Below, piece after piece: positions 1-64,000 of a stretch of DNA of 64,000 nucleotides; the first letter of the stretch is position 1, and each line of letters begins with the position of its first letter. Below the pieces are notes generated by a model. The model was given only the letters and a program-made list of their open reading frames with translations, was not told the origin of the DNA and made no database searches. The position numbers and the translations under genes are program-made. This DNA is from Spirochaetia bacterium. GTDB lineage: Bacteria; Spirochaetota; Spirochaetia; CADAEX01. The stretch lies in NCBI GenBank assembly GCA_963662265.2, contig CAXXHA010000011.1, positions 1 through 64,000 on the forward strand. Reading direction: 5' to 3'.

Positions 1-1470
1 ATCCAGGCTGTTCCATATACTAAGTGCGCTTTCAACTGCTTTATCAAAACTCTGATCCGGATTTCTCAGATCCACAGGCATCCATTTGATACCGTCATGT
101 TCTATTAAAATATCTGAATGTGAGATGACATTTTCCTTATTAAGTGCAAAAGCTGCAAAGCATGCATCAGGTGTTGTGGCTAATGCTGTTTTCATATCAG
201 TTGCCTGCATGAGTGAACAGAAAAGTATTGACAGTTCGCTTGAGTCGCCTTTCCTGTCTGCGGCTGATTCTGCAGGATAGTTTATCTGATCAACAGGATA
301 TGGCTTTTTTATGTGCAGCTGATACGGGGTTTTTTCATCAGAAAAGTATTTTATTTCTCCGATATCAATTGTCTTGTAAAGGGCAAGTGCCTTTAGAATT
401 TCATCCGGTACGGGAATCCTTGATTTGTCTTTTATTGAATTAATAGTATTTTGAGTCAATGAAATAATATCTGAATCTTCAGGTGTTATAAAAACAGATA
501 CTTTATAGGGATCGTCCCATCTTATCGAATTCTGATTATATATTATCAGATCGTATTTTATTTTTTCCTTATAGAACCAGTCATTATAATTATATCTGAC
601 AAGGGCATTCAGTGGAGCTGTTATAAAATCCTTCCCTTCTGAAGCTGTTTTAAGAAGCAGGTTGAATTCCGGATAGTACAGAGCTGTGGCTTTTTCTTTA
701 TACTTCATTACAGACGGACCGTCAGAATAGACAGTATCATCCATGTATTTTTTCAGCTTTAATTCATACTTAATATCGCTGGCATCATATTGTTCCACAT
801 TCTGGATTTCTGCTGTGATAACCGGTATTGTGTTGTGATAATTTATTAAAGAAGGAAATATCTCAATAGAACTGCTGTCTTTAACCTGTACAGCATGTGT
901 GGAATCAAGGTTGATAAAATACGATCCTTTTGCTGTGAATCTGTATCCCTGATAAAGGGAATTGTGATTTACATAGGAAAAACCGAGTCCTGCGCTCCAT
1001 TCCTGGTTTATTCTCCAGGAAAGGTCCCCGCCTCCTGAATAGTAAAAACCTCCGGAACTTTCACCCTTGCTGATTCCGCTGTTAATGACGCTGTGAGAGT
1101 AGCCGATCATTGAATCAAGTTTCAGCAGCAGCCTCTCAGTGAGGTTCAGGTTAATACCAAGTCCTCCATAACCAACATAAGTGCTTAAGGATATGAGAGC
1201 TTTAATAGGTATAAGATCATATTCCCCCCCTGCGAAAAATGAAATATAGGGGAAATATTTTAACCTGTAATCAGCATGCAGTCTGTTTAGAAATCCGGTT
1301 TTATACAGTTCAGCGTCATCTGGTACAGGTATTGTCAATCCGGGATAGGTATCTATGCTTATTATATCATCAGGTTCCTGTTCATTATCTACAGGTTCAG
1401 CAGCTGCATTTGCAGTTGCAATGAAGAGAATTAAAGTTAATATTAAATAAAAAAACATTTGTTTTAACAT
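1..1470 (-). CDS. Exported protein, 3'-partial: signal peptide, possible beta-barrel region, degenerate transglutaminase-like domain
   Basis: Absent from the ORF track (no stop in window). Manual translation from ATG 1470 is open to base 1: MLKQMFFYLILTLILFIATANAAA...NSIRWDDPYKVSVFITPED...DQINYPAESAADRKGDSSELSILFCSLM...WMPVD. Confidence 0.75.
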   Translation of the reverse strand, partial: MLKQMFFYLILTLILFIATANAAAEPVDNEQEPDDIISIDTYPGLTIPVPDDAELYKTGFLNRLHADYRLKYFPYISFFAGGEYDLIPIKALISLSTYVGYGGLGINLNLTERLLLKLDSMIGYSHSVINSGISKGESSGGFYYSGGGDLSWRINQEWSAGLGFSYVNHNSLYQGYRFTAKGSYFINLDSTHAVQVKDSSSIEIFPSLINYHNTIPVITAEIQNVEQYDASDIKYELKLKKYMDDTVYSDGPSVMKYKEKATALYYPEFNLLLKTASEGKDFITAPLNALVRYNYNDWFYKEKIKYDLIIYNQNSIRWDDPYKVSVFITPEDSDIISLTQNTINSIKDKSRIPVPDEILKALALYKTIDIGEIKYFSDEKTPYQLHIKKPYPVDQINYPAESAADRKGDSSELSILFCSLMQATDMKTALATTPDACFAAFALNKENVISHSDILIEHDGIKWMPVDLRNPDQSFDKAVESALSIWNSLD

Positions 1471-1600
1471 TTTCGGAACCTGTTTTAATTTGATTTAACC
1501 ACTATTCTAATTTATAATTACTAAAAATATTATTATATGTTTTACTACTTGTAAAGAAATCTCTTTCAGACTTGAAAAATAATTAAAAACCGGAGTAATT

Positions 1601-3897
1601 ATGTTTAAAAAATATTATTTGTTTTATTTTATTTTTCCCATCTTTCTGTTTCTTGTATCCTGCGGCGGCGGCGATACTCAGAGTACTTCTGTTTCAGCTG
1701 TTGATATTCCGAAGAATACCCAGGGGCTTATAACTTTCACTACAGGTGATGTTCAGAAATTACAGAACAATGAATGGTCTGAGGCTGAAATAAACGACTT
1801 TATTGAAAAGGGTGATACGGTAAAAGTTGAATCAGATTCATTCTGTGAAATACAGTTCGGAAACAGGGCAGTAATAAAAATTGAGGAAAATACAGAACTT
1901 GTTATTCCTTCTCTCAATACAAATCAGGGAAGTTCTGAAATAGGTATTAAAATGCTGGCAGGAACTGTCCTCTCAAAGGTTAATAAACTTGCAGCAGAAG
2001 AATCCTTCTCTGTGCAGACAAAGACAGCAGCATGCGGTGTAAGAGGTACACAGTTTATGGTATCAACCGAAGGGGGAACAGATACCCTTCTGGCAGTTAA
2101 GGAGGGCTCTGTTGTTCTTGTTCCAACAAGATTTGATCTGGAAGGTTTAAAAGAAAAAATACCGGCAGACAGGGCTGATCTTATCAGCGCACTCAATAAT
2201 ATTGAAGAATCATTTACTGTTGTTAATGCTGATGAGGAAATAGAGGTGAGTCCTGAAGATATGAGCCGTATTGAAAGGACTTATGATGATCTTGAAAATG
2301 CAGTATCTGAAATAGCGGAAAAAGATGATGAGACTTCTGCAGGCAAAGTTAAATCCCTGTCTCAGCTCCTTGTCAGGGAACTTGCTTCTACTGTTCCGTT
2401 AACAGAAAAACACAGAAATGAAATGGAATATCTTGACAGTATGGTTATACGTGAACTTCCTGAAAACGGGGGAAACAGGTATTACTGATAAACTTGTTAA
2501 AGTCTCGGTTTCTGTAGATATTCCGGATGCTCAGATAATAAGAAACAGGCAGGTTATAGGTAAGGGTGAATTTTCTGCAATAGTCGGTAACGGAGAAGAG
2601 GTGTCTCTTGTTATCAGGAAAAGAGGCTATTTTGAAAAATCTCTCACATTTACAGCAGATAAGGATAAAGACAATAAATATGAAGTAATACTTGAAAAAG
2701 ATCCAGAGGCAAAAGAATTTGCAGAGATAACAATAAAATCTGTCCCGGAAGATGCTGAAATTGTTATTGACGGTGTTGCTGAAGGGAGCGGAACTGTCAA
2801 GAAGGAGATGCTTTCTGACAGGGCATACAGTATTCTTGTCAGGAAAAACGGTTTTCAGAAGAAATATCAGAATATAGTGAATCCAAAAGAGGATAAGACA
2901 GTTGAGATAAAGCTTCTCCCTTCAATTGAAAGGAGAATAAAAGTTTCCAACGGGGCTCTGACCGGATATACAGTTTTTTCAGATAATAAAGTTTTTACAG
3001 CAGATACATATGGTGAAGTTGCTGCCTCTGATCCGGGAGGGAAAATTATCTGGAAACAGCAGACAGGAAATACTCCCAATGAGAGGGCTTTTCCTGTTGC
3101 ACATAGCGGAAGGATCTATTTTTCAGGCGCAAATGAATTTATAGTTTCTGATGCAGCATCCGGATCAGTTATTAATTCATTATTTCTCGATGCTGAAGAG
3201 AGTCATGTATTCGGCCGGAGAGTTGTATTTGCCGGGGATACAGGTATATATCCTGCAAATACTTCCATTAAAAAGTTTTCTCTCCAGACCGGAGATTTCC
3301 TGGATAGTATAGAGATACCAGGCGGTACAAGAATGACTCCGGGATATACCGGTAATGAACTGCTGATTGTCAACCAGAAGGGTGTTTTTTACAGAATTGA
3401 TTCCGGGACTGGAAATATCAACTCATCAATACAGACTGAAGCGGTTCAGCCTGTTGTAAACAATTGTAACTGTGCATGATGGTAAAGCTTATTTTAACGG
3501 GAGAAAAGGGAGGATTGTCTGTATAGATCTTGCATCTGACAGTATCAGATGGACTTCTGAAACTGTCCCCGGAAAAACTGTAATGATTACAGGCGATCTA
3601 CAGTGCAGCGGAAAAGCCCTGTTTGCATATACAGGAGGGCGTATTTATATAGTCTCATCAGACACAGGCAAGAAGCTTTCCTCTCCTGTTTCCGGTGTAT
3701 CATCTCCCCCTGTTGCTGCAGGGAGAAGGCTTTATTATGGTACAAAGAGCGGGTTATTTGTAACAGCAGATGCTGATACCGGAAAGACTGTTGATACAAT
3801 AAATATACAGGCTGAAATAACATCAAGTCCTGTCTATTCAGCTGGTAAGGTATATGCAGGGACATCGGAAGGCGAGGTTCTTGTTCTCAATCCCTAG
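1601..3897 (+). CDS. FecR-domain lipoprotein with PEGA repeats and PQQ/BamB-like beta-propeller; two apparent frameshifts (~2470, ~3459)
   Basis: Lipobox LVSC; FecR motif TKTAACGVRGTQF; PEGA-like SVPEDAEIVIDG; propeller repeats ending VYAGTSEGEVLVL. Three ORFs (1601-2488, 2418-3479, 3472-3897) join at short G and A runs. Confidence 0.7.
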
Positions 3898-3969
3898 ATA
3901 ATAACATGTTTGCAGGGAGCCTGATCAGCTTAATAAAGCTGTATCATATATATTAAAATATTTTACATC

Positions 3970-4000
3970 AAAAAACCTCTTCGAAGTGAAGAGGTTTTTT
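3970..4000. terminator. Bidirectional intrinsic terminator
   Basis: AAAAAACCTCTTC-GAAGT-GAAGAGGTTTTTT between convergent genes. Confidence 0.85.
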
Positions 4001-4044
4001 GTTTATCAGTTGACCTGTTATTAGTAGAGAATAAAATAACCAGG

Positions 4045-4473
4045 TTATCTTATAATCATGACATTTGTTTTTGCATTATGAAGAACCTTGCTGCTTACGC
4101 TGCCGAGAAGGAACCCATGTACTTTTCCCATTCTTCTGCTGCCCATTATTATCAGGTCGAATTTTTCCCTTTCAGAATAACTGCATATTATATCAGACGG
4201 TACTCCTGATAATACTTCAGTCTGAGTCTTGATTCCGCTGTTCTCGAATTTCTTTTTTGCATCTTCAACAGCAGCAGAGAAGAAACTTTCCTTATCTTTT
4301 TTTACAACATTGGCTACATCTATAGGGATGTTGGAAAAATAGGAATGTTCCCCCTCTTCAACTACTGCAAGAACAGTAACTTCTGATCCCAATGCTGATG
4401 CAAGTTTGATTGCTTCTGCAATTACATTTTCTGCATGTTTTGAGCCGTCTGTAGTAACAAGTATTTTATACAT
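4045..4473 (-). CDS. Universal stress protein (UspA family)
   Basis: MYKILVTTDGS...DLIIMGSRRMG...LLGSVSSKVLH; RBS AAAGGAG before ATG 4473. Confidence 0.92.
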   Translation of the reverse strand: MYKILVTTDGSKHAENVIAEAIKLASALGSEVTVLAVVEEGEHSYFSNIPIDVANVVKKDKESFFSAAVEDAKKKFENSGIKTQTEVLSGVPSDIICSYSEREKFDLIIMGSRRMGKVHGFLLGSVSSKVLHNAKTNVMIIR

Positions 4474-4884
4474 TCTAAATACTCCTTTCACTGATAATAC
4501 ATATGGTTCCGAACTGCGGTTTGACGGAATGTTCCGGAAGCATCAGAATTAAGATAAATTGATTGGTTACAGTTTTTCATGCTTCAATGTATTCTGAAGG
4601 AAGACTGAACATTTCATAACAGCTTATTCGGTTATATAAAGGAACTTTCCTGACAGGTATTCCCTTAAATTCCTTGGATAATCCGGGTTATCAGATTCAG
4701 CATTACTGTAAGCTGTATGCAGAGCTACTTGCATAAGGAGGTTTTATATTTCCCGGGTCAGCCGTGTTTCGTTCATACCGGGGATGCCGTTGTGTTTTAT
4801 AAAATCACAGAACATAAGCTGTTTTATAACGAAACATCCAATACTAAGGGATGTAATAAAAATAAGTAAAACAGTCCTAGTAAT

Positions 4885-4913
4885 AGGATAGAATAGGTTA
4901 AATTCCGTGTCAA
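4885..4913 (-). promoter_or_regulatory. Candidate sigma-70 promoter facing uspA
   Basis: Minus strand TTGACA-17 nt-TATCCT. Confidence 0.45.
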
Positions 4914-5190
4914 GAAAAAAGCTGTACTTAATGAACATAATGTTACAAAAGTGATAATCATTTTTTCTGATGCAGAAAAGGAAATTGCAAATAAAATAAA
5001 AATATAGCATAATATTATATCGAATCACCGTAATCAGGTTGTTTCTGTATATTGATTCAGCAGTTTTGAAATAATTAAGTTTTCTATACTGCTGATTTCC
5101 TATATAATGGGATCAGGGTAAGCTGACGGGAGTATCTGCTTCTGATCAGTTTTACTTTTTATGCCTATAAAACGATTTAAGGACAGTATT

Positions 5191-5667
5191 ATGGAATTAG
5201 AAGATAATTTGCAGATTGTTACATTTTTCCTCGGTAAAGAGCAGTATGGCATAGATATTATGCAGGTTGACGGGATTGTCAGGGAACAGGAAATCAGGGA
5301 CCTGCCTAATGCGCCCGCTTTTGTTGAAGGTATTTTTAATTTAAGAGGAGATATTCTTCCTGTAATAAATCTTCATAAGAGATTTCAGATAGAAAGACTG
5401 AAAAGTGATGAAGCAGATGAACTTTTGAGCGGTTTGATTATCATAAAAGTCAGCAATATGAAAATAGCTGTCCGGATAGACAAGGTGTCAAGAGTTGTCA
5501 CAATAGGCAAGGGTAAAATCCAGCCACCTCCTCAGATGATTAAAGGGATAGGCAGTGAATATATTCAGGGTGTTGCATCGATTGATGATAATTATCTGAT
5601 TATTCTTGATGTTGAAAGACTGTTTGCCCTGAAAGAGCTTAAACAGCTTGAAATGATGAGGAGATAA
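5191..5667 (+). CDS. cheW: Chemotaxis adaptor CheW
   Basis: LQIVTFFLGKEQYGIDIMQV...GIFNLRGDILPVINL; in-frame upstream ATG at 5161. Confidence 0.93.
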   Translation: MELEDNLQIVTFFLGKEQYGIDIMQVDGIVREQEIRDLPNAPAFVEGIFNLRGDILPVINLHKRFQIERLKSDEADELLSGLIIIKVSNMKIAVRIDKVSRVVTIGKGKIQPPPQMIKGIGSEYIQGVASIDDNYLIILDVERLFALKELKQLEMMRR

Positions 5668-5688
5668 AAGCAGTTAAGGAATTATAGA

Positions 5689-6702
5689 ATGAGCATCAGA
5701 ACTTTTAAACCGTTTATCAGCAGAAAAGACATGGATTCCGTGCTGACTACACTGGTAGGCGAGGAAATAGGTTGCGGTAATATAAACACAGAATTATCCG
5801 CATCTTTATCTGAATATATTGGAGTGGAAAGCGGCTTTGTCTTCAGGGAATATGAAAGGGGAATAGAAGCTGTTTTAAAAGCGCTCTGCCTTGAAGAAGG
5901 TGACAGGGTCGCAGTATCTGCTCTCAGTTCTTGTTATTACAAGAGAGTAATGGATTCTCTTAATATAGAAGCTGTATTGATAGATACAGTTCCTGAAACA
6001 GGTATTATTTCTCTCGAAAAAGTAAACGAAATATCAGATCAGGTAAAGGCTGTTGTTATAGATTCCCCTTTCGGAGTATCGCCTGATTACCAGGATCTTG
6101 ATGAAGATATAATTGTAATAGAAGATATTTCAAATACCTTCGGCGGAGGATTTGAAGAGAGTAAAAACGGAAGCAGTGCAGATTATGTTGTAATGAACCT
6201 TGATCCAGAAAGGATAATAACTGCAGGATGCGGAGTTTATACCGCAGCAGGTAATAAAAAAGGAAAGGACAGGCTGAAAAAAGTTTCAGCAGAGATGGGC
6301 AGGGATAAATTTCTTCCTGACATGAACTGTGCACTTGCTCTGTCTCTTTTATCAACAGTTGATAAATATAACAGCATACGAATTGAGATTGCTGAAAACT
6401 ATAGAAATGCAATCATGAAAACAAAGCATAAAACTGTTGTTCACAGGGAAAACAGTATTCCTGTATATCCGTTTTTCCCTGTCATAGCTGGTTCCAGTAC
6501 CAGGGAAATTATTAAATATGCTTCAAAAAAGAAAATTGATGTTGCTGAAGCTTTTGAAGACTCTATAATTGCCAGATATGAAACAGACAGCTGTCCCGAG
6601 GCTGCAAACCTGAAACTCAGAACCCTTCTTTTTCCTCTTTATCCGAATCTGGGAAAGACAAATATTGAGAATATTGTTAAAGTTCTTACAACCCTCCCTT
6701 AA
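5689..6702 (+). CDS. DegT/DnrJ/EryC1/StrS aminotransferase-fold protein, degenerate active site
   Basis: IIVIEDIS, ITAGCG and C-terminal LLFPLYPNL motifs; no Lys at the PLP position. Confidence 0.75.
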   Translation: MSIRTFKPFISRKDMDSVLTTLVGEEIGCGNINTELSASLSEYIGVESGFVFREYERGIEAVLKALCLEEGDRVAVSALSSCYYKRVMDSLNIEAVLIDTVPETGIISLEKVNEISDQVKAVVIDSPFGVSPDYQDLDEDIIVIEDISNTFGGGFEESKNGSSADYVVMNLDPERIITAGCGVYTAAGNKKGKDRLKKVSAEMGRDKFLPDMNCALALSLLSTVDKYNSIRIEIAENYRNAIMKTKHKTVVHRENSIPVYPFFPVIAGSSTREIIKYASKKKIDVAEAFEDSIIARYETDSCPEAANLKLRTLLFPLYPNLGKTNIENIVKVLTTLP

Positions 6703-6721
6703 CAAGGAATAACACAGCAAT

Positions 6722-7573
6722 ATGGAAATAACGGGAAAAATATTTATTATCTACAACCCCGAAAAGATTGGCTCCGATAATATGGCTGAGGTTATATTTT
6801 CTTTTCTGAGTGAAAAGGGGATAAAATCTGTAATTTATAATATTGATGAAATTGATGATAAATTTGAAGCGGAAAACTGTAATCTCGTTATAACACTTGG
6901 TGGGGATGGTACTGTTTTAAAGTGCTCCAGGTATTTTTCGAAAGAAAATATCCCGATACTTGCAGTCAATTTCGGGGATATAGGATTTATAACTGAAGTC
7001 GAACAATGTGAATGGAAACAGGCTGTAGAGGATTTTCTGGCCGGTATTTATGATATAAAAGCCCACCTGATGATTGATGTGAAAGTTTTCAGGGACGGGA
7101 AGAAAGTATATGAAGAAACAGGCCTTAATGACGGTGTAATTTCTGCAGGAAATATTGCGAAAATAGTAAAGCTGAATGTTTTTGTGGAAGAAACAGAAAT
7201 AGGTGAATACAGGGCAGACGGTATTATTATTGCAACAGCAACAGGGTCGACAGCTTACTCTGCAGCGGCAGGGGGGCCTCTTCTTTATCCTGATATGGAT
7301 GCATTTATTCTTACCCCCATATGTCCCTATTCGCTTTCAAGCAGGGCTCTTGTTTTTCCTGCAGACAAGGAACTGACTGTTGAAGTCAGGCAGGAACAGA
7401 GAACGGAGCTGCTTCTGACAGTAGACGGTCAGGAAGCATTTCCTGTAGTAAAGGGTGATGTTGTCACTTTCAACAGGGGGAATTTCAGGACATTGATTCT
7501 TAAGTCAAGGGAAAACCATTTTTTCAAGAAAGTTAAAACAAAGCTTAACTGGTCCGGAGGCCCTAATGGTTGA
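6722..7573 (+). CDS. nadK: NAD(+) kinase
   Basis: GGDGT, LND, DGIIIATATGSTAYSAAAGGP motifs. Confidence 0.95.
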   Translation: MEITGKIFIIYNPEKIGSDNMAEVIFSFLSEKGIKSVIYNIDEIDDKFEAENCNLVITLGGDGTVLKCSRYFSKENIPILAVNFGDIGFITEVEQCEWKQAVEDFLAGIYDIKAHLMIDVKVFRDGKKVYEETGLNDGVISAGNIAKIVKLNVFVEETEIGEYRADGIIIATATGSTAYSAAAGGPLLYPDMDAFILTPICPYSLSSRALVFPADKELTVEVRQEQRTELLLTVDGQEAFPVVKGDVVTFNRGNFRTLILKSRENHFFKKVKTKLNWSGGPNG

Positions 7574-9248
7574 GGAACTGCTGATCAAGAACTATGCGCT
7601 GATAGATAACCTCAGAATTGAATTCCGAGAGGGGTTCAATGTTCTTACAGGCGAATCGGGAAGCGGAAAATCTCTTGTTGCAGGTGCTCTTGCGCAGCTG
7701 CGGGGGGGGAAGAATAATCCGGATATTATACGGCACGGAAAAGACAGTGCCGAGGTTTCAGGCATTTTCAATATCACAGGTAATAAAGATGCTGTTATGT
7801 GGCTTGAAGAAAAAGGTATTGAATATGATGATGAGAGTGTAATAATAAGAAAGGTTGTAAAGAAAAACGGCAGATCGCAAATACAGATCCAGTCTGTACC
7901 TGTCACAAAAAATGATCTTATAGAATTTTCTTCATTAATATTTGATATTCATGGTCAGCATGAACATCATACAGTCATGGATACCTCACGTCAGCGCAGT
8001 CTACTTGACAGCAATGCTTCACTGACAGATCGGGTTGAGAAATTAAAAAAAAGCTATACAGAACTGGGGCAGATTAAAAAAGAGCTAACGTTTATTGAAA
8101 GCTCGGAGCAGGAACGGCTCCGTGAAATTGATATTTTAAAGTTTTCCATAAATGAGATAAGAGAAGCTGATCTGACTCCCGGTGAAGACTCAGAGCTTGA
8201 AAATGAACACAGAATGCTTGTCCAGCATGAAAAGCTTTACAGTGCTGTTGAAGATGTCTACAAGAATCTGTCTGAAAGCTCAGGAGGCGCATTATCGTCT
8301 CTGCGTCTCAGTCTGAATGCTTCGGAAACTGCTGCAGATATTGATTCTGAACTTGAAGATGTTTCTTCACGGCTTTCTGATGCATTTTTCGAGATAGAGG
8401 ATATTTCCGATTCTTTCAGGAATTATCTTCTAAAGGATAATTATTCACCTGAAAGGCTTGCCGAATGTGAAGAGAGGCTTTCTGTAATTCACAGGCTGAG
8501 TAAGAAATACGGCAGTTCTGTTGCAGAGATACTAGATTTCCTCAAAGAGTCTGAGGAAAAACTTGAACGGATAGAAAATTACGAAGAGGACAGGAGCAGT
8601 CTCCAGAAAAAAGCTTCTGATCTTGAACGGGAGATTTTAAGTGAAGCTGAAGCTGTTTCTTCGGTAAGAAAGGAAAACGGGCAGCTTCTTGGGGAGAAGA
8701 TAGAAAAAATACTGAAGAAACTGGGCATGAAGGATGCAGTATTCAGGATCAATGTAGAGCAGAAGAGAAACAGCTCGGGACAGCCTGTCTGCGGACCATG
8801 GGGAATGGATAATGTTGAGTTTATGATTTCTCCGAACAAGGGGGAAACACTAAAGCCAGTTGAGAATATTGCATCCGGAGGTGAGATTTCCAGGATAATG
8901 CTGGCTGTTAAAAGCGTTCTTTCCGAGAAGGATAATGTAAATTCCATGCTTTTTGATGAAATAGATACAGGGATAGGCGGTGAGGTTGCTGTATCACTGG
9001 GCGAACATCTGCAGCTTTTATCGGAAAAGAAGCAGATTATTTGCATAACACATCTTGCCTCAATAGCTGCATCTGCCGATAATCATTTAAAAGCGGAAAA
9101 AAGTGTTGTTGACGGAAGGACTCTTTCAAGTGTTTCCGGTGTAGAAGATGAGAAAAGAGTTTCTGAAATTGCAAGAATGCTTTCAGGCAATATTTCCGGA
9201 AGTATTTCTACCGAACATGCACGGCAACTTCTGGGAAAAAGAGTATAA
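7566..9248 (+). CDS. recN: DNA repair protein RecN
   Basis: LTGESGSGKS, IHGQHE, ASGGEISR, FDEIDTGIGG, CITHL. Confidence 0.96.
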   Translation: MVEELLIKNYALIDNLRIEFREGFNVLTGESGSGKSLVAGALAQLRGGKNNPDIIRHGKDSAEVSGIFNITGNKDAVMWLEEKGIEYDDESVIIRKVVKKNGRSQIQIQSVPVTKNDLIEFSSLIFDIHGQHEHHTVMDTSRQRSLLDSNASLTDRVEKLKKSYTELGQIKKELTFIESSEQERLREIDILKFSINEIREADLTPGEDSELENEHRMLVQHEKLYSAVEDVYKNLSESSGGALSSLRLSLNASETAADIDSELEDVSSRLSDAFFEIEDISDSFRNYLLKDNYSPERLAECEERLSVIHRLSKKYGSSVAEILDFLKESEEKLERIENYEEDRSSLQKKASDLEREILSEAEAVSSVRKENGQLLGEKIEKILKKLGMKDAVFRINVEQKRNSSGQPVCGPWGMDNVEFMISPNKGETLKPVENIASGGEISRIMLAVKSVLSEKDNVNSMLFDEIDTGIGGEVAVSLGEHLQLLSEKKQIICITHLASIAASADNHLKAEKSVVDGRTLSSVSGVEDEKRVSEIARMLSGNISGSISTEHARQLLGKRV

Positions 9249-9258
9249 AGAGGTATAG

Positions 9259-10059
9259 ATGGGAAAAATCAGTCTGGAGGCTAAAAAAAACTACTCAGAA
9301 TATACAAAAAAGTACAAGATTGTTATTGAAGAAATCATTATCAGGGAAAAGGCTCTTGATTATGATATAAAGACAGGCAAGGAAATTGAGGATCTGGAAA
9401 AGAAAAAAATCGATATGGCAGACTGTGTCCTCAATATGGCTTCCTATTATATTCTGCTCAATTCTCTTTCAACAGCACTGCTCGGGATTAAAAATGATAA
9501 TTTCCTGAATGAAGCCCGTAAGGCCAGCTACAGGGCTATTATTTACATGGAAAGTGTTGTTACTGATATGATAGACATACCTTTCTCAGAGCTCAGTGAG
9601 AGTCAGAAAAGTATTTCAGGTTATGATGATAAAAAAAGATACGAGATAGTTAAAAAACTTGGTTTTACCATAGATTCAATAGAAAAGGCGTTCGGAGACA
9701 ATTCGAAATGGAAATGGTCATTTGTAGAACTTGAAGGCAGGTTTGCAACAGTTGCAAAAAACCTGATTGATTTTAAAACCCTGATAAAAGGGATGGATCC
9801 TACTTTAGACGGTTATGAAACAAGGATGTACCACCTGAATATGGTAAAGGAACTGCTTCATTCCGCAGCAACAAGGTACAGGGAAAAGTATGAGCTTAAT
9901 ACTTTCAGAATTGATGATTTTAAACTTGCAATAAGCTATCTCTCCTCCCTCAGAAGACTCCATATCTATCTCGGAGAAACTGCTGATGCCGAAAAAACAA
10001 AGAAAAATATTGATTCCTGGAAAATCAAGATGGAAAAAGATGCTGCAAAGAGTGTCTGA
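9259..10059 (+). CDS. Hypothetical helical protein, spirochaete-type, downstream of recN
   Basis: 266 aa ORF with RBS GAGG; WKWSFVELEGR segment. Confidence 0.8.
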   Translation: MGKISLEAKKNYSEYTKKYKIVIEEIIIREKALDYDIKTGKEIEDLEKKKIDMADCVLNMASYYILLNSLSTALLGIKNDNFLNEARKASYRAIIYMESVVTDMIDIPFSELSESQKSISGYDDKKRYEIVKKLGFTIDSIEKAFGDNSKWKWSFVELEGRFATVAKNLIDFKTLIKGMDPTLDGYETRMYHLNMVKELLHSAATRYREKYELNTFRIDDFKLAISYLSSLRRLHIYLGETADAEKTKKNIDSWKIKMEKDAAKSV

Positions 10060-10100
10060 TATTTATCCGGATCCGGGAAAATAATTTAAAATAAAAAGTT

Positions 10101-10523
10101 TCAGGATATATTACTGTCTTTATTTTCCGCAAGTTCATGCAGTGCATCAAGCGGATATATCTGTTCCATGCTGTATTTTTTAAAGTCCCTGTCTTTCCCT
10201 GCAAAAAAAACGGGAGTATCCTTGCTGAAGAATTCTGACAGGACCTGCCTGCAGGCCCCGCATGGGGGAACCGGGTAATCTGCATCTCTGCAGTATATTG
10301 CAACTGCCTTGAAATCTTTTTTTCCTTTTGAAACTGCTGTAAAAACAGCAGATCGTTCCGCGCAGTTTGTGAGGCCGAACGACCTGTTTTCAACATTAAC
10401 ACCTGTTTCTATTGATCCGTCGCTGCAGAGCAGGGCTGCCCCGACCCTGAAGTTGGAATAGGGAGCATATGCATATTCAGATACTTCCACTGCCTTGTCA
10501 AAAAGTTCTTTTAGCTTATCCAA
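10101..10523 (-). CDS. cdd: Homotetrameric cytidine deaminase
   Basis: AYAPYSNFRVGAAL, NVEN, CAER, PCGACRQ. Confidence 0.95.
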   Translation of the reverse strand: MDKLKELFDKAVEVSEYAYAPYSNFRVGAALLCSDGSIETGVNVENRSFGLTNCAERSAVFTAVSKGKKDFKAVAIYCRDADYPVPPCGACRQVLSEFFSKDTPVFFAGKDRDFKKYSMEQIYPLDALHELAENKDSNIS

Positions 10524-10546
10524 AATATCCTTCCTTTTTTATTTCG

Positions 10547-10575
10547 TTGACACCTCTAATTCTATTATATACAAT
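10547..10575 (+). promoter_or_regulatory. Sigma-70 promoter
   Basis: TTGACA-17 nt-TACAAT. Confidence 0.65.
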
Positions 10576-10718
10576 TACAGAAATAAATAAATCTGAATAT
10601 TATTTAATTGAATACATTTTCAACATGAAATGTATGTCGCATATTTTAAAAAAAATTATGCAGTTAATTTACTGCAATAATACAGTATTAAGGTATATAA
10701 AATTAAAAAGATCAGCGA

Positions 10719-11774
10719 ATGAGAAAAAAAAGAAAAAAAATAGGCCTAATTTTTATATTACTGGTTTATATACTTGTTTCTCCTGAAAGAGAAGGCAGGA
10801 TTTTCAGGATTATCCCGCAGTGGATTATAAACCGGAATGACAGTGTTTCAGAAGCTTCAAAGGACAGCCGGGTAATACCTTTCAGAATGGGGAATATCTT
10901 CGGATATTTCAGCAAAGAGGGTCAGCTTACATACAAGGATACTGTTTTTTACGGCGTGGCGCAGAACGATGAAAAATATATTAATTATTCAAGCATAACA
11001 GATCAGATTGTTATCAATGACAGCCGCGGCGAATTCCTCAATACTGTTTCTACCAACGGGTATCCGTGGTTCAGGGATGACAGGTTATTTGTAGTTTCCA
11101 CCAACAGAAAAAAAATTTCTGAAATATCACTTGATGGTGAACAGCTCTGGTCGGATGAGAATCTTTCTGAAATCACATCTCTTGATTCAAACAGCAGCAG
11201 TGTAGTTGCAGGTTATGTAAACGGGGATGTAATGACAGTGAACCAGGATTACAAAATTGACAGGCTTTTCAAGCCGGATCTGAGCAGGATAAACACTGTT
11301 TACGGTACCGGAATATCTGACAATTCTGAATATATAGCTGTAATCTCAGGTATTGAACCTCAGTATATGCTTCTTTTCAGGAAAAATCATGATAAATATA
11401 CTAAAATATTCAGCTACCAGTTTGTCAATAATTTAAGATATTCAAGGCTTATTGATTTTACAGATGACAATAAATATCTTTATTTCGGAAGCAACAAAAC
11501 ATTTTACTGTTACAATATTGAAAAGAGAAATCTTTATAAAATTCCTTCAGCTGAAAAACTGATTAAAGTATCATATATTCGTGACAGGGATATTTTCTGC
11601 ATTCTGTCCAGCGACAGCGGCGATGTCTACAGAACAGTTATTGCCTATTCCGACGGCAGGATAATTTATGACAACAGTTTTTCAGCTGAAAACATATATA
11701 TGAAAAATGATTCTGATTATATTTATATCGGAGTCAATGATAAAATATATTCAGTTAAAATCGGTATGGAATAA
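10719..11774 (+). CDS. Membrane-anchored beta-propeller-like hypothetical protein
   Basis: Basic N-terminus plus TM segment; beta-rich repeats. Confidence 0.7.
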   Translation: MRKKRKKIGLIFILLVYILVSPEREGRIFRIIPQWIINRNDSVSEASKDSRVIPFRMGNIFGYFSKEGQLTYKDTVFYGVAQNDEKYINYSSITDQIVINDSRGEFLNTVSTNGYPWFRDDRLFVVSTNRKKISEISLDGEQLWSDENLSEITSLDSNSSSVVAGYVNGDVMTVNQDYKIDRLFKPDLSRINTVYGTGISDNSEYIAVISGIEPQYMLLFRKNHDKYTKIFSYQFVNNLRYSRLIDFTDDNKYLYFGSNKTFYCYNIEKRNLYKIPSAEKLIKVSYIRDRDIFCILSSDSGDVYRTVIAYSDGRIIYDNSFSAENIYMKNDSDYIYIGVNDKIYSVKIGME

Positions 11775-11786
11775 CATGGTGATTGT

Positions 11787-12668
11787 ATGAAAAAAATATT
11801 ATTTCCCCTGATTATTTTTCTTGTTGTAAATTTATCTGTTTTTTCCCTGCAGTGGCCTGTTGAAAACATGATTGTAACTTCAACTTTTGCAGAGAAGCGG
11901 GGTGATCATTATCACAGCGGTATCGATATAGGCGGAGGAGAACAGGATGTTGTTGCTGTTTCAGACGGCCGGGTTGTCTTTATATTTGAAGAAGATTCAC
12001 CGCTGTCTGATATCCCCTGCGGCATGGGAAGTTTTATTGTTATTGAGCATGAAAGGTCTCTGAAGACAACCTATTCACATCTGAAAAAAGGTTCAGTAAT
12101 TAAAAACAGGGAAAATGTTGCAAAAGGCGAGAAGATAGGTGTAATCGGTGATACAGGGGCATCACGCGGCAGTCAGCTGCATTTTGAAGTTGTTGACGGT
12201 GAACTGAACCAGATAGTGAATCCGCTGAAGCTGCTGTCTGAAGGAAATGATACTACAAAACCGATTATAAAGAAAATTGCATTAAACAGCGCAGACAAAT
12301 CTGTTCAGAAGGTTCTTTCAAGAAGAGAGCGTGTTAAAACAGGCAAATATATGTTAACTGCGGAAGTTTATGATGTCTGCGGGGATGTCGATTATTTCTG
12401 TCCGACAGCGCCCTACAGTATTTCTGTATATCTCAACGGAGAACAGACCCTTGAAATCAAATATGATACACTTGTCAGGGAGGGGGGAGCTGTTGTTCTT
12501 GAAGGCAATTCCGCTTCTGTGGATTCGTTCTATACAGGAGAAGGTGACTGGACAGTTAATATCGGGGAAATTAACCTGATACCAGGCACAATACGGCTTG
12601 AGATATCGGTAAAGGATTTTTCCGGAAATGAAACAACCAGAGACAGGCTTCTTACTGTTTACAAGTAA
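11787..12668 (+). CDS. M23-family peptidase, secreted
   Basis: Signal peptide; HSGID, YSHL, GDTGASRGSQLHFEV. Confidence 0.88.
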   Translation: MKKILFPLIIFLVVNLSVFSLQWPVENMIVTSTFAEKRGDHYHSGIDIGGGEQDVVAVSDGRVVFIFEEDSPLSDIPCGMGSFIVIEHERSLKTTYSHLKKGSVIKNRENVAKGEKIGVIGDTGASRGSQLHFEVVDGELNQIVNPLKLLSEGNDTTKPIIKKIALNSADKSVQKVLSRRERVKTGKYMLTAEVYDVCGDVDYFCPTAPYSISVYLNGEQTLEIKYDTLVREGGAVVLEGNSASVDSFYTGEGDWTVNIGEINLIPGTIRLEISVKDFSGNETTRDRLLTVYK

Positions 12669-13508
12669 ATGAAAACTTTTTCAAAGACTCCTGGAAATGA
12701 AACTGAACTTCTGATAAATTGCCCCTGCTGCGGCTCATTACCCGGAAATCACAGGGAATTCTATACTTATCCTCTTTTTTCCTATGTTAAATGCAGAAAA
12801 TGTTCCCTGGTTTTTCAGAATCCCCAGCCGGTTTTTGATGATCTGGCAAAAAGATATGACGGTGAATATTTTGACTATGAAATATGTAACGGAGATGTAT
12901 TTCTTGATCTGATGCTTAAAGGGCTTGATGATGTTTCTTTCGACAGTCTTGATTTTTCCAGTGGAGAGAAGACTGTCCTTGATATAGGGTGCGCGACAGG
13001 GAAACTTCTCAATTATTTCAGGGAAAAAGGCTGGAGAACTTCAGGGGTTGAAATCTGCAGAGAAGCTGCAGAATACGGCAACCGCCTATATAATGTGAAT
13101 ATTTCAACAAGACCTCTTGAGGAAAACGCCTTTCCTGACAGCACTTTTTCATTTATTCATGCATCGCATCTGATTGAGCACCTGAATAATCCAGATACAT
13201 TTCTTAATGAAGTATACAGGATTCTGAAACCGGGCGGGTATCTTGCGCTTGTAACACCCAATATAGACGGGTTTCAGTCTGTTTTATTCGGAAAAAACTG
13301 GAGATCCGCGATAGCAGACCACATGTTCCTGTTTTCATGCCGAACACTGGTGAGGATGGCAGTAAAATGCGGATTTACCGCAGTCAGGAAAGCAACCTGG
13401 GGAGGGCTTGCCGCAGGTACAGCTCCCGGTTTTATTAAAAGAGCTGCCGACAGAATCGTTAAAAAAACCGGAACCGGGGATGTTGTGATAGTGCTTTTTA
13501 AAAAATAA
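12669..13508 (+). CDS. Class I SAM-dependent methyltransferase with N-terminal Zn-binding Cys pairs
   Basis: CPCC...CRKC; VLDIGCATG; HLIEHL; LKPGG. Confidence 0.9.
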   Translation: MKTFSKTPGNETELLINCPCCGSLPGNHREFYTYPLFSYVKCRKCSLVFQNPQPVFDDLAKRYDGEYFDYEICNGDVFLDLMLKGLDDVSFDSLDFSSGEKTVLDIGCATGKLLNYFREKGWRTSGVEICREAAEYGNRLYNVNISTRPLEENAFPDSTFSFIHASHLIEHLNNPDTFLNEVYRILKPGGYLALVTPNIDGFQSVLFGKNWRSAIADHMFLFSCRTLVRMAVKCGFTAVRKATWGGLAAGTAPGFIKRAADRIVKKTGTGDVVIVLFKK

Positions 13509-13679
13509 TTAAATATATACGGTTTTGAATCTTCCTTTATATATAGTTCATGCTGTAATAATTTCCATTAACTGCTCTTAAAGCATTATCCCTTAACTTA
13601 CTGCTCTTCTTTCTCACTCTTTTTTCTATTCCAGCTGCATCCTTAATATTTCCTCTTGATTCTAAATTTGCTCAATTAC

Positions 13680-13708
13680 TTGACACTATTCTTCCATTTA
13701 AATAGGAT
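13680..13708 (+). promoter_or_regulatory. Sigma-70 promoter
   Basis: TTGACA-17 nt-TAGGAT upstream of ATG 13729. Confidence 0.55.
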
Positions 13709-13728
13709 GATGTATTAACGGGGGGAAA

Positions 13729-14451
13729 ATGACGAAAGACAGACTACAATCACTGCCGCTTTCTTCTCTTAAGGAGATTGCCAAAAAAGAGGGAATTTCC
13801 GATTATCAGAACCTGCATAGAGAAAAGCTTATTGATGTTGTTATTGAGGCTCTTGAAGAAGAGCGAAATGACAGAATCACCCATAACAACATGGCTATAA
13901 GAGGGGAAGAGAAAAAATACGATATTTTCCGGGATGAAGAGATTGAGGCCCAGGATAAGAATGTATATGAAATACCATCTTCCTATAATGACACTAAAAT
14001 CGGGCTTATTCTTGTTGAACCCCAGCTTGCCTATTCATTCTGGGAGATTTCAGACAAGGACAAGGCAGCATATAATGAAACAGCAAGATCAGGAAAGCTT
14101 TTTCTGAGAGTCCATGAAATTTCATGTCTTGTCTGCGAAGAAAACAATCTTCCGGATTTTTTTGATATACCGATAGACATTGATGACAGCAGCTGGTATA
14201 TAAACCTGCCGTCATTTAATTCCAGATATTATATTGAACTGATTAATCTGATGTATGGCGAGGAGAAAAAACTTGCCAGGTCAGGCGATATAGAGAGTCC
14301 GGCAAAAACAATTCATAATATTGATGAAGATCTTCTTATGCTTACCGGTGTATATGATTTTGAAGATGATGCTGAAAATCAGGGAATACCGCAGAGAATT
14401 ATTTCGTTGCTGTCTGAAAAGTATCTGAGTAATTATGAGGATGAGGAATAA
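13729..14451 (+). CDS. DUF4912-like protein with Rho-N-terminal-like domain
   Basis: LKEIAKKEGI; IPSSYNDTKIGLILVEPQLAYSFWE; SSWYINLP; adjacent to GH57. Confidence 0.8.
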   Translation: MTKDRLQSLPLSSLKEIAKKEGISDYQNLHREKLIDVVIEALEEERNDRITHNNMAIRGEEKKYDIFRDEEIEAQDKNVYEIPSSYNDTKIGLILVEPQLAYSFWEISDKDKAAYNETARSGKLFLRVHEISCLVCEENNLPDFFDIPIDIDDSSWYINLPSFNSRYYIELINLMYGEEKKLARSGDIESPAKTIHNIDEDLLMLTGVYDFEDDAENQGIPQRIISLLSEKYLSNYEDEE

Positions 14452-14452
14452 T

Positions 14453-16051
14453 ATGCAGAATGGATATCTGTTATTTGTATTAAATGCGCATCTGCCTTTT
14501 GTAAGGCATCCGTCATATGAAAGTTTTGTTGAGGAGAGCTGGCTGAATGAGGCTGTAGCTGAAACTTATCTGCCTCTGTTAAGGGTTTTTAACCGTCTTG
14601 AAGAAGATAACATTCCTTTCAATTTAACAATCGCAATATCTCCCACTCTTGCATCAATGCTCAATGATGAGCTGCTGCAGGAGAGGTTTATAAAATATCT
14701 TGACAACAGGATTGAACTTGGTGAAAAAGAAGTTGAGAGGACCTCCTTTGACCCTGTTTTCAACAGACTGGCAAAGATGTATCTTGAAAATTACAGGACT
14801 TCACGGAAGGAATTTGTAGAGGATTACAGGTGTAATATTCTTAAACGGTTCAGAGAGCTTGAAAAGGCCGGACGAATCGTAATAATGACAACTGCCGCTA
14901 CTCACGGATTTCTCCCTTTTTACAGTGATCACCAGAATGCACTTGAAGCACAGGTTCAGACTGCTGTTATTTCCCACAGCAGAATATTCGGTAAGGAACC
15001 TTCAGGGTTCTGGCTTCCTGAACTGGGATATGCTCCCGGGATAGAGAATGTGCTTCGGTCAAATAACCTGAAGTATTTTTTCAGTTCTGTTCATTCATTC
15101 CTTTTTGCATCCCAGAAGCCTGAATATGGTGTTTATGCCCCTGCAAACTGCGGCGGAATTGCAGCATTCGGACGGGACTTGAGTACATCAAGGGCGTTGT
15201 GGTCCTATGATGAGGGATATCCCGGCGGGCGTGAATACAGGGAATTCTACCGTGATATCAGTTTTGACCTTCCTGAAGATTATCTCTCATCTATTCTCTA
15301 CGAAGGCGGGATAAGGGTTAATTCAGGCTATAAGTATTATTCAAATACTGGTAAGCCTAAAGAGGAGAAGAAGCCATACAATCCTGATGAAGCAAAAGTG
15401 AAGATTGAGGAGCATGCTGAAAACTTTATCTATAATCTCAAGAAACAGATCAAGAAAATATCTTCACAGATAGACAGGCCGCCTGTTGTTGTCTGTCCTG
15501 TTGATGCCCAGGTTTTCGGTCACTGGTGGTATGAAGGGCCGCAGTGGCTTGAAAAAGTCCTGAGGACAATCTACAGCACTGAAACCGGTGTGGAACCTGT
15601 TACTGCGGAGCAGTATCTTGAGAAATACCCGGAAAACCAGTATCTCAATCTTTCATTTTCCAGCTGGGGCAATAACGGATATGCCCGTGTCTGGCTTAAC
15701 GGTTCCAACGACTGGATCTACAGGCATATTTATTCCCTTATTGATAAAATGGCTGAACTTGTTCAGAGATTCCCTGATGAAAAAGGGCTCAAGGAAAGAG
15801 CGCTTAACCAGGCGGCACGTGAAGTTCTACTGTCGCAGTCTTCTGACTGGCCTTTTATAATGAAAACAGGAATTGCCGAGCCTTATGCAGTAAAAAGGGT
15901 AAGGGAGCATATTCATAATTTCCTTGTAATATATGATAATCTGTGCAGAAACACTGTAGATACCGAGTGGCTTACGAATATTGAAAAAAAGAACAATCTT
16001 TTTCCTGATATTGATTACAGGATATTTGCAAACCATGATTTATCTAAGTAA
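14453..16051 (+). CDS. GH57 1,4-alpha-glucan branching enzyme (DUF1957 C-terminus)
   Basis: NAHLPFVRHP, ETYLPLL, ATHGFLP, GFWLPE, DAQVFGHWWYEG, QSSDWPF. Confidence 0.92.
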   Translation: MQNGYLLFVLNAHLPFVRHPSYESFVEESWLNEAVAETYLPLLRVFNRLEEDNIPFNLTIAISPTLASMLNDELLQERFIKYLDNRIELGEKEVERTSFDPVFNRLAKMYLENYRTSRKEFVEDYRCNILKRFRELEKAGRIVIMTTAATHGFLPFYSDHQNALEAQVQTAVISHSRIFGKEPSGFWLPELGYAPGIENVLRSNNLKYFFSSVHSFLFASQKPEYGVYAPANCGGIAAFGRDLSTSRALWSYDEGYPGGREYREFYRDISFDLPEDYLSSILYEGGIRVNSGYKYYSNTGKPKEEKKPYNPDEAKVKIEEHAENFIYNLKKQIKKISSQIDRPPVVVCPVDAQVFGHWWYEGPQWLEKVLRTIYSTETGVEPVTAEQYLEKYPENQYLNLSFSSWGNNGYARVWLNGSNDWIYRHIYSLIDKMAELVQRFPDEKGLKERALNQAAREVLLSQSSDWPFIMKTGIAEPYAVKRVREHIHNFLVIYDNLCRNTVDTEWLTNIEKKNNLFPDIDYRIFANHDLSK

Positions 16052-16072
16052 TTGAATGGATTTTAATAATAT

Positions 16073-16103
16073 AAACCTGCGGTTGTATGCTGCAGGTTTT
16101 TTT
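16073..16103 (+). terminator. Intrinsic terminator
   Basis: AAACCTGCGG-loop-CTGCAGGTTT followed by T run. Confidence 0.7.
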
Positions 16104-16178
16104 ATCATTGTATATAAGCTTTGTATTGTAAAGGTTTGGGTCGGGTATTTCTCAGGATATGATTGTTTTAAAGTGGTA

Positions 16179-16430
16179 TCAGTATCGTCCCCTGACAAGG
16201 CTTGAAAGTTCATCAATGAAAAGCTGTTCAAGATAGTATGAAACAATATCCTCGTTTCTGGTTTCAGAAGTTGATTTTTTATAGACCCTGTATACTATTG
16301 TTTTTGCAGTCTCAAGCGGAAGCCTGACCGGATATCCGTTGATATCAACGAGCTGGTTTATCTGAAGACTGTGATTAATCTCCCTGCTGTCTCCTTCCGG
16401 ATAAATAATTTTATTAACACTGAATCTCAT
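16179..16430 (-). CDS. Small hypothetical protein divergent from mraZ
   Basis: MRFSVNKIIYPEGDSREI...LVDINGYPVRLPL...YYLEQL; fills the intergenic gap. Confidence 0.7.
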   Translation of the reverse strand: MRFSVNKIIYPEGDSREINHSLQINQLVDINGYPVRLPLETAKTIVYRVYKKSTSETRNEDIVSYYLEQLFIDELSSLVRGRY

Positions 16431-16532
16431 GGTCAGATAATAGCAGAAACTGTATATCGGCATATACTAAAATAATGTTAAGTAAAAAAAATAATTTAAT
16501 TGTTTTTTTCTATGTATAAATTTGAAACAGCG

Positions 16533-16603
16533 TTGACAGATGGAATTTATACTATATTATAGAAATATGTGGGAAATGGTGGGAAAAAATAGTAAAAAGT
16601 GGT
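16533..16603 (+). promoter_or_regulatory. dcw promoter with MraZ-type operator repeats
   Basis: TTGACA 16533, TATTAT 16555; GTGG at 16569, 16579 and 16599 (10-bp phase). Confidence 0.7.
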
Positions 16604-17051
16604 ATTTAAGTTGCTGAGTGGCGAATACCTGAACAATTTAGATGACAAGGGACGCATCATGATTCCATCGAGGCTGAGATCGGAGATAGAGGGGAATTCT
16701 CTGGTTCTTACCCGTGGAGTAGATAAGTGTCTCTGGCTTTTTACACTTACCGAATGGAAGAGGATCTCTGAGGAGATTATGGCTTCCACCTCTATTTTTC
16801 AGTCAAAGGCACGGATGATACAGCGAAGAATTATAGCTCCTGCACAGGAGATAGAATTTGACAAGGCAGGGAGGATTAATATTACTCCTGCACTGCGTCA
16901 GTCTGTAGAGTTAAAAAAGGAATGTGTGATTCTCGGAATCAATAACTATGTTGAGATCTGGGATGAAGCAGTTTATCAGAATTACTGGGAGGAAAATGAG
17001 GCTGATTTTCAGAATGCGGCTGAAGAGCTCGGGAAAATCGTCTCAATATAA
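16599..17051 (+). CDS. mraZ: Division/cell wall cluster repressor MraZ (start may be TTG 16611)
   Basis: LDDKGRIMIP and FDKAGRINI motifs; VEIWD. Confidence 0.95.
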   Translation: MVFKLLSGEYLNNLDDKGRIMIPSRLRSEIEGNSLVLTRGVDKCLWLFTLTEWKRISEEIMASTSIFQSKARMIQRRIIAPAQEIEFDKAGRINITPALRQSVELKKECVILGINNYVEIWDEAVYQNYWEENEADFQNAAEELGKIVSI

Positions 17052-17054
17052 TGT

Positions 17055-17996
17055 ATGGATATTGTTCACTATTCAGTGCTGCATAAAGAGGTAGTCTCAT
17101 TTTTAAAACCTGATAAACCGGGGCAGATTCTTGTTGACTGTACAACAGGCGAGGGCGGTCATACCGAACTTTTTCTTAAAACCTATCCTGATATGAAAGT
17201 GATATGTCTGGATGCAGATTCCTCTATCATGGAAATCGCAAAAAAAAGGCTTGAATGCTTCAGCAGCCAGATTACTTTTTATAACCAGTGGTTCAATCAG
17301 TTTTTCCGCAATTATCCCGATAATATAGAGAGGCCTGACAGAATTCTCTTTGATCTGGGGATATCAACATATCATTATGAAAAATCAGACAGGGGATTTT
17401 CTTTCAGGAAAGATGAAAGGCTTGATATGAGGCTTGACAGGAACCTTGAAATTTCCGCTGCAGATATTGTTAATTCCTATCCGGAAACCGAGCTTGCCAA
17501 TATTATTTATGAATACGGCGAAGAGAGGTATTCCAGGAGAATTGCTTCTGCAATTGTCAGGGCAAGGAAAGAGGAAAAATTCGAGTATGCCAGGCAGCTT
17601 GCAGATGTTATATGGAAAGCTGTACCTGCTCCCTACAGAAGGGGTAGAAACCATCCTGCGACAAAATCATTTCAGGCAATCAGAATAGTTGTCAACGGGG
17701 AACTTGCAAGGCTTGAAGAAGCTCTTGATGCTGCGCTTAGAGTCCTGAAACCGGGAGGAAGAATGGGTGTTATAAGCTTTCATTCTCTTGAAGACAGGAT
17801 AGTTAAAAGGTATTTCAAGAAAATGAGTCTTGAATGTGTGTGTCCTCCCGAAGCTGCCCAGTGTACATGCAGGGGGAAGAGGATTGTGAAAATCCTCACA
17901 AAAAAGCCTGTAGCTCCGGATGAGAACGAGGTTAAGGAAAATCTTCCATCAAGAAGTTCCAAGCTCAGAGTTGTTGAAAAGGTTAATGAATTATGA
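17055..17996 (+). CDS. rsmH: 16S rRNA m4C1402 methyltransferase
   Basis: DCTTGEGGH, DLGIS, LDMR, ISFHSLEDRIVK. Confidence 0.96.
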   Translation: MDIVHYSVLHKEVVSFLKPDKPGQILVDCTTGEGGHTELFLKTYPDMKVICLDADSSIMEIAKKRLECFSSQITFYNQWFNQFFRNYPDNIERPDRILFDLGISTYHYEKSDRGFSFRKDERLDMRLDRNLEISAADIVNSYPETELANIIYEYGEERYSRRIASAIVRARKEEKFEYARQLADVIWKAVPAPYRRGRNHPATKSFQAIRIVVNGELARLEEALDAALRVLKPGGRMGVISFHSLEDRIVKRYFKKMSLECVCPPEAAQCTCRGKRIVKILTKKPVAPDENEVKENLPSRSSKLRVVEKVNEL

Positions 17997-18292
17997 TCAG
18001 GATCAGAAAAATACTTCTTTTTTTTATAGTTTTCACTGTACCTGTCCTTCTTTTTATGAATGTAAGGCAGGGTTTTAAGTATGAAAGGCTTGCTACCGAG
18101 GTGGATGGTTTTGAACTCGAGCAGAAGGAATGGCTTGAAGAAAACAAGAGAATGCTTTCTACATATTCTGTTTTCAGCTCTCCTGCAAGGGTTCAGAAAA
18201 TTACTGAGGATAATTCAGAGCTCAGTACGGCATCGCCCGGGCAGAGTATTATCGTAAATATACAGTCAGAAAAGGAGGGGGATGTTGAATAA
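17993..18292 (+). CDS. ftsL: Cell division protein FtsL-like
   Basis: TM plus coiled coil, SSPARV; follows rsmH. Confidence 0.75.
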   Translation: MIRIRKILLFFIVFTVPVLLFMNVRQGFKYERLATEVDGFELEQKEWLEENKRMLSTYSVFSSPARVQKITEDNSELSTASPGQSIIVNIQSEKEGDVE

Positions 18293-19688
18293 GAATGAAT
18301 TCCCTCTCAGTTACAGTGAAATAATCTCTGTCCTTGAATGTGATGTTATATCTGAAGGAAAAGCTCTTGAAATTACAGGTGCAGCTATTGATTCCAGAGA
18401 AACAGAAGATGGCAATATCTTTTTTGCGCTCCATGGCGAGAGAAGCGATGGCCACCGTTTTGTTCCTGTGCTTAAGGATAAAGCATCCTGCTGTATCATT
18501 GATACGCTTGACAGCAGGATTGAGGAGGCTGCCTCTGAATGCAGCTGCATGATTTTAAAGGTTTCAGATACTCTTTCAGCTCTGCAGCTCCTTGCAAGGT
18601 ACTACAGGTCGAAATTTAACGATCTTTTTGTTATCGGTATAACAGGAAGCAGCGGCAAGACAACAACCAAGGAACTTGTCGCATCCATACTGGCTGAAAA
18701 AGCTCCTACAGTAATGAATAAGGGGAATTTAAATTCGGAAATCGGGCTCCCGCTTTCTGTTTTTTCAATAAGGGATTTTCATAAGTACGGTGTTTTTGAA
18801 ATGGGCATGAACCGGGCCGGTGAGATGGATATTCTCATTGATGTCCTGAAGCCTGAGTTCGGGATAATCACCAATATAGGTACTGCCCATATAGGCATGC
18901 TTGGCTCGAAAGAGAAGATAGCTGAAGAAAAAACAAAGCTGTTTCTTAATAACAGCAGTTTTAAGTCAGGCCTCATGTATGCAAAAGACAGTTATGCTGA
19001 AAATGTTGCTTCCCTGACTTCCAACAGGGTAAAGCTCTATGATGCAGAGCACCTTGAAGGGATAAAGTCTGTTGAGGACCGGGGTGTAAGAGGCAGCATA
19101 TTTCATTTTGAAGAAGGTGATATCTGTTTGAGTCTCATAGGACCCTACAATGTCCAGAATGCAGCAGCAGCAGTTAAAACTGCACGCCAGCTTGGAATTG
19201 ATTTTAACTGTATTAAAAAGGGAATTGAGAATGTTTCAGCTCTTTTCGGAAGAGGGGAAGTTTATGAAGGGGATGTTACTGTAATCAGTGAGTGTTATAA
19301 CTCCAATAAGGAAGCAGTTGTTTCTGCTCTTGATTTTCTGAAACAGCTTGACTGGAAAGGGAGGAAAGCTGTGCTGGTCGGTTCAGTTCTTGAGCTTGGC
19401 AATCAGTCAGAAGAAATTCATTCCGAAATAGGGAAGTATATAGCTTCTTCATCTCTTGATGCAGCATTCTTCTTCGGGGAAGAGGCGGAAGCTGCCTACA
19501 GCACAGCTGACAGTTTTGAAAGTCCTCTCAAACTTTTTTATTCTTCAGACAGCAGCATTATGAGAAATAAACTTGTTGAATATCTTGATACGGGAGATCT
19601 TATTCTTTTTAAAGGTTCAAGAGGGATGGCTCTGGAGCAGTTTCTTGAACCTGTGCTTAATATAACCAGGGGGGGGGATAATGCTTAA
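18282..19688 (+). CDS. murF: UDP-MurNAc-tripeptide--D-Ala-D-Ala ligase
   Basis: ITGSSGKTTTKE, NSEIGLP, EMGM, KGSRGM. Confidence 0.95.
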   Translation: MLNKNEFPLSYSEIISVLECDVISEGKALEITGAAIDSRETEDGNIFFALHGERSDGHRFVPVLKDKASCCIIDTLDSRIEEAASECSCMILKVSDTLSALQLLARYYRSKFNDLFVIGITGSSGKTTTKELVASILAEKAPTVMNKGNLNSEIGLPLSVFSIRDFHKYGVFEMGMNRAGEMDILIDVLKPEFGIITNIGTAHIGMLGSKEKIAEEKTKLFLNNSSFKSGLMYAKDSYAENVASLTSNRVKLYDAEHLEGIKSVEDRGVRGSIFHFEEGDICLSLIGPYNVQNAAAAVKTARQLGIDFNCIKKGIENVSALFGRGEVYEGDVTVISECYNSNKEAVVSALDFLKQLDWKGRKAVLVGSVLELGNQSEEIHSEIGKYIASSSLDAAFFFGEEAEAAYSTADSFESPLKLFYSSDSSIMRNKLVEYLDTGDLILFKGSRGMALEQFLEPVLNITRGGDNA

Positions 19689-20760
19689 GGAACTGTTTTT
19701 ACCGCTTATAAACAAGATAACTTTCTTTAATATTTTTCAATACATAACTTTCAGGGCTTCCTATGCCGCGGTAACAGCTCTTTTTATATCACTTTTCCTC
19801 GGTCCCAAGCTGATAGTGTGGCTTAAAAAGGAAAAACTCGGGCAGGAGATAAGGGAAGACGGGCCTGAGACACATCAGGTTAAGTCAGGTACCCCCACAA
19901 TGGGCGGGATTCTGATAATTTTTTCAATAGTAGTGTCTGTATTCCTGTGGCAGGATATCAGAAATCTTTTTACCTGGGTATCGCTCTTTTCAGTAATAGG
20001 ATTCGGTGCAATAGGTTTTATAGATGATTATCTTAAAGTCTACAAGAAGAACAGCGCCGGTCTCCAGGCAAAATTCAAATTCATTGCCCAGATCCTCCTT
20101 TCCACAGTTATTGTAACTTTTATCTATGTGAACAGGACAGATACTTCAACACTTCTGTATATACCTTTCTTCAAGTACCCTGTTATTGATCTTTCTTTTT
20201 TCTATATACCGTTCGGCGTACTTCTCCTTGTAGGTACTTCCAATGCTGTAAATCTTACAGATGGTCTTGACGGTCTTGCGATAGGGCTTGTTCTCATGAC
20301 AGGAATTGCATTTGCAATTCTTACATATCTTTCAGGAAGAGCTGACTATGCAGAATACCTGCAGATTCCATATATTCAGGGGAGCGGCGAGCTTACTATA
20401 CTGAGCCTCGCTATAGTCGGCGCCTCGGTGGGATTTCTCTGGTTCAACTGTCACCCTGCAGAAATAATGATGGGTGATACAGGGAGCCTTTCGCTAGGCG
20501 GACTTATCGGTGTACTTGCTCTTCTTATTAAAAAAGAGATACTGCTGATTTTTGTCGGAGGGGTGTTTGTTCTTGAAGCTCTCTCTGTGATTATTCAGGT
20601 TGTATCATACAAGACAAGGGGCAAGAGGGTCTTCAAGATGGCGCCTCTTCATCATCACTATGAACTCAACGGGTGGAACGAGACAAAGGTTGTTACCCGT
20701 TTCTGGATACTCGGAGGACTTTTTGTGATTTTGAGTCTTTCGACACTTAAAATACAGTAG
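19681..20760 (+). CDS. mraY: Phospho-MurNAc-pentapeptide transferase
   Basis: TPTMGG, NAVNLTDGLDGL, MGDTGS, MAPLHHHYE. Confidence 0.97.
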   Translation: MLKELFLPLINKITFFNIFQYITFRASYAAVTALFISLFLGPKLIVWLKKEKLGQEIREDGPETHQVKSGTPTMGGILIIFSIVVSVFLWQDIRNLFTWVSLFSVIGFGAIGFIDDYLKVYKKNSAGLQAKFKFIAQILLSTVIVTFIYVNRTDTSTLLYIPFFKYPVIDLSFFYIPFGVLLLVGTSNAVNLTDGLDGLAIGLVLMTGIAFAILTYLSGRADYAEYLQIPYIQGSGELTILSLAIVGASVGFLWFNCHPAEIMMGDTGSLSLGGLIGVLALLIKKEILLIFVGGVFVLEALSVIIQVVSYKTRGKRVFKMAPLHHHYELNGWNETKVVTRFWILGGLFVILSLSTLKIQ

Positions 20761-20785
20761 GAATAAGGCAGGATAAGGTTTAAAC

Positions 20786-21928
20786 ATGCTTACAGGCTTT
20801 CAGGTTGAAAAGGAAACAGGAAAAAAAATAGACCCGGTACTCTTTTATATAATGGTGCTGCTTCTCGGAACAGGTCTCACTTTTCTTTTTTCTTCTTCAT
20901 ATCCGAATGCCCTGCGGCTTGGCAAAGCGCCGGAATTTTTTCTTAAAAGGCAGCTCATTATGGTAGGTGCCGGTATTGTCGGTGCTGCTTTTTTTGCAGC
21001 TGTTCCGGTTGACAGGCTTAAAAAAAGCGTACCTCTTTTTCTGGTTCTTTCTTTTATTCTTTCACTTGCAGTTCTTGCGGTAGGAAAAGAGATACAGGGT
21101 GCAAGAAGATGGATTGTGCTTGCAGGGCATTCTTTTCAGCCTTCAGAGCTTGTAAAAATCACTGTTGTTCTTTATATTTCATCGGTTTTTTCGAAGAAAT
21201 ATGACAAAATTGATCAGCTCTATACTGTATCCCATCCTGCAGTGGTTGTTTCACTTTTTGCTCTGATGATATTCGGTCAGAACGACTTTTCAACAGCAAT
21301 ATTCCTTATTTTTGTTGCAGGTGCAATGTTTTTTATAGCAGGGGTAAAGCTCAGGTACTTTTTTTCAGCTTTTCTTGCAGTGATCCCTTTTATGCTTGTC
21401 CTTATCCTGAGCAAGGAGCATCGGGTTAAAAGGCTGATTGCTTTTATTGATCCTGAAAAAGATCCTGCAGGGGTCGGGTATCAGATAATAAAGGCAAAGG
21501 CAGCCCTTGTCAGCGGAGGACTCTGGGGTAGCGGGATAGGAAACGGTGTAAAGAAATTCGGGACTCTTCCTGAGGCACACTCTGATTTTATTTTTGCAGT
21601 AGTCGGCGAGGAAACCGGATTTATCGGTGTCTTCATAATTATAATTCTTTTTATAGTCTTTGCAGTAAGGGGTTATGCGATAAGCCTTGACTGCAGCAGA
21701 AAAGGGGACTATTTCAGCTCATTTCTGGGATTCGGAATAACAACAAGCATACTGTATCAGGCGCTGATGAACATGGCAGTTGTATCAGGTGTTGTTCCTG
21801 CAACAGGTATTCCTCTTCCGTTTTTTTCACACGGCGGATCCTCAATGCTTGTTACCCTCCTGATGTGCGGGATGCTTCTCAATATTTCAAAAAATTATCA
21901 TGAAAAAAAGGATGTGTATGATGAGTAG
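20786..21928 (+). CDS. ftsW: SEDS peptidoglycan polymerase FtsW
   Basis: GARRWI, QPSE, PEAHSDFIF, TGIPLPFFSHGGS. Confidence 0.95.
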   Translation: MLTGFQVEKETGKKIDPVLFYIMVLLLGTGLTFLFSSSYPNALRLGKAPEFFLKRQLIMVGAGIVGAAFFAAVPVDRLKKSVPLFLVLSFILSLAVLAVGKEIQGARRWIVLAGHSFQPSELVKITVVLYISSVFSKKYDKIDQLYTVSHPAVVVSLFALMIFGQNDFSTAIFLIFVAGAMFFIAGVKLRYFFSAFLAVIPFMLVLILSKEHRVKRLIAFIDPEKDPAGVGYQIIKAKAALVSGGLWGSGIGNGVKKFGTLPEAHSDFIFAVVGEETGFIGVFIIIILFIVFAVRGYAISLDCSRKGDYFSSFLGFGITTSILYQALMNMAVVSGVVPATGIPLPFFSHGGSSMLVTLLMCGMLLNISKNYHEKKDVYDE

Positions 21929-22748
21929 TACAGTTTATACTACCGGATATGTGACGGATGAAAAAGAGAACAGGAAAACATCCCATTTTAAAAGAAATCT
22001 GTTTATATATCTGCTTGCAGCAGTTGTTCTGCTTGCAGCAGTTGAGATGGTTTTTCATCTTTTTATAGCTCCGGAACTTCTTATAACAAGGGTACAGGTG
22101 TACTGCTCCAAAGATTTCCAGCTTTCCAATTCAGATATCATAAAAATTGCAGGGATCAGGGAGAAGGAATATTTCTTTTCTGTTAATACTGAAGCTGCCG
22201 AGAGAAGGCTTGCGGAAAATCCCCTTGTAAAGAGCGCCAGTATTGAAAAATATTTTCCGGGAACATTGAAGATTTTTATTACGGAAAGGACACCTCTCGC
22301 ACTTTCGCTTGTGCAGATGGGAAATAAAAGCGTGCCTGTTATGATAGATAACGAAGGTGTTGTTTTTGAGATCGGCAAGAGTGTTTCTGATTATACAATG
22401 CCGGTTATTTCCGGACTTAAATTCAGAAACCTTAAACTCGGGGTAAAACTGCCGTCAGCATTATGTGAATATTTCAGTGATCTGAAAACTCTTAAGGATA
22501 CTTCACCTCTTCTTTTCAACCAGATATCAGAGCTTAAATTTGTAAAGAGAAACAGCTCTGATTATGAAGTTCTGCTTTACCCTCTTAAAGGGAATATCAG
22601 AATAAGAACAGGCGGTGATATCAATGAGGGTTTACTTAAACAAATATTTGTAGTACTTGATATAATAGAAAAAAAAGGGATAAAGTCAGATATGGAAGAA
22701 CTTGACTTCAGATCGGGTCAGGTAGTCTATACGGTTAAGGAGGGATAG
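21918..22748 (+). CDS. ftsQ: Cell division protein FtsQ/DivIB
   Basis: TM plus POTRA domain (FPGTLKIFITERTP); position. Confidence 0.88.
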   Translation: MMSSTVYTTGYVTDEKENRKTSHFKRNLFIYLLAAVVLLAAVEMVFHLFIAPELLITRVQVYCSKDFQLSNSDIIKIAGIREKEYFFSVNTEAAERRLAENPLVKSASIEKYFPGTLKIFITERTPLALSLVQMGNKSVPVMIDNEGVVFEIGKSVSDYTMPVISGLKFRNLKLGVKLPSALCEYFSDLKTLKDTSPLLFNQISELKFVKRNSSDYEVLLYPLKGNIRIRTGGDINEGLLKQIFVVLDIIEKKGIKSDMEELDFRSGQVVYTVKEG

Positions 22749-22751
22749 ATT

Positions 22752-23981
22752 TTGCCTTCTGATAATGTAATTGTCGGACTGGATATAGGAACAACAAAGA
22801 TTTGTGCTGTTATTGCGGAGTACAATGAAAACAGTGAACTCGAAATTACCGGTATCGGCACAGCTCCGTCGTCAGGCCTCAGGCAGGGGGTAGTAATTAA
22901 TATAGAAGCTACCATGAAGTCGGTAACAGATGCTATAGAGGCTGCAGAAATGATGTCCGGAAGAGAGGCTCATTCTGTTGTGACAGGAATTGCAGGTGCC
23001 CATATTGAAGGTATTAATTCACGGGGTGTTGTTGCTGTAGCCGGAAAAGGCAGGGAGATAACTTCAGAAGATATATCAAGGGTTATTGATGCTGCTAAAG
23101 CGATTGTCATACCTATGGACAGGGAAGTTCTTCATGTGATTCCTCAGGAATTTATAGTCGATGATCAGGGGGGAATAAGAAATCCTCTTGATATGATTGG
23201 TATAAGGCTTGAATCGGAAGTTCACATAGTAACCGGTTCAATTACATCAGCACAGAACCTTATTAAATGTGTAAACAGGGCAGGTTTTAAAGTCGATGAG
23301 GTTGTGCTTCAGTCTCTTGCATCATCCAGAGCTGTTCTCAAGGATGATGAGAAAGAGATGGGAGTCCTGATGATTGACCTGGGCGGCGGAACTACAGATG
23401 TAATTGTGAATATTGACGGGTCTCCCTATCATACCGATGTTGTGCCGCTCGGAGGAAAGCAGGTTACAAATGACCTTTCTATTGTTCTGACAATACCTGC
23501 AGATATGGCTGAAAAGCTTAAAGTTGAGTCCGGCTGCTGTTATATGCCGCTTGTTGAGGATGACGAGGATGTAATTCTTCCCGGGGTGGGAGGATGGCCG
23601 TCAGAACCTATCGCCAGGCGGAAGATATGTGAAATAATTGAGCCGAGGATGGTTGAAATATTCCAGATGGTTAAAAACAAGCTGGATGAAAAGAATTATC
23701 TTGAAAAGCTTAACGGCGGAATCGTGCTTACCGGAGGGGGAGCTCTGATGCCGGGAGCAACACAGCTTGCGGGAGAAATCTTTGACAGGCCGGCCAGAGT
23801 CGGGTATCCTCTTAAATGCGGCGGACTTGTAGGGGAATACAGGAGCCCTGTATATTCAACAGCTGTGGGACTTGTCCTTTATGCTGATGAAATATCCGGA
23901 AGCATTGAAAAAAATGTATCGGTTGCCCGTGAAACCGGATTGTCCGGCAGGTTCAAGAGCTGGCTGAAGGAATTTTTCTAG
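22752..23981 (+). CDS. ftsA: Cell division protein FtsA
   Basis: GLDIGTTKI, DLGGGTTD, VLTGGGA, C-terminal WLKEFF. Confidence 0.97.
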   Translation: MPSDNVIVGLDIGTTKICAVIAEYNENSELEITGIGTAPSSGLRQGVVINIEATMKSVTDAIEAAEMMSGREAHSVVTGIAGAHIEGINSRGVVAVAGKGREITSEDISRVIDAAKAIVIPMDREVLHVIPQEFIVDDQGGIRNPLDMIGIRLESEVHIVTGSITSAQNLIKCVNRAGFKVDEVVLQSLASSRAVLKDDEKEMGVLMIDLGGGTTDVIVNIDGSPYHTDVVPLGGKQVTNDLSIVLTIPADMAEKLKVESGCCYMPLVEDDEDVILPGVGGWPSEPIARRKICEIIEPRMVEIFQMVKNKLDEKNYLEKLNGGIVLTGGGALMPGATQLAGEIFDRPARVGYPLKCGGLVGEYRSPVYSTAVGLVLYADEISGSIEKNVSVARETGLSGRFKSWLKEFF

Positions 23982-24317
23982 AACGCAACAGACGCTGATG
24001 CAGTTTTTATAACCTGTTTCAGTTCTGTATTATATATGTGATAATTTTAGCTGCTTAAGTGCAGCATTAAAAGTGTTTGTGCCGGAACAGCTGTTCTTTC
24101 TTTAGACACTTCGATTATTACGGTCTGAATAACTGCAGTTATTCAACTTCAGATTCGGCCGTTACCCTGACCGGGTTTTTTATCCGGTTATGACTGTATA
24201 TGAAAACAGTTATACATGAATGGGAAATCATTGATTTCCCTTGCAGAATTAAAACCTTTGAAGGAATAAATTCCTGACAGGTAGATATAAAACAAGCATT
24301 TAAACTGGGGGGGGAGA

Positions 24318-25529
24318 ATGCAGGTTACAGTTGTAGAAGATACAAATTTTACCAATCCTACGAAAATAAAAGTCGTGGGAGTCGGAGGCGGCGGAAATAA
24401 CGCTGTCAACAGAATGATTGAAAGCGGACTGAGCAATGTTGATTTTATTGCTGTCAATACAGATGTTCAGGACCTTAATAAAAGCAGAGCTGAAATAAGA
24501 CTTCCTATAGGAACCAAGCTTACAAACGGCCTCGGAGCAGGCGGAGTACCTGAAGTTGGTGAAAAAGCTGCTCTTGAAGACAAGGAAATACTTAAAAACA
24601 CTCTTAAAAACTCGGATATGGTTTTTATTACTGCAGGAATGGGAGGCGGAACAGGTACAGGTGCTGCGCCTGTAATTGCTTCTGTTGCCAGGGAAATGGG
24701 AATCCTGACAGTTGCTGTAGTAACACGCCCCTTTGTTCTGGAAGGTGAAAGAAAAATGAACCTTGCGGAAAACGGAATAACAAGACTCCGGGAATCTGTA
24801 GACACGCTAATCATTATTCCAAATGAAAACCTTCTCAAGATAATTGACAGGAAAACACCTTTCAGGGAAGCTCTCCTGATTGCGGATGATGTCCTTAGGC
24901 AGGGAGTTCAGGGTATATCAGACCTTATTACCAAAGAGGGGCTGATGAATATAGATTTTGCAGATGTCAAGACAATCATGAGCGGGAACGGCGATGCTCT
25001 GATGGGCATCGGTTCAGGCAGAGGCGAAAACAGGGCAATTGATGCGGCTACAAATGCTATCAACAACCCGCTGCTTCAGGATGAAAGCATTGAAGGGGCG
25101 AAAGGGATTCTTGTCAATGTTACAGCCGGAGGTGATTTTTCACTTTCAGAATTCCAGGAAGTTCTCCAGATTATTACATCAAGCGCAGACCGGGATGTTC
25201 TCACAATTACCGGAAGTGTTATTGATGATACTCTCGAGGATGAAATCAAGGTTACAGTTGTTGCTACAGGTTTTGCACCTGCCGAAGTCAGGAAGGAAGA
25301 GCCCAAAGCTGTACACAATACCGGAAGCGGCGAATTTATGAGCAACCAGGAATGGAGCAAGATTAAAAAAGGGCTTATCGGAAAGAGAGATGATTTTTAC
25401 CTGAGCGGAAGAAACAGTACTGAGTCTGATCTTGATATCCCGGCATTCTACAGAGGCAGGGAAAGTGAATATGCAGCGGATCTTCAGAACAGCAAGGGAA
25501 ATTCCGGTTTCGGTAATTCAGGAGAATAG
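24318..25529 (+). CDS. ftsZ: Cell division protein FtsZ
   Basis: GMGGGTGTG; NIDFADV; LDIPAF. Confidence 0.98.
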
Positions 25530-25541
25530 GGAAGTTTCCTG

Positions 25542-26486
25542 ATGAACAGAGTATTTATAAAAAAATATAAGGAGTATCTTGTCGCCGAGAAAAACCTCAC
25601 TCTTTCGTCTGTAGAGGTTTATGAACGGGAAATCCTTTATTTTTATGAATACAGCGAAAGCAGAAATCTGACTGAACAGACATTCCAGCTGAAAGATATT
25701 GAAAGTTTCCTTATTCTCAGGAAAAAAGAACTTAACAGCTGTGAAGAGGAACTCGGGGCTGCAACTGTAAACAAGTGTAAGAGCGCAGTAAGGTCATTCT
25801 GCAGATATCTTCAGGCAGAAGATATCAGAAGTGATAATCCTGCCGAACTTGTCGAGACAGGCGGAAGGGGAAGGAAGCTTCCCGAAGTTCTCGATGTTGA
25901 AAAAATAGATGAAATACTTGATATTATTTCTGAAAAAAATGAAAGAGAAGGAAGAAGCGATAAATACGGATTGAGAGACAGGGCACTTTTCGAACTGATA
26001 TATTCCCTGGGGCTCCGTATTTCTGAAGCATCTGATCTTAAATACAGCAGTATTTTCTTTGATGAATCTGTAATAAGGGTATTCGGTAAAGGGAGAAAAG
26101 AGCGTTTTGTCCCCCTCGGTGAGGTAGCTGAAAAATGGCTGAAAAAATACCTTGCCGAATCAAGACCTCTTTTACTGAAGAATAGAAGATCTGACTACCT
26201 TTTTCTCAATTACAGGGGGGAAAAGCTGTCACGTAAGGGGATATGGAAGAGATACAGTGAACTTGTTGCTGAACTTAACAGCAGGAAGGAAAATAGTATA
26301 AAAATATCATCAAGAGTACATTCGCTGCGGCACTCTTTTGCAACCCATCTGCTTAAAGGAGGGGCTGATCTCAGGTCGGTCCAGGAACTTCTCGGGCATT
26401 CTGATATTTCAACAACCCAGGTTTACACACATCTTGATACATCGGACCTGAGGGAATATCATAAGAAATTTCATCCGGACGGATGA
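25542..26486 (+). CDS. xerD: Tyrosine recombinase XerD-like
   Basis: RDRALFELIYSLGLRISE, GKGRKER, HSLRHSFATHLL, LLGH, TQVY. Confidence 0.9.
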   Translation: MNRVFIKKYKEYLVAEKNLTLSSVEVYEREILYFYEYSESRNLTEQTFQLKDIESFLILRKKELNSCEEELGAATVNKCKSAVRSFCRYLQAEDIRSDNPAELVETGGRGRKLPEVLDVEKIDEILDIISEKNEREGRSDKYGLRDRALFELIYSLGLRISEASDLKYSSIFFDESVIRVFGKGRKERFVPLGEVAEKWLKKYLAESRPLLLKNRRSDYLFLNYRGEKLSRKGIWKRYSELVAELNSRKENSIKISSRVHSLRHSFATHLLKGGADLRSVQELLGHSDISTTQVYTHLDTSDLREYHKKFHPDG

Positions 26487-26498
26487 TTCTGAAGGAAA

Positions 26499-27206
26499 AT
26501 GATGAAAAAGTTGTTGACTATATTTACAGCATTAATAATTTTCACTTCATGCAGCAGTGAGTACAGGGATCTGTACAAAAGGCTTGAAAGCACTGAGTAC
26601 GGAGAAATTAATACAGACAGGGAAGCTGAACTGAAAGCTGATATAAGGCAGAATAAAGATATTCTGGAAGAAAAGATTGAAGCTGCAAGGGGGATTGGAA
26701 GCAGTTATAAGATGCTTGGTAAACTTTATCTTGAAAATGAGATGTATTTACTTGCTCTTGATCAGTTCAGAGAGGCTGCTACGATATATCCCGAGAATCC
26801 TATACTCTATTATTATTCCGGGCTTTGTTCAGCCAGATATTCAAAATCTGCAGTGGATTCACCTGTAAAGTTTGAATATCTGAATAATGCGGAAAAATAT
26901 TACAGCAAGGCTGTTGAGCTTGATGAAAAATATTCCAAGGCTGTTATTGCTCTGTCAGTACTTTACCTTTACGAAATGGAAAAGCCATCAGATGCGGCAG
27001 TAATGCTTAACCGGCTTATTGAATTTGAAAGCAGGAATTTTGAAGCGCTTTTTCTCCTTGCAAATGCATATATTCAGCTTGGAAAGATTGACGAAGCATC
27101 ATCTGTCTATAAAACAATTGAAAAGACAGCTGATAGTAAGACATATAAAGAGCAGGCAGCGATAAACAGGAAAGAGCTGGAGGAGAATATCTATGAATGG
27201 AACTGA
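26499..27206 (+). CDS. TPR lipoprotein
   Basis: Lipobox FTSC; TPR-like helices. Confidence 0.85.
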   Translation: MMKKLLTIFTALIIFTSCSSEYRDLYKRLESTEYGEINTDREAELKADIRQNKDILEEKIEAARGIGSSYKMLGKLYLENEMYLLALDQFREAATIYPENPILYYYSGLCSARYSKSAVDSPVKFEYLNNAEKYYSKAVELDEKYSKAVIALSVLYLYEMEKPSDAAVMLNRLIEFESRNFEALFLLANAYIQLGKIDEASSVYKTIEKTADSKTYKEQAAINRKELEENIYEWN

Positions 27207-28188
27207 TTTTCTTGCTCTTTTAATAAGTTGTTTGAAAAGACCGGGAAAAAGGGACAGAATAGATATATTAAGATATGTTTTTGAAAGCGGATTTGAAAAC
27301 ATCAGAGGCAGGTCTGATGCAGAGAAAATGGCAGGAAGTCTTTTCCGCATGGAAATGAAGGAAATTCTTGGTGCATCAGAAGAAGCAGTCAGAATTTCAG
27401 ATGAATGTGAATTAAAAGAGATTGGAATTGTTTCATTCCTTAATCCTGAATATCCCCCTCTGCTCAGGGAGATTTATTCACCACCGTCTGTGCTTTATGT
27501 AAAAGGTGTTCTTCCTGACTGCAGTTCAGCTTCCCTTGCTGTTGTCGGAACAAGGTCTGCTTCCAGAAAAACACTTTCAGCTGCGTATGAAGCATCTTTT
27601 TACACAGCGGAAAACAGGGTTCCTGTTATTTCCGGCCTTGCGTACGGCATTGATTCAAAAGCGCATGCAGGCGCTGCTGATGCCGGAGGTATAACTTCGG
27701 CAGTTCTGGGTTCAGGTGTTGATGTTGTTTATCCTTCAGCTAATCAAAAACTGGCTGAAAAAATAATCGGATCGGGAGGATCTCTGGTCAGTGAATACAG
27801 GCCCGGAACTCTTCCTGCAAAATACCATTTTCCTGAAAGAAACAGGATTATAAGCGGAATATCCAGGGGAACACTGGTTGTTCATGCTCCGGAAAAGTCC
27901 GGTTCTCTTATTACAGCATCTTTTGCACTTGATCAGGGACGGGATGTTTTTGTCCACAGGGCTGGAATTGACAGCGAAAGCGGAAGAGGCGGACAGAATC
28001 TTGCTGATGAAGGGGCGGTAATTGTTGATAGCAGCAGTGAAATCCTTGAGCAGTGGGGTGTATTGAATAAACCTGGAAACAGAGAATACAGGTTTGAAGA
28101 TAATATTTTTACTTTGAAAGAAAATGAGTTCAGCGGAACAGAAAATAACAAGAAAGAATTGTATAACAGGAGAATAATGTATGCCTAA
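27193..28188 (+). CDS. dprA: DNA processing protein DprA/Smf
   Basis: AVVGTR, SGLAYGID, HFPERNRIISG, SGSLITA. Confidence 0.95.
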   Translation: MNGTDFLALLISCLKRPGKRDRIDILRYVFESGFENIRGRSDAEKMAGSLFRMEMKEILGASEEAVRISDECELKEIGIVSFLNPEYPPLLREIYSPPSVLYVKGVLPDCSSASLAVVGTRSASRKTLSAAYEASFYTAENRVPVISGLAYGIDSKAHAGAADAGGITSAVLGSGVDVVYPSANQKLAEKIIGSGGSLVSEYRPGTLPAKYHFPERNRIISGISRGTLVVHAPEKSGSLITASFALDQGRDVFVHRAGIDSESGRGGQNLADEGAVIVDSSSEILEQWGVLNKPGNREYRFEDNIFTLKENEFSGTENNKKELYNRRIMYA

Positions 28189-30290
28189 AAGTACTACCAG
28201 AAAGACAACAGAAAAAACTCTGCTTATTGTAGAGTCTCCGGCTAAAGCAAAAACAATAGAAAGGTATCTCGGCAAAGGATATACTGTATCAGCATCAATG
28301 GGACATCTTATCGATCTTCCCAAGTCGAGAATGGGTGTTAATGTAGACGGCGATTTTGAACCTGAATATATAACAGTAAGAGGCAAGGCTAAAATACTGA
28401 AAGATCTTAATTCAAAAGCCTCAAAATCCAGCCATATTCTTCTCGCATCTGATAATGACCGGGAAGGAGAGGCAATCTCTTTCCATCTCAAGAGTGCTCT
28501 TGAGAAAAAGGTTAAGGATGTAAAGATTGAAAGAATTATATTCAATGAGATAACACCGACAGCTATCAAGGCTGCAGTCGAAGATCCCCATGAAATAGAT
28601 ATGGGTAAGGTAAATGCACAGAAAGCAAGGAGAGTTCTTGACCGTATCGTAGGATACAACCTCTCTCCTCTTCTGTGGAAAAAGGTTAAAAACGGACTAT
28701 CTGCAGGAAGGGTCCAGTCTGTAGCACTCAGGCTTATTTCTGAAAGGGAAAAAGAGGTTGAAGATTTTATTCCTCAGGAGTACTGGACACTTGATGCTGA
28801 GCTGAAGAAGGACCGAAGCAGATTCAAAGCCCAGCTTGTGACATATAAGGGTGAGAAACCTGAACTTAAGGACAGGGAAAGTGTTGAAAAGCTTGTATCT
28901 GTTTTTGAAGGTAAGGACTTTTCAGTAAAAGAGATCAAGTCTACCGAGAAAAAACTTCAGCCAAGGGCTCCCTATATAACTTCAAAACTCCAGCAGGATG
29001 CGGCTAACAGACTCGGTTTCACTTCCAGGAAGACAATGCAGATTGCACAGCAGCTTTATGAAGGTATCAACATAGGTTCGAGCCGTGTGGGACTTATTAC
29101 CTACATGAGAACAGATTCAACCCGTATATCTGACCAGGCTCTGGGAGAAGTCAGGAAATATATCGGGGATAATTACCCGGAAGACCTTCCTGAAAAACCT
29201 GTTAATTACAGTATGGGTAAAAGGGCGCAGGATGCTCATGAGGCAATCAGGCCGACTTTTGCCGAATATACACCTGAATATATCAAGGAATATCTGACAA
29301 GAGACCAGCTTAAACTCTATACAATTATCTGGGAAAGGTTTGTTTCCTCCCAGATGAAAGGTGCTGTGTCTGTAACTACAACAGCGGATATTGAATGTGA
29401 AGACGGAATTTTCAGGATAAGCGGTACAAAGGTAAAGGAAAAAGGTTTTCAGAAAGTTCTCAAGCTTCTTGCTAGCAAGGAAAAGAGTGCAAAAGTACCA
29501 AGGCTGAAAGAGGGAGATTCCCTTAATTTAGAGGAATTCATACCTGAGCAGCATTTTACCCAGGGACCTGCAAGATATACAGATGCAAGTATTGTAAAAG
29601 TGCTTGAGGAAAAAGGTATTGGCCGCCCATCGACATACGCGCCTATTATATCACTCCTGATTGACCGGTATTACGTAGTCAGGAAAAACAGGCAGCTTGT
29701 CCCGACAGTCCTTGGAAAAATGATCAATCAAATCCTGATATCATCATTTCCCGATATCCTTGATGTGAATTTTACAGCAGAAATGGAAAAAAAGCTTGAT
29801 AATGTTGAAGTTGAAAAAAACAACTGGTCCGGAATGATTTCTGATTTCTACTCACCTTTTAAAAGCAAGGTTGACCATGTAATGGAAACACTTGAATCGG
29901 TAAAAGGGGTAATGGATGAGGAAACTGATTACGAGTGCGACAAGTGCGGCAGGAAAATGGTCAAGAAACTCGGGCGGTTCGGTTATTTTCTTGCATGTTC
30001 AGGTTTTCCTGAATGCATGAATACAAAATCTGTACCTCTTGCAGACTGCCCGAGACCCGGATGCGGCGGACAGATTGTTGCAAGAAAGAAACAGGGGGGA
30101 CGGGGAAAGGAATTCTACGGATGTACCAACTATCCTGAATGTGACTTTATAAGCCACAGTAAACCCTCTTCAAAAATATGCCCTGAATGCGGTTATTTCA
30201 TGGTTGAGAAATATGACAAGAAACGGGGGTACATACTATTCATGCAGCAATACTGAATGTAAAAATTCTATGGAGGCTGACTCCGAATAA
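28181..30290 (+). CDS. topA: DNA topoisomerase I; ORF closes at 30256, probable frameshift in the last zinc ribbon
   Basis: IVESPAK, DREGE, GRVQS, ITYMRTDS, C-terminal Zn ribbons; shifted frame continues CSNTEC to TAA ~30290. Confidence 0.95.
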
Positions 30291-31182
30291 TGGAAAAATT
30301 TCTGGAATATCTTGATACAGTCCTGAATCTCTCACATGCAACAGTAAAAAGCTACAGGGCAGATATAAAGCAGTATTTTGATTATCTTGAAGATAATGAC
30401 TGTGATTTCAGGAATCCGGAAAAAAATACAGGAAGAGGATTTGCAGCATACCTTTCATATGCCGGTCTGAAAGCCTCTTCCGTAAACAGAAAAATCTCTG
30501 CGCTTAAAAAATTCTATGATTTTCTGCTTAAAGAGGGGGCTGTAGAGTCCAATCCTTTTTCTGCACTTGGACATCTTAAAGAGGAAAAAAAGGCTTCCAG
30601 AACATCTGCAGTTGGAGGAGGTCGAGAGAATAAGAAATTTTATAGATACAGAAAGCAGAGATGAGTTTACAATGTACAGAGACCGGGCTCTTGTTGACTT
30701 TATTTTTTCAACAGGCTGCAGAATCTCAGAAACTGTTTCACTTGACTATGAGGAAATCAGTTTCCGTGACTGCTCAGTAAGAGTTACTGGTAAGGGAGAC
30801 AAGGAAAGAGTTGTCTTTCTCAGCGGTAAAGCATCTGAATCTCTCGTGAAATACAGGGAATCTGCAGTTATGAACGGGAAATTCAGCAGGGGAAAGAGAA
30901 ACCCGCTGTTTGTCAACAGCAGGGGTGAGCGTCTTACAGTCAGGGGGGGCGTTCTATTTAATTGATAAAATTATAAAAGGGGCCGGAATCCAGAAAAAGG
31001 TTTCTCCCCATACATTGAGACATACATTTGCAACGCATCTTGTTGATCAGGGGGCTGATATCCGGATGGTACAGGAAATGCTGGGGCACTCCAGCCTTTC
31101 CACCACACAGATTTATACCCATATCGGTATATCAAGACTCAAGGATGTCTACAGAAAAGCCCATCCGCACAGCAAGAGCTAA
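30290..31182 (+). CDS. xerC: Tyrosine recombinase XerC-like; frameshifts at A7 (~30586) and G7 (~30943)
   Basis: Three overlapping ORFs give the SAM-like N-domain, [19 protein letters not shown] and [20 protein letters not shown]. Confidence 0.85.
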
Positions 31183-31348
31183 AAACAAAGTTTTTAGCGA
31201 AGCGACAGAGACTTTCTCGAAGAGAAAGTGCTCGAAAGCGACTAAGTAAGAGCTAAAAACAAAGTTTTTAGCGAAGCAAAGAGACATTCGTTTACGAATG
31301 TGCTCGACAAGACAGAGACTTTCTCGAAGAGAAAGTGCTCGAAAGCGA
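31174..31348 (+). repeat. Composite cluster of a dispersed hairpin element (3 core copies, 2 leading hairpins)
   Basis: Exact 30-bp repeat at 31174-31203 and 31248-31277; exact 38-bp repeat at 31204-31241 and 31311-31348; variant core at 31280-31307. Confidence 0.9.
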
Positions 31349-31369
31349 TAAAGGAACAGGTAATAGTTT

Positions 31370-31921
31370 ATGGAAGAAAATAGATCAGGTTTCAGGGGAA
31401 CCACAGTACTGGCAGTTAGAAAAGAGGGATCTGTTGCAATGGCAGCAGACGGGCAGGTGACACTGGGGAATACAGTGATGAAGGGGTCTGCACGAAAAGT
31501 GAGAAAAATCTATGATGGAAAAGTTATTGTAGGTTTTGCAGGTGCCACCGCAGATGCCTTTACCCTGTTTGAAAGATTTGAAGCCAAGGTAAGCCAGTAT
31601 AACGGGGATATTACAAGATCTGCGGTTGAACTTGCAAAGGAATGGAGGACTGACAGGGCCCTGAGAAGACTCGAGGCCATGCTTCTTGTTGCCGACATTG
31701 ATAAGATCCTTCTTATTTCAGGAACAGGAGATGTTGTGGAACCTGATGAAGGAGTTATCGGAATAGGAAGCGGAGGAAGCTTTGCATATTCTGCAGCACT
31801 TGCATATCTTGAAAATGAAAGTATGAAAGCAGGCGATATAGCTCTTAAATCGCTTAAAATCGCTTCAAAAATATGTATCTACACTAATGATAATTTTGTT
31901 CTGGAGGAATTAAATGCTTGA
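31370..31921 (+). CDS. hslV: ATP-dependent protease peptidase subunit HslV
   Basis: [31 protein letters not shown]. Confidence 0.97.
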
Positions 31922-33327
31922 ACTGGATAAACTGACACCGAAACAGACAGTTCAGAACTTGATAAATATATAATAGGTCAGGACAAGGCAAAGAAAGCTG
32001 TAGCTGTAGCCCTGAGAAACAGGGTCAGGCGTCAGAAACTTGACGAGTCGCTGCGCGAAGAAGTTGCTCCCAAGAATATTATAATGATCGGTCCTACAGG
32101 GGTTGGTAAGACAGAGATTGCAAGACGGCTTTCAAAGCTCTGCGGCGCTCCTTTTGTAAAGGTAGAGGCTACTAAATATACAGAGGTCGGGTATGTAGGC
32201 CGTGATGTGGAGTCAATGGTACGAGATCTCATGAATGTTGCTGTAAATATGGTGAAAGCCGAGATGAAGTACCAGGTTGCTGAAGCTGCAGAAGCCAGAG
32301 TTGAAGAGGTAATTCTTGATCTGCTTCTTCCCGGACTTAACAAGAAAAAAACCGAAACAGAACAAGCCTTCACCGGTTTCCCCTGATGTTATTCAGCTTC
32401 CTGATGACAGCTCTGCAGAAATTGAACAGGCTTCTTCTCCGGAAACTTCCACTACAAGGGAAACTTTCAGGAAAATGCTCAAGGAAGGCAAGCTTGAAGA
32501 CAAGGAAATCGATGTAATGGTGTCAAAAGAAAAATACACCTTCAATTGAAATATTTTCAGGTACAAATCTTGAGGACATGGATCTAAACCTCGGCGGATT
32601 CGCAGGACTTCTCGGCGGAGGCAAAAAGAAGAAAAGGAAAATGTCTGTCAGAAATGCCAGGGAAGTGATACTCAACGAAGAAATTGACAAGCTTATTGAT
32701 ACTGACAAGGCATCTGACATAGCCAAGCAGCGTGTTGAAGAGATGGGAATTATTTTTATCGACGAGATTGACAAGGTTGCAGGAAAGGAGTCAAGAAGCG
32801 GCGCTGATGTATCGAGGGAAGGTGTGCAGCGGGATATTCTTCCCATAGTTGAAGGAAGCAAGATTAATACAAAATACGGAATTATTGATACATCTCACAT
32901 TTTATTCATTGCTGCCGGTGCATTCCATATGAGTAAGCCTTCAGACCTTATTCCGGAACTCCAGGGAAGGTTCCCTATCAGGGTTGAGCTTGAATCGCTT
33001 GGAGCTGAAGAATTTGAGAAGATTCTTATTCAGCCTGAAAATGCACTGATAAAGCAGTATGTTGAGCTGATGAAGACAGAGGAAGTTAACCTTGTTTTTA
33101 CTGATGATGCTGTAAGAAAGCTCTCGCAGCTGGCTGAAGAGGTTAACTCAAGAACAGAAAATATAGGGGCAAGAAGACTTCACACAATGATGGAGCTTCT
33201 TCTTGAAGAGATTTCATTTGAAGCTCCTGAACTTGCGGGGCAGTCAATAACAATAACTCCTGATTATATAAATGAACGACTGGGTAATGTTATTGAGGAT
33301 CAGGATTTAAGCAGGTATATCCTGTAG
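31914..33327 (+). CDS. hslU: HslU ATPase; about three apparent frameshifts (~31952, ~32382, ~32530)
   Basis: [55 protein letters not shown]. Confidence 0.93.
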
Positions 33328-33494
33328 AGGGTGCATTTTTGCAAAGGCGAAATGCAATTCTGTATATCAGCTGTGACTGGAGTATGCAGAATGTGATTAA
33401 GATGCTGTCTGCTGAATAATAAAGGTATTCGGCAGAAGCATATGGTTTTAAAAGTGTATTAAATAGTGGCCGGATAGGGTTTGGCTGAATTTTC

Positions 33495-33521
33495 TAATGA
33501 AGGATTTAAATAATCCGATAA
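33495..33521 (+). promoter_or_regulatory. Candidate sigma-28 promoter for flgB
   Basis: TAAT-15 nt-TCCGATAA. Confidence 0.55.
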
Positions 33522-33563
33522 TCTGAGTTAGAGGATTCTTTATAAACCTTAACGGAGGGGTGA

Positions 33564-33980
33564 ATGTTTATAAACAACAATTTCGGCAGGACAGTTGATC
33601 TGCTGCACAGGACAATGGATGTTTCTCTTTTAAGAAGATCTGTAATTGCTGATAATATTGCAAACTCGGATACTCCGAATTTCAAGAGAAGCGTTATTAA
33701 TTTCGAATCTCAGCTCAAGAGAGCGTTTGAATCGCAGAAAAGGGAAACAATTCCTGCAAGAATGACTGATTCCAGGCATATGCCTTTCTATAAACCGGTT
33801 GATTACAGAAATGTCGGACCGAAAAGAGTTCTTGATTATCTGACTCAGTCCAAGAATAACGGAAACAATGTGGATATTGAAGAAGAAATGATGCTTTCAA
33901 TGCAGAATCAGCTTAATTATCAGATGATGACTCTTGCTGTTTCGAATCAGTTTTCACAGATCAATACAGTATTGCGTTAG
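33564..33980 (+). CDS. flgB: Flagellar rod protein FlgB
   Basis: ADNIANSDTPNFK; NGNNVDIE. Confidence 0.96.
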   Translation: MFINNNFGRTVDLLHRTMDVSLLRRSVIADNIANSDTPNFKRSVINFESQLKRAFESQKRETIPARMTDSRHMPFYKPVDYRNVGPKRVLDYLTQSKNNGNNVDIEEEMMLSMQNQLNYQMMTLAVSNQFSQINTVLR

Positions 33981-33990
33981 GGGGTAGAAA

Positions 33991-34449
33991 ATGGGACTTT
34001 ATACAAGTATTAACACTGCATCATCAGGTCTTTCAGCACAGAGGCTGAGACTGGATGTTATTTCCAATAATATTGCCAACTCAAATACTACCAGAACAAC
34101 AGAGGGCGGACCTTTCAGGAGAAGCAGGACTGTTTTCAGACCCAAGGTCTCACAACCATACTGGAGAAGCCCTTTTCTTCCGAAATTCCTCGACAACGGA
34201 ATCGGACACGGTGTAAGGGTAGACAAGGTTGAAAAAGACATGGATGCGAAACCCAAGCTTGTTTTTGATCCGACACATCCTGATGCAATAAAAACCGGAC
34301 CCAGAAAAGGTTATGTTGAATATCCTAATATGAATGTTGTAAATGAGATGGTTGATATGATATCAGCCACAAGATCATATGAAGCAAATGTTGCAATGGT
34401 AAACGGATCCAAGAGCATGTTTCTGAAGGCTCTTGAAATCGGGAGGTAG
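33991..34449 (+). CDS. flgC: Flagellar rod protein FlgC
   Basis: SNNIANSNTT; DPTHPDA; RSYEAN. Confidence 0.97.
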   Translation: MGLYTSINTASSGLSAQRLRLDVISNNIANSNTTRTTEGGPFRRSRTVFRPKVSQPYWRSPFLPKFLDNGIGHGVRVDKVEKDMDAKPKLVFDPTHPDAIKTGPRKGYVEYPNMNVVNEMVDMISATRSYEANVAMVNGSKSMFLKALEIGR

Positions 34450-34453
34450 GTAG

Positions 34454-34792
34454 ATGAATTATCTTAATTATGATCAGGTTTCCGGACACAGGGTATCTCT
34501 CATAAGGACTGATCCCAGGCATTTCAACATGAACGGGCAGGCAGGATCTCCTGCAGTTGCAGATACAGGCGGGGACAGTTTTCAGAAAATGATGTTTGAA
34601 GCTCTCGAAGGGGTAAACAAAATCCAGAATGAGAGTGCTGATGTCAGCAAAAAGATGATTATAGATCCTGACAGTGTTGATCCGCATGATGTTACAATAG
34701 CAATGGCAAAGGCCAACACAGCACTGGCTCTTACTAAGGCTGTAGTTGATAAAAGCCTGAGAGCATACAAGGAGATAATAAGTATCAGATAA
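34454..34792 (+). CDS. fliE: Hook-basal body protein FliE
   Basis: DPHDVTIAMAKA...AYKEII. Confidence 0.93.
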   Translation: MNYLNYDQVSGHRVSLIRTDPRHFNMNGQAGSPAVADTGGDSFQKMMFEALEGVNKIQNESADVSKKMIIDPDSVDPHDVTIAMAKANTALALTKAVVDKSLRAYKEIISIR

Positions 34793-34929
34793 TGATATAA
34801 GGGGAATCTTTGTTTACAGACGCGCCTTTGCGCACTGGTGTTCTTATTAACCGGAAGGTTGAAAAGGAAACCATCTGTTTATGATAAAGGTACCCTGATG
34901 ATATAAGGTTCTTTTCACTGGGGGGGGAA

Positions 34930-36639
34930 ATGAAAGAACAATTTAAAAAAACATTCGGCCAGGCAGCTTCTGTCTGGGGAAAGTTGTCAGCTCTACAGAA
35001 GATTATTGCAGTCTCTGTTGTACTTGTCGTGTTAACAGGGATTATTCTTCTGTCTGTATACAGCTCATCACCGGGACTTGTCAGGGTCCTGACTAATCCT
35101 GTGACTGATGAAAATCTCTTGAACAAAATATCACTCAGAATAGATGAAGAGGGAATTCCACATCAGGTTACGCCTGAAGGGATAATCTATGTAGATGATG
35201 AAAGAACTGCACAGAGAATTGTATCTCTGCTTGCAAGGGAGGACCTTATTCCTCTTGATGCATCTCCATGGGATATCTTTAAGATGGACAGGTGGACTGT
35301 TACTGATTTTGAAAGAAATGTGAACCTGAGGCGCGCTGTGACAGAGAGCCTCAAGAATCATCTTGAAGCTCTTGAGGATATTGATTCTGCCAGGGTTACA
35401 CTTGTACTTCCCGAGGATGAACTTTTCCAGGAGGACCAGAACAAGGTCTCTGCTTCAATTATTCTTACTGCAAAACCCGGTTCAGATATCAGGGAAAACA
35501 GGAAGAAAATCGAAGGTGTTGTCAAGCTTGTGAAATTTGCGGTTGAAGGGCTTGAAGATGAATATATCACCATAACAGATCATCAGGGCAATGTGCTTAA
35601 CGACTTTGCAGGGCTTGAAAAATTTGACAGGCTTGAACTTGCAAAGAGGGAAATGAAAATCAAGGCAGAGCAGGAAAAGAGGCTTAAAACTGCGATTATT
35701 TCATCTCTCAGGCAGATTTTCGGCAAAGACAGGGTTGAGATAATTAACCTTGATATCGACCTTGATATGGGAAAGAAGACTGTGGAAACAGAAGAGCATT
35801 TTCCCATCACAATGAAAGCTGACAACCCGGGAACCCCTTTTGATGAAACAGAAGTTATCCCCTCAATAACACTTTCAAAAAATACTGTAGATGAGCAGTT
35901 CAGGGGTACCGGATTCAATCCCGAGGGACCTGCCGGGCAGGAAGGTCAGACTCCTCCAGCCTACAAGGATCTTGAAGGTATGGTGGGCGAGTATTCAAGA
36001 AACAATGTTACACAGAATGAAGTTGTAAATACAAAGAATATTTATGAGGAAAAAAGCCCCTGGAGCATAGAAAGAATAACTGTCGGTGTTGTTATAGACG
36101 GCCTGTGGAGATGGGAATATGATGACGGCGGCGAGGTGAAGCTGGAAAAAGACGGCAGTATAATAAGAAAATATGAAGCTGTAACAGAAGATGATCTTGC
36201 CAAGGCGAAGACACTTGTTGAGCATGCTATAGGTTATAATAAGAACAGAGGCGATTCTGTAACAGTTCAGTCCATACAGTTTGACAGGACAGGGCAGTTC
36301 CTGCAAGAAGATGAAAAATACAGAAACAAGATGAGAATGCGGAAGATGATAATCTACTCGATTATCGGATTTATTGTACTTGTCATATTTTTCATCATCT
36401 TCAGGATTGTTGTCAGATCTATTGAAAGAAGAAGAAAGCTTAAAGAGGAAGAACTTGCAAGACAGCACCAGGCTATGCGTGAAGCAGCGCTCAGAAGCGC
36501 GGAAGAGGAAGGAGTCAGTGTTGAAATGTCTGTCGAAGACCGTGCACGGCTTGAAATGCAGGAAAATGCCATTAATATGGCACGTGAACATCCTGAAGAT
36601 GTAGCACAGCTGATCAGAACCTGGTTGATGGAGGAATAG
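34930..36639 (+). CDS. fliF: MS-ring protein FliF
   Basis: Two TMs; SASIIL; PEDVAQLIRTWL. Confidence 0.95.
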   Translation: MKEQFKKTFGQAASVWGKLSALQKIIAVSVVLVVLTGIILLSVYSSSPGLVRVLTNPVTDENLLNKISLRIDEEGIPHQVTPEGIIYVDDERTAQRIVSLLAREDLIPLDASPWDIFKMDRWTVTDFERNVNLRRAVTESLKNHLEALEDIDSARVTLVLPEDELFQEDQNKVSASIILTAKPGSDIRENRKKIEGVVKLVKFAVEGLEDEYITITDHQGNVLNDFAGLEKFDRLELAKREMKIKAEQEKRLKTAIISSLRQIFGKDRVEIINLDIDLDMGKKTVETEEHFPITMKADNPGTPFDETEVIPSITLSKNTVDEQFRGTGFNPEGPAGQEGQTPPAYKDLEGMVGEYSRNNVTQNEVVNTKNIYEEKSPWSIERITVGVVIDGLWRWEYDDGGEVKLEKDGSIIRKYEAVTEDDLAKAKTLVEHAIGYNKNRGDSVTVQSIQFDRTGQFLQEDEKYRNKMRMRKMIIYSIIGFIVLVIFFIIFRIVVRSIERRRKLKEEELARQHQAMREAALRSAEEEGVSVEMSVEDRARLEMQENAINMAREHPEDVAQLIRTWLMEE

Positions 36640-36643
36640 GATT

Positions 36644-37690
36644 ATGGGAAAGACACCGGCAAATCCCCCTGCAAAAAAGGGCGGGGTAAGAAAAGAACTT
36701 ACCGGAAGACAGAAAGCAGCAATTTTTCTTGTGACAATCGGATCAGAGATCTCTGCAGATATATTCAAGCATCTGAGAGAGGATGAGATAGAGGCGTTAA
36801 CCTTTGAAATAGCAAGACTCGAGAGCGTTGAAGCTGAAGACAGGGACAAGGTACTGCTTGAGTTCAAGGAACTCATGATGGCCCAGGACTTCATAACATC
36901 GGGCGGTATTGACTATGCACGTGAACTTCTTGAAAAATCACTCGGTAACCAGAAAGCTATAGATATAATAAACAGGCTGACAAGTTCTCTCCAGATAAGG
37001 CCTTTCGACTTTATCAGAAGAACAGACCCTACACACCTTTTGAACTTCATACAGCAGGAGCATCCGCAGACAATTGCGCTTATTCTCGCGTATCTTGAAC
37101 CGGAAAAAGCTTCAATTATTCTTTCAAGTCTTCCCCATGAGACTCAGTCTGATGTTGCAAAGCGTATTGCCACCATGGACCGTACATCACCTGAAACACT
37201 GAGAGAGGTTGAACGGGTTCTTGAGAAGAAACTGTCAACACTTTCAAGCGAGGACTATACATCAGCAGGCGGTGTTGAAAGCATTGTGGAAATACTCAAC
37301 CGTGTTGACCGTTCAACTGAAAAGACAATTATTGAATCACTCGAAGAGGAAGATCCTGAACTTGCAGAAGAAATCAAGAAGAGAATGTTTGTATTCGAAG
37401 ATATTGTACTTCTTGATGACAGGGCTATCCAGAAGGTACTCAGGGAAGTTGACCAGCAGGAGCTTGGGAAAGCGCTTAAAGCTGTCGATAATGAAGTACA
37501 GGACAAGATTTTCAAGAACATGTCAAAGAGGGCTGCAAATACTCTCAAGGAAGATATGGAATTCATGGGACCGATCAGGCTTAAGGATGTTGAAGAGGCT
37601 CAGCAGAAGATTGTATCTGTAATCAGAAAACTTGAAGAACAGGGTGAAATTGTTGTTGCAAGATCCGGTGAAGATGAAATGGTTGTTTAG
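36644..37690 (+). CDS. fliG: Motor switch protein FliG
   Basis: EHPQTIALIL, MFVFED. Confidence 0.97.
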   Translation: MGKTPANPPAKKGGVRKELTGRQKAAIFLVTIGSEISADIFKHLREDEIEALTFEIARLESVEAEDRDKVLLEFKELMMAQDFITSGGIDYARELLEKSLGNQKAIDIINRLTSSLQIRPFDFIRRTDPTHLLNFIQQEHPQTIALILAYLEPEKASIILSSLPHETQSDVAKRIATMDRTSPETLREVERVLEKKLSTLSSEDYTSAGGVESIVEILNRVDRSTEKTIIESLEEEDPELAEEIKKRMFVFEDIVLLDDRAIQKVLREVDQQELGKALKAVDNEVQDKIFKNMSKRAANTLKEDMEFMGPIRLKDVEEAQQKIVSVIRKLEEQGEIVVARSGEDEMVV

Positions 37691-37932
37691 CCATTACTGT
37701 GAAATTGTGAGTTTATGATATAAGTATGATTATTTATTTTGTTTTGCAGCAATTTTGATTATCATGCAGTTATTTATGTAATTTTTGCTGCTGTTTTTAA
37801 CAGCAGCGTCTGCCGGCAGAGTAATGCCATATAAGCTTTAAAGGCTTGATAGGTTGTTTTGATACCGGCAGATAATATATGCGGAAAGCCGTAAGAGATA
37901 AATACGGCAATTCTGTTTCCGGAGGTGTATTA

Positions 37933-38858
37933 ATGGCACGGAATGTATTCAGAGCCAAAGAAATAGTTGATCTTCAGTCAACCGTAATTATTGAACCTGC
38001 AATAGAAGAGGTTGAAGAGGTTGAGGAGGAAATGACTCTTGAGGAATATACAGGTCCGACTGCCGATGATCTCCGGAGAGAAGCTGAAGCTTTCAAAGCC
38101 TCCTGGGACAGTGAGCGGGAGAAGATGATATCTGATGCCCGCAGTGAGGCTGAAAGGATTATTGAAGAGGCCAAGCAGACTGCATTTGAGGAGATAAAAA
38201 AGGGTAAAAATGAAGCCCAGAAATCAATGCAGGAAGCCAGCGACAGCGCTGATGCAATAGTCAGGGATGCAGAGGAAAAAGCTACTTCCATACTCAGCGA
38301 TGCTGATGAAAGAGTCACAGGGTATTGAAAAAGATGCTTTTGACAAGGGATTTAATGAGGGACGGGATACCGTTTTTGAAAGCGGTAAGGGAGAGGTCGA
38401 GAGGCTTATTGATAAGGTTCAGACAGTTCTCAACAATGCCATAGACAAGAGAAATATGATTATCGAGGAATCGGAAACACAGCTTATAAACCTTGTCCTG
38501 CTTATTTCCCAGAAGGTTATTAAGGTTATATCTGAAAATCAGAAAAAATGTTGTTATAAACAACGTTATACAGGCTCTCAGGAAGCTTAAGACAAGGGGT
38601 GAGGTTATTGTAAGGGTTAACCTTGCCGATGTTCAGCTTACTACCGATCATATCAAAGACTTCATGAGAATGGTTGATAATATAAGGTCTATTACAGTTC
38701 TTGAAGATTCAACAGTCGACAGGGGCGGGTGTATTATTGAAACTGATTTCGGAGAAATTGATGCAAGAATTTCATCTCAGCTCAATGAAATCAGGGACAG
38801 GATACTGGAACTTGCACCTATCAAGACAAAGGCTGAGGTTGAAGAGGATTTTATGTAG
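37933..38858 (+). CDS. fliH: Flagellar assembly protein FliH; frameshifts ~38320 and ~38545
   Basis: AxxxG repeats; GGCIIETDFGEIDARI; RBS GGAGG before ATG 37933. Confidence 0.9.
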
Positions 38859-38997
38859 TTGATTTGTAAGATCCTGAATTTTTCCTGACTGATGCCGGTT
38901 CCGGGGGGGAATCAGCAATCTGTGGGAAGGGGCCAGTTTTATACAGACTGCATTTATAAAAGTTATAATGTGCCCATAAAAATACCGGGGGGGGGGA

Positions 38998-40315
38998 ATG
39001 AGCACTATTTTTGAAAAATACAGTGATGTACTCGATACGACAGATCCAATCAAATTCACAGGAAGGGTAATAAAGGTTCAGGGGCTTCTTATAGAAAGTT
39101 CGGGGCCGAGAGTTATTCTTGGTGAACTCTGCTATATCATAATAAATGACAAAGATGTTATATGGGCAGAAGTTGTGGCCCTCAAAGAGGACTCGGTGCA
39201 GCTTATGGCATATGACTCCATGGAGGGGATAGAAATAGGCTGTCCTGTAGTTGCTACAGGAGATTTTCTTAAAATACCTGTCTCCTCAAAAATACTCGGC
39301 CGTGTGGTTGACAGCATGGGAAGGCCTGCCGATGACAGTGGCAATATAAGATCTGCTTCAAAAATATCTGTTTTTAATTCACCTCCCGACATACTGAAGC
39401 GTAAAATGATTACTGACCAGATACCTACAGGTGTAAGGGCAATTGATTCAATACTTTCAGTAGGTATGGGACAGAGAATCGGTATTTTTTCAGGTGCCGG
39501 AGTCGGAAAGTCAACACTCCTTGGAATGATTGCACGGAATACTGAATCCGATGTCAATGTTATTGCGCTAGTAGGAGAGAGAGGGCGTGAAGTTCTGGAA
39601 TTCATTGAAAATGAACTTGGAGAGGAGGGGCTGAAGAAGTCTGTTATTGTTGTCTCATCATCAGACAGCCTGCCTATAGCAAGGATACGGGGATCATACA
39701 CTGCAACTGCAATTGCGGAATATTTCAGGGACAGGGGCAAGAAATGTCATGCTGTTTTTCGATTCCCTGACCCGTTTTGCAAGGGCGCAGAGGGAAATAG
39801 GGCTTGCAATAGGCGAACCTCCTGCAACAAGAGGGTTCACTCCTTCTGTTTTTACCGAGATGCCCAAGCTTCTTGAAAGATGCGCCAATTCAGATAAAGG
39901 GACAATCACAGGTTTTTATACAGTTCTTGTCGAAGGTGATGATCTTGATGAACCTGTTGCAGACAATGCCGAAGGTTTTCTCGACGGCCATATAATTCTG
40001 GACAGGAAACTTGCGGAATCAAACCATTATCCTGCCATAAACATACTGAAATCAATATCACGGCTTGCAAATAAGATTACATCAGCAGATGTGAGGAACG
40101 CAGCAGGTTATATACGGAACAAGATGGCTGTATATACAGAAGCCGAGGACCTTATAAATGTTGGGGCCTATGCTCGCGGTTCCAATCCCGAAATTGATGA
40201 GGCTATTGCAAAGCTCCCGGAGATAAAGAAATTTCTCATACAGGATATTGAGGAGAGAACAGAAATTGAGGAAACACTGATGCAGGCTGCCGGGATAGCC
40301 GGTATCAGTAAATAA
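38998..40315 (+). CDS. fliI: Flagellar export ATPase FliI; frameshift ~39742
   Basis: GAGVGKSTL, GERGRE, DSLTRFARAQREIG, LDGHI. Confidence 0.95.
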
Positions 40316-40328
40316 TGGCTGAGGTGAG

Positions 40329-40778
40329 ATGAAGGAATTCGCGTTCAGGATGGAAAAGCTGCTCGAGATAAGAAAATTCAAAGAGAGGGAAATATCTCTT
40401 GAGCTGGCAGAAGTTACCGGACGGGTGATAAGCAAGGAAAATGAAATAAAACGTTTTGGCGCGATGAGAAAAACAGATTTTAAAAAACCGTTTCAATTAT
40501 GCCGATAATAATCTGAGTGCGGATTCAATGTTTCATGACAGCCAGTTTTTCCGCAGTAAGTGAAAAGATAAAGCAGCTTACTGAAGAACTGGGTGAAATA
40601 GAAAAAGAGCGTGATAAGGTGCGGGAAAGATATATAGAAGCACTGAAAGATAAAAACGTACTTGAGAAGCTCAAGGAAAAGAAAATGGCGGAACACAGGA
40701 AGAGGGAAATGGGTAAAGAGGAAAAAAGCCCTTGATGATATATCAGTTACAAGTTTTACAATAAAACTACAGAAATGA
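40329..40778 (+). CDS. fliJ: Flagellar export chaperone FliJ; about three apparent frameshifts
   Basis: MKEFAFRMEKLLEIRK...; VLEKLKEKK...EEKALDD after reframing; RBS GAGG. Confidence 0.82.
40481..40508 (+). promoter_or_regulatory. Candidate sigma-28 promoter inside fliJ
   Basis: TAAA-16 nt-GCCGATAA (15 nt if the frameshifting A is an error). Confidence 0.5.
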
Positions 40779-40839
40779 CAAAAAACTTGTTTTTGTCATG
40801 AGCGGCAGAGACTTTCCGAGAGGAAAGTGCTCGAAAGCG
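40775..40839 (+). repeat. Copy of the dispersed hairpin element (fliJ-flbB spacer)
   Basis: ATGACAAAAA-ACTTG-TTTTTGTCAT, then CAGAGAC-TTTCC-GAGA-GGAAA-GTGCTCGAAAGCG. Confidence 0.88.
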
Positions 40840-40854
40840 TAAGGAGGTTCAATA

Positions 40855-41491
40855 ATGGGTATAACAGGAAGCGCGGGTGCAGGAATCAGAATTTTTGTTC
40901 TGCTTCTTCTCATAGCAGCAGTAAGTTTCGGCGGTATAATTTGGTTTGATTACCTGGGAATAATTAATGCACGTGAAAGTCTTTCATCTGTTTTTTGCCC
41001 TGTTCAGCAAGGAAAAAGTTGTAAAACTGAATAATGATGAAGATATGATGCTTCTTGACAGGGAGCGATTCAATAAAATGAAAGAAGCTCTGACTATACA
41101 GGCGGAAGAGCTTTCAAAAAAGGATGAAGATCTAAAAAAAAAGGAAGTTGCCATAACACAGAAGCTTGAAATGCTTGCAGAAAGGGAAAAGGCACTCGAA
41201 GAAAGAGAAAAATCATTTAATACCCGAACAAGATTGTACGAAAATAAAATAGCGAACCTTGAACAGTCATCAAAATATCTTGTAGGTATGCCGCCTGAAA
41301 ATGCAAGAGATATTCTTCTGAAAATGAATGATCAGGATGTAATTGATATTTTGAGAGTTACTGAGAGGCTTGCAGAAGAGGCTGGCGAGAGTTCGCTTGT
41401 CGCTTACTGGCTTTCTCTCCTGCCTGCAGATAAAGCGGCAGCTATACAGAGAAAGATGACAATAAAGCCTGATGATACAATCAGTAATTAG
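40855..41491 (+). CDS. flbB: Periplasmic flagellar collar protein FlbB; frameshift at T6 ~40992
   Basis: RBS AAGGAGG; RIFVLLLLIAAVSFGGIIWFDYLG; coiled coil; GMPPENA; SLVAYWLS. Confidence 0.85.
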
Positions 41492-41588
41492 GCGCTTAAA
41501 AATACTGGAAACAGCTTTTAATGCGCCTTGCAGACTTATAAAAAAGTTTGTTGAAGTTATCCGGAACTGTCCGGAAAAGGAGTACTGA

Positions 41589-42803
41589 GTGCCGGCAGTA
41601 ATTGCTGTAAAAATTAACAATTCAAAAATAAAAGCTCAGGAAAAAAACACATCTGCAGAAGCTGGCAGGAAAACTGTAAAAGAGAATTCAGAAGGATCAG
41701 TCCGAAACGGTGAAGCCTTAAAAAAGGATTTTAAAAAACTTCTTGAAAAAAATCTCTCAAAAAACAGCAGCAAAAAGATCAATCATGACAATGTAAAAGC
41801 TCCGGGGAAAAAGAAAGCGGGAAAAGGTAAGGAAACTGATCCTGAAAACCTTAATAATCTTCAGGGTGAAATGTCAGCTGGTATGAAATCAGAAGCTGAA
41901 AAACTTAAAAACGGAAACATAATCAATTTTGATGCTGATCTGAAACCTGAAGAGGCAAACCTTGTAAAGAAAGAGGTCGGGGAAAATATTTCCGAAAAAA
42001 CGGATTTAAATACGTTATCCCTGCATGCTGCTGCCAATACTGCTGAACAGAAAAATACAGCTGTGAAAACTGACAGTATAAATAATGAAGCAAAAAATAA
42101 AAAAAACAGCATTGATCCTTTAAAAGCTGAAGCTGATAAAAAGGAAGATGTGAAGCTGAAAGTGCTTGATCTGAGGACAGCTGAAAACAGCGGAAAAAAC
42201 GGAAGTGAGTTTTCAGGATCAGAAAAAGGGGGAGAAAAGTTCGACCTTCTTCTGGAAACAGCGGATCAGAAAAACGACAGCAGCGAAACACAGATCAAGG
42301 ATGCCCTGATTATAAAGGCAGAACCTGCAGCAGATATAAAGAACGATGTTCCTGTGAAATCTCTTACTGCTCAGCAGAATGCGGTTCTTGAGAAACTGAG
42401 AGCTGATGGAAATGCTGAAATTGTAAAACAGACAAAAATGATACTTTCCGACAATAATTCAGGCGAGCTGAGAATGGTTCTCAAGCCTGAAAGACTCGGC
42501 TATGTAAGAATTAAGCTGAATCTTGATGATAATAATATAGTGGGACGAATTATTGTCGACAATAATAATATAAAAGAAATATTTGAAAACAACATGGATA
42601 ACCTTTTAAGGAATTTCAGGGAAAGCGGATTTTCTTCAGCTTCGCTTGAAGTTTCTGTCGGAGGAGAGAAAGGCAGCCAGCAGAACATGGAAAACAATGA
42701 ACGGTTTTTCAGCAAAAAAATAATTGAAGATGTTGACAGCCATAATGTTATCGACAGCCGCAACAGCATGGATGCGGAGACATTAGTGGATCTTGTTGTT
42801 TAA
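41589..42803 (+). CDS. fliK: Hook-length control protein FliK
   Basis: Low-complexity N-terminus; LKPERLG C-domain; precedes flgD. Confidence 0.88.
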   Translation: MPAVIAVKINNSKIKAQEKNTSAEAGRKTVKENSEGSVRNGEALKKDFKKLLEKNLSKNSSKKINHDNVKAPGKKKAGKGKETDPENLNNLQGEMSAGMKSEAEKLKNGNIINFDADLKPEEANLVKKEVGENISEKTDLNTLSLHAAANTAEQKNTAVKTDSINNEAKNKKNSIDPLKAEADKKEDVKLKVLDLRTAENSGKNGSEFSGSEKGGEKFDLLLETADQKNDSSETQIKDALIIKAEPAADIKNDVPVKSLTAQQNAVLEKLRADGNAEIVKQTKMILSDNNSGELRMVLKPERLGYVRIKLNLDDNNIVGRIIVDNNNIKEIFENNMDNLLRNFRESGFSSASLEVSVGGEKGSQQNMENNERFFSKKIIEDVDSHNVIDSRNSMDAETLVDLVV

Positions 42804-42817
42804 GGGGAGAATAGGTT

Positions 42818-43249
42818 TTGGATATTGCAACTAATTTATCAGCTATGGAAAAAAATAAAGTCCAGATGCAGGTAGACAGCTTTAATAAAAAAATAGCAGG
42901 GGAAAGAACTTATAAAAGCGAGCTTGATAAAGATGATTTTCTGAAAATTCTTCTTACACAGCTCACTCATCAGGATCCGACAAAGCCGATGGAAGACAAG
43001 CAGTTTATCGCGCAGATGGCCCAGTTTTCCTCTCTCGAACAGATGACTAACATGACAAAGGAATTCGGCCAGATGCAGAACATGGTTAAAGCCAATCATG
43101 CAGTGTCTCTGATCGGCAAGAGCGTCAATGTTGTTGATAATGGTGAAATGATTTCCGGTGTTGTTGAAGAAGTTTCAGGATATGAATATCCCCAGCTTCT
43201 TGTTAACGGTAAATACTACGATCTCGATAAAATAGAAAAAATCAGGTAA
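42818..43249 (+). CDS. flgD: Hook capping protein FlgD
   Basis: FLKILLTQLTHQDPTKPM..FIAQMAQFSSLEQ. Confidence 0.96.
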   Translation: MDIATNLSAMEKNKVQMQVDSFNKKIAGERTYKSELDKDDFLKILLTQLTHQDPTKPMEDKQFIAQMAQFSSLEQMTNMTKEFGQMQNMVKANHAVSLIGKSVNVVDNGEMISGVVEEVSGYEYPQLLVNGKYYDLDKIEKIR

Positions 43250-43261
43250 GGGGGCAGCTTT

Positions 43262-44650
43262 ATGATGCGATCATTATATTCCGGAGTTTCCGGTTTACAG
43301 AACCACCAGGTAAGAATGGATGTTATTGGTAATAACATTTCCAATGTAAATACAGTCGGTTTCAAAAAGGGAAGAGTTAATTTTCAGGATATGCTGTCCC
43401 AGTCAATGCAGGGTGCTGCAAAACCTACAGATGACCTTGGCGGGGTAAACCCCAAGCAGGTTGGTCTCGGTATGACAGTTGCATCAATTGATACAATTCA
43501 TACTCAGGGGTCCCTTCAGACAACAGGTGTTGCAACAGATATTGCTGTTCAGGGTAACGGTTTTTTCATCATGAAAAACGGCGAGAAGGAATTCTATACA
43601 AGAGCAGGTGCATTTGGTATTGATGAAGCAGGAACTTTTGTAAATCCTGCAAACGGTATGAAAGTACAGGGATGGATGGCTGAAACAATTGACGGACAGT
43701 CGTTTGTAAATACAGCAGCAGATCCAGGTGATATAACAATTCCTGTCGGAAGCAAGGATCCCGCATCAGCTACAAGCGAAGTATTTCTTGCATGTAACCT
43801 TGACAAGAGAACAGCGGAAATAGCAGAAGGTGCAGGACCTGCAGAAGTAAGAGAAGGCACATGGAGCATAGACAAGACAATCTATGACAGTTTTGGAAAC
43901 AAGCACACAATGAGCATAGACTTTACAAAAGTTCCCGGTGTAAACAACCAGTGGGAAGCGCAGATTTTTGTTGACAGGAATGCTGAAGCAGATACAGAAA
44001 CAGCTCTTGATATAGGAGCTGAAAACAATGAAGGCAATACTTTTATTGTTGAGTTCAGTAACCTTGGAATGCTTCTCGGGGCTGAAGATGAACAGGGCGA
44101 CAGGATTACAGAAGGGGAACTTCAGATACCTGTAAGCTTCAATGTCGCAGGGGCGACTGTGGAAGAAGGTGCTGAACCGGTAAGGCAGACATTCAACCTT
44201 AACCTGGGAACTGTTGGAAGTGCTGTAAACACTGTTACCCAGTTTGCAGAAAAAAGTTCCACAAAGGCATTCAAGCAGAACGGATATTCAATGGGATATC
44301 TTGAGAATTTCAAGATTGACCAGAGCGGTTATATAACAGGTGTTTATTCAAACGGAACAAACAGGACTATCGGACAGGTAGCTCTTGCAAGCTTTGTAAA
44401 TCCCGCAGGACTTGAAAAAGCGGGAGAAAGCACCTACGCGGTGACAAACAACTCAGGCGATGCAAATATAGGCGCTTCTGGAATCGCGGGTAAGGGTAAG
44501 TTTATTTCAGGTGCTCTTGAAATGAGTAATGTTGACCTTGCTGAACAGTTTACAGACATGATTGTCACACAGAGAGGTTTTCAGGCCAACTCGAAAACAA
44601 TACAGACTTCTGACCAGATGCTTCAGGAGCTTATGACACTCAAGAGATAA
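43262..44650 (+). CDS. flgE: Flagellar hook protein FlgE
   Basis: [13 protein letters not shown]; YTRAG; LEMSNVDLA; K165/C178. Confidence 0.97.
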
Positions 44651-44658
44651 ATTGAGAT

Positions 44659-44858
44659 GATTTACCCCTGAAAAGGGGTAAATCCCGTTAAACGGGGCAT
44701 AAACATCGTGTAAGATATTTTTTATATGTGCAATGCTGTTGAGCGGGAAATATAAAAGCCGGAATCGGGAAGTGTTTTTCTGCAGTATCCGGATACATGT
44801 TGCCGGTTTATTGAACCGGCGACCGGGCAAATATCAAGCCGGTATAATTTTTACCGGC
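44659..44858 (+). other. Series of inverted repeats after flgE
   Basis: GATTTACCCC/GGGGTAAATC; CCCGTT/AACGGG; GTATCCGGATAC; GCCGGTT/AACCGGC; GCCGGTA/TACCGGC. Confidence 0.65.
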
Positions 44859-44882
44859 AGTCAGGCGGGGAAGTGAATAAAT

Positions 44883-45080
44883 ATGGTAAGAGTAACCAGG
44901 CTTAACGGAACAGAATATTATATCAATCCTCACCAGATTGAATATATAGAAATGAATCCTGATACAACGCTTGTAATGCTTTCTGGGAAAAAGCTTGTTG
45001 TCAGAGAATCATATTATGATGTATTTGACAGAATTGTTGATTACAGAAAGCTGATCGGCTGTTTTAAAAACGAGGAGTAA
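44883..45080 (+). CDS. flbD: Flagellar protein FlbD
   Basis: MVRVTRLNG...INPHQIE...PDT. Confidence 0.93.
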   Translation: MVRVTRLNGTEYYINPHQIEYIEMNPDTTLVMLSGKKLVVRESYYDVFDRIVDYRKLIGCFKNEE

Positions 45081-45085
45081 TTTTA

Positions 45086-45871
45086 ATGGATATCGGAACA
45101 CTGGGTGGAATTGCCGGAGGATTTATACTCATAATCGGATCAATGTTTTTGAGCGGTGCTTCGCTTGGACTCTATATTGACCCCGGTTCAGCCGTAATGG
45201 TAATCGGAGGATCTTTCTGTGCACTCATGGTATCCAATCCTCTGCAGAGGGTCCTTGGAATAATGAACTACCTTAATCATGCTCTCAATGTAAAGGATTA
45301 CGGCAAAGAAAAACTTATTTCAACAATGGTTAGTTTTTCAGAGCAGGCAAGGCGTGAAGGCCTCCTTGCTCTTGAAGACAGTCTTGATGAACTTGAAGAT
45401 AAATTCATGGAAAAAGGACTCCGCCTGGTTGTTGACGGTACAGACCCGACACTTATTAAAAATATTCTTTACAATGAACTGAATCAGCTTGAAGAGAGAC
45501 ATGCCGTAGGAATCAAGATTTTTCAGGACTGGGGTGCTTTTGCCCCTGCTTTCGGTATGATCGGTACACTTCAGGGTCTTATTGCGATGATGGCGAGTCT
45601 CGGTGACCAGGCTGCTGTAGGTAAAGGTATGGCGCTGGCTCTTATTACAACATTCTACGGAGCGATTATTGCAAACCTCGTGCTTGTCCCTATAAAGAGC
45701 AAACTGGAAGACCGGGACAAGGAAGAGCTGATGGTTAAGGAAATCATGGTTGAAGGTATTCTTTCCATACAGTCGGGAGATAACCCGAGAATGGTAGAGG
45801 AAAAGCTGCTTGCATTCCTTGCTCCTGCAGAAAGAGAAACTGTAAGAGCTGAAACAGGAAGCGAACAGTAA
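45086..45871 (+). CDS. motA: Stator protein MotA
   Basis: ARREGLLALE, APAFGMIGT, TTFYG. Confidence 0.96.
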   Translation: MDIGTLGGIAGGFILIIGSMFLSGASLGLYIDPGSAVMVIGGSFCALMVSNPLQRVLGIMNYLNHALNVKDYGKEKLISTMVSFSEQARREGLLALEDSLDELEDKFMEKGLRLVVDGTDPTLIKNILYNELNQLEERHAVGIKIFQDWGAFAPAFGMIGTLQGLIAMMASLGDQAAVGKGMALALITTFYGAIIANLVLVPIKSKLEDRDKEELMVKEIMVEGILSIQSGDNPRMVEEKLLAFLAPAERETVRAETGSEQ

Positions 45872-45927
45872 TAATTCCCTTTATATAAAAAGGGCAATTA
45901 AGCATTTTTCCGGAATAGAAACCAGGT

Positions 45928-45955
45928 TAATCACCTGTGGATTTTATTCCGATAA
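45928..45955 (+). promoter_or_regulatory. Candidate sigma-28 promoter between motA and motB
   Basis: TAAT-16 nt-TCCGATAA, same boxes as upstream of flgB. Confidence 0.45.
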
Positions 45956-46015
45956 CTATTATAGGGATGATTGCTTTACGAGAGCAATCTCAATCAAGTA
46001 AGCAGGCAGGAAAGT

Positions 46016-46747
46016 ATGGCTAAAGAAAAGAAAAAAAAGTGTCCCCCCGAAGGTGCCCCTGAATGGATGGTTACTTTCAGTGATATGACAACTCTTCTTC
46101 TTACATTCTTCGTAATGATGTTTACAACAGCCACAGTTGACGGATCAGATATAAGACTGATTCTTTCTGCATTTCAGGGACTGGGAGCGCTTTCCGGTGG
46201 TAATACTCTTGATGCGGAAGGCAAGCTTGCGGAACTTGGAAATAATATAATGTCCATGCCGTCACGCCAGACAGGTAAATCCCTGGACAGGGCAAAAAAG
46301 CTTGCAATTTCACTGTTCCAGCCTGAGATAAAAAGCAGGAAGGTGAGGATTACCGAAGATGAAAGAGGTCTTGTCATATCACTTTCGGCTGATGCTTTTT
46401 TCAGGCCTGCAAGTGCGGAACTTAATATTGAAGAGGCAAGAACGACAATACAGAATATTTCCAACCTGATGAATTCAGAAATAATGACAGGCCGAAAATT
46501 CCGGATAGAAGGGCATACAGACAGTATGCCGACTGATGAAAACGGAAGATGGCGGAGCAACTGGGAACTTTCCACAGCCAGGGCCAACAACATTGTTCAT
46601 TATCTGCGTGATTTTAATGTAGATGAAAAGAAGCTGCAGGTCGCAGGATTCGCCGATACTGTTCCGCTTGCTACTAACGAAACAGAAGAAGGAAGAGCTT
46701 ATAACAGAAGAGTTGATATAATCCTTCTTACAGGCGGTCACCTTTGA
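46016..46747 (+). CDS. motB: Stator protein MotB
   Basis: WMVTFSDMTTLLL; OmpA-like GHTD, NWELS, NRRV. Confidence 0.96.
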   Translation: MAKEKKKKCPPEGAPEWMVTFSDMTTLLLTFFVMMFTTATVDGSDIRLILSAFQGLGALSGGNTLDAEGKLAELGNNIMSMPSRQTGKSLDRAKKLAISLFQPEIKSRKVRITEDERGLVISLSADAFFRPASAELNIEEARTTIQNISNLMNSEIMTGRKFRIEGHTDSMPTDENGRWRSNWELSTARANNIVHYLRDFNVDEKKLQVAGFADTVPLATNETEEGRAYNRRVDIILLTGGHL

Positions 46748-46766
46748 TGGTAAAAATAGAAAATGT

Positions 46767-46795
46767 TTGCAAATATTGGATATTTTTGATAAAAT
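46767..46795 (+). promoter_or_regulatory. Candidate sigma-70 promoter for fliL
   Basis: TTGCAA-17 nt-TAAAAT with extended -10 TG. Confidence 0.55.
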
Positions 46796-46825
46796 TCAAT
46801 AATTATTTAAATCAGGAGATTAAAA

Positions 46826-47392
46826 ATGCCTGAAGATTATGATCTTGATCTTGAAAATTCCGGTGCTATTTCTGAAGAGGAAGAGATTGGAAAAAAGAAA
46901 ATAGGTTTTCTTCCTGCAATAGTAATAAAAATACTTAAATGGGTAGCTTTTGTTCTGGTTGCAGTTGTCTTTATAGTAACAGTTGTTGTTGTTACACTTA
47001 AAATTATGAATCCGGTTGCCAGCACCCCGGATTACTACTATGATACTCAGGAACTGAGAAATACACTGCCGAATCTTCAGTGGTACAATGTCGGTGAAAA
47101 TGATATCAGATGCAGAACTGCGGATATTGATAAAAAAGTTATTCTCATAGTAAAAGTATCTGTAGGTTTTAATGCAAAATCAAAAGAACTTCACCAGGAG
47201 CTTATCGAGAAAACTCCTAAACTGCGTGATGAGATAAGGGTGTTTTTCGGTGAAAAAATGGGGGATGATCTCCTACCAAAGGATGAAGTCAAAGTCAAGG
47301 AAGAACTTAAACGGAGAATAAACAGGATGCTCAGCGGAAGCGAAAGGGTCCAGGATGTTATTTTCACAGATTTCAACATGGTTGAATTTTAA
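46826..47392 (+). CDS. fliL: Flagellar protein FliL
   Basis: Single TM; LRDEIR; VIFTDF; lies between motB and fliM. Confidence 0.9.
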   Translation: MPEDYDLDLENSGAISEEEEIGKKKIGFLPAIVIKILKWVAFVLVAVVFIVTVVVVTLKIMNPVASTPDYYYDTQELRNTLPNLQWYNVGENDIRCRTADIDKKVILIVKVSVGFNAKSKELHQELIEKTPKLRDEIRVFFGEKMGDDLLPKDEVKVKEELKRRINRMLSGSERVQDVIFTDFNMVEF

Positions 47393-47412
47393 AAAAGGAC
47401 AGACTTTAAAAT

Positions 47413-48438
47413 ATGACAGATATATTGTCACAGAATGAGATAGATCAGTTACTCACCGCTTTTACAACAGGGGATATCGAATCCGAAGATGTCTCCCAGG
47501 TAAATGATCAGAGAAAGATAAAGATATATGACTTCAAAAGACCTGACAAATTCTCAAAAGAGCAGATACGAACTGTATCTATCATGCATGAGACATTTGC
47601 CCGTCTTACAACAACATCTTTATCTGCGCAGCTGCGGAGTCTCATTCATGTGCATGTTGCATCTGTAGACCAGCTGACTTACGAGGAATTTATAAGATCA
47701 ATTCCGAACCAGACAACAATTGCAGTAATCAACATGGACCCCCTTAAAGGGTCAGCAATACTTGAAATAGATCCATCTGTTACCTTTTCGATTATTGAAA
47801 GGCTTTTCGGAGGCCAGGGAGAAGGTACAAAGATAAACAGGGAGCTTTCAGATATTGAGCAGTCTGTAATGGAAGGTGTTATTGTAAGAATTCTGGGTAA
47901 CATGAGGGAAGCCTGGAGCCAGGTTGTTGATTTAAGACCAAGGCTTGGCCAGATTGAAACAAATCCCCAGTTTGCACAGATAGTACCTCCAACAGAAATG
48001 GTTGTTCTGGTAACACTTGAAACAAAAGTAGGTGAAGTTGAAGGGATGATGAATTTCTGTATTCCCTACCTGACAATCGAACCAATTATTTCAAAGCTTT
48101 CCGCACAGTACTGGTATTCTTCTGTAAGAAGGGGAACTACAACTGAAAACCTCAATATTCTGCGTGAAAGACTTTCAACTGTAAATGTGGATGTTGTAGC
48201 CGAGATCGGGAAAATAGATATTGCGGTCAGGGACGCTCTTGCACTTGCCGTAGGAGATGTAATAAGGCTTCAGAATGTAAGAGTTACTGATGAAATGAAG
48301 CTTAAACTCGGAAACAGGCCGAAATTTTTATGCAGACCCGGTGTTGTCGGGAATAAAATTGCTGTGCAGATAACCAAGAAACTTGAAGATTTCACCAAAG
48401 AGGAATTTGAAGAATTAACAGCAGAAGGAGATGAGTAG
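47413..48438 (+). CDS. fliM: Motor switch protein FliM
   Basis: LSQNEIDQLL; YDFKRPDKFSKEQ. Confidence 0.97.
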   Translation: MTDILSQNEIDQLLTAFTTGDIESEDVSQVNDQRKIKIYDFKRPDKFSKEQIRTVSIMHETFARLTTTSLSAQLRSLIHVHVASVDQLTYEEFIRSIPNQTTIAVINMDPLKGSAILEIDPSVTFSIIERLFGGQGEGTKINRELSDIEQSVMEGVIVRILGNMREAWSQVVDLRPRLGQIETNPQFAQIVPPTEMVVLVTLETKVGEVEGMMNFCIPYLTIEPIISKLSAQYWYSSVRRGTTTENLNILRERLSTVNVDVVAEIGKIDIAVRDALALAVGDVIRLQNVRVTDEMKLKLGNRPKFLCRPGVVGNKIAVQITKKLEDFTKEEFEELTAEGDE

Positions 48439-49615
48439 TATGAGTGATGGCGCTCTTTCTCAGGATGAAATAGATGCTTTGATGAGCGGCGGCTCTGGGG
48501 GCGGATTTGATTTCGGTGGAGATCCAGCATCAGGCGGTGCACCGGCATCTGGCGGTGGTTTGACAGATACAGAAAAACAGGATTTTCAGAATCTGGTTAA
48601 CTCTGTCACTGAAACACAGGCAGCGACTCTTACAGGTATGATGGGCAAGACTGTATCAATACAGGGCGCTTCTGTCGAAGTTATTGACGGCTCATCTGTT
48701 GCCTCATCTCTGGACGGTAATTTTATAAGAATAAACTCTTCATTTACCGACGGAATTACAGGATACCATTCATATGTTATACCTGAAGAACTGTCAAAGT
48801 CTATTGCTGCAAACCTGACAGGCCTTGAACAGGTCGATCTTGATGAAGCTGCAATGTCTGCAATAAGTGAAGCGATAAATACAATAGCAGGGTCAGCACT
48901 GACAGCCTTCGGTGACAAGAAAAATATAACAATAATGACAGAACCTGCAGCAGCAGATCTTAAAAGCGCTGCTGATTCAGATATACAGCCGGGATCACTT
49001 GCAAAGGTTACATTTCCTGTGACAGTGGAAGGGGAGAATCCCTCTTCCTTCTTTGAACTTTTTGATATTTCGGCAGTAAAATCCCTTGTGCAGTCGGAAG
49101 CAGCTTCCCAGCAGCCTCAGGCAGCCGGAGCAGGAGATGTGGATGACCTTCTTTCCGGGCTTGGTATGGGAACTTCTCCCCAGCAGGGAGGCGGAATGGC
49201 TGCAGGAATGGGCAGCATGGGCGGCGGAGCTGCAGGCGGCATGGGAGACATGGGATTCGGTGCAATGGGCGGCGGAATGCAGGCGCCTTCGCAGAGTATA
49301 AATGTACAGAATGTACAGTATCCGCCTCTTTCAGGCGGAAGCATGGATTCAGAGCAGGGAAATATCAGTCTTCTCATGGATGTAAACATGGAGATGACTG
49401 TAGAACTCGGCCGTACCAAGAAACCTATCAGGGAAATCCTGAGTATGGGTGAAGGAACAATTATCGAGCTTGATAAACTGGCTGGTGAGCCAGTAGATAT
49501 ACTTGTAAATCATAAGCTGATTGCAAACGGAGAGGTTGTTGTAATTGATGAAAACTTCGGTGTGCGTGTAACAAAGATTGTTTCACCGAATGCCGGTCTT
49601 ACAGACCTTTCTTAA
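48431..49615 (+). CDS. fliY: Motor switch protein FliY (CheC-like plus FliN domain)
   Basis: LSQDEIDAL; SEAIN; C-terminal VELGRT..GEVVVIDENFGVR. Confidence 0.9.
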   Translation: MSSMSDGALSQDEIDALMSGGSGGGFDFGGDPASGGAPASGGGLTDTEKQDFQNLVNSVTETQAATLTGMMGKTVSIQGASVEVIDGSSVASSLDGNFIRINSSFTDGITGYHSYVIPEELSKSIAANLTGLEQVDLDEAAMSAISEAINTIAGSALTAFGDKKNITIMTEPAAADLKSAADSDIQPGSLAKVTFPVTVEGENPSSFFELFDISAVKSLVQSEAASQQPQAAGAGDVDDLLSGLGMGTSPQQGGGMAAGMGSMGGGAAGGMGDMGFGAMGGGMQAPSQSINVQNVQYPPLSGGSMDSEQGNISLLMDVNMEMTVELGRTKKPIREILSMGEGTIIELDKLAGEPVDILVNHKLIANGEVVVIDENFGVRVTKIVSPNAGLTDLS

Positions 49616-49707
49616 TGCCTTTGTACTGAATGTATAAGATCAGGTATAAATATATGTGATCTTATACAGATGCACTTAAGGGGCAGATGTCATTAACTGG
49701 GGGGGGA

Positions 49708-50313
49708 ATGACAAAACGTATAATATTTCTTTTCATAATACTCTTTATCTCATCTCTTAACCTGCTGTTTTCACAGGAAACTGTAAATTCCGGTGAACAG
49801 TCAGAAAATATCGAAGAATCATTTAAGATAACCGATACGGAAGAACAGGTTGCAGGAAATAATCAGAATAACAGCGATACAAGCCTTGTGACATTTACTG
49901 TATGGGATTTTCTCAGGATGGTACTTGTAATTATATTTGTAGCCGCATGTATTTACGGCCTTATATTCCTGCTGAAGAAAGCATCTACAGGGCATTTTGA
50001 TGAATCAGATCTTATCAATATTATTTCCAGTAAAACAGTAACAGCCGGCAAGACTCTTCACATAGTTGAAGTAGGCAACCAGATGATGCTTCTCGGAATT
50101 TCAGACGATTCAATTACCCATATTGCAGATATTACAGACAAGGAAACTTATGAAAGGATAAAGCTTTACAAGGGAGAAAATAAGACACCGACAGGAGATT
50201 CCTTTTACAGTTACCTGTCAAAAGTTATAAGTCCGGGCAGGAAAAAATCAAAAAAAGCCAATAATCTGGGCAGCATGCTTGATAAACAGAAAAAGCGGAT
50301 GGAAAAACTTTAA
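49708..50313 (+). CDS. fliO: Flagellar biosynthesis protein FliO/FliZ
   Basis: Signal peptide plus TM; LHIVEVG; precedes fliP. Confidence 0.85.
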   Translation: MTKRIIFLFIILFISSLNLLFSQETVNSGEQSENIEESFKITDTEEQVAGNNQNNSDTSLVTFTVWDFLRMVLVIIFVAACIYGLIFLLKKASTGHFDESDLINIISSKTVTAGKTLHIVEVGNQMMLLGISDDSITHIADITDKETYERIKLYKGENKTPTGDSFYSYLSKVISPGRKKSKKANNLGSMLDKQKKRMEKL

Positions 50314-50347
50314 AATATAATCTGCTGATTTTCATGACGGGGGGGGA

Positions 50348-51133
50348 ATGAAAAAAGTTTTATTTATAATAATTTTTGCACTGGTTACTCTAAGTACTGC
50401 ATTCGGGCAGGAAAGAACTATCCAGGGGCAGGATACAGACGGCAATGCACTGACAATACCATTTGTCGATATAGCTGTCAGGCAGCCTGAATCAAACCAG
50501 GAGGTGGCCCTGTCAATACAGCTCCTGATGCTGCTTGCGGTAATCACGCTTTCACCTTCAATTATACTTCTGACAACCTCATTCCTCCGTATTGCAGTTG
50601 TTTTTGACTTCATAAAAAGAGCTCTGTCTCTTCAGCAGGTCCCTCCGAACCAGGTTCTTATGGGAATTGCACTTTTTCTGACTGTTTTTATCATGTGGCC
50701 GACATTCACAGAAGTTTATGATAATTCGCTGAAGCCTTTTTCAGACGGGGAAATAGGACTTGAGGAGATGTATCAGAGGGCAGAACAGCCGGTTAGAATA
50801 TTCATGTTCCGCCAGATGCAGAACCATCCTGAAAATATCAAACTTTTCATGAATATGAGAGGGCTGCCCAAGCCCAACAATCTTTCGGAAGTGCCTACAT
50901 ATGTTCTTATTCCCGCGTATGTTCTTAATGAACTTACAATAGCATTCAAGATAGGGATACTTCTTTTTATTCCGTTTATTGTCATTGATATGATTGTCGC
51001 ATCAACACTCATGTCAATGGGTATGATAATGCTTCCCCCGGTAATGATTTCACTGCCTTTCAAACTGATACTTTTTGTACTTGTTGACGGCTGGAGTCTT
51101 ATAACCGGGCAGATAGTAAAAAGCTTTTTATAG
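50348..51133 (+). CDS. fliP: Export gate protein FliP
   Basis: QVPPNQVL; MGMIMLPP; LFVLVDGW. Confidence 0.97.
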   Translation: MKKVLFIIIFALVTLSTAFGQERTIQGQDTDGNALTIPFVDIAVRQPESNQEVALSIQLLMLLAVITLSPSIILLTTSFLRIAVVFDFIKRALSLQQVPPNQVLMGIALFLTVFIMWPTFTEVYDNSLKPFSDGEIGLEEMYQRAEQPVRIFMFRQMQNHPENIKLFMNMRGLPKPNNLSEVPTYVLIPAYVLNELTIAFKIGILLFIPFIVIDMIVASTLMSMGMIMLPPVMISLPFKLILFVLVDGWSLITGQIVKSFL

Positions 51134-51145
51134 GGGGTGTAGAAG

Positions 51146-51415
51146 ATGGATTTAGGATTCGCAGTTTATGTTTTCAGAAACTCAATTGTTCAGCTTATTA
51201 TGATGGCATCTCCTATTCTTATGATAGGTATGATAGTCGGGCTTGTTATTTCCATTATTCAGGCGACTACATCTCTTCAGGAGCAGACACTTACATTTGT
51301 TCCTAAAATTATCGCGATTCTCGGGACAATTATATTTCTGGGCCCCTGGATAATGGGGTCAATGCAGCAGTTTGCTGTAAGAATCATTACAATGATACCG
51401 GATATGGTTAAATAG
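51146..51415 (+). CDS. fliQ: Export gate protein FliQ
   Basis: QATTSLQEQTLTFVPK. Confidence 0.97.
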   Translation: MDLGFAVYVFRNSIVQLIMMASPILMIGMIVGLVISIIQATTSLQEQTLTFVPKIIAILGTIIFLGPWIMGSMQQFAVRIITMIPDMVK

Positions 51416-51417
51416 GC

Positions 51418-52209
51418 ATGTTTTTCAATACTCTTGCGGAAAATTCACAGTTATTTTTTCTCGTTTTTGTAAGGGTATTTGCACTTGTTACCATAGCTCC
51501 GCTGCTTTCATCAACTGCTTTCCCTGCAATTGTAAGGGCTGCTCTTGCCCTCTTCACAGCTGTTGCTGTTTTTCCCGAAGTCCTTGCTTCAGGTTATCCT
51601 ATTCCTGTATCAGGGCTTGGGTACGGTGCTCTCCTTGTAGGCGAGGCAGGGATCGGAATTCTCACAGGTTTTTTCCTTCAGCTGATATTTACTTCATTCC
51701 TTGTCGCTGGACAGTTTTTTTCAATGCAGATGGGTTTCGGTGCATCAGTGGTATTCGATCCTCTTGCACAGATACAGATACCTATAATGGGACAGCTTCT
51801 CAACAACTTTGCGATGTTTGTCTTTATAACTGCAGGGGGATTCTACAAGGTATTTCTTACAGGAGTTATAAGATCTTTCCAGTCTCTGAATGCATACACA
51901 GTAATGACGCAGAAGGAACACCTCTTTACAATGTCGCTTACAGGTATCTCAAAGCTTTTTGAGCAGGCTCTGATAATAGCTATGCCTATACTGGGAACGC
52001 TGTTTCTCATATCAGTATCGACAGGACTGCTTGCAAAGGCTGCGCCCCAGATGAACCTGCTCATGATGGGGTTTCCTATTGCAATCCTTACAGCTTATGT
52101 GATTATTTTCCTGAGCCTGCCGTTTATGATAGGGAAGTTTTCGGTGATAATTGACAACAGCTTCTCTGAGGTCATGAGATGGTATTCTCTTTACAGGGGG
52201 AACGGATGA
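51418..52209 (+). CDS. fliR: Export gate protein FliR
   Basis: QMGFG..DP; KAAPQMN..GFP. Confidence 0.96.
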   Translation: MFFNTLAENSQLFFLVFVRVFALVTIAPLLSSTAFPAIVRAALALFTAVAVFPEVLASGYPIPVSGLGYGALLVGEAGIGILTGFFLQLIFTSFLVAGQFFSMQMGFGASVVFDPLAQIQIPIMGQLLNNFAMFVFITAGGFYKVFLTGVIRSFQSLNAYTVMTQKEHLFTMSLTGISKLFEQALIIAMPILGTLFLISVSTGLLAKAAPQMNLLMMGFPIAILTAYVIIFLSLPFMIGKFSVIIDNSFSEVMRWYSLYRGNG

Positions 52210-53378
52210 TATTCTATTATAATTCCACCGGTTTCGAAGATATACTTGAAAAACAACTCAATAAGGTTCCTGAGAATGCTCCTGAAATAGATATACAGTG
52301 GTTTGCCCCGGAAGATGAGGGACGTACAGAAGATCCGACTGAGCATAAGATCAGGAAAGCCAGGGAAGAGGGCAAGGTTGCAAAATCACCTGAACTTGCA
52401 CCTGCTCTTGTACTTATTTTCACGATAACCACGATTGCTGTTTTTTCTAAATTTATAATGAGAAATATTCTGGAAATGATGAAATACTTCTTCTCGATTT
52501 CTGCTGAGCTTGATTCAGCCGGTTTTTCAACAATTCTCCCGGTATTTTTAAGCTATTTTCTCAAGGTATTCATACCAATTGCTCTTGTAGCATTTACTGC
52601 TGCCCTGATGGGAAACCTGATGCAGGTGGGAATACTTTTCTCAACAAAGCCTATTACTCCCGACTTCAACAAGATTGCTCCTGATTTTGCCCGTTTTTTC
52701 AAACGTGCGGTTTTTTCTGCAGAAGCAGCATTCAACCTTTTCAAGACACTTGTAAAGGTTGTTATAATTGCGGTTCTTCTTTACCTGAACCTGAGAATAG
52801 AGTCTGACAAGCTGATTCACCTTTCGTCCCAGACACCGCTTGCAGCAATGGGTTTTCTTGCGAAAATTGTTTTCCGCCTTATTGTTGAATCAGGAATTGC
52901 AATGCTTGTTCTTGCTCTTCCCGATTATATGTTCCAGAGAAAGCAGCACAGGGAATCTCTTAAAATGTCAAGGCAGGAAATTAAAGAGGAAATGAAACAA
53001 CTCGAAGGTGATCCACAGGTCAAGAATATGCTTATGGAGAGAATGCGGGAGCTGATGAGCCAGAACATGATTCAGAATGTGCCTCAGGCAGATGTGGTTG
53101 TGACAAATCCAACCCATTATTCTGTCGCAATAAAATATGAAAGGTTTGCAATGGAGGCGCCCCAGGTGACTGCAAAAGGGCAGGATGAGATTGCTTTCAG
53201 GATAAGGGAAGTTGCAAAGGAGAATAATATTCCTGTAATGGAGAATAAGCCTCTGGCACGTGCCCTTTTTGCGGAAGTAAAGGTTGGTGATGAAATACCT
53301 GTACAGTACTGGGAAATGGTTTCAATAGTCCTGTCTGAAGTTTATAAAATCGGGGGGCGTGATATTGAAGCTGTATAG
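52179..53378 (+). CDS. flhB: Export protein FlhB (start may be 52206)
   Basis: RTEDPT; EGDP; NPTH autocleavage motif. Confidence 0.96.
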   Translation: MVFSLQGERMIFYYNSTGFEDILEKQLNKVPENAPEIDIQWFAPEDEGRTEDPTEHKIRKAREEGKVAKSPELAPALVLIFTITTIAVFSKFIMRNILEMMKYFFSISAELDSAGFSTILPVFLSYFLKVFIPIALVAFTAALMGNLMQVGILFSTKPITPDFNKIAPDFARFFKRAVFSAEAAFNLFKTLVKVVIIAVLLYLNLRIESDKLIHLSSQTPLAAMGFLAKIVFRLIVESGIAMLVLALPDYMFQRKQHRESLKMSRQEIKEEMKQLEGDPQVKNMLMERMRELMSQNMIQNVPQADVVVTNPTHYSVAIKYERFAMEAPQVTAKGQDEIAFRIREVAKENNIPVMENKPLARALFAEVKVGDEIPVQYWEMVSIVLSEVYKIGGRDIEAV

Positions 53379-53511
53379 GAAAAACAGGGATTCATCAATT
53401 AAGATGAATGCTGTACCGGGTAATAATTATATTCAAGGAAGTGGGAACTTTAAGAGGATTAAAAAATGAAAATATTAAATGAAAATATTAAAATCAGGAG
53501 AAGAAGAGTAA

Positions 53512-55593
53512 ATGTCTGATTCCGGCAGCAGTGTAAACAACTCTTTTTTCAGTAACAGAAACGATCTCTTTGTGGCGGCAGGTGTAATCCTTGTTCTTGC
53601 AATGATGCTTATTCCGCTTCCCACATTCCTTCTTGATTCGTTTATGTCATTCAACCTTATGCTGAGTCTTCTTGTAATACTGATTGTCCTGTATTCGAAA
53701 AACACTACAGAATTTTCTATATTTCCGACCCTGCTGCTTGTTTCAACAGTATTCGGACTTGCCCTCAATATATCTTCAACCAGGCTCATACTGTCAAAGG
53801 GAGCAAAATTTGACGGAAAGCTGATCAGGGCATTTTCCAAGTTTGTTGTAGGTACTACAGGTCCGGAAGGTCTTGTTATAGGATTTATTATATTCATAAT
53901 TCTTATTGCGGTACAGTTTATTGTTATTACAAAGGGTGCAACACGAGTTGCGGAAGTCGCAGCCAGGTTTACACTGGACGGGATGGTCCAGAAACAGATG
54001 TCTATTGATGCTGAGCTTGCAAGCGGATCCCTCACAGAGGAGGAGGCGATAAGGAAAAGGAGAAATCTCCAGAAGGAGGTTGATTTCTACTCAGCCATGG
54101 ATGGTGCCTCGAAATTTGTTTCCGGTAATGTAAAGGTCGGGATACTGATTACCGCGATAAATGTAATCGGCGGTATAATTGTCGGGATGATCTACCATAA
54201 TGAACCATTCCAGCTTGCGCTTAACAACTATATTACCCTTACCATCGGGGACGGTCTTGTCACCCAGTTCCCGGCGCTCCTTATTTCTACCGCCACAGGT
54301 ATTATTGTAACAAGGTCAATTTCAGACGGCAGTTTCGGAAGCGATATTTCAGACCAGTTTACAAGAGAGGCAAGAGTCTATTATATAACAGCAGTATTCC
54401 TTGTACTTATTGCGCTTCTTCCTGGATTCCCCTGGTATGTGCTGATTCCAATGGGCGCTGTCATGGCCTATGCAGGATTGAGACTGAGCAGGAAGCAGAC
54501 AGCTGAAGCTGCCGCGGAAATGCAGGCTTCACCTGAAGAACCTTCTGAATCAAAATCATCAGAAATACCCGGCATCGAACCGCTTGATCCTTTATCTCTT
54601 GAACTGGGATACGGTCTTATACCTCTTGTTGACAAGGAGAAAGGGGCTGACCTTCTCGAGCGAATTACCCGTATAAGACGGGAGACTGCTTCTGAACTCG
54701 GACTTGTCGTACCCAAGATAAGGGTCCGTGACAACATGAAACTTGAACCTTCTGAATATAGTTTCAAGATAAAGGGAGTAGATATAAGCAAGGCTGAAAT
54801 CAGGATGAACCATTATCTTGCCATCAATTCCGGAGGTATTGAAGAGGAGCTTCAGGGTGAAAAAACAACAGACCCGGCCTTCGGGCTTCCTGCCCAGTGG
54901 ATCGGGGAGGACCAGAGAGACAAAGCTGAACAGTACGGCTACCTTGTTGTTGATCCGCCATCTATTATTGCGACACATCTCACAGGTATAATAAAGAAGC
55001 ATGCCTCTGAAATACTCGGACGGCAGGAGGTCCAGTCGATCATTGACTCTATGCATGATAAGTATCCGGCAGTAGTGGATGAGGTCAGAAAGGCGCTTAA
55101 TCTCGGTGAAATCCAGAAAGTTCTTCAGAACCTTCTTAAAGAACAGATTTCAATCAGAAATATGGTTGTAATACTTGAGACACTTGGAGATTTTGCTGTA
55201 GTGTCAAAAGATACAGTCTTTCTTACAGAAAAGACACGGCAAGCCCTGGGAAGGCAGATATGTCTCCAGTATGCGGATGAAAACAAAATCCTTAATGTTG
55301 TAACAATAGATCCTGAAATTGAATCACAGATTATTGATTCAAAGGTTGAAACTATAGAGGGATATGTACCTGTCCTTGACAGGGAATTCATGACAGCATT
55401 TGTCAACAGCGTGACAAACGAGATGATGAAGTACAGGGATTTAAACAAATTTATTGTGATACTTTGTTCTGAAGAGGCAAGGCCTCTCATCAAGAAGGCA
55501 ATTGAGAGGGAATTGCCGGCTGTAGCTGTAATTTCAGCAAGGGAGCTGAAAACTGATATTAATTTTGAAATACTTGGGGAGATAACATTTTAG
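53512..55593 (+). CDS. flhA: Export protein FlhA
   Basis: RVAEVAARFTLD; MDGASKFV; IGDGLV. Confidence 0.97.
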   Translation: MSDSGSSVNNSFFSNRNDLFVAAGVILVLAMMLIPLPTFLLDSFMSFNLMLSLLVILIVLYSKNTTEFSIFPTLLLVSTVFGLALNISSTRLILSKGAKFDGKLIRAFSKFVVGTTGPEGLVIGFIIFIILIAVQFIVITKGATRVAEVAARFTLDGMVQKQMSIDAELASGSLTEEEAIRKRRNLQKEVDFYSAMDGASKFVSGNVKVGILITAINVIGGIIVGMIYHNEPFQLALNNYITLTIGDGLVTQFPALLISTATGIIVTRSISDGSFGSDISDQFTREARVYYITAVFLVLIALLPGFPWYVLIPMGAVMAYAGLRLSRKQTAEAAAEMQASPEEPSESKSSEIPGIEPLDPLSLELGYGLIPLVDKEKGADLLERITRIRRETASELGLVVPKIRVRDNMKLEPSEYSFKIKGVDISKAEIRMNHYLAINSGGIEEELQGEKTTDPAFGLPAQWIGEDQRDKAEQYGYLVVDPPSIIATHLTGIIKKHASEILGRQEVQSIIDSMHDKYPAVVDEVRKALNLGEIQKVLQNLLKEQISIRNMVVILETLGDFAVVSKDTVFLTEKTRQALGRQICLQYADENKILNVVTIDPEIESQIIDSKVETIEGYVPVLDREFMTAFVNSVTNEMMKYRDLNKFIVILCSEEARPLIKKAIERELPAVAVISARELKTDINFEILGEITF

Positions 55594-55704
55594 AATTTTT
55601 AAAGTCAGTAATCCATGAATTATCAAATGGATTGACCGGCTGAATGAAAACCGGAAAAGGGATTATAAGGTTTTTTTAAAAGTTTAAAAAAAACAGGTGC
55701 GTAT

Positions 55705-56838
55705 ATGAATTATTTTACTGAACAGGGACTGACATTCCAGGAAGCTATCTCAAAGGCAAAGAGTAAATACGGAAATGATATTAAGATAATGAGTCATAAG
55801 AGTATCCTTTTAGGCGGTTTTCTGGGAATGTTCAGAAAAGAGGGGGTCCAGATTGAGGGGTACATATCCCAGGATCCTTACAGGAAAAAAACTGTAAAAC
55901 TTGAAGAGGAGAAGGAAAAACTTCTTCAGGCTGCAGGGGCAAGAGGCGGCAGCACATTGAACGAACTGATGAAGGCTGTCAATGATATAAAGACAAAACT
56001 GGATGAAGGACCCTTGTCTTCCGACGAGCCGCACCCTACAATAACAAAAATTGAAAAGCTTCTCGAGAAAAATGATTTTTCAGCATCATATATCAGGGAC
56101 ATTATAGAAAAAATAAAGAAAAATGTTTCTCTTGAGGAGCTTGATAACTTCAATCTTGTTCTCAGGAAGGTCAGGGGATTTATAAAGGAAACAATCCAGA
56201 TTTATCCTGACAGCCCCCCGCTTACAACACCGAGGATTTTTATCCTTGTGGGACCTACAGGTGTCGGTAAGACAACAACAATTGCAAAGCTTGCCGCAAT
56301 TAATTCACTCGGAATAAATACAAAACCGCTTTCTGTAAGGATAATAACAATAGATACATTCAGGATCGGTGCCAAGAAACAGATAGAAACATACGGTGAG
56401 ATAATGAGTGTCCCTGTTGTCAGTGCGGAAAATTATGACCAGCTGAGAAAATATATTGCACTTTACAGTGAAAATGTTGACCTTATTCTGGTTGATACTA
56501 TCGGCAAGAGCCCGAAAGACTATAAAAACCTTGCAGAAATGAAAGAAATGCTTGATGCATGCGGAACTACAGCAGAAGCGCACCTGGCTGTGAGTTCAAC
56601 AACGAAAGTTTCTGATATCAATGAAATAATGCAGCAGTTTGAATCATTTAAATACAACTCTGTTATAATTACGAAGCTGGATGAAACAAGATGTTCAGGA
56701 AATCTCATAAGTGCATTGAGCGATAAGCATAAACCTGTTTCATTTATAACTACAGGTCAGAAAGTACCTCATGATATAAAATATGCTACCGAGGAAATTC
56801 TGATGGATAATCTTGGTGAACTTAACATTGTTAAATAA
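55705..56838 (+). CDS. flhF: SRP-type GTPase FlhF
   Basis: [10 protein letters not shown]; DTIG; TKLDET; GQKVP. Confidence 0.95.
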   Translation: MNYFTEQGLTFQEAISKAKSKYGNDIKIMSHKSILLGGFLGMFRKEGVQIEGYISQDPYRKKTVKLEEEKEKLLQAAGARGGSTLNELMKAVNDIKTKLDEGPLSSDEPHPTITKIEKLLEKNDFSASYIRDIIEKIKKNVSLEELDNFNLVLRKVRGFIKETIQIYPDSPPLTTPRIFILVGPTGVGKTTTIAKLAAINSLGINTKPLSVRIITIDTFRIGAKKQIETYGEIMSVPVVSAENYDQLRKYIALYSENVDLILVDTIGKSPKDYKNLAEMKEMLDACGTTAEAHLAVSSTTKVSDINEIMQQFESFKYNSVIITKLDETRCSGNLISALSDKHKPVSFITTGQKVPHDIKYATEEILMDNLGELNIVK

Positions 56839-56859
56839 ACAGGAAGCATTGGAGAGAGT

Positions 56860-57732
56860 ATGATAGATCAGGCTGAAAATTTAAGAAAGATGGTTGAAGA
56901 AAAAAGCGGAGATTCAGAGCATTCTGAAAAGAAGACAAGGATTATTACTGTATCAAGCGGTAAAGGGGGAGTCGGCAAGACCAACCTCTCAATAAACCTG
57001 GCTATTGCATATTCCATGCTTGGTAAGAATGTTGTAGTCCTTGATGCAGACCTGGGGCTTGCAAATGTCAATGTAATTCTCGGGATTATTCCTGAATATA
57101 ACCTCTTCAACCTGATAAAAAAACAGAAGAAGATGAAAGATATCCTTATAAATACGGGATACGGCATAAATATAATTGCAGGGGCATCAGGATTTTCGAA
57201 AATCGCAAATCTTGAAGATGATGAAAGGCATTCTTTCATCGATGAAATGAGAGAGCTTTCATTTGCAGATATAATAATTATTGATACAAGCGCGGGTGTA
57301 TCAAACAATGTGCTTTCATTTATTGCGGCGGCTGATGATGCTGTTATTGTAACAACACCTGAACCTACTGCAATTACAGATGCCTATGGTATAATAAAAA
57401 TTATTGCGACTGAATTTGATAACCCTGATATGAGCATCAAGCTGATTGTAAACAGGGTTAAATCAGTTACAGAAGGGAAAAAAGTTGCCCAGAGAGTTGT
57501 GAACATAGCTGGACAGTTTCTCAATATAAAAGTTGATTATCTCGGTTATGTATATGATGATTCAGTTGTTCAGAATGCTGTTATCAGGCAGAAACCGTTT
57601 GTTGTTACAGAACCGAAAAGCAAGGCTGCAATCTGCGTAAAGCATATTGTAAGCCGCCTTGAAAACATTGAATATAAAGAGGGGGGCGGCCTGGGGACCT
57701 TTCTTAAAAAGATGTTCAGGAATATTGATTAG
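56860..57732 (+). CDS. flhG: MinD-like ATPase FlhG
   Basis: DQAENLR; SGKGGVGKT; DADLGLAN; PEPTAITDAY. Confidence 0.95.
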   Translation: MIDQAENLRKMVEEKSGDSEHSEKKTRIITVSSGKGGVGKTNLSINLAIAYSMLGKNVVVLDADLGLANVNVILGIIPEYNLFNLIKKQKKMKDILINTGYGINIIAGASGFSKIANLEDDERHSFIDEMRELSFADIIIIDTSAGVSNNVLSFIAAADDAVIVTTPEPTAITDAYGIIKIIATEFDNPDMSIKLIVNRVKSVTEGKKVAQRVVNIAGQFLNIKVDYLGYVYDDSVVQNAVIRQKPFVVTEPKSKAAICVKHIVSRLENIEYKEGGGLGTFLKKMFRNID

Positions 57733-57744
57733 CAGACAATGTGC

Positions 57745-57773
57745 TTGACTGCTGTAAATTTTTAAAATACTCT
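57745..57773 (+). promoter_or_regulatory. Candidate sigma-70 promoter upstream of hyp-fliA
   Basis: TTGACT-17 nt-TACTCT. Confidence 0.4.
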
Positions 57774-57790
57774 TAATAATGAGGTAGGAA

Positions 57791-58399
57791 TTGTTAAAGA
57801 TTAAAAGTATTTTATTTGTTGCAGGAACAGGATTTATTTTTTCGTTCCTGTCAGGACTGTTTAGCGGGAATCCTTTGACTGTTATACTCTTCAGATCAAT
57901 AATCAGCAGTGTATTTTTCACTGTTATTGTTACTGCGTCAGTATTTGTAATAAAAAAAGCAATACCTGAACTTGACAGCCTTTTTCAAAACAGCGGGGAG
58001 GATACTGCTGACAGTAGCCCCGGCGGGAATGTGGATATTGTTATAGAAGATGAAAGTCCCTATACTCCTGTAGCAGCTGATGAAGATACACATGTCAGTG
58101 CCGAGGAGGAAAAGCTTCTTCAGAAGGATTTTATCGAGGAAGTTGAAGAGGAAAGTATTGATGATATAAGTGTGCTTGATCAGGCTGAAGATTCTGATGA
58201 AGTTGTAGAAGTTATGGATGACAGCATGGACAGCAATGCGCTTCCTGAACTGGATGGAAATGTTTCATTTGTCTCAGGATCAAATGAAAGTTCCATTGAA
58301 GGCGATAATGATGCAATTAATAAGCTTGGCGGAAATACAGATCCGGGAACAATGGCAAAAGCTATAAAAACTATACTAAAAAAAGACCAGAAAGGATGA
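57791..58399 (+). CDS. Membrane protein (2 TM, acidic tail) upstream of fliA
   Basis: TTG start after GAGG; C-terminal DPGTMAKAIKTIL. Confidence 0.8.
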   Translation: MLKIKSILFVAGTGFIFSFLSGLFSGNPLTVILFRSIISSVFFTVIVTASVFVIKKAIPELDSLFQNSGEDTADSSPGGNVDIVIEDESPYTPVAADEDTHVSAEEEKLLQKDFIEEVEEESIDDISVLDQAEDSDEVVEVMDDSMDSNALPELDGNVSFVSGSNESSIEGDNDAINKLGGNTDPGTMAKAIKTILKKDQKG

Positions 58400-58404
58400 T
58401 ATAA

Positions 58405-59193
58405 ATGACCGAGAAAAAAAATGTTGAACATGAAGAACAGGAACTCTGGATCAAATATAAAAGTAAAAAAGATCCTGAAATAAGAAATTATTTTGTACGG
58501 CAGTATGCTCCTCTGGTAAAATATGTTGCAGGTAAAGTAGCTGTAGGAATGCCTCATAATGTGGAGTTTGATGATCTTGTAGGATTCGGAGTATTCGGTC
58601 TGTTTGATGCAATAGAAAAATATGATCCTGAAAAGCATGTTAAATTCAAAACCTATGCAGTAACAAGAATCCGCGGTGCTATATATGATGAACTGAGGTC
58701 TATAGACTGGGTACCCCGTTCAGTGCGGCAGAAAACAAAGGAAATAGAAGAAACAATACACTCACTTGAAGCCCAGCTGGGAAGATCTGCTTCCGATATG
58801 GAAATTGCCGAAAAAATGGGTGTTTCAATAAAAGATCTTCACAAGACAATGCAGAAAATATCATCCTCTTCGATAATATCGTTAAATGATTTATGGTATT
58901 CAGGCGAGGATAATGACAAGGTTGCTATTGTCGATAGTATAGAATCTCCTTCTAGTCTTAATCCGGATACAATTGTTGAGAAAGATGAAATAAAAAGGGT
59001 AATAGTTCAGGCTATAAGCGAGCTGCCTGACAAGGAGAAAAAAGTCCTTGTTCTCTATTATTACGAAGACCTCACACTCAAGGAAATAGGAAAAGTTCTG
59101 GAGGTTACTGAATCGAGAATTTCACAGCTCCATACAAAAGCTATTATGAGACTCAGGTCTAAACTGACAAGTTTAAAGAAAGGGATAATGTAA
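58405..59193 (+). CDS. fliA: RNA polymerase sigma-28 factor FliA/WhiG
   Basis: [19 protein letters not shown]; [10 protein letters not shown]. Confidence 0.96.
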
Positions 59194-59195
59194 TA

Positions 59196-61145
59196 ATGAA
59201 AGAAGTTTTGGACCTTCCTGAATTCAGAACATACATGAAAGAGCTTGCTGAAAAGGACAGGCAGATAAAGTCTGTACAGATAAATGCTCCTTCACTGGAA
59301 GAAGGTCTGAAAGAAGCTGCCATAGAGCTCCAGGTTTCCGAAAAAAAACTTGAATATGAAATAATTGTAAAAGGTTCAAAAGGATTTCTGGGATTCGGGA
59401 AAAAAGACTATAATCTGGTAGTTTACAAGATTGAGGATGAAGAGGAAAAATCTGATTTTCTTGACAACCTCGGCGTTGATGAATTTGTTGAAGATGAAAA
59501 AATTCAGGACAGGGACAGTGAGATAATTATTTCTCTTTTTAAAGGGGATGTTTTCATGAAGGTAACACCTCCTGTCGGAAATGGTATCAAAGCTTCGGCA
59601 GATGAGGCAATTGCAAAACTAAAAGAACGCTCTGTAAGCAACTATAATCCGGGTCTTATATCAAAAGTGATAAAGCTTGCTGATAATATGCAGGTGAATA
59701 TCGGTTCATATATACATAATCCTGCAAATGATTCCATACTTTCCCTTAAAATTGAAGAAAGCGATATGAAAGCATATGTTGTTTTCTCTCCTCCCGGTCC
59801 AGGCGGCAGTGATATAATAAAAGACACTCTGCTGTCATTTTTAAAGAATAATTCTGTCATTTACGGTGTCGATGAAGAGAGGATCGAGGATATTCTGGAC
59901 CATCCTTTCTATAATGAGCCGGTTCTGGTTGCAGAGGGATCTCCTCCTGTAAACGGAAAAGATGCTGTAATAAAATATAATTTCAATACTGAAGTTGTTC
60001 CCTCTTTCATGCGTGAGAAGGGGGGCAAGATAGATTTCAAGGACAAGAACCTTGTTCAGAATGTTGTTGCAGGACAGATACTTGCGGAAAAAATACCTGC
60101 TGAAAAAGGGGTAAAAGGGCGGACTGTTACAGGAAAACCTCTTGAAGCAAGAAACGGTTCAGATGTTGAACTTAAGATCGGCAACAATGTGGAACTTTCA
60201 AAAGACGGGTTGAAAGTCACTGCAGAGTGCAACGGCCAGGTCATGATGCTGAATGACAAGATTACAGTTGAAAATGTCTATGTAGTTGATGGTGATGTTA
60301 ACCTTACAACAGGAAATATCCATTTTCTCGGTACAGTAATTGTAAAGGGAAGTGTTGAAGACGGATTCTCGATAAAAGCTACCGGCAATATCGAGGTAAT
60401 GGGGAATGTCGGTAAATGTAATCTTGATGCTGTGGGTCATGTAATTGTTCACCAGGGTATCAACTGCAAGGAAGGCGGACTTGTTAAAGCGGGCAAGGGT
60501 GTTGTCGCGAAATTCATACAGAATTCAAATGTTGAGGCTGATGAAATTGTTCTGGTCAGTGACGGTATAATAAATTCATTTGTTGATTCAAATAACAAGA
60601 TTATCTGCCGTGGTAAGAGAGCGACTATTGTAGGCGGCAGAATCAGGGCAACAGAAGAAATATCTGCAAAAACATTCGGTTCACTTGCAGTGGGACAGAC
60701 AGACCTTGAAGTAGGCTTTGATCCGAGAAGCAAGGCAAGGCTTCTGGAACTTGAACAGAAGAAGCATGAAGTTGAAAAGGAAACTGATGATATTGACAGG
60801 AACCTTGTGACTCTTGAAAACATGAAAAAGAAAATGAGGGGTAAATTCCCTGAAGACAAGGAAAAAATGCTTGAATCGTTCAATACCAAGATGATGGAAC
60901 TTAAAGCTGACATGGAAGAAATTGAAAATGAAACCGAAGAAATCCATAAATACCTGCAGTCGCTCAAGCATGTAGGCCGCGTATCAGCAGCCGGAACAGT
61001 ATATCCGGGTGTAAAAATAACTATCAGGGATGCACACCTTGATGTGAAAAATGAACTCAAGAGAATTACTTTTGTAAATGAGGAATCTGTAATTAAGACA
61101 AAGAAGTATGAAGAGCCTGAAGAAGAATCCTTGGAAGAAGAATGA
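59196..61145 (+). CDS. FapA/DUF342 protein with Jag_N-like N-terminal domain
   Basis: SLEEGLKEAAIEL..GSKGFLGFG; TGNIHFLGTVIVKGSV; VYPGV. Confidence 0.85.
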   Translation: MKEVLDLPEFRTYMKELAEKDRQIKSVQINAPSLEEGLKEAAIELQVSEKKLEYEIIVKGSKGFLGFGKKDYNLVVYKIEDEEEKSDFLDNLGVDEFVEDEKIQDRDSEIIISLFKGDVFMKVTPPVGNGIKASADEAIAKLKERSVSNYNPGLISKVIKLADNMQVNIGSYIHNPANDSILSLKIEESDMKAYVVFSPPGPGGSDIIKDTLLSFLKNNSVIYGVDEERIEDILDHPFYNEPVLVAEGSPPVNGKDAVIKYNFNTEVVPSFMREKGGKIDFKDKNLVQNVVAGQILAEKIPAEKGVKGRTVTGKPLEARNGSDVELKIGNNVELSKDGLKVTAECNGQVMMLNDKITVENVYVVDGDVNLTTGNIHFLGTVIVKGSVEDGFSIKATGNIEVMGNVGKCNLDAVGHVIVHQGINCKEGGLVKAGKGVVAKFIQNSNVEADEIVLVSDGIINSFVDSNNKIICRGKRATIVGGRIRATEEISAKTFGSLAVGQTDLEVGFDPRSKARLLELEQKKHEVEKETDDIDRNLVTLENMKKKMRGKFPEDKEKMLESFNTKMMELKADMEEIENETEEIHKYLQSLKHVGRVSAAGTVYPGVKITIRDAHLDVKNELKRITFVNEESVIKTKKYEEPEEESLEEE

Positions 61146-61199
61146 TAAATACCTGTCATTCATGGCAGAGGCTTCCTGATAAGGAAGTGCTCGATAGCG
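61140..61199 (+). repeat. Diverged copy of the dispersed hairpin element
   Basis: GAATGA..TCATTC hairpin, then CAGAGGC-TTCCT-GATA-AGGAA-GTGCTCGATAGCG. Confidence 0.8.
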
Positions 61200-61286
61200 C
61201 TTAAGAATAAATGATAAAACCTGTTTTATCATTGTAAAAAGAGACTATCCTATAGGAACGTTTTCTAAAGCGCTGAAGGAGGAATA

Positions 61287-61619
61287 ATGCCTATACAGCC
61301 TATTGATCTGCAGACATTGTTTGTGAAAATGAATCAGGTCGGCAGGGAGCAGGCAGCTATAAAAAACAGCGCTGTTGTGCAGCAGGAAATACAGGGAAGT
61401 GAAATTGTAAAAAAGCATCAGCATGATGATAAAAGTGTTCACCGTGCGGAAACTCCTGAATCTGGATCGGAAAAAGTCAGGGAAGACGGGCGTCACGGCA
61501 ACACTCAACAGCAGAAAAAAAGGATGAAATCTGAACAGGAAGAGGAAAATAAAGCTGCTCCTGAAAAGGAAATCTTAAGCGATCCTGACCTTGGCAATAA
61601 AATTGATTTCAGCGGATAA
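61287..61619 (+). CDS. Hypothetical protein
   Basis: RBS AAGGAGG; MPIQPIDLQ...DPDLGNKID. Confidence 0.8.
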   Translation: MPIQPIDLQTLFVKMNQVGREQAAIKNSAVVQQEIQGSEIVKKHQHDDKSVHRAETPESGSEKVREDGRHGNTQQQKKRMKSEQEEENKAAPEKEILSDPDLGNKIDFSG

Positions 61620-61624
61620 CTTAA

Positions 61625-62179
61625 ATGTCTATAGTCGTAAATATTATTATAAATCTGATTTTTTTATTTTTTATTTATCATTATTTGAAGTGGAATTTCC
61701 TGAAAAAGGGAAACAGTGATGATAAAACCAGCTTTGAAAAAGAAGCTGAAAGCCTGATAATTGAGATAAACCGGACAACTGAAAGAAATCTCCAGCTTAT
61801 TGAAGCTAAAATAGAACAGCTTAAAGATGCTGTCAGAGATGCTGACCGGGTTGTTTCGGTAATAAACCGGGAAAAATCAGGCAGCAAGGATGAAAGCGAA
61901 ATATACCGCAAGCTTGAAAGCCGAAGTTTTTATGAAAATGTACCGAAAGCTGACAGCGATATAATAAAAGTTGAATTGCCCCGGGAAAAAGCAATTATCA
62001 ATACAACTGAGGATGAAAATGCCGATAATATTATCAGCAGCAAAGAATCAGATATCAGGAAAAAGGCAGTTAAAATGTACCGTAACGGTATTGAAATTGA
62101 GCTGATATCAAGGAATCTGAATATACCGACCGGTGAAATTGAGCTGATGATATCGCTTGATAAAGCAGGCAGAGATTAA
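61625..62179 (+). CDS. Membrane-anchored coiled-coil protein with C-terminal HTH-like segment
   Basis: N-terminal TM; INRTTERNLQLIE; GIEIELISRNLNIPTGEIELM. Confidence 0.8.
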   Translation: MSIVVNIIINLIFLFFIYHYLKWNFLKKGNSDDKTSFEKEAESLIIEINRTTERNLQLIEAKIEQLKDAVRDADRVVSVINREKSGSKDESEIYRKLESRSFYENVPKADSDIIKVELPREKAIINTTEDENADNIISSKESDIRKKAVKMYRNGIEIELISRNLNIPTGEIELMISLDKAGRD

Positions 62180-62188
62180 GGAAGCAGA

Positions 62189-64000
62189 ATGGACAGATTA
62201 ACAGAATTATTTATAAGAGACAGCAAAAAGTACCTTGCCCAGGCTGTGAATTCACTTATAAATATTGAAAAAAAAGAAGATGTTGAAAGCAATATTGAAA
62301 CAGCATTCAGAGCTGTCCATTCAATCAAGACAGAATCATCCTATCTTCAGATGACTGAGACAAAAAACCTGTCACATGAAATAGAAAATACCCTGGAGTC
62401 ATTCAGAAACGGTGAGATAGTGCCTGATAAGGATTCCTGCGGAAGGATAATAAGCGAACTTGATAACCTGTCCATTGTTATCAGGAGGGAGCTTGAAATC
62501 CAGAATGAAAGAAAACCGGGAAATGAAGCAAAAACAGATGAAGCAGGTAATTCCTCAGAAATAAATAAAAAAACCTTATCAATAAATCCTGATACAGAAA
62601 TACCATCTGATTCAGAAGAAACAGAAAGCATACTGGATATAGAGAATGAAGAGGAATATTACATTCTTGAATATAATATCGAAGACGGGCCTGAGGAGGC
62701 AGTAAACACATCTGCTTCCTTACCTGATAAACCTGTTTCCGGAACAGGATTATCAGCTGAAAACACTGATAAAGGTGTTTTTTCCTTAAATGAAAAATCA
62801 TCAGATATGATACAGGAAAAAGAAGCAGCTCATGATGAGTTTTCTGTAATAAGCGGCAGCGTCTCTGCATCAGGCCTTGCAGACAGTTCTGCAAAAGTTC
62901 TTCCTGTTAAAAAAAGAGGGTATACCTGAAGAGATCAGGGAGGAAGTAAGGAAGGAATTTACAGAATTTGAACTTCAGCTCCTGTCTGAATCCATGAAAA
63001 GGGGAGAGAAGCTGTACAGGATTACATGTGAAATTTCTGATGATTCTGTAATGAAGTATCCCCGTCTTTATCTTGTGATAAACAATCTTGAACTCAAGAC
63101 AAATCTTATAAAATCAACACCGGCTGCTGATGAAATAGAGAATAATGAATATACATCAATCAAGCTGTATATAACAACCAAGCTGGGATACAAGGAAATA
63201 TTCAGCATAGTGGATGTTGATGAAATAGAAAATATACAGATAATAAACCTGCCGTACAGCTACTATTTTAAAAACAGCAGAACATACTGAGGCGGAAGAG
63301 GTTTCTTCAAAAGGCGAACTCGATTCAATACCTGTAAGAATCAACCGTCTTGACAGGCTGTTTGTTGCAGTGGAAGGGATGAAGCTTGATCTCGGCATTG
63401 AAATCAGGCGCCGCAGACAAGGAATTCAGGAAAAACTCTCTTAAAGAAAATCTCTGTTATTGAGAATAATGTCAAGAAACTTAGAATGATCAATTTTTCT
63501 GGAGAATTCCAGATGCTTCCGGGAATGATAAAGAAAATCGGGTATGATCTTGGAAAAGATGTTGATATTGTTTTCAATGACAATGATATTGAAATAGACA
63601 GAAGCCTTTTCGAGTATATCTATGATCCGCTTATTCATATACTGAAAAAACTCAGTCGACCACGGTATTGAAGATAAGGAAGCAAGGAAGGGGCGAACAA
63701 CAAGAGCAAAATCGGGACATATAATACTGCAGTACCTACAGAAAGGAAAAGAAGCTTGTTATTGAAATAAAGGATGACGGGCGGGGGCTAGATCTTAACA
63801 AGATATCTGAAGTGTCAGGTTATGATCTTTCTCAGCTGTCAGATAAAAAAACACTGCTTAAAGTACTTACAAAACCGGGCTTTTCAACCAGGATGAATGT
63901 CAGCAATCTCTCCGGCAGAGGTTTCGGGTCTGAACCTTGTATGGGAAAAAATAAAAAAAATTCAGGGTGCCGATATAATAATTTCCTCACGCACAGGTGC
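62189..64000 (+). CDS. cheA: CheA-like histidine kinase, 3'-partial, multiple frameshifts
   Basis: HPt FRAVHSIK; VRINRLDRL; DPLIHILK/NSVDHGIE; IKDDGRG; PGFST; SGRGFG read across frames. Confidence 0.8.

Follow-up and report, generated by a model that had tools for sequence, protein, structure and literature searches.

What are the small hairpins that fill the spacer between xerC and hslV in this spirochaete genome, taken in an earlier note for a dispersed structured element, and are they kept as DNA or as RNA? The window, by which we mean the whole 64-kb stretch of DNA that was analysed, is core spirochaete chromosome carrying the dcw cluster, xerD, dprA, topA, xerC and hslVU, followed by the flagellar superoperon from flgB to flhG and by fliA, fapA and cheA, with all of the listed genes on the + strand, and the closest relatives of its HslV belong to Spirochaetales or Spirochaetia at identities of up to 95%. 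Many window genes are frameshifted, and xerC lies in three reading frames with apparent frameshifts. Our comparisons revealed a two-hairpin DNA module that is repeated between operon genes of this spirochaete and recurs in another spirochaete genome. Each unit is built, in order, from a variable hairpin (H1), a short linker often ending AGCGGC, a second hairpin (H2) and a tail GAAAGCG, such that H1 begins at the upstream stop codon or within about 40 nt of it while the Shine-Dalgarno sequence (SD) and start codon of the next gene come directly after the unit.

To begin with the copies themselves, H2 is present six times in the window (five copies exact to the pattern and one degenerate), at the three gene junctions xerC-hslV, fliJ-next gene and fapA-next gene, and always on the + strand (Table 1). 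The pattern AGAGRC-N(8-30)-GTGCTCGA matched the window five times, all on the + strand, at 31207, 31280, 31314, 40807 and 61167, and had no match in 100 dinucleotide-preserving shuffles of the window. When the window and three loci of the second genome were searched with covariance model R1, its filters switched off, 14 copies were recovered with scores of 27-58 bits, and no other match exceeded 15 bits. H1 precedes five of the six window H2 copies, the exception being the third copy of the xerC-hslV cluster.

Table 1. Positions of the H1 and H2 hairpins in the window, in order along the + strand, and the support for each.
Feature	Position	Strand	Support
H1 copy a (GCTAAAAAC-AAA-GTTTTTAGC)	31178..31198	+	-8.6 kcal/mol; 2/200 shuffles fold as well
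H2 c1: AGAGAC-TTTCTC-GAA-GAGAAA-GTGCTCGA, with tail AAGCG	31207..31240	+	pattern, fold, 51.6 bits
H1 copy b, same sequence as copy a	31252..31272	+	repeat comparison
H2 c2: stem ATTCG-TTTA-CGAAT, fully paired; without AAGCG tail	31280..31307	+	pattern, fold, 29.2 bits
H2 c3, same sequence as c1, with tail AAGCG	31314..31347	+	pattern, model R1, exact repeat
H1 at fliJ-next gene: ATGACAAAAA-ACTTG-TTTTTGTCAT as folded; ATGACAAAAAC/GTTTTTGTCAT with extra C-G pair	40775..40799	+	fold
H2 c4: TTTCC-GAGA-GGAAA, with tail AAGCG	40807..40839	+	pattern, 58.1 bits
Degenerate H1 at fapA-next gene	61140..61161	+	fold
H2 c5: AGAGGC, TTCCT-GATA-AGGAA, with tail TAGCG	61167..61199	+	pattern, fold, 52.4 bits
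H1 AATGATAAAA-CCTG-TTTTATCATT as folded	61210..61233	+	fold, H1 motif
H2 c6, degenerate: 2 unpaired stem positions, 3' flank GTTTTCTA, tail AAGCG	61240..61272	+	repeat comparison, fold, 43.7 bits

Within the xerC-hslV cluster, repeat comparison and folds bore out the three cores that had been described there, two as exact 38-bp repeats and the middle one with a different but fully paired stem: positions 31204-31241 equal 31311-31348 over 38 bp, with a mismatch at the next base on either side. The spacer (31183-31369, behind the xerC stop codon at 31180-31182) reads in order H1a, GCGAAGC-GAC, H2(c1), AAGCGACTAAGTAAGA, H1b, GCGAAGC-AA, H2(c2), CAAGAC, H2(c3), AAGCG, 22 nt and the hslV ATG. The hairpin said to precede two of the cores is indeed present at both places, with the two copies sitting inside a 33-nt repeat of 97% identity, and it runs into GCGAAGC, which at 31197-31203 overlaps the 3' end of the first H1. 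The further copies given at 40775 and 61140 proved real, these coordinates being the starts of the preceding hairpins, and the direction of transcription is faced by the five copies then listed as well as by the sixth, degenerate copy (61240-61272), which that list had lacked. One proposed component fell away, namely the GCGAAGC mini-hairpin, which stands beside c1 and c2 only, out of six copies in the window, is missing from the second genome's copies, and is not a defining part of the element.

We next consider the structure of the two hairpins. H2 measures 28-29 nt and joins fixed flanks and a bulged G to a stem that varies by compensatory substitutions, folding as GAG-AC, a stem of 5-6 bp with a loop of 3-4 nt, and GU-(bulged G)-CUC, with fold energies of -4 to -11.6 kcal/mol. 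The flank pairing proposed earlier, GAG-AC with GT-(bulged G)-CTC, was recovered in every minimum-energy fold in 7 of the 8 distinct copies, and all eight carry the head AGAGAC or AGAGGC. In an alignment of these distinct copies (five from the window and three from the second genome), 97.5% of 80 cells were standard pairs and 3 of 10 pairs had changed on both sides (UA to AU, UA to CG, and CG to UA or GC), a covariation reached by 0 of 500 shuffles in a comparison where relatedness among sequences can outscore shuffles even without structure. As a control, sliding the partner by 1-3 columns lowered the pairing to 35-56%. The earlier claim that structure is kept while sequence varies agrees with these counts, and the alignment supports selection on the pairing of H2 with modest statistical weight, because it holds only eight distinct sequences from 5-6 loci in two genomes.

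Conservation extends beyond the helix, with (A)AGCG-GC 5' of H2 and GAAAGCG 3' of it. In 5 of the 8 H2 copies these strings could supply two further G-C pairs enclosing a 4x4 internal loop rich in purines, an arrangement that RNAfold also draws, with no covariation there. H1 is a separate hairpin, which in the window is AT-rich and has the form xxAAAAC-loop-GTTTTxx. The string AAAAC-N(2-4)-GTTTT matched six times in the window against 0.48 expected, four of these matches being H1; every H1 outfolds nearly all of its shuffles, and most start with ATG.

Extending the pattern search beyond the window, as the earlier note had advised, revealed that the element recurs in a second genome. Genome contigs were scanned with AGAGRC-N(12-18)-GTGCTCGAWAGCG (17 bases plus 2 degenerate positions), which matched at least 102 stretches; among the matches listed, 99 of 102 stretches were chance matches in unrelated phyla, mostly in GC-rich genomes, and three loci (L010, L091 and L093) came from one Spirochaetes bacterium MAG. 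The two groups differed in structure, since at least 5 consecutive inner pairs were found in 3 of the 99 chance matches vs 6 of the 6 spirochaete MAG matches, again among the matches listed. When R1 was run on 717 kb from the 99 unrelated loci, only sites preselected by the pattern matched, all at or below 29.1 bits.

The three MAG loci hold H2 eight times, in tandem units of 96-97 nt, with flanks identical to those of the window (GGCAGAGAC...GTGCTCGAAAGCG) and with the stems TTTCC-AGA-GGAAA, TTTCC-GAA-GGAAA and TTTCT-GAA-AGAAA. Their H1 is unrelated to that of the window and GC-rich (ATGGGC-GACAC-GAA-GTGTC-GGGGACCCAT), and the last unit of each array carries extra inserted modules. At L010 the array is in sense orientation and stops 12 nt short of the ATG, with a LolA-like gene on one side and a 506-aa ORF on the other. 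The order at L093 is superoxide-reductase-like (SOR-like) gene, array, contig end, and that at L091 is contig end, array, rubredoxin-like gene (both genes named by eye from their translations), so that L093 and L091 probably represent opposite ends of a single locus at which the array broke the assembly. GC content is 0.39 in the MAG vs 0.40 in the window. The two genomes are probably not close, because none of the 120 listed relatives of a MAG ABC ATPase lies on contigs bearing the window's nearest HslV relatives, which we take as a hint. The repeat family is thus real and common to at least two spirochaete genomes.

Evaluating the placement of the units further, we found that they fill the space from upstream stop to downstream SD at all three window junctions. 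H1 contains the stop codon at xerC, where TAA (31180-31182) falls within the 5' arm of H1 copy a, and at fapA, where the ATG of the degenerate H1 (61140-61161) overlaps the stop TGA (61143-61145); counting the MAG, H1 lies across the upstream stop or shortly after it at xerC, fapA, the LolA-like gene and the SOR-like gene. On the other side, 12-22 nt separate the last full copy from the ATG at the three window junctions and L010, with 22 nt from the c3 tail to the hslV ATG at 31370 (ATAAAGGAACAGGTAATAGTTT), 15 nt from the c4 tail to the ATG at 40855 (TAAGGAGGTTCAATA) and 14 nt from the c6 tail to the ATG at 61287 (CTGAAGGAGGAATA), and the bases between last tail and ATG are SD plus spacer (TAAGGAGG at c4, GAAGGAGG at c6). 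Across all 5 or 6 loci the elements are sense-oriented between co-directional genes. This position, with an SD-sized gap 3' and a start at or near the upstream stop, is the strongest argument for a constraint acting at the level of RNA or expression. Scans for sigma-70 promoters found none inside the elements and one weak site at 40735-40762, upstream of the c4 H1. Intrinsic terminator prediction gave no + strand site in 30800-31700, 40400-41100 or 60900-61500 and flagged only the antisense versions of H1 and H2, which look terminator-like because a pyrimidine-rich run comes after them.

Turning to described families, Rfam 15, with its riboswitch, ribozyme, leader, Termite-flg and other families, returned no match at gathering score for the whole window, and a search of the three window junctions and the MAG array at E up to 10 gave nothing at gathering score and only sub-threshold noise (eukaryotic snoRNA/lncRNA families, and a few unrelated families of bacterial sRNA, antisense or marine-motif type, namely SraC/RyeA, rivX, Spy392987 and IMES-1). 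No Rfam family fits, in agreement with the earlier failure to match the element to a known riboswitch or ribozyme. In the searched literature the motif strings turned up in no relevant context, with only coincidental primer/spacer sequences; among spurious antisense ORFs running across the arrays, P0127 of the window had no homologue found and P0128 of L010 had one match, an unrelated repetitive protein. As far as Rfam and the literature were searched, the H1-H2 repeat family looks undescribed. Several specific readings were also set aside: group II intron domain V, PyrR loop, boxB/nut, K-turn and integron attC upon sequence inspection and for want of an Rfam match; an anti-SD switch, for which the H2 5' arm offers the SD 3 Watson-Crick and 2 G.U pairs vs about -10 kcal/mol for H2; and a sigma-28 promoter in GCGATAA, a string that is unconserved across copies.

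Known repeat families offer closer comparisons. The REP/BIME elements of Enterobacteria and Pseudomonas form hairpins in the transcribed mRNA, with an effect on its segmental stability, and REPs are defined by a GTAG-type tetranucleotide at the head of the palindrome and by clusters in alternating (inverted) orientation. The likeness to REP/BIME that the earlier note had drawn holds in kind, as both are short imperfect palindromes, extragenic, often inside operons and forming mosaics with other short motifs, and as a multicopy extragenic palindrome the element described here has 6 copies at 3 junctions in 64 kb. It fails in the details, since the palindromes described here lack a GTAG-type head and follow one another as direct, not alternating, copies; the present repeats also differ in having two unlike hairpin modules, in being strictly sense in the loci seen and in adjoining the SD, and no RAYT gene was seen in the 64 + 10 kb examined. 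Correia/NEMIS, ERIC, BOX and RUP elements are dispersed, intergenic, hairpin-forming and co-transcribed, and they create RNase sites or alter mRNA stability. Those, however, are MITE-like elements of 100-200 bp with terminal inverted repeats and target duplications, whereas here a 43-nt core has no terminal inverted repeats, the unit ends are not inverted matches, and flanking direct repeats occur at L010 only. For size, REPs are given as about 35 bp with a range of 21-65 in the available text of one source (PMC3184786). The H1-H2 repeats are best read as REP/BIME-like in kind and MIRU-like in layout.

Our leading interpretation, which we place slightly short of an even chance, is that free-living Spirochaetia carry an as yet undescribed family of intercistronic repeats, small, modular and structured, that supply insulating or protecting hairpins in operon mRNA. 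The unit would be transcribed within the operon mRNA, where H2, lying roughly between -15 and -50 relative to the next cistron, would serve as a structural insulator and a 5' protective hairpin, and H1, by the upstream stop codon, as a 3' barrier capping the upstream cistron; through the two roles together, neighbouring cistrons would become independent of each other in stability and translation, as with REP/BIME and similar repeats. As a hairpin in the RNA, H2 probably insulates the cistron downstream of it or makes it more stable. The sense orientation is presumably the tolerated one because neither hairpin has a U-tract 3' of it, while the antisense versions are terminator-like. H2 leaves the SD unoccluded, and therefore no direct regulatory switch is visible. 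A bolder version, which we regard as unlikely, would make H2, together with its unvarying flanks, its bulged G and the GAAAGCG tail, a conserved signal in RNA that some spirochaete protein or RNase recognises, and H1-H2 a portable intercistronic expression module with a defined processing/insulation site that inserts between stop and SD; if so, a mobile repeat would in part set the stoichiometry of operons in these bacteria.

Repeats of this small structured kind, REP, MIRU and Correia among them, influence how stable mRNAs are, in what proportions operon genes are expressed and how plastic genomes are, and serve as typing markers too. For free-living spirochaetes such repeats are almost undescribed, with one survey, as far as its available text goes, merely predicting REPs in 3 Spirochaetota genomes (PMC12306157). 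The present family is a tractable case, with a compact core of 43 nt open to modelling, a stem that covaries, a strict stop-to-SD position and conservation in a second genome, and it lets one ask whether bacteria just put up with such repeats or use them to adjust expression in long operons such as the flagellar superoperon.

Whether the hairpins work as RNA or as single-stranded DNA bears directly on the main rival. Sense and antisense fold energies are equal in 5 of the 8 distinct H2 copies, and c5 alone favours a strand, through a G.U pair that keeps the stem on the sense strand only (-11.4 kcal/mol sense vs -7.5 antisense), because the c4 gap (0.9 kcal/mol) reflects the loop and c6 is degenerate. 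Transcription and replication orientation are likewise inseparable here because GC skew is positive throughout the window and almost every gene lies on the + strand. The rival reading, somewhat unlikely in our estimate, is a DNA-level mobile element of REPIN- or PATE-like type, in which H1 and H2 would be ssDNA hairpins for a Y1/HUH transposase (RAYT or IS200/IS605 TnpA) encoded elsewhere and the orientation would be that of the replication strand, as the location of the window genes on the strand of positive GC skew allows.

PATEs derived from IS200/IS605 have subterminal imperfect bulged hairpins, no terminal inverted repeats and strand-specific insertion, and the left-end and right-end hairpins of IS200/IS605 resemble each other. 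The repeats described here share the imperfect palindromes with bulged bases and the absence of terminal inverted repeats, have conserved single-stranded flanks, and occur both dispersed and clustered. They differ from PATEs in that H1 is unlike H2, which also counts against matched end hairpins of the IS200/IS605 kind, in that no TnpA gene lies nearby, and in that copies are tandemly amplified. Stem-loops of the IS200/IS605-derived type are reported on Borrelia plasmids in the accessible portion of PMC2775950. C-GAA-G triloops recur in 2 of the 8 distinct H2 (c1/c3 and L091a) and in the MAG H1, and since GAA triloops closed by C-G are given as especially stable in DNA mini-hairpins in what is available of PMC13037366, an ssDNA role fits too. 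At L010, and there only, the array is flanked by direct repeats, AAATCGATAG and AAAGCGATAG, and removing it in silico leaves a tidy junction in which the stop TAG overlaps the SD TAGGAG; on these sequences L010 looks like a filled site, as a mobile element would predict. The mobile family proposed in the earlier note nevertheless gained no partner enzyme, in that a HUH or transposase gene was sought near the copies and no such domain was found in the 81 scanned ORF translations of the window and the 10-kb L010 locus. Nor do the copies show the GTAG head or the inverted pairing typical of REP/REPIN elements, and their tight fit between stop codon and SD is unexpected from strand bias alone.

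Distinctly unlikely, in our view, is a cis-regulatory RNA operator, whereby the H2 flanks and bulged G would bind a conserved spirochaete protein or RNase that sets downstream translation or processing, with the repeats making up a regulon. Such binding would accord with H2 flanks that are identical in two genomes despite unrelated H1, with the covarying stem, the fixed distance to the SD and the sense orientation of every copy, and perhaps with the possible GC/GC closing around the purine-rich 4x4 internal loop in 5 of the 8 copies. A regulon is harder to reconcile with downstream genes as functionally mixed as hslV, a flagellar gene, an unknown gene near cheA, a secreted protein and rubredoxin, and the tandem copies, like those in decay (c6, and in L091 the third one, now missing its 3' flank), resemble the dynamics of a repeat, not those of a kept operator. 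CsrA sites carry a GGA motif in the hairpin loop. None of the 8 distinct H2 has GGA in its loop, 5 of them having it within the 3' arm, and the element is therefore not of the CsrA type.

The closest analogue in layout to the family that we propose is the MIRU (mycobacterial interspersed repetitive unit), an element of 40-100 bp that, in the available parts of two sources, is intercistronic in operons, co-oriented, arranged in variable tandem arrays and part of polycistronic mRNA (PMC3184786, PMC12548453), and intercistronic sense tandem units in operons are likewise what we see here. MIRUs also carry ORFs overlapping the start or stop of their neighbours, and we tested a MIRU-like coupling because most H1 begin with ATG and stop/start overlaps exist. 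The resulting proposal, that a translational-coupling cassette of mini-ORFs passes ribosomes from upstream stop to downstream start and so leaves operon expression undisturbed by the insertion, is in our judgement improbable. Overlaps occur as ATGA at the fapA stop, as TGATG at the fliJ stop and also at the 3' end of the c4 H1, and unbroken mini-ORF chains (gaps of at most 12 nt) span the whole spacer in L010 and in fliJ-next gene. The chains are, however, complete at only these 2 of 5 junctions and broken at the other 3 (xerC-hslV, fapA-next gene and the SOR-rubredoxin array), with 115 nt after the xerC stop having no start codon. H2 is untranslated in the SOR-rubredoxin array and in c6, and across copies it is read in 3 frames with unconserved peptides; the units, at 74, 96-97 and 107 nt, do not come in multiples of 3, the frame is not kept, and the downstream genes retain a strong SD of their own. 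The conserved feature here, unlike in MIRUs, is a covarying hairpin.

An assembly artefact or chance resemblance, for which the many frameshifted window genes (pointing to an error-prone assembly) and the MAG arrays at contig ends might speak, is scarcely credible and is refuted for the family by 0 chance matches expected, three separate window loci with different stems, independent presence in another assembly and single copies (c4) that do not depend on tandem-array assembly, leaving at most the copy number per tandem cluster wrong.

For the intercistronic repeat family that we favour, the composition of the clusters indicates how copies may change over time. H1a equals H1b, yet the H2 stems that follow them (c1 and c2) differ at nearly every position, so the modules recombine or convert independently, and by this comparison the clusters are mosaics, not simple diverged duplications. 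The view of the element as dispersed and mosaic stands, with three junctions occupied in the window. Local amplification of units into tandem or mosaic clusters is the best reading, with slippage or unequal exchange at microhomology as a candidate origin of the tandem copies, while new loci may have arisen by some other mechanism. The number of tandem copies probably differs from strain to strain, and the arrays probably disrupt assemblies made from short reads, as apparently happened in the MAG.

The element, an intercistronic repeat unit in which a variable hairpin (H1) is followed by a conserved one (H2), differs between its two strands in terminator likeness: the reverse complement of each hairpin scored as terminator-like (window 31252-31336, minus strand) because a pyrimidine-rich tail comes after it, whereas the sense versions did not. 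This difference could account for the element being seen inside operons in the sense orientation alone. Two strong hairpins in the window that resemble classical terminators (see table) bear no relation to the element.

At two of the five junctions, fliJ and its next gene (window 40736-40854) and the L010 array between a LolA-like gene and a 506-aa ORF (L010 4795-5186), mini-ORFs of 8-57 codons span the full spacer in an unbroken chain that links the stop codon of the upstream gene to the start codon of the next one. Neighbours in the chain are separated by gaps of ≤12 nt or joined by ATGA/TGATG overlaps; such a chain was absent from the other three junctions. The L010 array is bordered by AAATCGATAG and AAAGCGATAG (5184-5190 and 4809-4815, minus strand), and its hypothetical removal leaves a compact junction at which the SD TAGGAG is overlapped by the stop codon TAG. 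This arrangement resembles an insertion site that has been filled, or else an array that arose through microhomology.

The final unit of each array in the MAG (the second genome with the element, labelled Spirochaetes bacterium) has its H1 interrupted by additional inserted modules, namely TGGTCGCAAAC...GCTCGACCATGCA plus a second GACAC-GAA-GTGTC, so this genome contains other repeat modules besides H1 and H2, with which they combine. Two arrays reach contig ends, L093 1-230 after a superoxide-reductase (SOR)-like gene and L091 200-493 before a rubredoxin-like gene, both genes being named by eye from their translations. Probably the two contigs belong to a single SOR-rubredoxin operon that was broken by the spacer array in short-read assembly.

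Many core genes of the window were observed as 2-3 overlapping reading frames each instead of one, with homopolymers at some frame breaks (A7 at 30585, G7 at 30943, A6 at 38543, and T6 at 40991). These split genes reflect either indel errors in the assembly or gene decay. Seven window genes, including ftsZ, fliF, fliI, and fliP, carry a run of G6 to G10 1-3 nt 5' of ATG, which occupies the SD place, yet far nearer the start codon than usual. G-tracts of this kind are liable to length errors or phase variation. In contrast, the genes 3' of c4 and c6 (H2 copies after fliJ and fapA) are preceded by a canonical AAGGAGG; hslV, 3' of copy c3, has only the weaker AAAGGAA/CAGG.

Table. Coordinates of hairpins, final array units, split genes, and G runs.
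Feature	Sequence	Position	Strand	Setting
Terminator-like hairpin	AAAAAACCTCTTC...GAAGAGGTTTTTT	window 3968-4000		between convergent genes
Terminator-like hairpin	AAACCTGCGG...CTGCAGGTTTTTTT	window 16073-16104		3' of glycogen-branching-type gene
Final array unit, split H1		L010 4853-4990	minus	
Final array unit, split H1		L091 about 200-290	minus	
xerC split frames		window 30290-31182		
hslU split frames		window 31921-33327		
fliH split frames		window 37879-38858		
fliI split frames		window 38998-40315		
fliJ split frames		window 40329-40735		
Split-frame gene		window 40855-41491		
G runs	G6-G10	window 13720, 19669, 24307, 34920, 38987, 49699, 50339
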